DNA of 64,000 nt from Adineta vaga (GCA_021613535.1 CP075492.1:1488001-1552000); one strand, 5' to 3'; shown: positions 1 to 64,000, counted from the first letter of the stretch. Numbers and translations are program-made. Notes: generated from the sequence alone by a model not told the origin.

Positions 1-930
1 TATATTCAATCAATTATTATTGTTGATCGAAAATCTTTAATAAAAATTGTGAATAACTATTAGATATTGTTTTATCTATTAAATTACATATTATATGTAA
101 AACATTAAAAATATATTTTGATGACATACAAAAATCTCGTATATCAATAAATATTAATGATAGCTAATTCATTCAATATCATCTTTAATTAAATCTGATG
201 AACATATTTCATTTAATGTATAATTGATTTCAAAAATATCTTTATAATTAATTAAAATATTCATATTCATTATATGGTGAATCTGTTTTAATTTCAGTTT
301 TTATAATAATAATAAAAAATGAATAATAGAAAACGAGAATAATAAATGATAAAATAAAAAGAAAAAAAGAAATTATGATTAAAAAAGTGATGATTATAAA
401 ATATGTGAGTAGTTATTGTTGTTCACTTTTTTCGAGAATCTAAGTAAAAGGATCATCCCATTTATGTATCTATTTGACTAATTTCTGATCGTAATGTGAC
501 ATAAAAAACGCAGTCATCATATCAATAACAATAGTAATGCCACTACGCGTTCAAAATTTACCATTGAGAACATCAGTAGCAGTAAGAACGACAGAAGCAA
601 TATAAACACCCATCACAATATCTTCTTTTTGAATAAATCGAACTATTTTTTAGTGTAAATCGAGTATTCGAAGAAAGACCAAATAGAAAAAGTAGATTCA
701 AAGGTAGACATATTGATAATCCTAAAGCTCCTGCAGCAGGCATAACTGATTCAAGAGAATAAGAGATATATTGAAAATTCATGGACATTTCTTTTAGTAA
801 AAGTGATGATAGAAGAGTTGTTGCATGAACATATTCAAGAGTTAACATTGTGAATAAATCAATGAGACTTATCTCATCTAAGAGTTGATAGGATTTCAAT
901 GATAGAATACCAACTTGAAAAGATATTAAC
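1..930 (-). pseudogene. Decayed member of the TM / Cys-rich / TM module family (paralog of 6420-13235)
   Basis: Manual minus-strand translation of 1-380 gives FLFILSFIILVFYYSF, INYKDIFEINYTLNEICSSDLIKDDIE*ISY and RDFCMSSKYIFNVLHIICNLIDKTISNSYSQF. These align with INYEKFIQINYTIHQICQSYFVTQHWIDY and DDFRS..FQAI..FCDLVQQTINN of the intact modules, with stops and frameshifts. ORF 573-899 (GLSSNTRF..CFCRSYC) weakly resembles the second half of a module. Confidence 0.6.
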
Positions 931-1295
931 GATATTATATTTGATGTTGATTATAAAATAAAATGAAAGAAAAATACAAGATTCAGCATATTTAATAAAC
1001 GTATTTGTGTATAAATCTATTCTTTTGAAAGGTTATAACATGGCAAGACAAAATATATTCCAGGAAAATAAAACGAAAGAAAATGCTCTTCTTCTATAGA
1101 AAACTAAGAATATGTTATTTCAATTTCAACGTAAAAATCAGCAAAAATTGTGAATATGATATCGTCAAACTAATATTAACAATTACTACTTTGATTATAT
1201 ATTTCGAATAGTTTTCTGAATGAAAGTGACTATGTGAGTTTCATTGTTTTATATGAATTGCTTATAACAAAACATTTTCGTTGTATTCATCATTA

Positions 1296-1880
1296 ATAAA
1301 ACTCTGTAATACCGCCGATAATTTTATTAATTCCTTCAACAATTAAGACTTTGCCATTTCGTAAAAGAGATATTGTGTGTTGACAATGAACTCCTTTCGT
1401 ATAGAACTAGCACGTGACCAAGTATTCGTTAATGGATCATACAATTCATATTCGGAGAGAAAAGAATAACTCATTGTTCCATCAGTAATAAAAACTTTTC
1501 CATTAGTTAACACAGTTGCTGTATGAGCATACCGAAATATATTTAATTTACCTGTTTGTGTCCATTCTAAATATATAATCTATGAATACATTGTTCACTA
1601 ATGAGTAATGTTTATCTGAAAACTCACTTAGCATTTCTCGTAGAAATCGTGTTTCTTGACTACTACTAAGCTATTCATTTACAAAATGTATACTTCAAAC
1701 AATCGATACAGTTAGATCAAAAAGACGAGTAAATATTACGTATTCCTGCAGTTGTTGTTGTTGTTGTTGAAATTATTAATGTAACTGAGTTTTGCTTTGC
1801 TTTAACTAATGCTAAAATAACACCAACTATAACTATTACTATTGTTAAAAAGAAAATGAATAAAAGTCTCTTCCATTTTC
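1296..1880 (-). pseudogene. Kelch-repeat membrane protein pseudogene (TM + Thr stalk + Kelch propeller remnant)
   Basis: Minus strand 1568-1296 reads EWTQTGKLNIFRYAHTATVLTNGKVFITDG..ELYDPLTNTWS, then after a frameshift QHTISLLRNGKVLIVEG (Kelch consensus). Minus strand 1880-1740 reads RKWKRLLFIFFLTIVIVIVGVILALV..STTTTTTAG, with an in-frame TGA just upstream. Confidence 0.75.
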
Positions 1881-2937
1881 TTTGTCAGCATTCATATCTA
1901 AATATGCGAGAGAAATAGAGAATTAATAAGTTGTTTTCTTTTTAATCAATTGAAGTTTTACAATGTTTGTAATAAAATTACTTGATCAATTTGAGACTAC
2001 AATTAGAAATAGAAAAGGTGGAAGAGAGAATTATTTGAGATTTAATTACTAACCATTATATTGTATGAATAAAATAAGAGAAAAAAAATCTTATTTTTCT
2101 ATTAAATAACAAATTGCGAGTTATTATTTTTCTTTCATGAAAAAGATTAGAATAATAGATTAAATTGAAAAAAAGAATTAAACCTAGAACTTTCGGCATT
2201 TCTAATGCCATCAACAAGAGTAATGTATGAAATGATGTTACTTCAGCTGGTGAACGTAGGATGAGAGTGTCGACGAAGTACTAACTTATCAACAGAGAAT
2301 GATGCACCGTCTACGGAGGATGAATAGTTGAGAATTCAAATTTCGAGTAATTATTACACTACTGATTGATTTAGATGGTATCCTTACGCTCAGTCACACT
2401 CTTCTAAACTTTCTTTTCTTTCAACATTAATTATAATAAGAGAAAAGGAAACAAAATTTGTCCTATTTTGTGCATTCAATCGAATAGAAGGACTTGTGTA
2501 AAAAAAAAAGCTACAGTTTAAAACAATAATGTTAAACTGGAAAGTTGAATGTAATTATTCATTGAGAGAGCAATAGGGAAAAGAATTGAATTCTTATTAT
2601 GGACTAATTCATAAGCATGATTTATTATTTTCTTTTCTATTACAAAGAAAAAAAATTAATTAAAAGAAATATTTCTTTTAAAACAAGTAGGTTAATGTTC
2701 CTACGAAAAAATGAACATTTTTTTCTTCTTCTTGTAAAACAATTACTCAAATGGATTCGTGAATGAACATTAAAGTAGAATCTCATATATTTTCCTATGA
2801 GAGAAAAGAAAGAAGAAAAAGAGAATTTTTTTGTAATTAATAATATAAGGAAAAAACATTTTCTTTTTTCTTAATTAAGAATGAAATTTGGATGCTTTTT
2901 AAAAAGCTTTTCTACGGAAGAATATTGACTAAAAATC

Positions 2938-3155
2938 TGTCGAATTCGCCGGAAGTTGTCGGAAGTTACCGGAATCTTGGCAACAGGATTCCGACAAAAA
3001 AGGCATCGGATGTCGGAATAACTAGGATCTTGTCGAAACCTCTGAGAATCTGACACTTTCCGACATCCAGAACCGCATATCGGAATCCTTTTGCCAGGAT
3101 TCCGGCAACTTCCGACGAATTCCTATCGGATCCGACAGGGTGAGTTCGACCTGGG
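2938..3155. mobile_element. GC-rich imperfect palindromic MITE remnant (ccgac/gtcgga-rich)
   Basis: gaattcgccggaagttgtcggaagttaccggaatcttggcaacaggattccga pairs imperfectly with tcggaatccttttgccaggattccggcaacttccgacgaattc. Similar motifs occur at ~59540-59705 and ~60000-60175. Confidence 0.6.
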
Positions 3156-3493
3156 AATATCCTTTTCGTAAAAACTTCATAATTGTCTAATTTTAGTAGC
3201 GGTGTCAGAGATAGGGATTGTATTGAACTAAAGTCACTCGCAGTAATTTAAGTTTTAACCTCACTTTTATCGCCATTCTCATCTTAAAAGTCAATTTCTG
3301 GTAAAATTACAAAGAACTTAGTTTTTCTCGATTTTTGCACATATTTTAGATAACCATTGACAATTTATAAAAAATAGTTTCAATCAATATTTTCAAAGAC
3401 GAAAATTGTCAATTACTTATTATTGACTATCCCTACAATATAAAGTATGTTTTTTGTTTCTTATTCATATTCGTTTTTTCTGACATAAAATAC

Positions 3494-3611
3494 AAGTAAC
3501 GCTCATCATACCGACTCATTTAACCCTCGACTGTAGAGAACGGGTATTTTTAGCTTGTCCCAATAGTGAGACGAATTGATCTAGTAACTTAATATACGAA
3601 AAAACGATTCA
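3494..3611 (+). repeat. Dispersed ~120-bp repeat, copy 1 (others at 28201 and 30378)
   Basis: Shares taacgctc..gactca..ctcga..ggtatttt..caatagtga.acgaatt.atctag.aa..aacgattca with the two other copies. Confidence 0.75.
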
Positions 3612-6419
3612 CATCTTATTATTGAAATATGTATTAACCTTCGAAAACAAAATAGTAACTTTTGCTTCGTGAAATCGATTACACCCAACACCCAGGTCCC
3701 TACTCCCCAAGATGATGATTTCCAACTAGCATTGACTGATGTTTTTTGACCTTTGACACTGACACAAATTTACAAACAAACTATTTTGTTTCATACGATC
3801 CTTCCGACAGTCGAAGGAATATGAAAGCACAGAGGTGTGGGCACCAAATTTTCTTGCCTCGCGATATCCGGTTCGTGGCGCTCGCTATCCAGACCCGTTC
3901 TCGTAAAACCCGAGAGAATTTTTACCCTAGACTGCAAGAATAAGATCTAGCAACGAGAATTCAATACGATATATCGGATCTGTCGATAACGCGGTAAAAG
4001 GGATCATTTTTTTAGTACAAAGTGATCGCTTGTACTGTGGAACTCACATATGTTTTTTGAAGAAAAATAAGTGTAAGTTTCAAGCCAAGAGATTTTTAGG
4101 CCCTTCCGCTACGTCTAACCTTTCAGACAGCGCTCAATTAAAGACAAGACCTTATTATTAACAGATTGTTGTTGCAAATGGTCTTTGTGAGTTCCACAAG
4201 TTAGCCACTTAAGAGCTACGCTGAAAGCTTCTTTTACACAAAAAGCGAAATAAGTTTCTACAGAAATCGCTATCATATGTGTTTTATTTTGGAAGTGGTA
4301 TGGATCAACTCTTATCTATATTTAAATACAGTTATATTCACATATAGATCTAGTTTAAAACCGAGTGGGTCGACTTTCAATGAATATTCTTTTTTTAGAA
4401 CATTTTCTGCATAATTCATCAATTTGCCACAAAACATGTTAGACAAGTTTTACAATTGATTAAATCCTCTATAATAGAAGCTTCCTGTTTGCAAAGCGTT
4501 TTTCAAAAGTTTTAGCAGTATTTTTTATCGTAAAATAAATGAAAAACAAGGCTTTTCGATAAAAATTTTATTCATTTTCCTAGTATCCAACGTAAAAATC
4601 TCAAAATCATAAAATTCCTGATGACTTTTTTAACACCTAAAACCTCTGTATATTGGATATCTTTATACAGTAACTAGTTTTCGCTAGGAATGAACCTCCC
4701 TATAGTGGACTTTCTCATACAATAATATATGACGAAGATTCATGACAGCCTTATAATATTTATATAAGAAATCTCTATGTGGAATGAAGAATGATTGTCT
4801 GCCTTTTTATTAAACATTCCACGGTGCTCTCCTAGATCTCAGGGAAGATCGACGGGGTACGGGAAGCGTGGGTAAAATTTCACCCAGGTAGTTTCGTGAT
4901 ACCTGAGGTCACTAAATTGCCCATGACACTTGCATATCTACAGAAAAACGTCGATAGGGGATGGGGAACGAAAGATAACTGAACTTCAACCTCATTTCGA
5001 TTAACTCATTTGATGGATCTTTAAAGTATCAATCTATCGTCATGCTTTCGCACTGGTCTGCTTGTCTTACACGGAAGTGAGGGTGATATAGGAGTAAAGT
5101 ACTCACTTCTACACAATATTCGTTGGACTATCGTGCTTCATCGTGGACGTGTGCGTGTTCGCGATAGATGAAACTTTAAGTTGGAGTCTTAGGCTTTTTA
5201 GGTGCGAACTGAAGTGTAGACAGAGTTGGAACGAGATCCATAAGAAAAAAGATGGATTTTGCAGCAGAAACTGTAAGAAATGGGTGGATTTGGAATGCTA
5301 CATAGTATAAGTTGCTCTATCTTAGATATATTTGGTAGGATATGTTGTGGTGATAGACAAATAATTTCAAGCTCAACTCTCTCTGAATCCCTTGTCGTTT
5401 TCTGACATATGGAGTCTTCCGTCGGGTATCTCCGCTAGTATAACTATATTTAATCAAATATTTAGTTTTCGAGAGTAGAGTTGAATGTGAGGAAGAGTAA
5501 CGATACCGAGTATAACGTGCTGTCCTATTCATTAGAAATGTTCAGATCAGCCAAGAAAACATTTATATCCAGTATAATAGAATTGCATTAGAAAATACCC
5601 GACCTCTATACTACAGACACTTTTGAAAAGTTACGACAGTATCCACTATAGCGATACTTCATTGTAATTGCATGACCAGCAGCTGATCGAACGACTATGA
5701 TATCATTCACTGTAGATGAACTAATTTTGATTTTCTTTCAAATATAATGATTCAATTTGAAAAAAGATAAGAAGTAAAGATATTAGGAAGAAATAGACTT
5801 TCGTTGATGCATCGAAATACTGAACTAATCATTCTTCACTATCCCAATATTCGTAAGAAAAGGATATCTATTATAACTTTTCACGGCTTTTCATTCTGCT
5901 CCAAAAATTTCGCGACCCGTTTGAACGCGTGTAAATCTAACCCCGGCGTACAACTCTGTATCAAAAGAAGAAAAATCTCTTACTACTATATTGCTTTGAA
6001 AAATGGAAGAAACAAGCAACTTTTTCATTAATGCTGAAGTATTTATTTCTGATCACAAAAACAAACTGGTAGAATAACATTTACCGATAGCTCATCTCGA
6101 GGCGCCACGAGGATTTCCACTCTGAGGGAGCTCAGCCAATCCAAAAAGATTACGTATTTATCAGTATAATCATGTGAGGAGTTTATTGTTTTCCATATTC
6201 ACCCCTGCCAAACCCCACGGCTCATATATGATCGATTCTTGTCTGAAAACAGAAAAAAAATCTGGATAGTTTCCACTTAATACAGTCGACTTGGATATAT
6301 AATTCTTCTTTACTTACTCGTTGAGACGATTAAATCCGGATAAATAGAGTCTATCTACAGTATAATTTATCGCTTGTTTTTTTGGAAGATTATCAAATCA
6401 GTTCTATTCCATATTTTAG

Positions 6420-7676
6420 TGGGAAAATTTCGCCGTTTTATTTCACAAATATGGCAAAAGTTTAAGGTGAGTATTCAAGATTTCAATCTATTTCCATCGA
6501 TTCCTCCATCGGAAAATGAACATGAACTTGAAAATCAACGTTTATCAACTCGATTATTTATTTTTCTTCTTATATTTTCATTAACCATTCTTCTTCTTTA
6601 TAATTCATTAATTACTATTACGCAAACTGTGAATATCAAACAACCAACAATGACAAAATATTTACAATTATATTCAACATATTCTCAAACATTAACATGT
6701 TCATGTACAAAAATATCGATTAATTATGAAAAATTTATTCAAATTAATTATACAATTCATCAAATATGTCAGAGTTATTTTGTTACACAACATTGGATTG
6801 ATTATTTATTTGCTTCTCGTGAAAATATATTTCTATATTTAGATGATTTTCGATCGTTTAGCGTTTATACATTTCAAGCAATACGTGCATTTTGTGATTT
6901 AGTTCAACAAACAATCAATAATCGTCTAAATGAATTTTATTCTAATAAATATATAAGTTCAATTCTTATTGCTTCTTCAACATTTAATTTTCAAATTAAA
7001 TCAATAGTTTCATCATTTATATCATCAATAACAAATGAATTTTTATTATCAATTTTAACAATAAGACAAATGATTCAAAGTAACGCTTTACTTTCTGCAC
7101 AATTAACAAATTATCGTCTTATAAAAAATACTGAAACTGTTTATATCAGTTCTGATACAACAGTTTTCGATCATTGTTACTGTGAACGTTCAGCTAAATG
7201 TAGTAAACAATCTCGAATTTATAATTATACAACTCTTTCACCTATTTATTACGTACCAGGTATGCCAATAGGATGTTATATCGTTGAAGCATTATTACAA
7301 TCAAATCTTCGTTGTTTTTATGATCAAATATGTTTAAATCGAGTAATGAACTATTTCTTTTTATCACCATCAATAAATATTACAGTTCTTGATCAATCTT
7401 TATTAATCAACTTTACAGTAAATTCAACATTTGAAAATATTTTGAATCAATTAATGGTTGAAGAATGGAATTCATCGATTTATTATGAGAATTATTATGT
7501 TGAGTGTGAACCATCACAATGTATTTATACTTATCAAACAAGAAATAATGGAATTTATATTATCACAGCAATTATTGGTTTAATGGGTGGATTGATTACA
7601 GTTTTGAAGATAATTTCACCACGAATTATCGATTTTATACGAAGAAATAAACAAGGAATAGGAATAGAAAAAATAG
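6420..7676 (+). CDS. Multi-module membrane protein, module exon 1 (TM1 / Cys-rich ectodomain / TM2); upstream exon not identified
   Basis: Lies in ORF 6374-7687. Acceptor ttttag|TG at 6419/6420 (phase 1) and donor ATAG|gtaaaa at 7676/7677 (phase 1). Hydrophobic segments RLFIFLLIFSLTILLLY and IYIITAIIGLMGGLITVLKII. Confidence 0.85.
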
Positions 7677-9083
7677 GTAAAATTTGAAAAAGAATATCTT
7701 CATTCGATTTGACTTTTTATAGATACGTTTCTTTATTGAATAGAATAACAACATAATGGGAAGAAAATAAGATAGACGAAATAGATCAACCCAATCAGTA
7801 AAACTAGCGCCTTTTCATGTCATTGATAATATAGTAGAATATCCTAACAGCTAAAGACTTAAATGATTTATTTAATAGAATAATCGAAAGAGTATAACGA
7901 TAGAAACACTATTTCTACGTATTCATCTTATGATTCGACTTCCTTTGGTTATTGATCGTAAGAACGAACGATTCAATCTGCAGAGAAAAAAATGGTATGA
8001 ACATTAAATAAACTCGTTATATGAGTAAAAATAACGCATGTTAATCAAAAAGAAAGAATTATTATAAAAAAATGACGCTCATCATTAGACCTTTTATTTG
8101 ATAGTGATATGTCTGCGAGTATATTCATTTCCAATACCATTTTCACACGTTTATACGATTGTATTTATTTATCAAATCTTATTTGTCTATTTTCATATTT
8201 AATAGTATTCAATCTGAAGTTCAAAATAAATACAAAGAAGTTTCTATTTATCTACATTGAGTAAATAATTTTAAAAAAAGAAACAAAACTAAGATGATTT
8301 TTATCTACTTATCGTATGCCAAAAGTAATAGCAATGACACTTTTGTGCAACTCACAAAGATTTTTGCGAAGAAAAAGAAGTTCTCTCTTTCTATGTCATT
8401 TGATCGTACTTCAACTAATATAATTATAATAAGATTTCCATAAGATCTGTTTTGTCCGCTTGTGTCACAGTTCTATGAGGGCTGGTGATTATTGTTTTCT
8501 ATAACTTTTAATATGAACAAGATAGATAAATGCAGTTTTTACTGTTGGAACGAGAAGATTGAGATACATCGAATCATATATTGGTACAGAGACGACCTTC
8601 TTAGAGTCTTAGATAAAATCAACATTCTTTAGTTGAGTCTTGCGAATTTTGTAGATCTTCAATTAATTGTTTGAATTTCTATGCGATAATTTAAAAATCC
8701 ACTCTAGAGAACTTATCCGATATGTTTATTCCTAAAACATCAACTGAAAGCGTAACAAAAAAACAGATAATAAAACGCTAAAGTATCTGATTCGATGTGT
8801 CTTCATCACGTCTTTTCAAAGATAAAAGCTACCGCTCTCTATCTTGTGCAAATATAAGTTTTATACATAATTTAATATAATCACATTAGTTGGAATAACT
8901 ATCACCAAATGAAATGGAAAGAGAGAGCTTCTATTTCTTTACGAGCCTGTAGAAAAAGAAAAGATTTTAAAGTCTAATATAAGATGTAAAACTGTCGTTA
9001 TGTTTATAAACAGAAATTATTTATATTAATTAAATTTTCAAAAACGATTTGTCAATTATTTCTATTTATTTATAAACCATCAG

Positions 9084-10331
9084 ATAATCGAACAACAAAT
9101 ACATCCAATGGAATACTATACAATTATACAATTACTTTTAACATATTTCCATCCATTCCTCCAACGGAAAATGAACATGAACTTAAAAATCAACGTTTAT
9201 CAACTCGATTATTTATTTTTCTTCTTATATTTTCATTAACCATTCTTCTTCTTTATAATTCATTAATTACTATTACACAAACTGTGAATATCAAACAACC
9301 AACAATGACAAAATATTTACAATTATATTCAACATATTCTCAAACATTAACATGTTCATGTACAAAAATATCAATTAATTATGAAAAGTTTATTCAAATT
9401 AATTATACAATTCATCAAATATGTCAGAGTTATTTTGTTACACAACATTGGATTGATTATTTATCAGCTGTTAAAGAAAGTGTTGGTCCACAATTAGATG
9501 ATTTTCGATCAACAAGTACATTAACATTTCAAGCAATCAGTACATTTTGTGATTTAGTTCAACAAACAATCAATAATCGTCTAAATGAATTTTATTCTAA
9601 TAAATATATAAGTTCAATTCTTATTGCTTCTTCAACATTTAATCTACAAATTAAATCGATAGTTTCATCATTTATATCATCAATAACAAATGAATTTTTA
9701 TTATCAATTTTAACAATAAGACAAATGATTCAAAGTAATGCTTTACTTTCTGGACAATTATCAAATTATTATTTATATACATATTCAAATGATATTTATT
9801 TGTATTCGTATCCAATAATACATGGAAATTGTAGTTGTGCAAGTTCTGCAAAATGTACGATTCAATCAGAAATAACAAATTCTTCTACAGGTGAAGTCTA
9901 TTTTTTCGTACCTGGAATTCGATTAGGTTGTTATATTGTTGAAGCATTATTACAATCAGATCTTCGTTGTTTTTATGATCAAATATGTTTAAATAAAATC
10001 TTATCATATTTTACTTTATCACCATCAATAAATATTACAGTTCTTGATCAATCTTTATTAATCAACTTTACAGTAAATTCAACATTTGAAAATATTTTGA
10101 ATCAATTAATGGTTGAAGAATGGAATTCATCGATTTATTATGAGAATTATTATGTTGAATGTGAACCATCACAATGTATTTATACTTATCAAACAAGAAA
10201 TAATGGAATTTATATCATCACAACAATTATTGGTTTAATTGGTGGATTGATTACAGTTTTGAAGATAATTTCACCACGAATTATCGATTTTATACGAAGA
10301 AATAAACAAGAAATAGGAAGAGAAGAAATAC
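9084..10331 (+). CDS. Multi-module membrane protein, module exon 2
   Basis: Acceptor catcag|AT at 9083/9084 continues in frame (DNRTTNTSNGILYNYTITFNIFPSIPP) into ORF 9284-10351. Donor ATAC|gtaaga at 10331/10332, phase 1. Confidence 0.85.
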
Positions 10332-11952
10332 GTAAGATATTTATAAAATAAGGATAATATGAAAAAAGTGAAATGCGTTTGTCGATGTGTAGTTTAAAGA
10401 GCAATCCGATTAAAGATGTGAATGTATTGCAAAATAGATGACTGTCATTTGATATCCATAAAAATAAAAAATCTGACAGTTAAGTTGTATAATTGATCAT
10501 CCTCTCCATTTTAAGACTTGAATGAGGTTTCTAGTGGTAACTGTAGTGGATAAATCTAAGTTGCACGAAGAGTTTTGAACAGGAAATTTCATCGTGAAAA
10601 ACTGCATTTAACAAATTTTTCGCGACAAAATAGCATAAAATGTAAAGTTGAGTAGGTGTATGATATAATATTGATGAGAATAAAGCGAATGGACGCATGT
10701 AAATTTCTATATAGTATATCTTGGTCTACTTTATAGAGTCGCATGTCTCATTTATCGTGAACGCAATAGACATTGTGTATATGATGCTTATACAATTCAT
10801 TTAAGAAAATAATAATATCTTAAGAATAGCGAAATGAACAGAAACACTTTTTGCTATTTCTAGATCAATAGTGCGTACGAAAGTTTATTAACTAATCTGT
10901 TCGAAACCAAGAGAGAAGACGCAAAGATATAACAGAGCATAGGTAGTTTGAACACAAAACAATATGAGAATACGACAGCAATTCTATCGAGAAGATCCTT
11001 TATAGACTAATAGAGACAAGATAAGAAGGATCAATCGTCTTCTCGTGACTCGTGATTACTAATAACGTTAGAATCTAATATTGTTGAGATTTATAGAAAA
11101 TGTGAAGTCAGTATCACTTCCACTTGAAGAAATATCGGCACCAGAAACTCTTACTGTTTTTGTTCTTTTTGTGCGTCTTTCTCAATTCACTCAGCCTTCG
11201 AGAAGCATTGTGTAGAATGGTAATTCATAGTCGTCAATATAGTTGTAAATAATTGACCTAAACTATCCTAACGGTCGCCCATAAAATAGAATGGAACGCT
11301 TCATTCGCATTCTGCGAACCACCACCATAGTCGATTCTGAGTTACGATTATGTTTTTAATTATTTGAAGTTGTTTGGAGATATTTGCACCATAGATCATT
11401 CCATGACTAATAGAAGGAACGCAAAAGGTGAAATTGCATTCAGATAAAGAACGAGAAAAACACGAAAAATCATGTATGATAGTGCCAACGTATAACATGT
11501 ATTGAAATGATGAATCTTAGGAAAACTCATCATAAGATAGACAAACTATCGTGCATTCGAAAGTGGAGAACTTACTTTATCAAACCGAACATAAATGAAA
11601 AATGCGAACATTTTGACAAAAATCGACTTTTTAGGGTGGAGCTCCTTAAATTCAGTCGAAATGTAAATGAGTCTTCGTCGACGAACGTTGTTTATTTCTT
11701 GTTATCTATTGGATGAATACACTGAAAAACAAAAATACTTTTGTAGAAAATTAAACATTTTCAAATACGCCTTTTTCTGTTCGATCGAATGAAATTTTGA
11801 AAAAATTTCGTAGTTTATAACCAATTGAAAACTATCGATAAGTTTCACGAAAGTACTCTAAATTGGTATTAAATTTTAAAGAAAACAATTTGGATAAAAA
11901 TTACCGTAAAAGTATAGTTCAATGTTTGAATAGGTGAATTTGATTGTTTTAG

Positions 11953-13235
11953 AATTAAATATCAGAGAACGAATTCATAAAATAAAAGACAAAATCAAGA
12001 TCATTGTTGTAAATCTTAATTTATTTCCATCCATTCCTCCAACGGAAAATGAACATGAACTTAAAAGTCAACGTTTATCAAGTCGATTATTTATTTTTCT
12101 TCTTTTATTTTCATTAACAATTCTTCTTCTTTATAATTCATTAATTACTATTACACAAACTGTAAATATCAAACAACCAACAATGACAAAATATTTACAA
12201 TTATATTCAACATATTCTCAAACATTAACATGTTCATGTACAAAAATATCAATTAATTATGAAAAGTTTATTCAAATTAATTATACAATTCATCAAATAT
12301 GTCAGAGTTATTTTGTTACACAACATTGGATTGATTATTTATTTGCTTCTGGTAGAAACGTTTTTCTTATATCCTATGATTTTCGATCAACAAGTACATT
12401 AACATTTCAAGCAATCAGTACATTTTGTGATTTAGTTCAACAAACAATCAATAATCGTCTAAATGAATTTTATTCTAATAAATATATAAGTTCAATTCTT
12501 ATTGCTTCTTCAACATTTGATTTTCAAATTAAATCAATAGTTTCATCATTTATATCATCAATAACAAATGAATTTTTATTATCAATTTTAACAATAAGAC
12601 AAATGATTCAAAGTAATACTTTATTATATTCGCAATTAAGAAATTTTATACTATATGCATATTCAAATGATGTCAACGTTTATTCATATCCAATGGTATA
12701 TGGAAATTGTAGTTGTGCAAGTTCTGCAAAATGTGTTTATATATCAGAAATGTACGATGTAGTTACAGGTGAAATATTATCCAATGTACCAGGTATGCAA
12801 TCAGGTTGTTATATTGTTGAAGCATTATTACAATCAGATCTTCGTTGTTTTTATGATCAAATATGTTTAAATAAAATCTTATCATATTTTACTTTATCAC
12901 CATCAATAAATATTACAGTTCTTGATCAATCTTTATTAATCAACTTTACAGTAAATTCAACATTTGAAAATATTTTGAATCAATTAATGGTTGAAGAATG
13001 GAATTCATCGATTTATTATGAGAATTATTATGTTGAATGTGAACCATCACAATGTATTTATACTTATCAAACAAGAAATAATGGAATTTATATTATCACA
13101 ACAATTATTGGTTTAATTGGTGGATTGGTTACAGTTTTGAAGATAGTTATACCACGATTAGTTACATATATGAAGATTTTAATTGAAAGATTTAAAAGAA
13201 AACGTGCTGCAGTCACACCAATGATTCAGAATTAA
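11953..13235 (+). CDS. Multi-module membrane protein, module exon 3 (terminal)
   Basis: Acceptor gttttag|AA at 11952/11953, phase 1, in frame with ORF 11934-13235. Unique C-terminal tail ending at TAA 13233-13235, with AATAAA at ~13362. Confidence 0.85.
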
Positions 13236-14357
13236 TTTCAATATGTTGACATCGAGAAAAAGCTCCATATAAAGAGTTTCATAAATTATTTTAAGAAACT
13301 ATCATATTTAATCTTTTTAAAAATACTTAAAATATTTCACATAAGAATATTCATTTAATCAAATAAAAATATTTTTGTAAAATTCTTTTATTTAATAGTG
13401 CCAATGTCAAAAAATTGAGTTGAACTATTCAAGCATTCAACTATATACTTGCGGCGTCGTAAGCGCGTGCACACATAGCATATAGATAACAAATCGCCCT
13501 ATGAAGGTGAACTGAGTAGTTAAATTCAACTTTCGAATCTTATATGTATAGTACTTGATAAAATCGATAGTCGATAGAGAATAATATGAGAATGATCTAT
13601 AATAAGGCGAAAATTCATGGTCGTATGGCGACGATTCTTAAGGGCGTGGATGAGACAAGCAGTCATGACCGATTTTGATCATATATCACAAAGATCAAAA
13701 TTGATCAATTTAAATAAATTCAAACTTGACTAGTTTATGATCAATTTCAAGCTACTTAAAATGTTTGCTTGCCCCTCTTCTTTCTTGTGAAGAAAACGTA
13801 TATATATATATGTTGAGAAAAAAAGGTGGAAGTAACCTATAGAACTATGAACGAAAGAAACGTCCCTATGATACATATGAATAACACCATATGCACAAAA
13901 AGGAAAGAAATAGTCATATATCCTTAGTTTTTTATTTGATGTAATCGTTTTCTTGTGTTATTTTTTCTGAACTTGTTTCTTGCATATTATATGCTTGTTA
14001 AGAAAAGAGAATTCAATTGTCTCATTGATGAAAGGTTTTCGTTTTTAATTTCTCATAGTAAAATCTGGTTGATTATCAGTATCAACAAGACTAGACATGT
14101 GTGAATATCCTAAAAAAGTACCGGATAGTTACCGAGGCGCTGGGTGGATGCTGAGGTGCTGCCGACACCCGGTCTGCACTTACCCTCATGCAGACCCGCA
14201 ATTTCCATTTCCTATACTCATCCTTTCAAGATTAAAAATTAGTTATTGCATAAAAGTCAATCTATTCATGAGAAAAAAAATTCCATTAACATTAACCGTT
14301 AATATTAATAGCATAAGATTCCGTTACAATTAGCAAATCTACTTCCATATAAAGTAT

Positions 14358-14897
14358 CTATACAAGTGATATACTAGCGCCGACGCGATTGAGTTGAACA
14401 AACAGACACTAAGGAAAGGGGGCATGAAGATTATCTACTTCCATTTCATCCCGTAAACAGCTGTTCTTACTCATGACAATAGTTAGCCAACAGTCATCAC
14501 AATGAAATGTTAATTCAATCATAACATCTTCTCTTTCAGATATCTTTGTTCTAGTTCCGCTTAAACCTTCATTAACAATGCGGCAACCACTCGTAAACCG
14601 TCCATATGTAGAAGGAGTTGTATGATACTGACCTGCCATCATGAATCTATCTGTTTCAACCCGTATTTGACGCGAATGAATTCCAATGAATTCAGAGCCA
14701 TAGTGCAGTTTTATGCGAATGTGGTGAGGACTTGAAGAATATGAGTTCTTCCCAAGAGCACATTGAAAAGACGATTTTTTAACCGTTTCGAATACTCGTC
14801 CGTGATCAAGGAATTGTGCCTCATCTTCTTCAAGAAAATAAACTTCAGCAAATTTTTCGTCGCTCACGTCGTTAGTCGTGGTGGAGTTAGCTACCAC
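14358..14897 (-). pseudogene. SPRY/B30.2-like beta-sandwich domain gene with premature stop
   Basis: ORF 14409-14897 has GKNSYSS.PHHIRIKL..FIGI, TYG and DVMIELTFHCD. The frame continues past TAG as PFP*CLFVQLNRVGASISLV*, consistent with a Trp-to-stop change in PFPW. The family call is by motif resemblance only. Confidence 0.5.
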
Positions 14898-16330
14898 TGT
14901 ACATATGATCGCCGCACTTTCCCCTTTTCTTAAAGTTCTTTGTTGGTTTTCCTCGAAGTCATACGCCTTTGTAGAACTTACACTTCTTTTATCTACTGCT
15001 CGTCGTAAAAACGCTTTTCTCTTTTTTCTCTCACCTCTACTGTTTGCCTTAAAAGCGCTTTTTTTCTCTTATTTTATGTTAGGAGCAACATTTCTTCAGA
15101 ACACCGTGACAATCTCAAATCGGATAATCTATGACTTTATACGATAGGAAAACAGCTCGGAAATTGGGTTTGACCGTACTATATAATAAGGGACAGACTT
15201 GGAATCAGACCGCTCTGCTCTGACCTTTCAGACTGGTATAGATCGATTTGATCGGTATTTTTTATCATACTTTACGATACGAAAACTGAATTAATGCATT
15301 TTGTTCGTTTCTATTGATTTTTGTCACGCTAAATCTAAATATTAAAAAAGATTTATGATTTTTTCTAAATGTTGTACCAATTTCTAATCTTTTTCAATTG
15401 TGCAAATTTTAAGAAGACTAGAACATAATATTTACCGTAAAAATGCGATATTTTCACCTTAATTTCACTTCATAGTTTTTTTTGTAAGGCAGATTTTTAC
15501 CATTAGATCTGCCGTTCATCAGTCTCATCCGGATTCTTAATTTCTCGGTTATCCACCGTTTGGAAGGAGTAGGTCGATCCAGACCCGACCGGGTCTGGCT
15601 CCGAGTCAAATACTTATTTTAGCAGACCTAGTTTGTATTTAGCTTTACATTTAAACCACATGAAATTTAAATCAACATATAGTATAATATTTACTTTTTC
15701 TTTATCAAAATTTACTAATGATTTTTTATCATTTACATAAATGTGGAAAATGCGGATTAGAATTTGAGTGTTGTGTGAACTTTAAAAAGTGAAAGTGTTT
15801 GATTTCACACTCTCTAAAAATGTAGATTTTATCGAAGTCAAATAACGCTTGATCAGATATATCATTTCACGAGAACCACTGCAACCCACTTCGACACAAC
15901 AAACCTCGTATTGCATAGCGGATAATACCCTATTGGGGAAATTTATATCTCAGAAGATGACACTAGAATTCAAAACCTCCACACTCATCTCTAGATCATA
16001 TTCGTTCGATATCGGTTGTACTCGATCGCACTTTACAAAACTTCCGTTCATCGATGGACAACTTCTTTTTATTAAGGAGTGTTTTGTACACGTGTTTATT
16101 ATCGTAATATTTATCATTCACTTTTGGTTTAGTTCGATCTAGCGGAGATCGATAGATTCTCAAATCATACACTACCGAGCCATTAAATATTCTAAAAGGA
16201 CACTGAGAGTACCATCCTAGTATAGCGCTTGAGGACCCAAGTGTACTCTCAAATTATACTAGAATATTTCACTGAATTTTAACCATTAGCCGCTCCCCCT
16301 AATAAAGTAATTAAAATTTTCTAAAACAAA

Positions 16331-17211
16331 TTAATGTGATTTAATTTTTTTGAAAAAATCTACATTTAAAATCCGATATAAAATAAACGAATTCATTATC
16401 CATAAGATAGGTAAACAAAGAAACATAATAAAATAATAATAATAAATTCCAATTCGTTGACCATCATAATAAATAGAAATTGTAACATGAAATAACATTC
16501 CAAAACGACATAAAAGACAAGTTATTAAATTAATAATCATATTTAATTGAACAATTAAATATTTCTCCGATATTTTATATAATTGAAATAATTTTCTTAT
16601 ATGTAAAAATATTGAATTAAATTCAGCTATTAATGTTAATGTTTGATAACCAATATTTTTTAAAAGAATTAAATTTGGAAGAAAAATTAAAATAATCTTA
16701 ACAAAAAATGTTTTCAATTTAATAAAAATCAAATTTCTCAAAAACTTACAAGAACATGATGAAGTGTCATTTCTAATAAATCAGATCCTCGTCGATTTGA
16801 AATAACATCAATTAAATCATAACAAAAATATCCTGAAAAACAAAAAGAATAAAATTATTTCTTAAAAATCAATTTGAAATTTGATTAACCAAATGAAAAT
16901 GAACAAATGAAATAAGTTATCCATGTTATATGATTTACATAATCAAAATGAATATCTTCCGAATAAATATAAAGACTATAAATAGATAAAATACCAGTAA
17001 TAATTGCATGAAGAAGACTTAACCAAATATTTGTTTGTTTAAAACGTTCAATATTGAAATCAGTAAAACAAGTATGAAAATATGATGATGATTGAATTTC
17101 TTTTTCTTTATTATTTGTTATTAATAAATGACATAAATAACGACATATAATAAAGAAAATAAACGAAATAATTGAACAAATTAAACCAATAAGATTGCTT
17201 TGAGGTATCAT
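16331..17211 (-). CDS. TLC (TRAM/LAG1/CLN8) domain membrane protein, TLCD-like; 3 exons (17211-16890, 16832-16750, 16696-16331)
   Basis: Spliced translation has SLLHAII, SFGYFCYDL, LHHVL, LIAEFNSIFLHIRKL and LLCRFG, all TLC hallmarks. Canonical short GT-AG introns. Confidence 0.88.
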
Positions 17212-17906
17212 CAATTCAAATAATATTTATTGATAGAATCAATAGATACCTTTATGTCCTTCAGTTTTATTTCACGTGTATCATTTATATATACAGAGCG
17301 AGAGAGAAAGAGGAAAAAAAACAAGCTTATATTTATTCATAAACAAATAACAGAATGATTCATTTAATCAATATGATCACAAATTACATATTTTCTCATT
17401 TAGTATTGAATAGACAATATTCTATACGTCTAAATATCCTTTTGAATATGAGGAAAGAAAAAAAAAACATGATATGAAATCGAATTTATATTTGTAATTT
17501 TAGAATATTTATCACCATTGAATTGTCTAATTCGACTTGGAATATTATCTATATGTAATTATACCTCACACAAAATGTTTTCCTGTAAGAATAAGAAGTT
17601 TTATTTTGGTTATAATTGAAAATTCTTTACAAATATGATCTCTGCTTACAAATTCTATTGATGAGTAACATGTTTAAATGTTTATCTATCAAAAATAATG
17701 ATTAGGAGCATTGTTTGAAAATCATTATTTATATTCAAAGTGAAATTCGACATCATACTCATAATTTATGTTTATTTATTATTCATTAAAGAAAAATAAT
17801 GAATAATTTTCTTTAGTTATTTATTTATATTTTAAAAGCATTTCAAATAGAAGATAAAGTATTTGTTTATAACATAACATTAGAAAAGTTTTGAAATAAT
17901 TTTCAG

Positions 17907-19496
17907 ATGAAAATTCTTCTGTATTCTTATTTTTTTCTTTTTCTAAGAAATGAAATATATTCTCAATATTTGTATCAATCTTTATATATTTTATCAAATT
18001 CTGGAACTCAATTTTCTCCATCAAATCGAGCAGCACAATTAATAAATTCAATATTTGTTAATTCATTGAAATTATGTGCTATTCAATGTAATCAAAATTC
18101 TTTATGTCGAATATTTGAATATGGTTCAATTCAATCCAATCAATGTTTACTTTTTGAAGGTGATTTAGATATTCAAGGTCATCTTATTTCATCATTGATG
18201 ACAAATTCTCAAGTTGGTATTATTCAAATAAAATCATCTCTTTTTATTAATTATGGTCAATCATGTTTAACTATTTGTTCACAAAATCGTTATTTAAAAT
18301 GTAATGATCATTTTCTATGTGATTGTATAGAACATACATATTGGAATTCATCTAGTCGAATGTGTCTTTCTCAAATGACAATATCAGGATCATTTTGTTC
18401 TCCAAATATGAATATGTGTCGTAATGATTTGAATTTAACCTGTTCATTTAATAATCAATGTATTGGTTAGTTGAATTGGCTTTTTTTCTTCAAATTATTT
18501 AAATACAAATCTTTTTTCTTTTTTTTTTAAGATAGCAGAATATCTACTTGGTCTAATGGAATAACAATAGCTGATAGAAATACAATCATACAAGGAAGTT
18601 CATCTGTTGGTCTTGATTATCCAATGGGAATTGATATTTATGAAAATAATAATGATGAATCATTAGTTATTGTTGATTCAACAAAAAGTGAAATTATTTC
18701 TATAGAAAATATTCTTTCAAATAACAAAACAATATTAGTTTTAATTCATTCTTGGTTAAATGATAATTTACAAAATCCAAGTGGACTTTTTCTTGATAAA
18801 AATAATTTATATGTTGTTGATTGTAATCAATTTCGTATTGTTTTATTTTCTTCAATGCAAACAACTGATCCATTACCACAAAATATAGCTGGAATTAAAG
18901 GAATGAATGGTAATCAATTACAAAGATTTCAATATCCTTATGGAATAATTGTTGATTATCAAAAGAATCTTTATGTTGCTGATACTTATAATCATCGAAT
19001 TATGTTTTGGTCAGTCAATTCTACTTCGGGAATTATTTTAACAGGTACAGGAATAATAGGATCAGGACCAACAGAACTTAGTGCTCCTTATGCAGTATTT
19101 CTTGATGAAAATAAAGGTAATTTATATGTAGCAGATAAAGATAATCATCGAATTCAATTATTTTATATAAATGATACAATTCCGCTGCACGGAATAACAG
19201 TAGCCGGAGGAAATGGACCTGGATCAGGAAGTCAACAACTTAATCAACCGACAGATATTTGGATATCAAAGAAAACTGAAACAATGTTTATTGTTGATTC
19301 AGGCAATCATCGTGTTCAACTTTGGAATATAGGAGAATCATCAGGTGTTACTGTTGCTGGAGATCCTAATGGTCAATCAGGTTCAGATTCTTCTAGAATG
19401 TCTTCACCATTTGGAATTACTTTTAATAAAAATGAAAGTCGAATGTATATTACAGATATTGGAAATAAAAGAATTCAATATTTTCAAATTAATTAA
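17907..19496 (+). CDS. Secreted PAN/apple + Cys-rich + NHL-repeat protein; exons 17907-18465 and 18532-19496
   Basis: Signal-like N-terminus, CAIQCNQNSLCRIFEY..QCLLF (PAN/apple), a Cys-rich segment, then NHL repeats (LYVADTYNHRI, LYVADKDNHRIQ, IVDSGNHRVQ). The intron joins the two ORFs in frame. Confidence 0.9.
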
Positions 19497-19568
19497 AATA
19501 TTAATTTAATAAAACTCGTTTATTTATTCATTATATTTTACTACTACTAATAATAATAATAAAAAGAA

Positions 19569-19626
19569 AGGCTACACCTAGGATCGAACCAAGGGACCTT
19601 TCGATCTGCAGTTGAATATTCTACCA
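19569..19626 (-). tRNA. tRNA-Cys(GCA) pseudogene, 5'-truncated
   Basis: Minus strand TGGTAGAATATTCAACTGCAGATCGAAAGGTCCCTTGGTTCGATCCTAGGTGTAGCCT contains the D-loop TGGTAG, anticodon loop CTGCAGA and T-loop GGTTCGA. The 5' acceptor strand is missing. Confidence 0.8.
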
Positions 19627-20167
19627 TATTCAGCGAAGCATATCCTAGCTCCCGATTCGAGTATTTGCTCTCTCGATTCGCTCGAGAGCTTGTTTCAATG
19701 AAACAGAGATCGGTTACAGATAGATTTTGGTTATCACTATCGATTTCACATCTTATTTTTTAATTTCAATGTTGTTATCTTATAGTTACATAAATATTCA
19801 ACTCAGTCATTCATTGCGTTGTTCCCTTGACTGAAAGGAGGATCATGTTCGAAAAAATCGAAACTTCGTTATTATGTGTCTATGTTTGTCATGCGTTAAG
19901 AGTTGTCAATGCAAAGTTTGATTTTAGAAAACAAATTTAAAGAGATACCCTTAGGTGCTCATACACTATATTATGGGAGTGTTCTTGGTTTCTCATGGTA
20001 CTCGAAAATCGATGTGCACTATCAAGAAAGGATTTTATTGCTATTCTAACTATAAGAATGGAAATAAAAATATGATCAAAGAAGGCGCTGGTTAATTTCC
20101 TGAGGGTAAGTGTGTTTCCTATACTCTCACCCACACCCTATGTGTTCACAGTATTGATGAAACCATA

Positions 20168-20329
20168 TCGTATTATGATCTTAATTGTGAAGTATCACTT
20201 AATGGTCAAGTTATTATTCGATCAAAAGATGAAATAAAATAGAAAATAGAAAAACGATTTTTAGATCCAAATTATAAAGTTCAAATTGTTGAATTTTTAC
20301 CAATTGAAAAGGAAAATCTATTCAATTAA
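20168..20329 (+). pseudogene. Short coding remnant, possibly SnoaL/NTF2-like
   Basis: SYYDLNCEVSLNGQVIIRSKDEIK*KIEKRFLDPNYKVQIVEFLP reads like protein with one stop. The fold guess is by pattern only. Confidence 0.3.
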
Positions 20330-20615
20330 TAATCACCAATCTGAACAACTAATCTACATCTATGATTCATCCATATGACTCTTCTATTGATTTGATTTGA
20401 TGTCTCTAACAAAAACAAGACCTAACCAAGTGTTTTTCTTCTCTGTATAATATTCAGTATTTAGTTTCGTCACTTTCATCTACACTCAGCTTTTTTTTGT
20501 TGTTGCGAACAATATAAGATAAAACAGATTGATATTCAAGAATGAGACACGTTGTATAGTTCTTGTTATCTTTTTCATCAGTTTTGAGTTACATTTTTTA
20601 TTTAATATTATCAAC

Positions 20616-21821
20616 ATGAAACTATCTCTTCTTTATTCCTTGTTAATTTTTATATTAATAAATATATTGGTGAATACTCATATTCATTATTCTCGTTCTA
20701 AGTCTTCGTTAATCAATAACGAATCTTCTTTTCCTTTATTCAATGCTGCAGAAGTTAATCTAAAAATCCCAGCTATTGGTCTTGGACTTGGATTCTATGG
20801 TGGTAATAATGAACCATATGGTATATATCCTGAATGTGGTGCTGAGACACATGTTGATACTTCTGGTCATCTTAATCCACCACCACCTGGTTGTGGACTT
20901 AATACTCAAAAAGCAGTATATACATGGTTGAATAAAGTTGGTGGACGTCGACTTGATTGCGCTAATTCATACTATAATCATAAATCTATTGCTCAAGGTA
21001 TTCAACAAAGTGGTATTAATCGATCTGATATCTTTATTTTGAGTAAAGTTGGACCAACATTTGCTTTAGGTTATAATGATACAATCAATCAAACGATCGA
21101 TATTTTACAAGAACTTCAAACAACTTGGATTGATCTTTTACTTGTACATTGGCCAATTATGAAACATCCTGCTCAATCATATATACCAAAGAGTTCTGAT
21201 CCTCTATGTAATATGAGTAATCCATTGACATATAATGAGAAAAATTGTCGTCTTTCAACTTGGTCTGCTATGATAACATTATTTAATCGTGGAATAGTAC
21301 GTTCTATTGGTGTATCAAATTATAATATAACACATTTACAAGAAATTATCAATGCTGGAATGATATTACCAAGTGTTAATCAAGTTTCATTTCATCCCTA
21401 TAATTATCGAACTGGACGAACTGATTTACTTAAATTTTGTCAGAAGAATAACATTCAATTAATAGCTTATTCACCATTAGGAGTATCTGATGTACATCAA
21501 TTTCCAATAATATACAAAAGTAGAGCAACAGGCATGTATTCTACATTATTTCAAGATCCTTTGATTATTTCATTGGCTAGAACTTATGAACGTACTGAAG
21601 CACAAATCTTACTACGTTGGATTCATCAATTAGGTGTCGCATCTAATCCACGATCAATGAATGAAACTCATATGAGAGAAAATCTCGATATTCTCTCGAA
21701 TCCATTTACTATTAACGATGATGATATGATGCACATAACCAATCTAGCTCAAGATACATGTGAAATTGATTCGGATTGGTATCAATGTGTGGGAGATGGA
21801 AATCCTCCTTATAAATATTGA
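20616..21821 (+). CDS. Aldo-keto reductase with N-terminal signal peptide/anchor, intronless
   Basis: IPAIGLG, LDCANSY (catalytic D and Y), ILSKV (K), IDLLLVHWP (H), RSIGVSNY, PSVNQV, AYSPLG, AQILLRW. Hydrophobic leader MKLSLLYSLLIFILINILV. Confidence 0.93.
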   Translation: MKLSLLYSLLIFILINILVNTHIHYSRSKSSLINNESSFPLFNAAEVNLKIPAIGLGLGFYGGNNEPYGIYPECGAETHVDTSGHLNPPPPGCGLNTQKAVYTWLNKVGGRRLDCANSYYNHKSIAQGIQQSGINRSDIFILSKVGPTFALGYNDTINQTIDILQELQTTWIDLLLVHWPIMKHPAQSYIPKSSDPLCNMSNPLTYNEKNCRLSTWSAMITLFNRGIVRSIGVSNYNITHLQEIINAGMILPSVNQVSFHPYNYRTGRTDLLKFCQKNNIQLIAYSPLGVSDVHQFPIIYKSRATGMYSTLFQDPLIISLARTYERTEAQILLRWIHQLGVASNPRSMNETHMRENLDILSNPFTINDDDMMHITNLAQDTCEIDSDWYQCVGDGNPPYKY

Positions 21822-22431
21822 AGATAGATTAAAACTTGAACAATGAATAAACTTATATGTTCTTTTTTTGATTTGTTCGATTAAAACGAATCTCCTATTT
21901 AACATGGAAGACTTTTCAGACGTGATTTCGAATATTCATTGTCATTAAATCCATTAACAATAATAGTAATGAATAATATGTTTGAAGGATACAGGATCAA
22001 GTGAGTGAGGATGAGACTATACTCTTAACACACTCACACCCACCCTTTCATCGAAGTTGGTTCGGAACAACAATGAAGTGTTTGGTTTTTTTTTCATTAT
22101 TTATTAATCTTGAGAGAAATTATTTAGGATCCTTTCGTACTGCATGATTTACTCAAACAATTATTATACAATGAAACATATTTTGAACAATATTATGATC
22201 TGTAATTTAATATATAAAATATAACGTTGAAGATTTTATTGAAACTATTCATTATAATATTAAATCTGAAATGATATAATTAAATAGAGTATTTTGAACG
22301 AGAATTAATGATCACATGTCTTTCATTCATCAATTGATATTAATACATCCGAAAGAAAGAACGAAAAAGATTCATATTCATCATTATAACAATACTTTAG
22401 TCTTTATTTTTCTATTTATTTTGAAAAAAAA

Positions 22432-23449
22432 ATGTCATCATCAAATCTGATTGATACATTAAATAGACTTCAAAAACAATTAACTCTTTATATTTGTCCA
22501 ATATGGCTTGTATTTGGTACCGTTGGTTGTTTATTTAATCTTCTAATTTTTTCTCGTCCAAAATTACGAAAAAGTTCATGTTGTATTTGTAAGTATTGAA
22601 TAAGATTTTCCTATTAAAAAGTAATACTTTCTAGATTTTTTTGCTGCTTCTGTTGGTCATTTATTAACATTAAGTGTTGGTCTTGGAACATTACTTTATA
22701 GTTTAAATCATTCTGATCCACAAATACAAACAATTATTTTTTGTAAAATTCGTGGTTATCTATTTCAAATAAGTATCATTCTTTCACGTTGGTTTATTAC
22801 ATTAGCTTGTATTGATCGTTATGCTTCAACATCATTAAATATTCGTTTAAGAAATTTTGCAAAACCAAAAATAGCTTATCGTATTATTTCTTTGATTACA
22901 TGTTTTTGGTTAATTATTTGTATTCATAGACTTATATTCTATGAAATAAAAGAAAATTTATGTGGTATTGTAAATAATATAATTGCCTCATATTATCATA
23001 CTGCATATGTTGTTTTTGCCGTTGGTTTATTTCCTCCAATAACAATGTTTATCAGTGCATATCTTATTCGTCGAAATCTTTCTCTTCGACAACAAAGACG
23101 AATAAATTTAGTTCAAAATGATTTACAACAAAATTCACTTGATCAACAAGTACTTCGTATGTTATTTATGCAAATTATTTGTTATATTATATTTACTTTA
23201 CCTCAAATGGGTAATCTTATTTTTAGTACAATATCAATTACAATTCCTAATCGTTCAAATGAACATTTAACTATTGAACGATTTGTAGTATTTTTAGGTG
23301 AAATAATGCTTTATTTATTTGGTGTAACAACATTTTATTTATATACATTAACATCACAAACATTTCGATCGGAATTTATCAAACTTTTTTATTTTTATCA
23401 TCATCGACAAAATCGAATTATACCTTCAACTCTTGAAGTTCAACAATGA
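22432..23449 (+). CDS. Rhodopsin-like (class A) GPCR; exons 22432-22588 and 22635-23449
   Basis: Spliced protein has GCLFNLLIF, CCIYFFAAS, FCKIRGY, ACIDRY and FYLYTLTSQTFRSE, with seven hydrophobic segments. Confidence 0.9.
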
Positions 23450-24728
23450 ATAATCGTGTGGAATAATAAATATATTTTTTCATATCTTCATAAGATCAAT
23501 ATGGTAGAGCAAATAATTGTTTCATCGTTCATCATACTCATTATAACGTTGATTTTATCAGTATAATAATTGAATAAACTTAATGATATGATTCTATCTA
23601 TTTTACTTACATCTTTCATATCCTATGATTTCTAAATACATGTCGCAGAAAACATTCGATTAACCATATACAATTACTATCTTATCTCATCGTAATATGA
23701 CGGTAATGGATCAAATAAGAAGACATAAAGGCGTATACGAAAAGAAAAGTATAATGTATGGAATTAAGAAATTCTCTTTAGTTAAAGTAGCTCTTTCGTC
23801 TCTTCTTTTATCTCGTTTATAGTAGTTGCTTTGAGTTATTATAAAAGTATTACTCAGCAAATGCTTTTACTTATTCTTGTATTAATTCATCAACATGATT
23901 TTTGAAAGTTCGATTCTTCTTTGAGAATGATGTTGAACAAATCCTACAATATTCATCCATCTTATTTGACAACTTAATGTCATCTTTAAAACGCTCCATT
24001 TGATTACGCTTGATATTGTACACTATTCTTATATGAAAGAACATGTCCTGTCAAACAACCTGAAGTTAATTGTGTTTTACATTATAATCCAAATCTTTTT
24101 CTCTTTGAGTATTTTCATCAATTTGTGATGGAACTCTCATCGTATTATTTATTCTCGTACGTCTTTCTATCTGAATAGAAGTGTGTACTGCGAATCTCAT
24201 ATTGAATTATTGCTTAAACAAAATAATTTGATTCTATGATTCAGTTGAGTAATCAACCGGGTTTGGTACCAATTCGTGTTCCATCTGATGGTAAAAGTAC
24301 GACCGAATTTTGGCAACTTGTCGAAAGAAAATGTGGACTGTCTGTGAGTAAAAGTGTTAGTATTCATCATCTCAAATTTAAAAGACAACAATTAGTTAAA
24401 CAGAAAAAAAATGCAACTATCTTGATGGTGGGTATGGATGTAATTCAATGTCTCTATACCCGCGTATAAAAAAAATCTATTATACAATATCGAAATAAGA
24501 TTGAACAATGCTTTCTTCAAACATTATAAAAGAAAAAGAAGTAAATGTTAATTGATTATCGTGCTTTTTAATCGTTATTAGAGATTCTTATGTTATTTCA
24601 TTTCGAACAAATGTTCGTAGTTTATTTGGTAAATAATAAAACACACACATATTACATTCTAAACTACACTCTGAGACAAACCATGTATATAAAATCAATA
24701 GTCAAAAAGTAATTGAATTAGATATCTC

Positions 24729-25782
24729 CTAAGTTGTGGGTCTAATACGTCGAGTAATTGTTACTAGTTCATTACGATACATAAAAGTAGACTTGATTAT
24801 TCTCTTTAGTTCTCGACGAAATGTACGTGATACAAGTGTATACATATAAAATGATAAAACAGGATACATATACCAAATATATTCAGTTAAAAATTTAAGA
24901 AATGTTTCAATGATGAGATGATAGCTTGATTTAATCATATATCGTGTTAAAGCAGTGTATACTAAACCAATTGTCCAAGGTAAATTACTAATAATATAAA
25001 TAAATATTTGAATAAATAACATAATAAGTGCTTGTTGATCACGTGAATGAAGTACATTATTTTGATGTTGTTCATTTCTTTGTTGAATAGGATTTTGATG
25101 ATGACGAATACGAAGATTTTTAAGATAAAGATTGTGTCGAATAAGTAAAGTAAATATAAACATGAATAAAGGTGGAAGAAGACCACCACAGATGATTGTA
25201 AAGAAACTATGATAAATTCCAACAATCGGAATAGAAAATACACATAGATTCATTTGTACATCGGTCCAAGGTATTTGATAAAAAGGTAAAATTAACCAAA
25301 TTATAACAATTATTCCTATAATACGAATTGTCATGTAAAAACTCACAAATCGTTGTAGATTTCCATTGATAAGTGTGTGAATATATCGATCAAAACATGC
25401 ACCAACCATTAACCAATGATACATCATCGCACTCATTGATAAAAGATAATTACGAGCTTTACAAAAACTCGATATAGTATTGTATAGATTTGGATGATTA
25501 AATGCATATATAAGTGGAATAATTCGTATACTTAATGCTATCAGCATTGGTACAGATGCTGCTAAAAAATCTATTTTACAATAGAAAAAAAACTTAATAA
25601 ATTCTATTATAATTAGTATTGATATTTTACTTACATAAACAACATGATATCTTTCGAAATCGTCGACGAGAAAAAAGTAAAATATTGAGACAACATCCAA
25701 TAGGACCAAAAATTAATCATATTGGCCAACCATACCAAACAATATATTGTTGAATACGAGGAAGTATGTCGATCAATGACAT
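24729..25782 (-). pseudogene. Class A GPCR paralog with a nonsense codon in exon 1; exons 25782-25635 and 25570-24729
   Basis: Same intron position as the 22432 gene; ACFDRY and FYMYTLVSRTFRRE present. Exon 1 reads GWPI*LIFG (TGA at 25719-25717) where the paralog has CPIWLVFG. Confidence 0.8.
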
Positions 25783-26807
25783 TGATTTTCAATTCTGAAA
25801 AAGAAAATAACACATAGATAATTTATTTATTATATGAAAGTATATACAACGAACAATCTTTCATAAGAAATAAAAGTTATAAGCAAGAATGAAAATAGAT
25901 TATAACTTATGAACATATTCATTGTATTTTATATTTTTTTCTCACAATTTTATCATGAAAAATAACAATTGGTTTATATAAAAGAATGTAAGTGACAGTA
26001 ATTCTTTTTCAGACAGTACTTGTTATCAAATGTCTGCGTAAGATACAAGTACATTATAACAAATGGATTTTTTTTTTCTTGCCATTATAGATTATCTTAT
26101 ATTGCAAATCTACACAGTATTATAAATTTCAATGTACAACTTATATTTACAAAACGAAATGATTTAAAGAATGTTTATATCTGTCATTAATTTGAGATTA
26201 CTTTTAAAAACATATCAAATGATAAATCTGACAATGACAGTCAGATTGAAGAAAAAACTCGAAGATGTGTTTATGAAATATGTTGTTTGAAGATAAGAAG
26301 GTAAGCTTATAAACACTAATGCTTCCAAATATTCTTTTGGGAACAATATTTTTTAATATAATAACATGTACGCTTTTACATATAGAATGGCCATTTTTTG
26401 TTTCATATCAATCTTATTAAAAGAAATATATTAGAATAATGAGTAAAACATAATGATAGTTTTATAAATGAATGACATTTAAATGAAACAAACAAGCTAA
26501 CTAGAATAACATCAATTATAATGGATATACATCTCGCATTGATTAAATCTTTTGGTCTATCTTTGAAGATGTTGTAAAGTATGAAGAAACATCGAAATAA
26601 TTAAAGATGGTATATAGAAGAACAATGGAAAAGCCCATATAAGAAAATGATTACTAAAATCTGAATTCAATAAGAAGGGGCGTGGGTACGAGTATTTATG
26701 ACGAATATTTATTTGAAGCATAGAAAAGCGCTCGAAAAATATTTCAAAAAAGAAAGCGACTAATTTAATTCATATGATACAATTGTATCAATATATATTT
26801 ATATCCA

Positions 26808-27494
26808 TCAAATTATTGTAGGTATGAATCTTTTAGTCTTTGATGCATATTCATTCCATTCTTTGCCAAATGCTTTTGATAACTCTTTTTCTTCATTTAT
26901 GACGCGTTTTGTGAGGAAAAATAATAATAACAAACAGCATGTCAAAAATGCGCCAGAGCCAAACATAATGTCTGTCCAGTATGTGTTCGGAAAAAAATTT
27001 CCTATTCGTCGATGAATAAGAAACATTCCAATCGTTAAAATAAAAGCAAATGTATACGATGGATGACGTACATAAGCATATGGTCCATTCTTAATTAGTT
27101 TATGAGAATTACGAATAGTTAGTTCAAAGGTAAAAAACTTTCCTAATGTTCTATAACACCAAATTCGTCCCAAACCACCGACCATCATTAAGGCGTACCC
27201 AATCATCGAGACCGGTGTAAGTGGTAGAGTATTAATAAGCGTTGAGATCTGTGGGAAAAATGTTGCGATTGAAGCCGGTGACGAAGCTTGAAGAAAGAGA
27301 TACAACGCTTGGTATAATGTAGATATCCATATGAGAAATTTACTAATATTAGGACCAATATGTACTGCAAACGTCGAACCAACACCTTCGTAAGAAACGT
27401 AATCGCTACTATAGGTGGGGTTTGGATTAGTCGTGCTCTTATGGTGTAGCAGAGTGGTAAAAATAAGTAGAAATAATTGAAGAATATTAAACAT
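26808..27494 (-). CDS. Isoprenylcysteine carboxyl methyltransferase / PEMT-family membrane methyltransferase, intronless
   Basis: RIWCYRTLGKFFTFELTIRNSHKLIKNGPYAYVRHPSYT and RVINEEKELSKAFGKEWNEYASKTKRFIP match the ICMT/Ste14 C-terminal signature. Confidence 0.9.
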   Translation of the reverse strand: MFNILQLFLLIFTTLLHHKSTTNPNPTYSSDYVSYEGVGSTFAVHIGPNISKFLIWISTLYQALYLFLQASSPASIATFFPQISTLINTLPLTPVSMIGYALMMVGGLGRIWCYRTLGKFFTFELTIRNSHKLIKNGPYAYVRHPSYTFAFILTIGMFLIHRRIGNFFPNTYWTDIMFGSGAFLTCCLLLLFFLTKRVINEEKELSKAFGKEWNEYASKTKRFIPTII

Positions 27495-28200
27495 GTCGTA
27501 AGGTATACTATGTATGTAGAATCAACATAAAAGAAGTATTTTTTCGTTATCACATATAGTCATACTTTTATTTGTACCACTCTTACAATTGAAAGAGAAG
27601 AGAATATTCAACTGTTGTTTATCTACGACATTGATGTGTTTTTTTATTTCGTTCTATGACCACGTGGGAAATATTACGTTATTTCGCACGTTTATCCTTT
27701 ATCAGTAGAAAAAAACACGTATACATAAATGTGAAGAAGAGACTGTTTGACATCGACACTCACACACTCTTCTATAGGATAAACTGTCTCTTTCGTCACT
27801 GATCGGCTTGACTCATATATGAATTTCTAGAGAAAGATAATATCATGTTGACATATACAAGAAAAGGTTTAGTAATGAAGAATTAGAAAGAAAAAAACGA
27901 GAAGTTCTGATGATTATGAAAATTTGATATAGGAGAATGCATGGTATTAGCATGAATCTGAAGCACAGAATTATCACTCTATAATATCGGTTATAATCAT
28001 GCATTTACTGATGGTCGAAAATATCTTGCATACAATTTTCACCCAAACGATTCAATATCAAACAAGAGTTCCATTTCACGATACTCATTCACTTTTCATT
28101 CGTTTGAATCGAATTTAATTCATCGTGATAGTCTATAATTATATGTTCAAGGATTCTGACGAGGCGAATAAGTATAAGGCGCAGTGACGACTATACAAAC

Positions 28201-28324
28201 AAGTAACGCTCGTCGTGTTGACTCACTATACTCTCGACTGTGTAAGGCAGGTATTTTCTGCGTGTGGCAACAATAGTGATACGAATTCATCTAGCAATTT
28301 TATACACAATGAAACGATTCAAAC
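28201..28324 (+). repeat. Dispersed ~120-bp repeat, copy 2
   Basis: Closely matches 30378-30502 and more distantly 3494-3611. Confidence 0.8.
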
Positions 28325-28466
28325 TCTCAATGGAAATTCTTAATGAATAATTTGGAGTCGAACACTATGTAAAAAGTTCTATTTCGAAAAATGATTCTTA
28401 TTTATTGTATATTGAATAAAAAGATTCTTAGCTAAAGAAAAAAGTTAGTACAAAACGATTCAGTAA

Positions 28467-28703
28467 TTATTTCTTTTCCCCATAGTTCATATGAGGTGCA
28501 CCAAACTCTTTCTCGCCTTTGGCATTAGTTGGATGTTTATGATCTTGTTGACCTTCTTTGTGGGCTTTATGAGATTCAGGTATATGTCCACCTCTATTAC
28601 TTGATCCTGGGCTGCTACTTCTAGCTTTGTTTCTGGCATCTGCCTCATTTTTGCATTGAATGTTGTGTATCATGGGTTTACCACTGGGTCCAGGTTTACT
28701 CAT
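28467..28703 (-). CDS. Small basic His-rich protein (78 aa), unknown function
   Basis: ATG in aaaaATG context and GC above the flanks. His pattern HKAH..DHKHP..PHMNY. A splice acceptor (tttattatag) lies 24 nt upstream. Confidence 0.65.
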   Translation of the reverse strand: MSKPGPSGKPMIHNIQCKNEADARNKARSSSPGSSNRGGHIPESHKAHKEGQQDHKHPTNAKGEKEFGAPHMNYGEKK

Positions 28704-28833
28704 TTTTGAATAAATTAAGTGACAAATCTATAATAAAATAAAATAAATTACTAGTTGGAAAGTATAAATGTGTACGAGATTATTATTTGCTTCGAAACAT
28801 GCACCTACCCTCTCAACGATGAAACAACTATAC

Positions 28834-29139
28834 TTACAGTTTAATATATTCAAGTTGATTGTGAGTATGTAGAAAATAACTAATCTGACTGTATTTAAAC
28901 TCAATTATGTTAGCTGGGTTTTCTCTCTCTAAACGATTACATGTATCTATGAAGTAATTGTAATATTCCATATGTATATCGCGATGGGATAGACGAACGT
29001 GTGCAAATATTTTATTGATAATTTCCAAGTAATGAAAGTATTTATCTTCCGTTATGTTCTTTTCTCCATATGATATAACGTAGAAATAGTAATCATGACA
29101 AAAACAACAAATAACTTGTGAGGAGAATAATAACAACAT
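28834..29139 (-). CDS. Hypothetical ~100-aa ORF or exon with hydrophobic leader, ending at a GTAAGT donor
   Basis: ORF 28834-29142 ends at aaact|gtaagt; no recognisable domain. Confidence 0.35.
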   Translation of the reverse strand: MLLLFSSQVICCFCHDYYFYVISYGEKNITEDKYFHYLEIINKIFAHVRLSHRDIHMEYYNYFIDTCNRLERENPANIIEFKYSQISYFLHTHNQLEYIKL

Positions 29140-29505
29140 CAACTTTCAGTGAAAGAAGGACTTCTGTGATATAGAATTTTAAATACTTTCAATGATTTAA
29201 AATGAACTTTGTATAGTAATTGTATATGAGTATTTATGAATAATGAATTGTTTCATTTGATTTCAATGTTTTTTCTATGCCTTTGTTCGATAGATTAAGA
29301 TTGAAATGCATTGATTTTTTCTCTCTTTGAGCATGAGAGTAAGACTTTTTCCTATTATCAGTTACAAACGGAAAATAGCATCGCTGTCAATGATAAAAAA
29401 GAAATATTATCCGACTAAGTAAGTTATTTTGATCTTGATGAAAATTTTCGAATTCGTATCTTATGTCAACACGTCTAATGTAACATGTTTGTAAACTTCT
29501 GAAAA

Positions 29506-29560
29506 TCTTGAGGGTGTGTGTGAAGGCGTACGTGATATCATGATACCCACAACTTCAAGA
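29506..29560. mobile_element. Mini-MITE with telomere-like termini (tcttgagggtgtg...acccacaacttcaaga)
   Basis: 55-bp element with imperfect terminal inverted repeats. Family members at ~20101, 21982, 39671, 48458, 52133, 52648 and 60176. Confidence 0.7.
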
Positions 29561-30377
29561 AATTTGACTGGCTTTATGGTGGTTTGTGATTTATCTTTAA
29601 ATGGCTCTGTCCCAATATAATTCTTCATGTTGATAAGATTCATAGATATTATAGAACATGAAGAAATATTATTCAATTAACACGACGAACAGAAATGAGA
29701 AGTATCCAAATTCAACTTCTGATTGCACATGCACCATCTGTAATTTTAATACCTCCGTGTGATAATTTTCTGATCCGAGAGATAAGAAATAATATGTATA
29801 TCCCTTTATTTCATTCAAAGAAATCGTATCTATAGTGTGTCTAGAAAGTCAATAGAGTTGGAGAAAAATTTTAATATTTTCAAGACTCTTCAACCAAATG
29901 AGTTGAATTTTTTCGGAAGATAGAGGACAGGTAGTAGTTTTATTCATGATGAAACAGGTCATTTATGCGGATGAACTCGGCACACTTCTCTTCAATACAA
30001 AGCCAGTCAGCTATGATGAGGATCTGTTTATCGTTTAAAGTAACTCTATTATATTGTGTTTTCGTGCTAAAACCGAATCAGTTGTTAAGTTTGATCGTAT
30101 TATTTCACTTTTTATTTGGTTTTGAAACATTTAGCTGATATAGAAGTATCTATATGTGTATCATTCATCTAAATCAAAACCCGCATATTCAGGGATAAAG
30201 AAAAGATGAAAAACAATGGTATAAAAGATAATCCATATGGTGATACTGCAACCTGTCCTCTACCTTCCAAAAAAAATTCAACTTATTTGGTTGACGAGTA
30301 ATGAAAATTTTAAAATTTTTTCTCCCACTCTGGTGACTTTTTGAACAATCTATATTTTGATAAAGTAATGAAAAAAA

Positions 30378-30502
30378 ATAACGCTCGTCAAGCCGACTCA
30401 CTATACTCTCGATTGTGCAAGGTAGGTATTTTCTGTGTGTACGCCAACAATAGTGACACGAATTCATCTAGTAACTTTATACACAAGGAAACGATTCAAA
30501 CT
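30378..30502 (+). repeat. Dispersed ~120-bp repeat, copy 3
   Basis: Direct repeat of 28201-28324. Confidence 0.8.
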
Positions 30503-31325
30503 TCTTTCTCACCTACACTCATTTCACTCACACCTTTTAATGTATTTAAAGAAAAAAAATATTGTTTTTGTTGATTTTGAATTCTTCTTGTTTGCCGATT
30601 AATGAGTTTCCATGTTAATTTTGCGAAGGAAATATTCGTAGGTGTCGCCTGTTGAAACATTGTCGAAGAATTTGTTTCGTTTTCGCTCGATATGTTGCTG
30701 ATGATAATGTATAAATGTAAAAATTGAGCTAAAACTCAAGAAACTATTTAAAATTTTTTCGAACAAATTCAAAATGTATCTATCTCGTTGTTTTTCTTTC
30801 AATAATATTTTAAAAGAATAGATAAAAATCTAATATTCACATAGACATGAACCTTTGACTTGTAAAGAAGAAAAAAACATCAAATAATTAATTTTTTATT
30901 TAAAAATAATCATCAATGCTCTAGGAATGTAAATCTTACGAATAAATAGTATATTTCTTAATTAAAATCCTTGATAAAAGTGTTACATATTATAACATCT
31001 AAACTGCCATGTCATCGTGTTCTGTATGTGGTTAAAACAAAACTACGTCGGAATAAATTTGAATATTCTCTGTAGCAATAAATATGACCTATGAAGATCC
31101 GATGCCTCTTTAGTAATTAAATTTTGAAAAAGAAAATCTCTCTTACAACTTACTCAAGAAAAATCTTCTCAAAGAATAATAATATCATATTGTCAGTTAT
31201 CAAAACCTTTTGAAAAATTATAAATCTCTTTTTTTGACATAAACATATATAGATGATTGCAAATGACAAGTGAAAATAATTAATTTTATATTTCTTATCA
31301 AAAAGTTAAAAAAAAATATTCTTAC

Positions 31326-32288
31326 CGTACAATAAATATAAGTTAAAATAGATGCAAATAAACTAACAAAACTTTCGATTGCCGATCGATCAGCTGTTTT
31401 CTTTTCATTAGTTACAATTAACATGTAAACAACATAAACAGCATTAGGTAAATTGAATATAATATAAATGAGAACTTGTACAAATGAAAGTCTAGTTAAT
31501 TGTTTTTCTCTTTGTCGTTCTATACTATGAATATTAGATTCTTGACTTCTACCATCTTGATTACTTATTGCATTTATTGTAGTAGTTCTCATATGTGATC
31601 CAACAGTAGTTATTTGTTTTACTGGAACAATAATATTTTTCTCTCGACGTAATCTTAATGCACGAATATGTTTCATCATTAATAAAGTAAATATTGTCAT
31701 AATAATAATAGGTATAATTGCATCAATAGATATGGTACATACAGTTGTAAATGTACTGTAAAAACCTGCTTGTCGAATACAATTCGTTCCACTACTATTA
31801 TTTTCATAACCGATCAATGTATGAATATAAAAAATTGCCCAACTTAAACAAAATATTGGTATAAACCATTTGGCTATTTTAAAAGAACTTAATTGTCTTA
31901 TTGTAACATGAATTGATGTCATTAAAACTCGATCAATAGTAATTAAACATAAAAAATAACGTCCAATTGTTAAGGATAATCCTGATATATAAGCACGACC
32001 TTTACAATACCAAGCAACATTACGAGATGGATCAGGTATATCAAGTGTTGATAATATTCTTGTTAAAAGACCAATATTAATTGAAACAAAATTAGCAATT
32101 GACATAATAAGAAAATAGATTGAACATATACTTGTACGTAATGATTCTCGAGAAAAGACAAGAATATTAAGAATATTACCAATATTTCCAAGAATAAAAA
32201 ATGGACAATAGACGTATCGAGTAAGTTGTACTCGTACATCAGCAAAGATTCCTACTAAGACAGATGTTCCATTAGTTGTCGATGTCAT
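31326..32288 (-). CDS. Class A GPCR, main exon (terminal TM7/helix-8 exon unresolved)
   Basis: LGNIGNILNILVF, CSIYFL, WYCKGRAY, ITIDR and IFNLP. Donor ACG|gtaag at 31326/31325 falls inside TM7. Confidence 0.85.
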
Positions 32289-33314
32289 TTAATTTCTCGA
32301 AAATTTTCTATTTAAAAATAAAAAGAAGAAATAGATTATTGATAAAAAAAATGTATTCTAATTATATAGGAATATTAACTTATCTTACTCTAATAATCTG
32401 TCAAGAAAAAAAGAAGAAGAAGAAGAAGAAATGTGTTGTTACATTAGAAAAATTAAAAAAAGTATTAAAGTATTAAAAGATTAAAAATCATAAAAGTACA
32501 TATATAGGATAAAAACACATTGCCTCACAGATCTGATAGTATTAGGTATTTCAAGTATTATATATTAAAACATGAGAAAAGAAAAAGAGTATAGAAGTTC
32601 TTTATTTAATTTCACATGATTTCTTTGATTTTCAATATCATCTCTCAATTCAGTTCAACTAATTAGCAATTTCTCTTCATCTGCACAGTAGGATAATGGA
32701 ATCTTAATAAAAGTTTTTCTGTCATATAGAATTTGATTAATTAAGTAGATTTACAAGCTTGATGAGCTTTGCGTAATACGTGATGAAATTAGTTAAAGTG
32801 TGAATAAATTTTTCTGTTGATTTCTCTTGACAAAAACAAATAAGAAATGGGTGTACGTAACTCATAGGTATTGTTTTAAATAAAAACAAAATGTCGATTT
32901 TTCTAATAGTCATTTTTATCCACGAGTTGATTTTGAAGAAGATTCTAAAAATATATGAATGCATATCTACATAATTACAACCTATAGCTTTACACTTCCT
33001 CTTTTTTCTCAGGAACTATTTTCGTGACGGATTCTTTTCTCTTTTTTTTGCAAAAACTCAAACATCAACAAATATAAGTCTTTAACAAATGCGAAGTAAT
33101 GATGTCAACAAGGAAAGAGGAGGAATGAGGTATTAGAATTACAACAATAATAAGTTTTTATATGTGATGAGCATCTCTGAACATTTTTTATCTAATAAAA
33201 TACAAAATATTCATCAAAAAAAGAATGATATGATATTATAGTAATACTTCAGACACTAAACAATGCGATTCAATTTCATTTGAACATATTTGAAACTTAT
33301 GTTAATCAAACTCA

Positions 33315-33931
33315 CGAGGGAACATATTTAAGTGTTCAAGCCGTTTAGATCTCATCGTTTGGCGACAGATAGACCTCAACGACACATGAAAAACCTCAAG
33401 AGGATACGTGCCCTTAGGCCTTCTGTCGAGAGTTATAGGCATTCTACTGAAATTTTTGCCTATAGCAAGGTATGTACCAACAAATCGAATGTCGGTATTT
33501 CGAGCTAAGATTTTGCCCACAGATAGATCTATAGATAGTTAGAATACCTTACAAAATTCAGCTCAAAAGAATGTTTCCTTCTCGAGATATCAAAGCCTCA
33601 GAAAACGGAAAATTCTAGCATCTTTCGTGAGACATGAATGATTTTTAGGACCTTAGTATCTCGAGAAGGAAACATTCTTCTGAGCTGAATTTTGTAGGGT
33701 ATTCTAACTATCTATAGATCTATCTGTGGGCAAAATCTTAGCTCGAAATACCGACATTCGATTTGTTGGTACATACCTTGCTATAGGCAAAAATTTCAGT
33801 AGAATGCCTATAACTCTCGACAGAAGGCCTAAGGGCACGTATCCTCTTGAGGTTTTTCATGTGTCGTTGAGGTCTATCTGTCGCCAAACGATGAGATCTA
33901 AACGGCTTGAACACTTAAATATGTTCCCTCG
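33315..33931. mobile_element. Foldback MITE, 617 bp, ~275-bp near-perfect arms, 3-bp TSD TCA
   Basis: CGAGGGAACATATTTAAG...CTTAAATATGTTCCCTCG with arms 33315-33589 and 33657-33931 (two mismatches seen). TCA at 33312-33314 and 33932-33934. Confidence 0.92.
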
Positions 33932-34410
33932 TCAATACAAATGAAATAAAATTATACATATCATCTTGTCAGATCTAATTCTGATATTAAGGATATTAGT
34001 GTCCCACCCACTACATAGTAAAATATATGACAAAATAAAAACGAATGATGATAATGATGAATATCACTTCATGGACAGAGACTTTCAAAATACTTTATAC
34101 TTATTGATTTATATACTATTCTCGTACATTATTTATTCTAAATGATACCGTACTCAACTACTACGAATAAATTTGAATATTTAATGGAAAAGCAATGTGG
34201 TTCTTGATAAATATGAAGGGTGGGAGGTTTATCTCATCTGTTGTTTTTGTTCTCATTTCCATGTTTCTATTTTGGTTAAAATCTGATATTTGCCATCTGT
34301 TTGTTAGCACACCAAATCGCCCACGAAATAAATGATAAACTGTGCTTGAATATATATAAATTAACGTAAGTATACTTATTTCAATTAAAAGTAAAAAGAA
34401 CGCAACAAGG

Positions 34411-36033
34411 ATGGTTATCATTTTATCATCAGTACAATTGTTAGTAACGATTGGTCTTCTGTTTTCGAACTTATGTCAAGGTAGTTTGGAAAATGATTTT
34501 ATTCAAAAAAGGGTAATAACATTCTGTATATACATATTGAATTATTCTCTCATCTTCGTTTCTAGGGAGCAAAGGTAACAGCAGGATTTAATTGTACTAA
34601 TGTAGCTTCATCCTCAGTGATACCTATCTAGGCAAATATTAGTTTGATTTTGATATGTTTCAATCAAATTCTTTCTTTTTTTTATTCTAGTTCATAAATT
34701 GAAACCAGCCGATATTAAACATGTTGGTGGAATGGGAGATAGTTATACAGCAGCAATAGATTCTTGGAGGTAAATGTATGAGAATTGATTTATTATTTGA
34801 AAATTCTATTTGAATATATTTAGTGTGGGAGGTGACGGTACTCTAGTTACAAGCATTACTTTACCAAGTAAGTGCGCGAATGTATCATTATTAAATTTCA
34901 TTTGATATTCAATGAATAGATATTCTCAAAATGTTCAATCCAAATGTAAATGGATTTTCATCCAAAACAGGAAAAGGATTCAATGTTGCACAAGGCGGTT
35001 CACCTTCAAAGTAATAATCATCAATAAAATAAATAGTTTATATTATTTACTATCAAATATCATATATTTCTTATTTTAGAAGTCTACTTGGACAAGCGAA
35101 AAAATTAGTATCTGAAATGAAACTAAAACTTTCGTCTGTTCAGTTTCAATCTGATTGGAAAATAGTGACAATTTTACATGGTGGTGTTGATTTATTGAAT
35201 TATCTGACTGACATAGTATATCAAGATAAACTATTCATAAGTAAATATGTGTAGTAATTATATTTTGATTCTAGAATGGATTTAGTGTCAATAATTATAT
35301 CAGTAATCTGAAAATAGCACTTGAATATTTACGAGATAATCTTCCACGAACATTGGTCAATTTGGTAACTGTTCAAAATGTTGTTGACGTTGCCAATGAT
35401 ATGATTTCTGATCCAAAATGCAAATCTGCATCAGGAACGTTAGTTTTCAATAAATATTAAATATTTTTCTGATCTTTCCTCTTCTTCTTTTTTTCGTAGA
35501 CAAGTATTTGCTGCTGTTCCAACTATTTTGAAGAACGTAGTTCGACAAGTGGCTATTAACTTTCAAACAGCATCAAAACAACTTGTTGATTCAGGAATAT
35601 TCGATACAAAACTTGATTTTACTGTTGTTTCACAAGCATTAATGGAAAAACAAGGTGTTCCAAAAGCAGTAAATTTAATTTCATTCTATCACTTTTCTTT
35701 TATTGTATTTTGTTTCATTTAGAGTGATGGAAGTATTGATGGAACATATTTCAGCAATGATTGTATTCATTACAGTAAAAAAGGACATGAAACAGCTGCT
35801 ATTGAACTTTGGAATAATATGGTAAAATAAAAATCAAATCGAAAATCAAATATTTTAGTATAACATTATATTTTTCAGATGCAAAAAGTTGGAAGTAAAA
35901 CTGATCATTGGACAATGCGTACTGAACTTCGATGTCCATCAGTAAGTTAAGTTAGATTGATGTAATATAATATATACTCAACTTGTTGTTTAAGGATGAT
36001 GGCTATATCTACACGTCAAAAAATAGTGTTTAA
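34411..36033 (+). CDS. Phospholipase B1-like SGNH/GDSL lipase, single domain, ~11 short exons (missed by the ORF track)
   Basis: Spliced motifs: VHKLKPADIKHVGGMGDSYTAA, SWSVGGDG..ITLPNILKMFNP, FNVAQGG, DWKIVTILHGGVDL, LEYLRDNLPRTLVNLV, YFSNDCIHYSKKGH..AIELWNNMMQKVG.K, LRCPS..YIYTSKNS. Signal peptide present. Exon 2 ends in TAG, so intactness is uncertain. Confidence 0.85.
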
Positions 36034-36133
36034 TATATTTATAATATTTGACCATATTTTTAGTATGGTTTGAAATACATATATTTGCTTAATTGAAAAT
36101 AAATGATTTTCATTTGTCTTATCAGTTAGCAGA

Positions 36134-36275
36134 TGGAATAAGTAGACGTTGTAGGGTTATTGAAAAATTAGAATTACTTAGAAACGAAATGAAACGTTTC
36201 AGATACGATATAATTGGTATTTTTGAACTACGATAGACAGGAAAAGGCGAAATACTGAATAGAGATTATATCTGA
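36134..36275 (+). mobile_element. Non-LTR retrotransposon (RTE/L2-like) AP-endonuclease fragment
   Basis: KLELLRNEMKRFRYDIIGIFELR*TGKGE matches the LINE APE motif DI.GISE.RWTG.G. Confidence 0.7.
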
Positions 36276-36610
36276 GAGTGTGGGTGAAATTTCATTACGA
36301 TCGAATAAACGACTAGACGGATACACAGAACGATTCTATGATATTCGAAATGATCTCATGTACAATTTACTTATCACGTTATGAGAGCGAACAAAAGAAC
36401 AAATACTAGTCTATAGAGTTTCTATAGAATAAACCAATAATAAGTGGCTGATGCAATGTATGTAAATCTAATAATACTGCAACATTTTCTTCGAAAATGT
36501 ATGACATCAAATTTTCTCCAGATGACATCAGCCATTCATATTTCATAGGTATAAAAAGGTAAGAGACATGAAACAGTAGGCATATTATTCATTTCAAAGG
36601 AAGTAATATT

Positions 36611-37816
36611 ATGTCTGAAGGATTACATTTCAACGATCGTTACTGTACTATTCTTGATGAAATCAAACAATTTAGTGAACAAGAAGAAGAACCATCAAAA
36701 TGTATGTCTTTCGATGGATTAAATCCCAAAGAACGCGCAAAAATCTATGGAATCTTCGAAACAACGTATCATCGATTTCTTCAATTCGAAAAGCAATGTA
36801 CATTTGATAATAATCAGAAACAAACTGTTTTGATCGTCAGAAAAATAGCACCTGAAAAACAATTAGAGCCGACATCAGTGACAGTAACTGATACTATTGT
36901 TCATGAATTTCGTAAATACACAAAATTATCATTACCATTAACGAAACATGAATTTATCGATTATTATCTTGATTGCTTAGATCCGTATACGAATTGTCGA
37001 ATTCTATTTTCTCAATTTATTGAAGATATTCAAAGATATGAAAATATATCTCGATTAAAAAGTTGTATTGAACAATTATTGAATAATATAATATCCTACT
37101 TAAATAATCATCCTTCAACACAAACATTTAAAAATAACATCTACGAAGAAGAAATGAAACTTCTCAAATCGAGTCCTTATAAATCCAAAGGTGAACTTTA
37201 TAAGAAAGAAAATGCATCTAAATTATTTATTTCAATTGATATCATCAAAGCTACATACAATATTGTTAAAAATTATCATCCAGAAATTTTCAATCATTTA
37301 TCAACATGGGAAGAATTTGTATTTTCCTTCTGTAGTGAAAAACCAATTCATACAATCGCAATTTCCAAACCTGTCCGAGAACGTACTCTTGGATGTGCAA
37401 AATTTGGCAAGAAAATAAGTTCTCTAGCAGAATATTTTATTCATAAAGTTTTACATGAAATGCAAATCAATCCAAACGATATTGTGAATATTACTACAGA
37501 CGAAGCTATTCTTTCATATGATTCAACAATATTTCATCGAATGTTTAACGATTATCATAAGTCGTTTTTTAAAGTTCAAGCATTTCGATTAGTCAAATTA
37601 CCAAAATATGATTATTTTGTTAAAGAATATTTTCATCCAATTCAAGGACAAGATTCTGAATCAATTGAAATTATTAATCGTGAATTGAGATGTATTCCAA
37701 TGATATTCATTATGCAATGTATTAAACAATATGAAGATAAACCAATTCTTGAAATTGATCGGAAATTTGCTGTCGAATCGGGTCATATAGCAACTCTCGA
37801 TGAACCGATTTTTTAA
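36611..37816 (+). CDS. 401-aa intronless protein: R3H-like N-terminus plus polymerase-palm-like domain
   Basis: Long clean ORF with a TATA box (tataaaaa) at ~36550. FDGLNPKERAKIY resembles R3H. LFISIDIIKATY and VNITTDEAIL resemble polymerase motifs A and C. Function inferred. Confidence 0.75.
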   Translation: MSEGLHFNDRYCTILDEIKQFSEQEEEPSKCMSFDGLNPKERAKIYGIFETTYHRFLQFEKQCTFDNNQKQTVLIVRKIAPEKQLEPTSVTVTDTIVHEFRKYTKLSLPLTKHEFIDYYLDCLDPYTNCRILFSQFIEDIQRYENISRLKSCIEQLLNNIISYLNNHPSTQTFKNNIYEEEMKLLKSSPYKSKGELYKKENASKLFISIDIIKATYNIVKNYHPEIFNHLSTWEEFVFSFCSEKPIHTIAISKPVRERTLGCAKFGKKISSLAEYFIHKVLHEMQINPNDIVNITTDEAILSYDSTIFHRMFNDYHKSFFKVQAFRLVKLPKYDYFVKEYFHPIQGQDSESIEIINRELRCIPMIFIMQCIKQYEDKPILEIDRKFAVESGHIATLDEPIF

Positions 37817-38029
37817 TCTCTATAAATACGTAAGGATATGGGTGGGGTGTATTTACAAATGAATCACACCGAGAGACATACGCGTTCATCCTCTGTTTTT
37901 TTAACATTTTCGAATATGAAAGTTAATTTATTAAATAAAACGAAATTTACATTTTTGAATAAATAATGATGAAATTTCAAATTATCTTGTCCTCATTAAT
38001 TACATAGAAATAATAACAAATAATTGTAT

Positions 38030-39461
38030 TTACAGTTTGGTATTTTCTTCAGATAGATTTCGAAAAGAAAAATATCTCGAAAGTTTTCCGTAAACAGTTG
38101 AAACATAACAATGTGGATAAAGTGGAAAAAAATTATTTTTATCCACTATATTACTTAATGGACCATTTATTGATGACGATGCTTGAAGTATACATAATAC
38201 TAGAAATGATATTAAATATAATAGTAAATATGTTTTATAATCATCTTTAAATATAGAAATATAAGCATCGTAAAGCATCCAAAAACCACGCCAAGTAAAA
38301 ACGCAAGATAAAAATGCCAAAAAATGACGAATATTTCGATAAAGTTGAGGAAAATTTATTGAAATAAATGTCCAAAAATGATATTTTATATTTAATTCTT
38401 CTAAATATCTTTGAAAATACATTAATAGAAAATAAAGAATATAACCAATCAAAAGACAAAGACCAACCGACATAGGCAAATAATCTGGATAAAACAAATC
38501 ATCAAGCAAATGATAAAATCCACGCCAAGTAATTATTGATAAATTTGATATAATTATTTCATATAAAAGAAAATTTATTAAATTAATTCTCCATTGTTTC
38601 ATCTATTTCAAAAAAATAAACTTATTTAAAATAAAAATATGAAATCAAACTTACTTCTCTTGTCAGTAACGGACACCCGAAATGAATACAATATTTAATT
38701 GAATCATAACAAGAAAGAAATGGTGAACAAACTAAATCTGATAAATGTCCAGTAAATGAAATTAATGTAAACAATGATGTTAATGATAGAGTTAATTTAA
38801 AATACCATTCATCTGGTGTAAATTGATCCCATATTGTCCATAACATTTCCCATTGAATAATATAAATTGATCCTAATAAAAATATATGAAATTTTAATAA
38901 AAGAAATTCAATTATTGATCTTTGTTTTTCTAAATAAATATAAATCTTATTTTGACCAAGATAATAAAATAAAAGTAAGATTTGTACAATTAAATATGGA
39001 ATTGATAATGATAATAATGAATATGAAACAAATTCTTTAGTATTTTTTTTATCTAAATTTGAGTGAGTTGGAAATTTGTTTAAAATATTCAAAAAAATCA
39101 TAACTAAATTCCAACCACACCCCCAAAATAAAACAAGAATTGGAAATAATATTAAACCAGTTATTATTGGTTCAATAAAATATAAAAATTTTCGACTAGT
39201 TTTACTTAATTTCTCTTCATTATATTCATCGAAAATATTTGTACCTTCCTCAACAATGGTTTGAGAAATTTGAGATATAATTGATAATCTACGTGGTGAT
39301 TGATCGAAGATTTCATGAAGATTTCTTTCTGCCATTGCTATAAATGATTGTTGAGATTCCAGACCAGTTGGTGGAACATAAGGTTGAGGATGATATTCAC
39401 TACTATGTGGTAAATATGTTTGAGAAATAATTGATGAGTCACATTGAACATTGCGACACAT
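38030..39461 (-). CDS. Fuseless-family multi-pass membrane protein; exons 39461-38655 and 38602-38030
   Basis: Repeated W(R/G)G.W/Y motifs (FWGCGWNL, QWEMLWTIWD, TWRGFYHLLD, TWRGFWMLYD) typical of fuseless. 52-nt GT-AG intron in frame. Confidence 0.8.
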
Positions 39462-39849
39462 GCTAAAACGATATACACCATTAATTTCTTCCTGTTCATA
39501 GATAAAATAAGTAACACCGTGAATTTTCTTCCGCTGACGACTATTCAGAACTTATTCTTTTTATACGAATTTAATAAATTAGTGATTCGCTTGTTTTTCT
39601 ACCCGATTTTTATACAAAAATTATTTTGTTGATGAAGATTGTAACTTCCCTTTTTCTTTAATGAAACTACTTCTTGCTCATATGTAACACCCACACCCAC
39701 ACCCTCAAGAACTCAAAATCTTTCCTCAATGTTTTTATAAGAAGAATTGACTATTTTACTCTATCTGCTCTGTTGTTACTCTATATATTCTGAAAGATAT
39801 ACTTACGATTGTTTTCTATAAGGCGTACGCACAGTCTGACCATCACCAC

Positions 39850-40349
39850 TAAGTATCACCATTTCGACTTCTATTCCTGCAAGGAAAACAAACAAATAAA
39901 TTTAAGTAGAATATAAGAAAAGATTATCATATGAATCATTCGTATATAAATCTATTGTAAAATGGTGAAACTTATGGATTAATTGTTGAAATTACTTTTC
40001 TATTTCTATGATTGAATTACTTATCCGAACTTCGTCCAACTTCATTTAAGTTCGAGAGCATAGTCAAAGACTTGGGCTCCTTGGTTTTACGTGTTGTAGT
40101 TGAATCAAACGCTTGTCGCTCTAATTCGAACCTTGCCTGTTGTTGTGTGGCCCAATCAAGAGGTAAAAAACGCAACTTCATTTGCACTGCACTTACAACC
40201 CAAATTGTGCTTGAAATAGCTAAATGTTCTAAGCAGGAACGGATAATTTTCATAAATTTGAGAAAGATATGATCAAATGCAAAAAGCGCTCTTAGATAGT
40301 CGACACCAGTGAACCTACGTAATGAAGGAATTTTTTCGATTTTCCTCAC
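39850..40349 (-). CDS. Hypothetical spliced gene fragment
   Basis: 110-aa ORF ending at donor AA|gtaatt (~40019), with acceptor ccttgcag at ~39877 giving KNRSRNGDT*. No family recognised. Confidence 0.3.
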
Positions 40350-42445
40350 ATCACAATCAACGTAATAGGATTTTTTCTGATATGATCATATTTCATATTC
40401 ATATTGATTGATAGTTCAGCAAAGGTAAAGACATGTTTCTCATATTTTTGCATTGATAATTCAATTTCTAGCATGTTTTTTTTTCAATATGCTTCATTCT
40501 AGAAAACTTCAGTTTCGTTCATTCGATAGTATAGTACCTACACTTTTGAATAAAGTGAGAGCGATATACTGGATTTTTCAAAATCCGAAGATAGAGCGAA
40601 CGACAGAAATATACAGTCTGTTCCTGCATTCAAGATGGTAATATTCATTTCCGTACAAATGAACTTCAAAATCAGTAACTGCAAATATTTTAGGAAAATA
40701 TCATGCACGATGTTGAGCAAACGCTTTGAAGACAAAAGATTCGAGAATGTAATAAATATCTCAATATGAGAATCAAATGAAACAAGATTGGTCGCATAAA
40801 TCTACTTACTGTATCACTAGTATATGTAAAATAATTATTGACTTGATGATCAGCGAGGAGAGAATCTGTTGTTGTTGTTGTTGTTGTTGTACTGTATAGC
40901 GATCCGTTTTTGCTAATACGTCCAGCTTTAAATGTCCTCTATTCATTTCGGTTATAACGGACATTGCGATCTTTCACAATTCTTTCAGTTTGTAATTACT
41001 CACACATCATCATGAAGGAATTTTACCTGTCTATGTTTAACGTCTTTTGCAACATCTTTGCCTTATTTAAGATCGTATGGTTTTTACCAGGCGTCGTCGC
41101 AACATGTATGTCAGGTTTTCTTTGTCTGATAATAATAAAGGATGCGTATTCATGATGTCATTTTTGAGAGTGGGAGTTCGAGATGGGCATAGTGAATAAT
41201 CCAATTGTCCACAATCATCTGCAATTTAGAAGCCGATATTATTATTAGATGAAGCTCGACGAGCTGATTCTATGATCATCCAAAGTCATCCATCTCTTTT
41301 GATAGGGAGTAAGTCTACTCTACGGAGTGGTTCGATCTCAAGGTCAAATGATTTCATTGACTATTTTATGCCGAATCGAAGTCCGTGAAAAACTGCATCG
41401 ATGAGTGCAACTACGAACTCATGACTCACAACGAAGGGAAGAAATAGGGGATAAAGAGAACGGGAGTAATGCGTGCATATCTGCACGTAGACATACGATA
41501 AGAATGATGAAAAGATGACAATGAGTAACCAGCGGTATACTGTTTCACAGTTTTTTCATTTCTTTTTTTACGTAAGCGTCTGTGTTGTTCGTGAAGACAA
41601 CAGTTTTCATTACGTCAGAAATTGAATTTACCGAATGAAAATGAGCACTGTTATTCATGACACAGTAGAACAACGATTTGTGGACAATCTTGGAATGGCG
41701 CCTTTTTTTGTGAGATAATTCTTCGGAAACATGTGATTTCATTTCTTCGCAATACACCGTTCATGTTCTTGACACAAACGAGATCATATTTCTGCACGAT
41801 AGGACATCCTGCGTTAAAGCTAACACAAAACAGCATCCTCTGGAAGATGAAGGCGTTAATTTCTGGGATAATTCGATTTGGTCTGGCAACAGTCCTAACA
41901 TATTAATAAATTTTGCAGAAACATTGATCAATTAATGGCAAGATAAGATTGTCGGGATAAATACAAGTACGATGCTCTCAAAACTAATCTCGAGAATACG
42001 AGCAGGCATCCTATTCCCCGATGATGAACATTTCCAAATTAGTTCCGGCGCGCGAACAAGTTTCACCGCCAATTTATTTTGTAATTGGAGCAGTAACGAA
42101 ATTCAAGGAATTTGGTTGGAACTGATTCCGCGATGCGCAACATCGGGCAATAGTAAGTATTCTCAATAACACCTTCTTTGGCATTTTTATTTCATTTTAT
42201 TACACGGTGATTGTTTCGATTTATTATATAAATAATTTGTTCATTATGCAAAAAGATAGAAGTAGGAGAATTTAGTCGATTTCCTTGCTCATTTTCACCA
42301 GCAGCCAATGTTCCTTGTTTTCCTTTTATGTCGCTTATTTTTCATCGTCTCACTTTGTAGTTTCAGTAATCAGAAACAAAAACATATCCATATTTATCTA
42401 TGTTAGATCAGAACAAGCGATATTTCAAATGAGAATTTCTTGATA

Positions 42446-42600
42446 AGTTTGATTGAACCATTGAATAATTCGTTTGTTTTCATGATCATCAATAATCAAC
42501 CAATTATCATGTTGATTAACAAGCAAACCTCTTGATTTATTTAATTGATCTATTCTATTTCCATTAAACCATTTCCACCTGTGATAGTTCTTGCATTTTG
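42446..42600 (-). pseudogene. NHL-repeat remnant
   Basis: QNARTITGGNG, frameshift, NGNRIDQLNKSRGLLVNQHDNWLIIDDHENKRIIQW: one decayed NHL repeat. Confidence 0.7.
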
Positions 42601-43648
42601 TTTTCGAAAAAGAACTAAAAGGATTACGAACAATGCGACATTTTGTTAATTAAGTTTTAACAAAGATTTTTTCGATTTCAGCAGTTCTGTATAGGTAATC
42701 AGATTCAGTTTTTAACATTGGCGACGAATCTACCATTTATTTTATTCAAATTTATGTAAAAAACTAGATTCTTAACTAATTTAAAATCATATTTTCGTTG
42801 TTTTAGAAAGAAAATCTTTTCAAAACATGTCGCGAAACATATTTGATCCATAGAGAATTTTATTCTATACAAAATAAACGAGTTTATGGGAAATATGATT
42901 TTGCGGCCAATTCCAAAATGGTTCGGTACTTTTATAACAAATTCAAGTTATTCATTTGTGCCATGAACGAGCAAAACGAACAATTCAAGCACCTAACTAT
43001 ATAATATTGGACCAAGACAAATTCTTATGCGTATGTAAATGATTTTGTTGCAAAATCAGATTCCCCATTATATGTGATTTCAACTATATGTCATTTCTCT
43101 AACTACACCAATCAACGTGTAATACACAATGAAGTATTCGAAAGATCTAATTTCGCTTTCTTGTACAAACAACGATGTAGCGATAATGATTGTGGCGTAG
43201 AAAGTCAGATATAGATGTTCCCTTGTTTCTTTAATATTTTTCATAATGATAAAATTCATTGAATACATTACTGTTTGCTATTTTTTTTTAATATTTAAAT
43301 ATAATCATATGATCAGTATTATTTTTGCGAAAGAGTTTCTTATAGCAAAGTGGGAATAATAATTAGTTTTATTATTTGACATTCTTAACAAAAAAAAGAA
43401 AAGAAAAATGATTCAAAAATACTCTATATAATAAAGAAAAAGAAACCATTGTAAATTTCTGGATGATAAGTTCGATTCAAAAGAAGACATTCGTATTGTA
43501 CTTATAATTTTGATAAGTAGGATATTTAAAGGTTTCTTTGATTGATTTAAAAAAAAAATAATATTATATCATAAAAAGAATATATTATTTCTCTTCTTCA
43601 TGCAAATAACATCGACAGAATATTTCATTCATTGTTGACGATAGTTCG

Positions 43649-45758
43649 ATGTTAACACATGCAACTAAACCAACAGTTATTCATGTTAAAAAAAGTTCAT
43701 CACGAGTATTTCATTTTATTGTTATTAGTTCGTTCTTTTGATGTTGAGAATACTTTTTAGTCAAATCCAACGAATGTTCGTATAGAAAATACGGATGATC
43801 TGTCTGTTGCACAGAACCAATCGAGAAAAACCGATAATTCATCTGTTAAAGTAACGAGAATAACTTTATCGCAGATCGATGTCAAAGAAATTAATGATCC
43901 TTCGTTTGATAATTTCACTAATTGTCATAAAACAATTAGTCCGTCTTCAATTCATTTTACTCCGATTGAAGTAAAGAATTCTATTAGATTATGATAAATA
44001 TATTTTTGTATATTATAGTCAAAAAATGGTCATTCAACATTATTAGATACACGATTATCATCTTTTGCTAATACAAATTCGATTTCACGATTCAAGGTAC
44101 TTTTCTATAATTGAATCTAGATAACAATTATTTTTCTCTATTTCTATTACATTTAGTTAGGATCATTGGGTGGTGATGATGATGATGAGAAAGAAGAGCG
44201 AAGAAAAAGACGAAGAAGGTATATAATATCTAAAAATATATTTTGTAAAATAATATTTTGTTGTCAATGTAGAGGTGGATTTTTTCAAATAACAAGTTGT
44301 TGTTGCTGTGCTTTATTTGCCGCTGCTATCGCTGCTATCTTACTTGCAGCTTTAATTACAGCCATAATTTGGCTTCGTAAATATTCATGGATTAAATTCT
44401 TGGAATATCGATATAATTTATTTTCTAGTTATGCAACCGAAGGTAACCACAACGACAACAACTTCGACCAGCAGTAAGTAGAATACATAGATATATATTG
44501 ATATCCAATAAATACAGAAAATATTGATTTTTCTTATTAAAGCTACAAGTACCACAACAACTACTACTACGGCGACCACTAGCACCTCATCAACAACAAG
44601 TACATCCAGTAGTTCTAGTACTTCCAGTACTTCCAGTACCTCAAGTACTTCCAGCACAACATCAACATCAGCGACGACCAGTACTTCAAGTACCTCTAGT
44701 ACCTCCAGTACCTCCAGTACATCCAGCACTTCAGCTACAACGACGACGACAACGACGAGCACTACCACCACTACAGGATGTACATCGTGTGAGTATTCCG
44801 TAAAATGCTAGGCCTTTCTTACACCACTGTTAAATATCTCTCCTACATAATTACCTCCATAATCTGAACGAAGTTAGACGGTTCTCAGCGTATTCAATTA
44901 TAGTAGTTTCATTGTATTTTTAATCTTTTAGGTTCTAATTATTGTTGGAATACAACGGGTGCAACAGTGGCTGGAACTAGTGGTTCTGGTGCCATTGCGA
45001 AAGCTACTAGTATATACATTGATCCATATGATAAAATGTATCTATCTGGTCATAACGTTGGACACATAGAAATGTGTCTAACGAATGCTACAAGTAGAAC
45101 TTCAACAGCGTCTGATACTGATCATATTGATTATATTACATTCGACAAAGATGGATATATGTACACAAACGATCATGAAAATGATCGAGTGAAGCGTTTT
45201 TCACCAGGCTCTTCAACTGGTACCGTTATTGCTGGAACTGGTACGTCGACTCCTGCCACCCTCAATAACCCAGTAGGTGTTGCAGTCGATGATAATTTGA
45301 ATCTTTACATCGGCGAGCAAGGAACAGATAAAGTGTTAATGTTGCCTCCCAATTCAACAACTCTGGTCACGGCCATTAACACAGGTGGTACTATCAAAAC
45401 GATGTCGGCACTTTTACTTTCATCTAGTTCATCAAACGAAATTTACATCAGTGATGAAGGTGGTACGAAAGTCTTTCTATGGCCATTTAATGCTTCATCT
45501 GCCCGAGTGACATATACTAGTGTCTCTAGTGGTCCTTCAACGCTTAATAAACCAAGAGGTCTAAAATTAGATTCTCTAGGTAATTTGTACGTTGCAGATC
45601 AAGAAAACAAACGAATAGTGATGTATTGTGTTAATTCTACGATGGGCCATGTGGTCATGCAAATGGGTGACAAACCTGTTGATCTTGCATTCGATTCCAA
45701 TATGAATATGTACACATTTTTAGATTCGGGTGAAGTTGTACGACATAAATTATTATAG
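43649..45758 (+). CDS. Type II membrane protein: cytosolic N-terminus, CCCC cluster + TM, Thr/Ser mucin stalk, NHL beta-propeller (~8 exons)
   Basis: GT-AG exons join in frame: acidic/basic patch, TSCCCCALFAAAIAAILLAALITAIIWL, T/S stalk 44543-44788, NHL repeats (YTNDHENDRV, LYVADQENKRI). The start codon is uncertain. Confidence 0.85.
44545..44775 (+). repeat. Coding 9-bp-period Thr-Ser-Ser repeat (mucin-like stalk)
   Basis: agtacttcc/agtacctcc units encoding (STS)n and poly-Thr. Confidence 0.85.
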
Positions 45759-46201
45759 ACTGACTCATTTTCTTTTTTTGTTTTTTTTAAACAAATATTA
45801 ATTATTAAAATTTGAATTTCTGTAACTATGTGAACATTTCATCGATATAAAATGAAACATACGATAGGGTTTCTTTTTCTTTCCAAAATTGATGTTTTCA
45901 ATTTACTCGAAGCACAATAAATGGCTGCTGAGTTAGGTTCTCAGATCTCAAACGGTAAATTTTGTGACTTTACAAGCAAATTCATCATTTCTTTATCGTC
46001 AATTTTATCCGTTGACAGATCAATAAATACAATCGACTCAAAATTTCGGATTTTTTTCTCAATGCTCGTGTGTTTTTCTTTACAAACTGTTATGAATTTA
46101 CCTGATTTTATATTTATTTTATTTCCATACATTTTTACAATGATTTGTGTATATCGATTGTGTATCTTAGATGATAAAAGAAATAAATCAATCAATGTTA
46201 T

Positions 46202-48068
46202 TCAACATAACGACCATAAATATAATCTCTCATTGATATATATTGTCTTATGATTAAAACGTAATATTCCAGAATTAATTAAACTATTGAAATGTTTAAG
46301 ATCATAGTTTTGTACATATTGAAAACATAAGAGATTTAAATGACGATTAATTTGATTATTTTCATCCAATAGAAATCGTAATATTGATTCTATATTATTC
46401 ATTTCTATATTAATTTCCAGATATTCTAAATGAGGAAATAACATAACAAGTATTTCAAGTCTGGATAATGCACAACATTTCTGAAGAAAAATCACATTTT
46501 TAATACGATTTGTTTTGAATAACAATTGAAAATTTTCATTTTGTTCAATAGATGTTTTATTTTGTTTAAAAAAAGTCATCGTATGAAGTGTTAATGTATG
46601 AATATTCGGCATAGAACATAATAGATCGATCAAATTCAAAATAGAAAAGCATTCCAATTGGATTACTAAAGTTTTCACTTGTTCTAAAGATAGAATTCGA
46701 TTAAGACTGGTTCCAATCAATCCATATGTATCAATCGAAAAGGGATTTTTTAAAGTAAGTTCAGTTATATTTGGAAAATAATTCATACATTGATTCAATG
46801 CATTTTCATTTGTAATTAGAAGATGATTAACTGATTTAAAAATGATCCTATTTTCATTTCGAATAGTCATTTCATTTAATTGTACACGTAATGTAAAATC
46901 CTTTTTTCTAAATAGATAAAAATCTATATGGAAATTCTTATGAATAATTTTCTAAATACATACCGATATGGACCTACTGAAGAGATAATTCCATATGTAC
47001 AGAAGGGTACTTTTTCTAATCGATAGTCGAAAAACCATTGTCGTTCAATCCAAAATGAAGATTGAAATGGACTAATTTGTTCTTCAAATACTTCTTTTGT
47101 ATCATCATTAGACATATCATGTTGAATTAGAAAAATATCGAAAACATGTAAATTGGTTAAATATGTTAATATAAGTTGTTTCCATCTATTTCCATCTATA
47201 CAAGTACTATCGGATGTAATGCGTAATATTTCGATGAAAGAAAAACGATTCATTAAAATTTGTTCGAGATGATGAAATGTTGTATCTTGAAATGTGAAAG
47301 ATGCTGATGTTAAATTATTCAAAGTGAAATTAGGCAAATTGGTTTGGACAAAAACGTTACTATTTGATAAATATGCTGATAAATAACGAAGATGAGGAAC
47401 ATAAGATAATAAATTAACTAATTGATAAACAGATATGGAATCAATAATGATTAAATGTTCGATTGAACTGTATTCATCGATTGTTCTAGATAATATTCTT
47501 GTAGAACGAAAAATTCCTAATAATAATTTGCAATATCATAGTGAAGGTAAACGAAATATTTCTTGATAAATTAAAGTTCTTTTAGGAACATGATCGAAAA
47601 CAGTAATAGTCAATGAATTGAGGTAGGGGAATGATTTGAATTGAGGAACAATATTTTCTAAATGATCTGATTGAATTTTTTCAAGAATGAGTGTTCGAAG
47701 ATATGTCATATTCGAAAAAATCAGATATAGATCGAATACAGGAAACAGTTTAACATTTGAACAATATGAATTCGTTGTATATTGGGTATAATTATATCTT
47801 GATTATAATCAACAAAAGTTGATTGAGACATAAGAGGAATATTGATTTTAATAGGAATAAGAGTTGATTCCATGACAACATAACGAAATCGATAGTTAAT
47901 ATGGAAAAATCCCTTGTAAATATTGAAAAAATCGAGATATTCAAATACTTCATAAATTATTTCATTGGCAAGATCTTCAAAATGGGTTATCTTTTCTTTT
48001 ACACCACTAAACAAGCAAGAAAGTTTTATACAAAAAAAGAACATTCATTTTACTTACCAACTTGTCAT
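46202..48068 (-). pseudogene. F-box / leucine-rich-repeat gene with frameshift and stop
   Basis: F-box FEDLANEIIYEVFEYLD followed by LRR-like segments and D.NRW.QLI..L..FD..WIERQW. Frameshift near 47730 and in-frame TGA near 47537 (RLPSL*YCKL). Introns near 48057-48007 and 46962-46912. Confidence 0.8.
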
Positions 48069-48457
48069 TGCTGTCAAATGTTTTTTACTTCTATTTGTAT
48101 TATGAAAATCATTAAAATAGTCAATTGAATTGACATTCGATTTATTCTATCGAAAAATCTAAAATGCACATTTACATTTGTTTGATTTCAACATTTTGCA
48201 CAAGAAGAAAAGAAAGAGAGTGTTTTTCTTCAATCGAACACGTTTTTTTAATTCATTCTTTAACATATCAGAAATAGAAATCTTATTTTATTTCTATTTT
48301 TTCTTTATAATAACGAAAAAAAGGTTCTTTTTATTCTCTATAAAGTAAAGATAAAGTAAAAAAATATCGTGTGTTCGTAAATCTTGAGAAATATACTTTC
48401 ATCCTTACTCCAAATTTATTTGAAAAAATCGAAGTATGAATAAAACAATAAATATTA

Positions 48458-48522
48458 CGGTGTGGGTGAGAGTTCAGAGATAATAATACTCCAATCTCCA
48501 CATTCACCCACACCCTCAAGAA
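48458..48522. mobile_element. Mini-MITE with telomere-like termini, uninterrupted copy
   Basis: ggtgtgggtgagagttcagagataataatactccaatctccacattcacccacaccctcaagaa; the internal sequence is shared with 52330-52370 and with the split copy 52648-53299. Confidence 0.75.
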
Positions 48523-48685
48523 TTTGTCTATTGCATTAACTGATAAGTAACGAACATCATTTTTTATTCTTGAAATGGGTATTGAGTGCCATTCTACAAA
48601 ATATAATAGTTCATATTACTGAATGATATTTATTATACAGAACGATTTACAAAAAAGTTTGTTTACATTCGAAAAAATACAATGA

Positions 48686-50925
48686 CTAAGTAGAAATAGG
48701 AGTTGGTGTGGGAGCATGTCCCAGTCGTTTCTTGAGGCATTCTACCTCACCACCATGCTTGCAAATGGCGACCCGCATCATGGCAAGTATATTGTTTGCT
48801 GCAATACTGTGATCATGTACACCGCCATGGAATGATACAGTGGCATCTTTGCCTATTTGACTTTTGAGCAGAGCTTGACCGCCTGGATGTGAATCAATAA
48901 AATTGCTGACATCATGAACGAAACCAGCGATCAAAACAAGTTGTCGATCGACATCCGTTTTGGCTAATTCCTGGTATTGTTCGAATGAAATGATGGGTAG
49001 CTGTGTTCTATCCTTGGGCCAAACAATATTTTCTCCAAACTTATCTAATGCTTTGCGCGTCATAGCGTATTGACCTTTTTGAATTTCGTTCTGGGGAAAT
49101 TTTTTTAGATTGCTGGCGAGACCGACTTTCTTCAAAATCCATATTACCCATTTGGTCGGATCGTACTGAAACCATAGAAGTGCATTGCGATAGTCGGATG
49201 GAAATTCATGGTGAAAATTGTGATATCCTTCGCCCAGTGTGACGAGAGCCGTGATGAAATGGTCTCGAGGTGAGTGCTTATCATCAAAAGGTGCATCGCC
49301 CAAATAGTGTGCTAGTGAATTGACGCAGAATGTTGAATGGTGAACAACTAGAAGACGAAGTACACTGGCGTAAAAGTATCCACCACGATAGTCACCCCAT
49401 CCAAGACCACACACGAGAATGGGAACAACAAAACCGACGATGATATTTAAAGAGAGAATGTTTTTGGATTGCCATTGAACACTCTTATCATTCGTAACAT
49501 CGGTCATATCAACGTAACCAGGAGGACGACGTGGTTTAAACAACAACCAGCCAATATGAGAATGAAAAAGACCTTTATGTGCACTGTATGGATCGAGATC
49601 GGTGTCCGTGTAGCGATGATGTGCTCGGTGACCACGTATCCACCAATGAGCAGATCCTTGAAGAGCACCTGCAGCTAGTGTGACTAAGACGTAGCGCAGT
49701 AACAAGGTCGCCTGGTACGATCGATGAGCGAAAAGACGATGATAACCAGCAGTGATGCCGAGTCCCGTAAGAAGGCCCCAAAAGAAGGTGAACATTGTCG
49801 TTTGCCACATGCCAACCGTAGTACAAATACCGTAAAGAGCGATAAATGGTTCACTACCAAGAACTATTACTTTAGGCCAATCGACTTGCTGGTACCAGTT
49901 CGACCAAGACATAGGTTGGAGTTCGGGTTCGTTCAGTAGGGTTCGCGCCACATAATTATTGTTGATAAAATATTCTTCCTCCTCGTTCGCAGTCATTTGA
50001 GGTTGCTGCATCGGTGAAAGTTCCTCAACAGTCGATATCGGTAAATCTAATGGCTTTGGTATGTAGGATATCACGACACGACGGCCTTTGATTCCATCAG
50101 CTGAATACATTACATCGTCTAAAAATACAGATGTAATACAAACTTTTATATTATTTAGACTATATCATTGATGAAGAAATATATTATACGCATAATAAGG
50201 CTCCGAGTCACATAATCGATCCTATACATCACATCCGTAAAACTAAGAAAGGTCAATTGTGAAAAGAGGTTAAAAAGAACTTAATTATTCATTCAATAAT
50301 CAAAGCAGACTATTTTTCAAATTGCGTCTCACTAAAGTACTATGCAGATGTGTTCGCAAAAATATTTCTTTCTCTACAGTGGAATCAAAATGTGTTAGTT
50401 TCAAATATCACTATAGCTACACTTGAAAATGTAAATCATCTCACATTTACTACTTAACTATAGTTATTCTGGAAAAAACATCGTGGAAGTTCGTTTGGAT
50501 TAACTTTTTCTTAAAATAAATGTGACCGTGTCTATTTTTAGTTTGCCCGACAAAGACGTTCAATGATGCTAAATTTGTTCTGTTCTTCAAAAAGCTAAAT
50601 GTCAAACCAATATTGATTTAGAAAAGCTTTAAAAATTTTTCATATTCTATTTAAACAGATAGAAATGTAAAGAAAATTAGTATCTAAAATAAAAAGACTT
50701 CTTCCATTTTTACCTCTCTTTTTCTCATGCAAATCAACTCAATTTGAAGGTGTCAATATCAAATTCTTTTTATTTCTTGTCTTGCTAATCAGAATAAAAT
50801 ATAATCCTTAGAAATATGAATACTTTAAATTTAAATTTTTCCAGAAGCATTTTGATTCTGATTTTTGTCTACTTATAACCTATTAGATAAAAAAATTGTA
50901 AAATTGATAACTCACTAGACATCAT
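48686..50925 (-). CDS. OLE1: Fungal-type delta-9 acyl-CoA desaturase with C-terminal cytochrome b5 (Ole1-like); main exon 50118-48686, putative micro-exon 50925-50916
   Basis: His boxes GYHRLFAH, HRAHH and GEGYHNFHH; DYRNA..QYDPTKW; cytochrome b5 HPGG motif at the C-terminus. GC clearly above the flanks. ATGATGTCTA|gtgagt joins in frame to ttttag|ACGATGTAATG. Confidence 0.93.
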
Positions 50926-52132
50926 TGATCATATCGAGCCGCTTGATTTTTATTTCTGATGAGAACAAATTTTTATTAGCTGTTCAAATGGTAAATTAAG
51001 AGATTCTGTTTATTGTGAATAATATTTTGTTCGCGATTTGTATGACTTGGTATTGTGATGTAATTTTTTTTTCTCTTATGTTCCATCGTATCAATCATTA
51101 TATATTATAACGAAAAATGCACTATCTTCTTGTTCTCTCATTTCTATATTTTTTTTTCTTAGTGCAGCTATGACACATGCTCTATTTTGCGTCAATTATT
51201 CTTTTGCGTTCTGTTTTACTTTCGTTTTTGCTTAGAAAATTTTCTCCGATTATTCAAAGAAAGAGAATGGGTCAAAGGAACAAGAACGCTCACACTCAGA
51301 GTCACTTATCTATGATTCATTATTGCACTTATAGTGTCAGTGCAGTGCAAACTATCAAGTTCAAGGTTATCAAAAATTCGACTTTTCTCACGGTGAGACC
51401 TTTGAATATTGATTTCAGACAACTTTCAATCAAGTGGAAGTTTCGATGATCGAGAAAATCATTTTCTGTATAAAATAAAATAAGATTTAGTGAGTTTCTA
51501 ATGATTTGTTCTGTTGCCACGTGTAATGTAACGACGTACAAAAAGAAATGATATCCTAGAGAATAAGGAACGCAATAGAATAGGTAGAGATGTAACAATG
51601 TTGTTCTGCCAGTTTTTTTTTAATGTTTTTATATTACATACACTTCGAAAACGAAACGAGATAAATTCTAGTTAATTTCAAAGAAATATTGAGCAAATTC
51701 TCTCTAAAAAACTAAATATCTCCTAGATCTGTACGATATAAAATAAGTTATCGATAGTGATATGAATCTTCTCCTCTTTTCTAGTTGTTTCTTTTAGATT
51801 AATATTTCTGTATTTTTCCCATTAGTCATAATATCGAACCATCGATAATATGTTTTCTAGGTATAAACAAGAGAACCATCTTCATGCAGTTAATTAATAA
51901 AGACTCATACAAAGTCAGATTCGCGTGCGTAGCCTAAGTATATGTATATTGACAACATAAAAGGGCAACATTATGATGATGCGAAGAAATGTTCAAATAG
52001 AACAAACTAAAAGAACAGGAATATATATTTCTATATATTCAAACGATTCTTGATCATCGAACGACAAGATCACGTTGATAACAGTTGAATCTGATCAATA
52101 ATAATCATATTAAAGAATAACTAGTATTATAT

Positions 52133-52370
52133 TAGGGTGTGTGTGAAGATACCATTGCGGTGAAACAACGTTTACTAAAACCTACAGCCTCACCATAGCT
52201 AGTTAAAAATTGAAATTCAAAGCATAGCTCTTTTAATATGTCTGACATATAAATGGAACTGTAGACAAAAATAGTTCTTAACGAAATTTTTTCTATTATG
52301 ATATTAGTTGCGGATGTGGATGTCATTAGGAGTTCAGAGATAATAATACTCCGATCTCCACACCCTCAAA
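52133..52370. mobile_element. Longer member of the telomere-like-terminus MITE family
   Basis: tagggtgtgtgtgaag ... gagttcagagataataatactccgatctccacaccctcaa. Confidence 0.6.
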
Positions 52371-52678
52371 ATGGTGATCATTGTTTGCTGAAAACTCCAT
52401 CTTTATTGTTCCTGACCAACCAATGGAATTTCAACAGAAGTGAACATCACATGCGGATTGGATGCTGTGAGCGAACGAGCGCATGAACATCTCCTCAGAG
52501 CATAACCCTTCTTTCAGCAAAAAGAAATTACATTGATTAGTCGTATTTTTTGTTACAGAGATCGATTCAGAACATATGGTGAACTACTTTATAAATCCTT
52601 TGTTAAAGCCATTTTGCCGACTGAACATAAATCTGACGCCAATTTAATCTTGAGGGTGTGGGTAAATATAGAGATCGG

Positions 52679-53258
52679 TGTACCAATAGGCTATATATTT
52701 AGCATTCACAGTATGACGTTTCCTTTTCTTAGAGCCTATATTCATCGTGATTGTACACAAATGGAAACTCATTTAACAGTTATTATGTAACATGATGCGT
52801 GAAGAGGAATCACGTTAGTATAACGTTACATGAGAGGAGAATATATGATCAGCGTTACGAGTGCATCATGAGATGATAGATTAGAGTAATTATTAATGTT
52901 CTAAATACAATCTAATTATATCAGCAATCTATATAGTTCAATGTTTGATCTCATTGGATGTTGTACTTCTATCTCTTTTCTGTTCTTCCATTAACTAGTT
53001 GTATGATTCCATGTTCTCTCTCTCTCTCTTTCTTTCTTTCTAGTATATAAGTTCATGTTGTATGTGAAATAGCTGCACTTGGACGTAGATCATAGTTGAA
53101 TAAACACCGTGTCGTAAGACACACAAACCTATGTCTCTCCATTTGTAAGTAACGAATAAAGATTTGAACTAGCTCAATCAATATCAATGCTATACAAGAC
53201 AGTAAGAGTTAGATACATATTATGGTATTTAGTTCATCCATCTTTAAAATTCGTTACA
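52679..53258 (+). mobile_element. Solo LTR (580 bp, TG...CA, 5-bp TSD ATCGG) inserted in a mini-MITE (52648-53299)
   Basis: Begins TGTACCAAT and ends ATTCGTTACA. ATCGG at 52674-52678 and 53259-53263. TATATAA at ~53044 and AATAAA at ~53099 and ~53155. Confidence 0.85.
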
Positions 53259-53407
53259 ATCGGTGTATGATTATCTCTGAACTCTCACCCACATCTTCAT
53301 GTCCCGATAGGTAATGGATAACTACTTGTATGCATTACATACACATCAACATCCATTTTTTTTATTTCAACTGCTTTCTTTTACCAAAATATAAATCATA
53401 TAGTTAC

Positions 53408-54388
53408 TTAAGCAATATGTTGTGGACAACGACATACATTAAGCAGAACACGTTTTAATTCTGAACGAAAGGTTTTTGATACCAATATATTTGTATAAAA
53501 ACTAATCCCATTCTCAATAAAATATACGAAAGATGTTATTAACAAAATGTATTGTTCAATCAGTTGTTGTTCTACACTTTTTTCATTACGACGTGTAATT
53601 TCTTGATACATGTAACAAATTGTAATCGGAAATTTGAACAAAATAAAACTGACAAGTTCCACAAGTAGTATTCGAATCAATTGCCGATCTTTTGATTGAA
53701 GTATTCGTGGTCTACCAATCACAACAACAACAGCTGAATTTGATGTGCCGGACTGTTGCGTTGCACGGCTAATTCCACGAATATTTTTCACTGTCCAACA
53801 TCCAAAAATCAGCATGAGAACAGGTAGAAATAGACCATTGATAAAAAGTGAATAATAAGAGACGAATGTTGTATATGCACCTGGTTCATGAAAACAAATG
53901 AAATAATCAGGTCCATATTGCAGGATTCGTATATAAATTAATGCATGTACATGGAAAATTGCCCAAAATAAACATGTAACAATAATACTGATGACAATCA
54001 ATCGTCGTGTGCTAAGTCTTCTTGTTAAAGCATTTGGTGAAGTGACTAAAGTCCGATCAATAGAGGCTATAATTAGACAAGATGGTTCCCAACATGCGAG
54101 AACAAAGGCTATATAGTAACGGAATCGACAAAAGCCTATGTTCATTTTAGATAGATCAATATCATAACCAAATGTGAGCATTACAAAAAGAAAGCCCACG
54201 TAGAAGTAAATAAGATTCATACTATTGAAAATGATGAAACATATTGTACATGGATTTTTTCGAAGAGTATTCTGTGTAAATACCATTAGATTTAACACAG
54301 AACCTATAGTGCCAAAAGCTATGAGTATGGGACCACCATACTTAAATAGATTTTCTTGAAAGGAGTAGAGAAATGCTGATGTCGACAT
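53408..54388 (-). CDS. Class A GPCR, intronless
   Basis: GTIGSVLNLMVF, NPCTICF, FCRFRYY, ASIDR, KFP and FYTNILVSKTFRSE; seven TM segments. Confidence 0.92.
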   Translation of the reverse strand: MSTSAFLYSFQENLFKYGGPILIAFGTIGSVLNLMVFTQNTLRKNPCTICFIIFNSMNLIYFYVGFLFVMLTFGYDIDLSKMNIGFCRFRYYIAFVLACWEPSCLIIASIDRTLVTSPNALTRRLSTRRLIVISIIVTCLFWAIFHVHALIYIRILQYGPDYFICFHEPGAYTTFVSYYSLFINGLFLPVLMLIFGCWTVKNIRGISRATQQSGTSNSAVVVVIGRPRILQSKDRQLIRILLVELVSFILFKFPITICYMYQEITRRNEKSVEQQLIEQYILLITSFVYFIENGISFYTNILVSKTFRSELKRVLLNVCRCPQHIA

Positions 54389-54700
54389 TGATGTAAAAAG
54401 AAGAAAACTAAAATGAATGTGAAAAAAAAGAAGTTTATTTCTTTAGATATATTTCAATGACGTAGATTTCTATTTCTAGCACTTTAGGGATGATAGAATG
54501 AAAGATTTCGATGAAAATAAAAATATAGAAAGTGATGACATGTGTATGTCATTCAAGAATATTTGATGAACGACCCAACAGCAGAGATTAAAGCAGAATT
54601 TGTATTTAGATTAAATCATTAAAAAGATTTATTTATTCATATTTTTTCTCATACATACTATCTATGACAGTGGAAAAATGATGTTATCATCGTCTTATTT

Positions 54701-55357
54701 CTTCATAGTAAGTTAGGAAAGAATTTCTTTGTGTATAAATTGATAGAGCACCTCTGACTCTATTCTCCAGGCCATTTCATGATACTGAATCTTTGATAGA
54801 CTTCGTTTTATTATCATTTATGCTGTTAGCATAGATTAAATGACTTAGGCTGTCATTACATTTCCAAACAGATTATTAGATGGAGGACGAGAAACTGTAC
54901 AGTTTATACAACGCTACATCTTCTATCATCGTACTTTTTGTTTTGAAAATGAAGACAATTTTGGGAGAACAATTTTTCGTTTTGCAAAAGTTATAGTAGC
55001 ATAGAATTTTGCTTCTTGCAAAAACGATAACAACGAGCATTACTCAGTAGATCGTACGAACTTTTTTCTATTCGACCGCACCTGAATCTCTCAAAATTTT
55101 ATTCATTTTAAAAGCGAAAATGCGACTATAGAATAAATGATATTATGTAAAATGTAGAGTTTCTTATCGTGCATCTAATAATCTGTTTGGAAATCGTAAT
55201 GACAGAACCTAAGTCATTTAATCTATGCTAACAGCATAAATGATAATAAAACAAAGTCTTATTAAAGATTCAGTATCATGAAATAGCCTAGAGAATAGAG
55301 TCAGAGGCGCTCTATCTATTTATACACAAAGAAAAATCTTTCTAGTTTACTATGAAG
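54701..55357. mobile_element. Older foldback MITE with long imperfect inverted arms (possibly piggyBac-like, right end AGGGTTA)
   Basis: cttcatagtaa..tgctgttagcatagattaaatgacttagg..ccaaacagattattagatg is the reverse complement of ~55172-55357 with scattered mismatches. Confidence 0.85.
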
Positions 55358-56235
55358 GGTTATGTCCAGATAAAATGACACTTCGTCGATTGTGCCTTGA
55401 TATTTTGTTTTTGTCGATAAGAACATTTCTAAACACTATTCTAGATGCAATTTTTCATTCTGATTACGAATCTAACATACATTTTTTGGAAAAGAAACTT
55501 TTTTATTTAAAAAATTAGATTCTAAACTTGTTGAAAAGCGTAATTTGGATGTGCTTATTAGAAAATTTCTCGAAAACAATTCGCCTATGCATATCACTCG
55601 ATGCAGAATGTTATTAGCTATTATTTATTTCAATAATAAAAGTACCTGAAGGAGCAATAATTAATCTAGGATTTAGCAATAAGTTGTGAGCAATTTTATA
55701 TGATTAAATGTATCATAATTGATTCAGTAAATAGCAATAGTAATTTCATATTTTAGCAATAAAGAAAAAAACTAAAACATTTTTAGTTACAATTGATAAT
55801 AATAAAAAAGAAAAATGAAATAATAATGTATTATTGTGTCAATATGGTTTTTTTGCCTTAAATGATCTGCTTGTAAATACAGTTTGAATGTATGATGACG
55901 AGAGTGAAGGCGGAAAGTAATTTCGGGACGGAATTCCGTTTAACTCCGCTTCTCTCCAGTTTCGGAAACTGAAAGGAATTTCCGGGAATGGGATAGAACT
56001 GATTTCTGGATATGCAATATCACGGACGGATACATTCTGACAATATTGGAAGGTCATGACAAATCACAAATTGGTACCAATTTCTACTGAAAACTTGATC
56101 GCCGATATCTGATTTTTAAACCAGAAATCAGATACACCGTGAGGTTTAGTAGGCGTTAGATAGATGTAGTACTCACACCCTCACCCATCGCCTTGAAAAC
56201 CAACTGTGTCTCTCTGAATTTCTCCACTGCTTTTT

Positions 56236-56640
56236 GAAAGTAGTTGTCAGGACTAAAATGAAAATTTATCCATATGTCTTCACTTGATTTATCTTTCTAT
56301 GACTTTTCCCACGTCTTCTAGGGAGCTGCTGCTACAACCAGAAGGAAAATTTACGCATATCTTTATTTTGCTTAATATTTCTGACTTTTTCTCACTTCCT
56401 CTGGTAAGTAGTTGTCAGGATCAAAAGAAAAACTAATCCATATGTCTTCATTTACTTTGTATTTTCTGACTTTTTTCGCTTCCTCTTGAAGACAATTGTC
56501 AGGAGCAAAATGGAAATTGGTTCACATCTCTTAATTTGCTTTTCATTTCTCTGATTTTCTTTAATTTCCGCTTGAAAGCAAGTGGTAGAATCAAAAAAAA
56601 AACCGATCCATATGTCTTCATTTGCTTTCCATTTTCTCCT
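56236..56640. repeat. Degenerate tandem repeat, ~84-85-bp unit x5, with dimeric ~169-bp higher order
   Basis: catatg/catatc/cacatc anchors at 56271, 56356, 56439, 56523 and 56609. Units 1, 3 and 5 share atccatatgtcttca. Confidence 0.75.
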
Positions 56641-57189
56641 TGCCTATGGAGAGATGCATCCCGCGTTTCTCTCTCACATTCGACCTAAGCTCTTTGAAAA
56701 TATCATGGTCTGCGTAAAAATAGTTCTTTTGGCAGAAAGATCACTGATCAATACCTTTTTGCTTGTTTATCTTCTTGGAAACCAACCATTTCTGACTGAG
56801 ATGAGATAGTTTATGTGAAAGAAGTGAGAAAAACAGATGATCATTTTCTCTCAGATTTTATCCATTTCAGAAGCCGCTTTTCATTGGTATCAAATGTTTG
56901 TAATAGAAATCGTTTCGCCTGACTTTTTAGGAAAAGTATTTGTCTGTGAATGGATTCATTTCCCTCTTTTGGATGATATTACAACAGCCTTTTTTAGACT
57001 CAAGAAAAAAGTGAAAACAATTATTTTTTATGTTCATGTCTCTTTATCATCTATATTACATACTTACTAATATTAGATTTGATGTTCACTTAGCTTAGGG
57101 ACAGAAGTGTATAGTGAATGTCTATATTTGGAAAAAGTGCTTTTTCTATTTCATTGATACTAACACGTTTTATGTTTCATTTTGAGATA

Positions 57190-58961
57190 ATGGAGGCAAG
57201 AAAAGGTACCACCATGTTAAAGCGCCGATTGAGAAAAATACACATTAAGCTGGTGACACTCAATTTCTACGCATCCCCATCATCCGACTTGTACAAGGAG
57301 CAAACAGGGCGATGGGCAACTCGACTCTATCTCATCCTCTTACTTGTTTCCACTGTCGTTCTCACCTTCTACTCATCGCTCACGTACGACACAGAAACGG
57401 TAATCATTCAACAACCGAGCCTGGACACATTTCTCGCTCTTCAATCGGCTAGCAAACAAAGTCTGTCTTGTCCGTGCAAACAGATCTCCATTTTGCGATC
57501 GTCGCTAATTTCATTCTCACCCAAGTTTCATCAATACTGCTCGTCGGACTTCCTATCCGACCACTGGTTTAACTTCTTGACTGCCATTGAGTTATTGAAT
57601 TGGTCATCAGACAACAACAACTGGCGCTGGGGCATTCTAGTTAGATTTCGCTTTTTGGAGGCAATGTGTAATCTCACAGCCAACATTGTGAACGATGCTC
57701 TACGCACATTTGGTCAACAATCGTTCGTCACAGCAGTCGCTCTCGATCCATCCGTATTCGATTTTCAGACAACTCTCCTTGCTCGTGCACTAGAACATGG
57801 TGAGTAGAATTGTTGTTGAGAACACAACCCATGCGCAACTCTCTCCAATCTAACCGATGGAAATAAGTCGATTTGCGAATTTGGAATAGCGTTATCAAAC
57901 ACAGCATTAAATAGGTTTCTCTAATGAAAATATTCAGATACATTATGAGTTGTTTATTTTTGGATATGCAGATTTGAAAATACATCACAACCGCCGGAAT
58001 AAGAGACAATAGAGTCTAGAATCTCCCAGCTTTCGGAATATTCCCATAGGAAATCTTTTTCTTGCAACGTGAATATTTTCAACAGTTCGCTGAGTTTCTT
58101 TTCGAAGTCGTGGATTGATCCCTCACCCTGGAATAGAATGAAAGACTTCCTTTTCTATCAGCAAGCGAACAGTGACCGGTGTGCGAAAAAAAGGAAATAG
58201 AACATTATTTGTTTCCTGTGTTTTCAGACACGACCACCTCATTTTCTCGTACATTAAATCTAATTATCTTAAATAAGCGTTATGAACAAACGCTAAATGT
58301 TTACAAGACCAACGTCAACTTGCAGTTCAATAACCACTTTATTGGCATGTATCCGATGTTGTACAACAGCAATACATGCGAATGTGCTAAAAAGATTACC
58401 TGTTTTGAACAAGCCCCACTCGCTATCAACAACACTATCGTCACGCTGGTGCGTGGCTGGTACATGGGATGCTTTATAATCGATTCTCTCATGCAATCCA
58501 CGCTCGAATGTTACTATGATCAAGTTTGTATTGATTCAATCTATGCGGCTCATCTAATTTGGAGTTGGGGCTCCATACAGTGGAACATCACAGCGCCACG
58601 TTCTCGGCCATTAAATGCTACTCGTGCAACAATGAGCCGCTTTCCACCAAATACGACCATAGGTGATTGCATAGGTAAGCTACTCGTTGAGAATTGGCAC
58701 GCGGAAACTCACTTTAAGGCATACTATAACGAGTGTCAACCGATTCAATGTTTCTACACTGAGAGACTTCGCAAAAATTTCATCGCGATTGTCACAACGA
58801 TCATCGCCATGCTCGGCGGATTGACGACAGCACTTAATATCCTGGTGCCCAATACAGTGCGATTTTTACGTGGTCCCGTTGCAAAAGTTTTCTCACAACT
58901 TTATCCTAAAATCCGTCGACGACGTATGAGGGTGTCTACGGTCGCTACCATCGCTCATTGA
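57190..58961 (+). CDS. Single-module member of the TM / Cys-rich / TM family; exons 57190-57799 and 58228-58961
   Basis: WATRLYLILL, LSCPCKQISI, FHQYCSSDF, GCFIIDSLMQSTLECYYDQVC, LLVENW, YYNECQPIQCFY and IIAMLGGL. Phase-1 GT-AG intron in frame. Confidence 0.88.
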
Positions 58962-59166
58962 CTATAGAACTTGTTTGCTTTAGATGTGAATGTTGTCAGT
59001 GATATTTAAATAAAATTCTACTTCTTTGTTATCATTACCAAAATCAGACTTACGATTGACATTGAAGAATACGCACACAAGATCATTTTGTGAGCTATAC
59101 AAGGACTGAGAAAGGAAAATTCCCTAAAATAATGAAGAATGACGCTCGTCCACACACCCTAATTGA

Positions 59167-59351
59167 ACGTAGGGTATCTTAGACTAGGATTCGAGTTTTT
59201 TCTAAATGGATTCGCCCGAAGGTTAGACCAACATTAGACCAAGATGCAGCTCGACGAGCTGCATCTTGGTCTAATGTTGGTCTAACTTGGTCTAACCTTC
59301 GGGCGAATCCATTTAGAAAAAACTCGAATCCTAGTCTAAGATACCCTACGT
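59167..59351. mobile_element. Perfect hairpin element (87-bp arms, 1-nt loop, 10-bp duplication in right arm)
   Basis: acgtagggtatcttag...gcagctcg-A-cgagctgc...ctaagataccctacgt, centre at 59254. The right arm has an extra cttggtctaa. Confidence 0.9.
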
Positions 59352-60175
59352 ATTATTTACCTTCATTGTTAAAATTTAAACACGACGTTTATGTTCTTAC
59401 GTTTCAAAAGAAATGTCTTTATACTTATCGAAAAACAAATACAAGTTAACTGATAAATAACGATGTTAAATATACTAAATTAATAAAGTGAGAGATAGCT
59501 CATAGGTCGAAATGGGTACGTTAGATTCTATCGGTTATATATTGTCGGATTCCGACGCTCTCCATTTTTTTCCTTCCATATCTATAAATCGGATCCCTCA
59601 AGTTCCGATCGAATTCATATATTCAGAACCTGTCAGGCCGGATCTCGGGCTCCGACTACTTTCGATAAGATCCCGGTGGATCTTGTGTTAAGAAACAGTC
59701 GGAACTCATATATATTTTTCAAAGAAAGATAAGTGAGTCTAAGTTTTAAGTCGAAAAATTTGGCCCGCTTCCCTCCCGCGCCCTCTATTACAGACATTTC
59801 TCCCTTGTAGACAAGTCCTCATCAAAGAAAATATTCCATTACAGGCATGATTCTATTATAGCCAACACTTCATTACAACAATAACCCGATTTCAAGCAAA
59901 ACCCCATTAAATGCAGGCTATTGTCGCAAATAGATTCTGTGAGTTCCCCATTTTAGTCCTCAAGGGGCTGCACTGAAAAGCTCTTCTAGCATAAAACTGG
60001 GGAGATTCGGTAGGATTCATTTAAGGTTCAATGTCGGAATTGCCCAGAAAACTAAATATGTAATTTACTCAAATGGCTAAAATATTTTGTAAGAAGGAAA
60101 GCAAGGAGTAAAAAGCGCATCTTGAATGCCCGGATCCTACAAACTTTTTTGGAACCTGACGGATCCTGATGGAAC

Positions 60176-60225
60176 TTCGTGGGTGTGGGTTGATATAAAG
60201 AATCGAGACCCACACCCACCCTCAA
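60176..60225. mobile_element. Mini-MITE with telomere-like termini
   Basis: gtgggtgtgggttgat...gacccacacccaccctcaa. Confidence 0.7.
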
Positions 60226-61681
60226 TCTCATTTGAAACTTGAATTGAAGATTTCAATTTATGCAAGAATTTTTAATTGAATTCAAGTTTCAAGTTCGACA
60301 CTACTGCTCTGTTGAGTTATTTCTTTGTTGTTTGTTATGGTAAATGCATCTATCTATTATATAACATAAACGTATATACTAGAGAGAAAAAGAAAAAAGA
60401 ACGCGGAGGAAAAGATTACATATTGCATGAACAAGAACAACGAGTGCTGATAAAATATACGATTAGCCATCGTCTTCTTTCTTTTCTCCTTTATGTAATT
60501 AAGCATTTGTTCTCTCGACAATATTCACGCACTTCTCTTTACCTCTTTCTTTCCTCTTCTATATGACCCTTTGACTTAGCGATAGCTATACTATTTCTAT
60601 ATTATGTGTGAGCTTCGATATTTTTCTGTTAACATAATACTGTATGTTCCGAGTACTATATAAAGGATGAAGAGGATAATACAGTATAATACAAACATAC
60701 ATTCTTATACAGTTCTATACGAACTCAGAAATAGTCACAATTGGCTATCCCTAGTTACTCAACCTACTCTTCTAATCTAAATCAAGATTGACTATAACTT
60801 AACAACTACACTTATTCATATCATGGGTGATAAAGAAAAGAAAATGTCTATACCAGAAGCATTTGATCACATGTGAAAAACTTTAAACACTCATGCTGAC
60901 AGTATACGTACGATCCAACTCCTCAATAATCAATATGTGTGTCAAATGACCAGAGAACAGCAAATCTCACTTATTTTCAACCCATAACATCAACTGCAAG
61001 GACCATTGCGGTTCCACCAATCTTCTCTTTTCCAATATTTGTTGGAAAGTTCACTGATCGACCTGGACAACTCTTAAAAGATTCTGCTTTAGAATGATTT
61101 TATTAAACACTTATTCTGCAAAATGTGAACCGATATGCTAACATTAATGAATGACAATCGTTCATCGACTCTTAAAGAAATATTATATTTACGAAACAAA
61201 GAAGCTCGACGACGCGCAAATCAACGATCGAAACCAAATACAAATACACCATTATTAACAGTAAACACACCAAATCAATATGCAACACGTAATATAAAAT
61301 CTACCTCAGCCACTCATTATACAGCAACTTGCTCCCTTAGTGAAACTCGTTGAATCTATGATTTAACAGAATATACCCAACAATCACTACCTCGACGTTC
61401 AAAAAGCAGTTAAGGAGTTTTCGTAAAGCGAGAATACAAAACTCCTATTATTTTAAGCCGCAACCTACCAGCATATTACATGTTTTTCCTAATCACCCAT
61501 TAACAATTCATGGAAGAATCGGCGCATTATCAATTACCTTTTCAATCGATACTGACTCTACCCTTGTTCTTATCAATTCTCAAGTTTTCAATCAATTAAA
61601 CTCTCGACTCGCACAATCACGAGACAAACCGCCTTCATCATTGTCATTACATCTAGCTGCTCATTCTCCACTCACTATAAA

Positions 61682-63080
61682 ATGGGTCGTAAATCAACTT
61701 TCACTTTCAACAACACAACACGTTGGCATCTTGCATACGTAGTATCAAATTTATGGCGGCCATTCATCATCGGCAACAACTTTATTCGTACACACAGACT
61801 TGTTATCTATGGTGCACGTCAACATCTCTACTTTTCATCACAACCATCTCAATCTTATAATCGCTCACTACCCAAAACAAATTCTCTATTCACCCAACAT
61901 AACTCCCAGAATACAATCTCATCTCATAACCCACCCCAAATCTATGATATTTCACATTCAAATGAACAAGAACCACTCGAACAACCCGATTTGTCAAATT
62001 CCATATTAAATGAACATCAACAAAAACAATTATCGAATGTTATTCAGTCATTCCCACAACTGTTTACCAACACACCAGGACGTACAAATATAATAAAGCA
62101 TCATAGTGAAGTACAACCGAGTAGCAAACCATGCAACTCACCTCCGTATTGTTACGCTCCAGCACGCCGTCAAGTTATCGAAGAAGAACTCACTGCAATG
62201 TTAAAAGAAGGTGTCATTATTCCATCTAAAAGTTCATGGGCATCCCCAGTAGTATTGGCTCCTAAGAAGAATGGAACGATGCGTTTCTGCATAGATTATC
62301 GCAAACTAAATAATCTTACAATAAGGTATGCGTACCCATTACCTCACATCGACGATACCTTAGATTCATTACAACAAGCTCAGTTTTTCTCAACACTCGA
62401 CTTCCGATCTGGTTACTGGCAAGTTGAAATGGACGAAGCTAGTAAACCACTTACAGCATTTGTTACACACAGAGGTCTTTTCGAATGTACAGTTATGCCG
62501 TTTGGCCTTACAAATGCTCCAGCAACATTTCAGCGATTAATGGATATCGTATTAGCAGGACTTAAATGGCAATGTTGTTTAGTATATTTAGACGCTATTA
62601 TTGTATTCTCCACAACATTTGAACAGCATCAACATGACTTACGAAAAGTCTTTACTGCTCTATCCAAGGCAAACCTGACACTCAAAGTCTCAAAGTGCAA
62701 TTTTTGCCTTCCTGAGATCATATACTTGTGACACTTAGTCACATCTGAAGGTATTAAAACAACGACTAGTATTACCGCCTATTATGCAACCTCCAAACTT
62801 TTCTTATCCATTTATACTGCAATTGGACGCATGTGAATACGGTATTGGATGCGTACTTACCCAAGAATATGACAAACACACATGTGTTATTGCATACGCT
62901 AGCCGGACACTCAATACAGCGGAAAGAAACTACAGCGCAGTCGAACGCGAGGCTCTCGCTATCGTCTGGGCAACCAAACATTTCCGACAATATATCGAAG
63001 AAGGCCCAACCATCGTTCGTTCTGACTGTAAGGCCCTACAGTGTTTGAAAAGCACTCGAGATCCAACTGGCCGATTTCAA
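61682..63080 (+). pseudogene. pol: Gypsy pol remnant (RT + RNase H), inactivated
   Basis: SSWASPVVL, RFCIDYRKLN, MPFGLTNAPATFQR, YLDA (normally YLDD), a stop after EIIYL, LQLDACEYGIGCVL, ERNYSAVEREALAIVWA. No integrase seen. Confidence 0.9.
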
Positions 63081-63084
63081 ATCT

Positions 63085-63653
63085 TAACTGATTCAGTATT
63101 CATACATCGTGTTGGAGAGCATTCGGTAGTGTCAACAAATTCAACTACTAAATGTCACACTGTTAAAACTTTTGATACGGAACAGCACATGATTAAAAAA
63201 CAATGAAGAAATCACTTTACTTCCAGTGGCTCTTATTACAACTATGGATACAAAATCTTTAGCATGTGATAAATTTTCCTTACCCGTATTACCAACCAAG
63301 GTGGGGAAAACACTCTCGTTTATACAAAATGCAGCCATGAATCCAATAGACAAAGATTTAATCGACTTACATTCAATGATTAGTAACCAAACTCATTGGG
63401 CAAAATTACCGCATATTCCATCGAATATGCAAGCTATTATTGATTTTATTTCCAATACTCCAAAACCGGAATTGACATTTAGATATAAAGAATAGATGAA
63501 TCATTCAATTTCATTTACTGGCATTATCATTGCAGCTTTTAGTATTATTTTCGGTTAAAAAGAAATAAATCTCCAAATTTGACAGTTGGTCTCCCAGCTG
63601 GTGCGTTAGAATTAACAACAATTGAAGCCCTTAAATCGAAAGCTGTCTCATAA
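63085..63653 (+). pseudogene. env-like ORF3 C-terminal remnant with TM segment
   Basis: After an abrupt junction following RDPTGR, a non-pol Cys-containing sequence runs to SISFTGIIIAAFSIIFG plus a short tail, between pol and the PPT. Confidence 0.55.
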
Positions 63654-64000
63654 GTTATATGGTAATATTTTATACCTACTCGTTTCTTCTTTCGAATTGT
63701 TGTATTTTTAGTTCATCTTATAGTTACCTTGGACACATTTCTAGTATTGTTTTGGGGTGTATGTGCTCTTGTCTGTTCTCTCCTTGATCGTGTAGCATGT
63801 GGGATAGTAATCTTTTTATCTCACTTCACGTCTTCTCTCGTTCAGTTTTCATATACGTTCTGCTTTATACAGAGACTCGAGAGCGCATCTCAATTAGACG
63901 GGGAGGTGTGCCAAGAAAACAGACAAACATCCTTTCATATAACACTCCCTGGTTATCTATTTTGATAATACGTAATCTTTTATTACCCTAGTTCATATTT

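Follow-up and report, generated by a model that had tools for sequence, protein, structure and literature searches.

The window analysed here, a 64,000-nucleotide stretch of Adineta vaga DNA (GCA_021613535.1 CP075492.1:1488001-1552000), carries three long, closely similar modules. Rather than three receptors, they most likely form the large exons of a single gene whose product contains all three. The features of the locus are listed below in window coordinates; TM1 and TM2 denote the transmembrane segments, and V1 and V2 the two variable blocks.

3363-3444, plus strand: 5' untranslated exon (3' end fixed by read contigs, 5' end not fixed; the last base, A, opens the start codon)
3445-6419, plus strand: intron 1 (2975 nt, GT..AG, from read contigs; GTATGT donor at 3445)
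6420-7676, plus strand: exon 2, module 1 (starts with TG, completing the split ATG; phase-1 donor G/GTAAAA at its end)
~6554-6619, plus strand: TM1 of module 1
6611-7549, plus strand: ectodomain of module 1
6806-6847, plus strand: V1 of module 1 (residues 107-120 in module numbering)
6848-6889, plus strand: minor mosaic piece (residues 121-134; modules 2 and 3 agree, module 1 differs)
7088-7273, plus strand: V2 of module 1 (residues 201-262 in module numbering)
7337-7366, plus strand: minor mosaic piece (residues 284-293; modules 2 and 3 agree, module 1 differs)
~7553-7615, plus strand: TM2 of module 1
7677-9083, plus strand: putative intron 2 (1407 nt; phase-1 donor and the sole phase-1 acceptor within the open frame upstream of module 2)
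9084-10331, plus strand: putative exon 3, module 2 (without an ATG of its own; phase-1 donor C/GTAAGA at its end)
9461-9502, plus strand: V1 of module 2
9743-9928, plus strand: V2 of module 2
10332-11952, plus strand: putative intron 3 (1621 nt; phase-1 splice sites)
11953-13235, plus strand: putative exon 4, module 3 ("terminal"-type C-tail; stop codon 13233-13235)
12339-12380, plus strand: V1 of module 3
12621-12806, plus strand: V2 of module 3

An imperfect inverted repeat (8511-8580 and 8784-8853) lies inside the putative intron 2. Rfam and tRNA scans of the 64-kb window gave no matches, and an ORF of similar length at 20529-21821 belongs to an aldo-keto reductase and not to the family described here.

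The modules start at 6488, 9143 and 12021 (the L/I-F-P-S-I-P-P codon) and align in a gap-free register over ~372 codons, which confirms the near identity of three modules noted in the initial annotation. Over 804 framework sites, synonymous ones included, copy 1 differs from the other two at 16-19 nucleotides and copy 2 from copy 3 at 12; framework dS between the copies is about 0.03-0.06. The ~23 codons upstream of each module and the tail past TM2 are dissimilar between copies. V1 and V2 contain no indels among the three modules, with 27-60% of the sites differing per 30-nt window; when module 2 is compared with module 3, 20 differences fall within the 42 nt of V1, whose flanks of 318 nt and 240 nt are ~98-99% identical. 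Thus, both of the divergent, indel-free blocks noted previously are real, but they are not the whole of the mosaic, given the additional pieces at residues 121-134 and 284-293. Sharing among the modules is a patchwork: modules 2 and 3 agree against module 1 in these two pieces, and the tail of module 1 resembles that of module 2, not module 3. Across the entire family, V1 and V2 are entropy peaks and the most variable stretches, and carry indels in other members. The fixed residues that had been listed for V2 are present; of the residues said to be abundant in the variable blocks, Tyr is indeed enriched family-wide (together with Gly, Asp, Ala and Pro), but Ser and Asn are not, and Ile is depleted.

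Intron 1 is directly documented by reads. RNA-like contigs from two runs (X13 and X24) carry, before position 6420, 55-82 letters with a unique match to 3415-3444, and the splice 3444/6420 yields a split A/TG start codon; the DNA run X1 is continuous across 6420. One X24 contig ends precisely at 7676. Introns 2 and 3 are predicted from splice signals: the phase-1 GT/AG joints 7676/9084 and 10331/11953 would put the three modules in frame, for a protein of 1262 aa. The acceptor of module 2 lies at codon -20, not -23, and its pyrimidine tract is weak. Among the arrays of the family, phase-1 donors at codon 395-400 are confined to first and second modules, phase-1 acceptors at codon -23 are found in nearly all modules, and third modules have a distinct tail.

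Two other readings of the locus have to be weighed at this point. The identical framework could be a consensus produced by assembly or polishing over collapsed copies, a concern already voiced in the initial annotation. The framework does break short-read contigs, so that these do not prove its sequence copy by copy. Nevertheless, sampled words of the stretch are found at 69-84% in eight runs from four studies; in a DNA run from 2015, the unique parts are recovered as exact contigs at single-copy depth (~19.7) and the framework pieces at 2-4 times that depth (43-76); scattered framework sites still distinguish the copies; and further arrays of this genome, as well as the assembly of another species, show the same pattern. 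An artefact is therefore exceedingly improbable. The modules might also be three separate tandem genes, each for a two-pass protein of ~420 residues that could trimerise after translation. Every module is indeed a long open frame ending in a stop, single-module proteins of 400-470 aa are common among database entries, and an in-frame ATG or an AG/TG acceptor is found in some third modules elsewhere in the genome's arrays. No reads join 7676 to 9084 or 10331 to 11953, which also suits separate genes, but RNA coverage amounts to a few contigs at depth 2-4, too thin for this absence to count against the joints. Conversely, modules 2 and 3 lack an in-frame ATG before TM1; a consensus phase-1 donor precedes the "stops" of modules 1 and 2 by 2-5 codons, and reading through it gives the ..GK.. 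tail that recurs in the family; the type of tail tracks the position in the array; and both three-module gene models and continuous three-module frames are known. Separate genes thus appear unlikely. The many single-module database "proteins" of the family are probably truncated models that read through a splice donor.

The family is large and rotifer-specific, and so far is known from bdelloid rotifers only. This genome contains 44 family loci (27 of them triplets, none larger) with at least 104 modules, including a 1260-aa open frame with three modules. A search at E≤0.001 matched 201 proteins (best E-value 2.4e-195), and a family profile matched 3923 cluster representatives. Relatives of 1261-1276 aa carry three matched stretches, and the three-module build is found in Adineta ricciae and Rotaria; examples are CAF1323976 from A. 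ricciae (UniRef A0A815FII2, 1261 aa) and CAF4621706 from Rotaria sp. Silwood1 (1205 aa), with E-values down to 1e-195 per module. These bdelloid proteins, unnamed or labelled "Transmembrane protein" or "unnamed protein product", share with the present locus the invariant cysteines and the mosaic, and have the three-module build with inter-module introns at the places predicted here; their identity with these modules is only 45-57%. The A. ricciae gene model has introns placed as predicted here, and one metagenome relative is a single continuous frame. The putative inter-module introns of 1.4-1.6 kb are long compared to those of 173-184 nt in the A. ricciae relative, which speaks against them, as does the weak acceptor of module 2, although intron 1 here is itself 3 kb; the relatives have introns of ~180 nt or none. 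Nine cysteines (C93, C95, C116, C158, C285, C298, C304, C362 and C367) are invariant in the family and three (C252, C254 and C260) nearly so; all are present in the three modules. As stated in the initial annotation, the function of the family has no description, none having come up in literature or Pfam searches, and neither a name nor a Pfam model nor a paper turned up; a paper on Penelope retrieved from the literature concerns other families.

Divergence changes sharply along the modules. Between modules, dS is 0.45-1.2 in V2 and 0.26-0.65 in V1, and synonymous divergence of the framework is 10-20 times below that of V2 (Fisher p 1e-7 to 1e-14 for V2 versus framework synonymous differences). 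In a Sawyer-type run test, the longest identity runs at polymorphic sites were matched in 0 of 10000 permutations, and comparison of the inter-module spacers found no similarity. This combination, a sharp change of synonymous divergence along the gene between unrelated flanks, is that expected of conversion with diverged islands. Given the low framework dS, the unrelated spacers and the significant run test, homogenisation of the framework by gene conversion, as proposed earlier, is borne out, and the mosaic is caused by conversion rather than by recent point mutation. A genome search for donors of V2, with all three blocks, identified none closer than the sister modules.

The same mosaic extends across the family, as seen in an analysis of 30 family loci of this genome. 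Array mates are always each other's nearest kin (11 of 11 arrays). At residues 8-103, pS is 0.00-0.10 for most mate pairs in 9 of 11 arrays, even with pS of 0.3-0.55 elsewhere in the gene; the median pS between arrays is 0.48. In V1 and V2, pS between mates is 0.15-0.73, and homogenisation has spared these blocks in each of the nine arrays for which codons were tabulated, as well as in one gene of A. ricciae. Their cores (residues 111-120 and 211-220) differ by at least 27% in 19 of 19 within-array pairs, with flanks repeatedly wiped clean. In two arrays (C1_1589 and C5_256), conversion enters the second half of V2, and in one relative (L033), all three modules have drifted apart completely.

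Whether the differences in V1 and V2 are maintained by selection is a separate matter. The values of dN/dS are 0.45-0.73 in V2, with high dS, and 0.52, 1.83 and 2.12 for the three pairs in V1, which has 14 codons only; with the V blocks near saturation, the test is weak. The diversifying selection proposed in the initial annotation is thus not supported by these ratios, V2 being below 1 and only the short V1 exceeding it, in two of three pairs. Ratios at or below 1 with equal synonymous and non-synonymous divergence had been named there as evidence to the contrary, and V2 comes close to this, yet its dS exceeds dN. Judged from the pattern, selection nonetheless most likely keeps the three modules different at V1 and V2; each protein would then bear three distinct loop sets.

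A recent triplication with no conversion, after which only V1 and V2 changed, and did so very fast under strong positive selection or by local hypermutation, would account for the sharp edges of the V blocks, the V1 ratios above 1 and a genome devoid of any V2 donor elsewhere. The spacers and the 23 pre-module codons are dissimilar, however, so that the duplication must be old; synonymous divergence in V2 equals that between unrelated family loci, the patchwork sharing requires exchange, and 5' parts are still identical in arrays whose bodies are old. Already disfavoured on these grounds, recent triplication is very improbable. A stronger alternative, possible although not the preferred one, is that the islands are neutral, that is, the least constrained loops were the first to diverge, after which the diverged islands blocked heteroduplex formation and conversion tracts ended at their edges. 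Such a scenario is compatible with the V2 ratios at high dS, with V1 and V2 being the least conserved and indel-bearing parts of the family, with the occasional conversion of the second half of V2, and with the complete drift in L033. It is harder to reconcile with an island as short as the 42-nt V1 between nearly identical flanks, and with cores that remain different in every within-array pair despite the cleaned flanks; furthermore, the cysteines and several other V2 residues stay fixed, so that V2 is not free of constraint.

The model of the ectodomain (pLDDT 94) places V1 in a predicted loop directly before the first long helix and V2 in a predicted loop past the second long helix and in four beta strands. 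Foldseek and VIA-align searches of solved structures, started with either the full module or the ectodomain alone, identified no matching fold: the alignments were confined to helical hairpins and membrane helices, with nothing at E≤0.001 in Foldseek and best VIA Z-scores of 6.9 for the full module (membrane helices only) and 4.2 for the ectodomain alone. The ectodomain is thus predicted to adopt a new fold. The label "CDR-like" used in the initial annotation is an analogy only, given that no Ig fold appeared in the structure searches and that Pfam searches yielded nothing credible for the three modules and no domain in 101 family members. Atlas leads to Y80K_N, ERGIC/ERV and Wzz were weak and not accepted (e.g., Y80K_N, PF27811, ciliate 80-kDa proteins, with language-model features of 0.77, a shape TM of 0.30 and no hmmscan match at E≤1); other shape or feature matches were rotifer clusters only.

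A prediction with three copies of the ectodomain scores 0.93, compared to 0.00 for the best of three controls; of proteins with solved structures, 21 of 30 that form pairs of one chain attain the mark for this score, as do 0 of 23 that are single chains, a calibration on two copies of microbial proteins, the input here being one module taken three times without membrane helices. At least 97% of contacts are common to the prediction runs, with partner pLDDT of at least 89. The modelling therefore suggests that the ectodomains trimerise and that V2 begins at the axis. The predicted contact between modules includes part of V2, so that this block would not simply be a free outer surface, at variance with the plain exposed surface assumed earlier.

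Taken together, these observations make it reasonably probable that 3363-13235 is one gene for a six-pass glycoprotein of three conversion-homogenised modules with selected loop differences and a pseudo-threefold assembly. A short 5' exon is spliced across the 3-kb intron to what are probably three big exons of one module each, and each module would run from a short, basic helix in the cytosol through TM1 and an ectodomain of ~313 residues, rich in cysteines and bearing NxS/T sequons, to TM2. Phase-1 introns would join the modules into the 1262-residue protein, whose ectodomains may pack via their long helical hairpins around a pseudo-threefold axis, which would make the protein a hetero-trimer of covalently linked units, with the V2 starts of all three modules converging at the axis. 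Non-reciprocal recombination among the modules keeps most of their DNA alike, most strongly over the first 300 nt, whereas V1 and V2 are never overwritten and match in age the divergence between family loci. The protein may serve to recognise something outside the cell.

The more general proposal is tentative and, taken as a whole, somewhat unlikely: that bdelloids carry dozens to hundreds of genes for an unrecognised surface protein, a hetero-trimer within a single chain whose two-pass units have an ectodomain of a new fold, in which intragenic conversion keeps the scaffold identical and selection keeps three hypervariable loop sets at the axis. If so, these genes would encode in the germline a combinatorial recognition site or the gated entrance of a pore, sensing microbes, food or kin. 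Bdelloid rotifers are animals without canonical adaptive immunity, and their genomes are famous for gene conversion and large lineage-specific gene families; the family offers a direct means to test how asexual animals retain diversity at recognition surfaces. The locus is also a very clean natural case of conversion opposed to divergence within one gene, repeated in every array examined in detail, so that tract edges are open to statistical study.

Several known systems resemble parts of this arrangement. Fungal NLR and HET proteins contain internal WD40, ANK or TPR repeats that recombination keeps near-identical while a few surface positions vary, a variation read as a recognition repertoire. 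Those repeats are intracellular and 30-40 residues long, whereas the repeat here is a 420-residue two-pass unit with an extracellular domain, and no relation in sequence or fold is known. In P2X, ASIC/ENaC/FaNaC and PAC (TMEM206) channels, as in these modules, a large ectodomain rich in disulphides is flanked by two membrane helices, and three such units assemble around an axis, an arrangement that is predicted here. The module does not share their folds (Z 5.8 for FaNaC1, 8on7, and 6.1 for PAC, 7ji3, over 65-69 aligned residues), and its ectodomain lacks the fold and sequence signatures of the P2X, ASIC/ENaC and PAC families; channel activity is pure conjecture. The three units here would, moreover, be fused in one chain, and we know of no described fused three-unit, six-pass counterpart among two-pass trimeric channels or receptors. 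Wzz (PF02706), the bacterial polysaccharide co-polymerases, are oligomeric and show the same order of TM, alpha/beta domain with a long helical hairpin, and TM, but the shape match is weak (TM 0.29-0.31), Wzz proteins are bacterial and lack the cysteines of the modules, and the modules have no Pfam match.

The closest parallels for the mosaic itself are cases of mosaic interlocus conversion between tandem paralogs, such as TLR1 and TLR6 of mammals (PMC2077338) and HMA4 of Arabidopsis halleri (bioRxiv 10.1101/2025.10.29.685298). In these, conversion is reported to homogenise most of the coding sequence, with some stretches staying diverged, and the paralogs to be closer to one another than to anything else, like the modules described here. 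The proteins are unrelated, the repeats at the present locus appear to be exons of one gene, and, with dozens of family loci in the genome, each array analysed in detail shows the pattern again.

Three direct copies of a coding module (modules 1, 2 and 3), spaced 2655 and 2878 nt apart from start to start in a self-comparison of this AT-rich window (G+C 22-40% across its length), align gap-free over roughly 372 codons, counted from the L/I-F-P-S-I-P-P codon at 6488, 9143 and 12021. Nei-Gojobori counts between the three modules bear out the initial annotation, which had described near-identical modules with two indel-free diverged blocks, V1 (module residues 107-120) and V2 (201-262), as is apparent from the dS values of the framework and V2.

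Divergence along the modules (ranges or individual values for the three pairs)
Framework: 268 codons; dS 0.03-0.056; dN/dS 0.20-0.36
V1 (residues 107-120): 14 codons; dS 0.26-0.65; dN/dS 0.52, 1.83 and 2.12
V2 (residues 198-263): 66 codons; dS 0.45-1.2; dN/dS 0.45-0.73

The synonymous excess in V2 is highly significant (Fisher p 1e-7 to 1e-14), and when 741 polymorphic sites are put to a Sawyer-type test, none of 10000 permutations matches the observed identity runs. The two blocks are not the whole of the mosaic, and several additional pieces had been missed: in residues 121-134 and 284-293, modules 2 and 3 are the same and module 1 is unlike; in the tail 3' of TM2, the second of the two membrane helices, modules 1 and 2 are similar and module 3 is unlike; and the 23 codons 5' of the module are mutually unlike in all three.

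The identical framework represents real copies rather than an assembly artefact, the alternative source that had been envisaged for it: 8 sequencing runs from 4 studies contain 69-84% of the sampled 31-letter words from 6100-13300, and in the 2015 DNA run (X1), exact contigs cover the unique spacers at a depth of about 19.7, and framework pieces reach 43-76, as expected of several near-identical copies. In the same run, V1 of module 1 is matched exactly by one contig. The framework piece 9297-9418 reaches a depth of 76.5 against about 19.7 in single-copy flanks, i.e., about four copies and not three; an extra copy may be present on the other haplotype or elsewhere.

Apart from chance matches of 23-37 nt, no similarity is seen among the spacers (7688-9142 and 10352-12020) and the flanks, so the triplication is old. 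In V2, synonymous divergence between the modules equals that between unrelated family loci (median pS 0.62). Given that a tenfold synonymous rise is beyond the reach of positive selection and that conversion of the framework can lower dS, the mosaic is best attributed to gene conversion; the dS contrast, the unrelated spacers and the run test all uphold the original proposal that the framework is homogenized in this way. A genome search with all three V2 blocks identifies no closer relative of any of them than the sister modules (69-76% identity), so that none of them is a recent import.

The modules appear to be exons of one gene. Contigs from two runs of separate studies that are labelled possible RNA (X13 and X24; 2018 and 2024) match from 6420 onward and carry 55-82 preceding letters that map uniquely to 3415-3444. 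Joining 3444 to 6420 yields A^TG (^, splice point), which is in frame with module 1 and is the transcript's first ATG; in unspliced sequence, there is no in-frame ATG before TM1, the first membrane helix, in any of the three modules. The features of the predicted gene are as follows.

3445-6419, forward strand: intron 1, read-supported, with GTATGT after 3444 and TTTTAG before 6420
6420-7676, forward strand: module 1, ending in ..ATA G^GTAAAA, a donor three codons before the stop
9084-10331, forward strand: module 2, starting at CATCAG^AT, the sole acceptor in compatible phase, and ending in ..ATA C^GTAAGA, a donor
11953-13235, forward strand: module 3, starting at the acceptor GTTTTAG^AA

Judging from these phase-1 donor/acceptor pairs, introns 2 and 3 would lie between the modules; all junctions are in phase 1 and keep the frame, with a predicted product of 1262 residues, and one contig terminates exactly at 7676. 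Nearly all modules of the family have a phase-1 acceptor 23 codons upstream, and first and second modules only have a G^GTAAG/A donor at codon 395-400; third modules have a distinct tail that ends like ..P-M-I-Q-N or ..P-S-I-E-T. Because these splice signals recur, the '..GK..' tail of single-module database proteins is probably a donor read through. In the A. ricciae gene, each of the three modules has its own exon, and the introns at equivalent places measure 184 and 173 nt; another contig of the A. vaga genome contains a 1260-codon open frame with three modules.

Several additional observations pertain to this gene structure. The acceptor TAG^TG, as at 6420, is present in the first modules of four other family loci (L008, L012, L016 and L027), where the start codon would likewise be split by an intron. 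AG^TG is also found in the third modules of L019 and L014, where a 5' exon ending in A could possibly start translation and give a single-module isoform. Third modules share a conserved C-terminal motif, (V/I)-x-P-(M/S)-I-(Q/E)-(N/T), found at 13200-13235 and in other arrays; first and second modules lack it, and it may act as a signal for sorting or docking. Contigs of X1 and X13 match just about 20 nt at each of 7685-7705 and 9055-9073, and their sequence beyond is unlike; in a single 1922-nt contig of X13, both places are matched, 214 nt apart. These contigs may represent a related locus or a haplotype with a shorter intron 2. Within the predicted intron 2, an imperfect inverted repeat (8511-8580/8784-8853; 70-nt arms, 71% complementary, 203 nt between) may be a small transposon remnant. 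The following genes are found elsewhere in the window.

18624-19496, forward strand: NHL-repeat protein
20529-21821, forward strand: aldo-keto reductase
31218-32288 and 53408-54388, reverse strand: two intronless rhodopsin-family 7TM receptor ORFs (Pfam 7tm_1)
48686-50110, reverse strand: fatty-acid desaturase fused to cytochrome b5
61682-62731, forward strand: retroelement reverse transcriptase (RVT_1)

A search of the 100.8-Mb assembly, in six pieces, yields 104 scored modules among 1060 first-look candidates, in 44 loci (27 triplets, 6 pairs and 11 singles), none of which has more than three modules. In all 11 arrays read, the nearest relatives are array mates (53-88% amino-acid identity). 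For residues 8-103 (TM1 to W-I-D-Y-L), pS is 0.00-0.10 for most mate pairs in 9 of the 11 arrays, even where the remaining gene has pS of 0.3-0.55; between arrays, pS for the same stretch has a median of 0.48 and never falls below 0.31. Across all 19 within-array pairs tabulated, 27-77% of sites differ in the cores of V1 (residues 111-120) and V2 (211-220). Family entropy peaks in V1 and V2 (2.5-2.95 bits vs 0.7-1.8 elsewhere in the module), and other family members have indels in both. Family-wide, Tyr, Gly, Asp, Ala and Pro are overrepresented in the V blocks; of the Tyr/Ser/Asn/Ile/Val richness originally noted, Tyr holds, and Ser, Asn and Ile show no enrichment. The named protein relatives all come from bdelloid rotifers (Adineta steineri, A. 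ricciae, A. vaga and Rotaria). A family profile search collects 3923 cluster representatives, the best of which span 1200-1290 residues, match in three stretches and include annotated A. ricciae and Rotaria proteins. The A. ricciae gene displays the same mosaic between its modules. In contrast, the three modules of L033 (ENA metagenome contig ctg21219l, 191-4021), encoded in one uninterrupted 1276-codon frame, are fully diverged from one another and lack the mosaic, so homogenization is not universal in the family.

In these data, neither V1 nor V2 is ever overwritten. The V1 island between modules 2 and 3 spans just 42 nt, flanked by stretches of 318 and 240 nt that are about 98-99% identical. 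This small island amid near-identity, along with the escape of the same cores in every array tabulated, leads us to favor, with some caution, the view that selection keeps V1 and V2 different between modules. Diversifying selection as initially proposed is not supported by dN/dS, which is below 1 for V2 in all three pairs and above 1 for V1 in two pairs, over 14 codons. A neutral barrier that keeps these blocks from conversion, to which we assign a lower although appreciable likelihood, leaving a small remainder for other explanations, is compatible with the V2 dN/dS, with V1 and V2 being the least constrained stretches, and with the occasional entry of conversion into the second half of V2; it does not readily account for the recurrent escape of the same cores.

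An AlphaFold2 model built from 101 sequences (module pLDDT 87.6, pTM 0.74) runs from a basic N-terminal helix through a long TM1 and the ectodomain to a long TM2. The ectodomain modelled alone (pLDDT 94, pTM 0.87) includes a hairpin whose two helices are 32 and 36 residues long. In the model, V1 is the loop directly before the first long helix, and V2 begins right after the second and runs on through four strands; judged by topology, both blocks therefore begin at one and the same hairpin end. Foldseek detects no solved structure at E<=0.001 for either the module or the ectodomain, VIA-align against solved structures gives at best Z 6.9 for the module (membrane helices only) and Z 4.2 for the ectodomain, and the matching predicted-structure clusters are all from rotifers.

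Co-folding of three copies of the module-1 ectodomain, run without the family alignment and judged by a calibration on two copies rather than three, scores 0.93, compared to 0.00 for the best of 3 controls. Among solved proteins, the mark is attained for 21 of 30 one-chain pairs and 0 of 23 single chains (17 of 29 vs 0 of 30 on eukaryotes); at least 97% of contacts agree between runs, and partner pLDDT is at least 89. The two long helices form the predicted interface. In it, ectodomain residues 150-163, a stretch comprising the nearly invariant Q-S-N-x-L motif along with the initial residues of V2, touch their own counterparts and hence lie on the axis. V2 contributes about 21 of its 62 residues to the predicted interface, from which V1 is nearly absent. 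When the triplet rule and the fused architecture are also considered, this prediction suggests that the product could be a pseudo-trimer within a single chain, with three different V2 starts coming together at the axis. The extracellular, Cys-rich ectodomain with N-glycosylation sequons, the hypervariable loops, and the huge lineage-specific family with tandem, rapidly turning-over loci would best fit a surface protein of receptor-like or channel-like type that encounters varied ligands.
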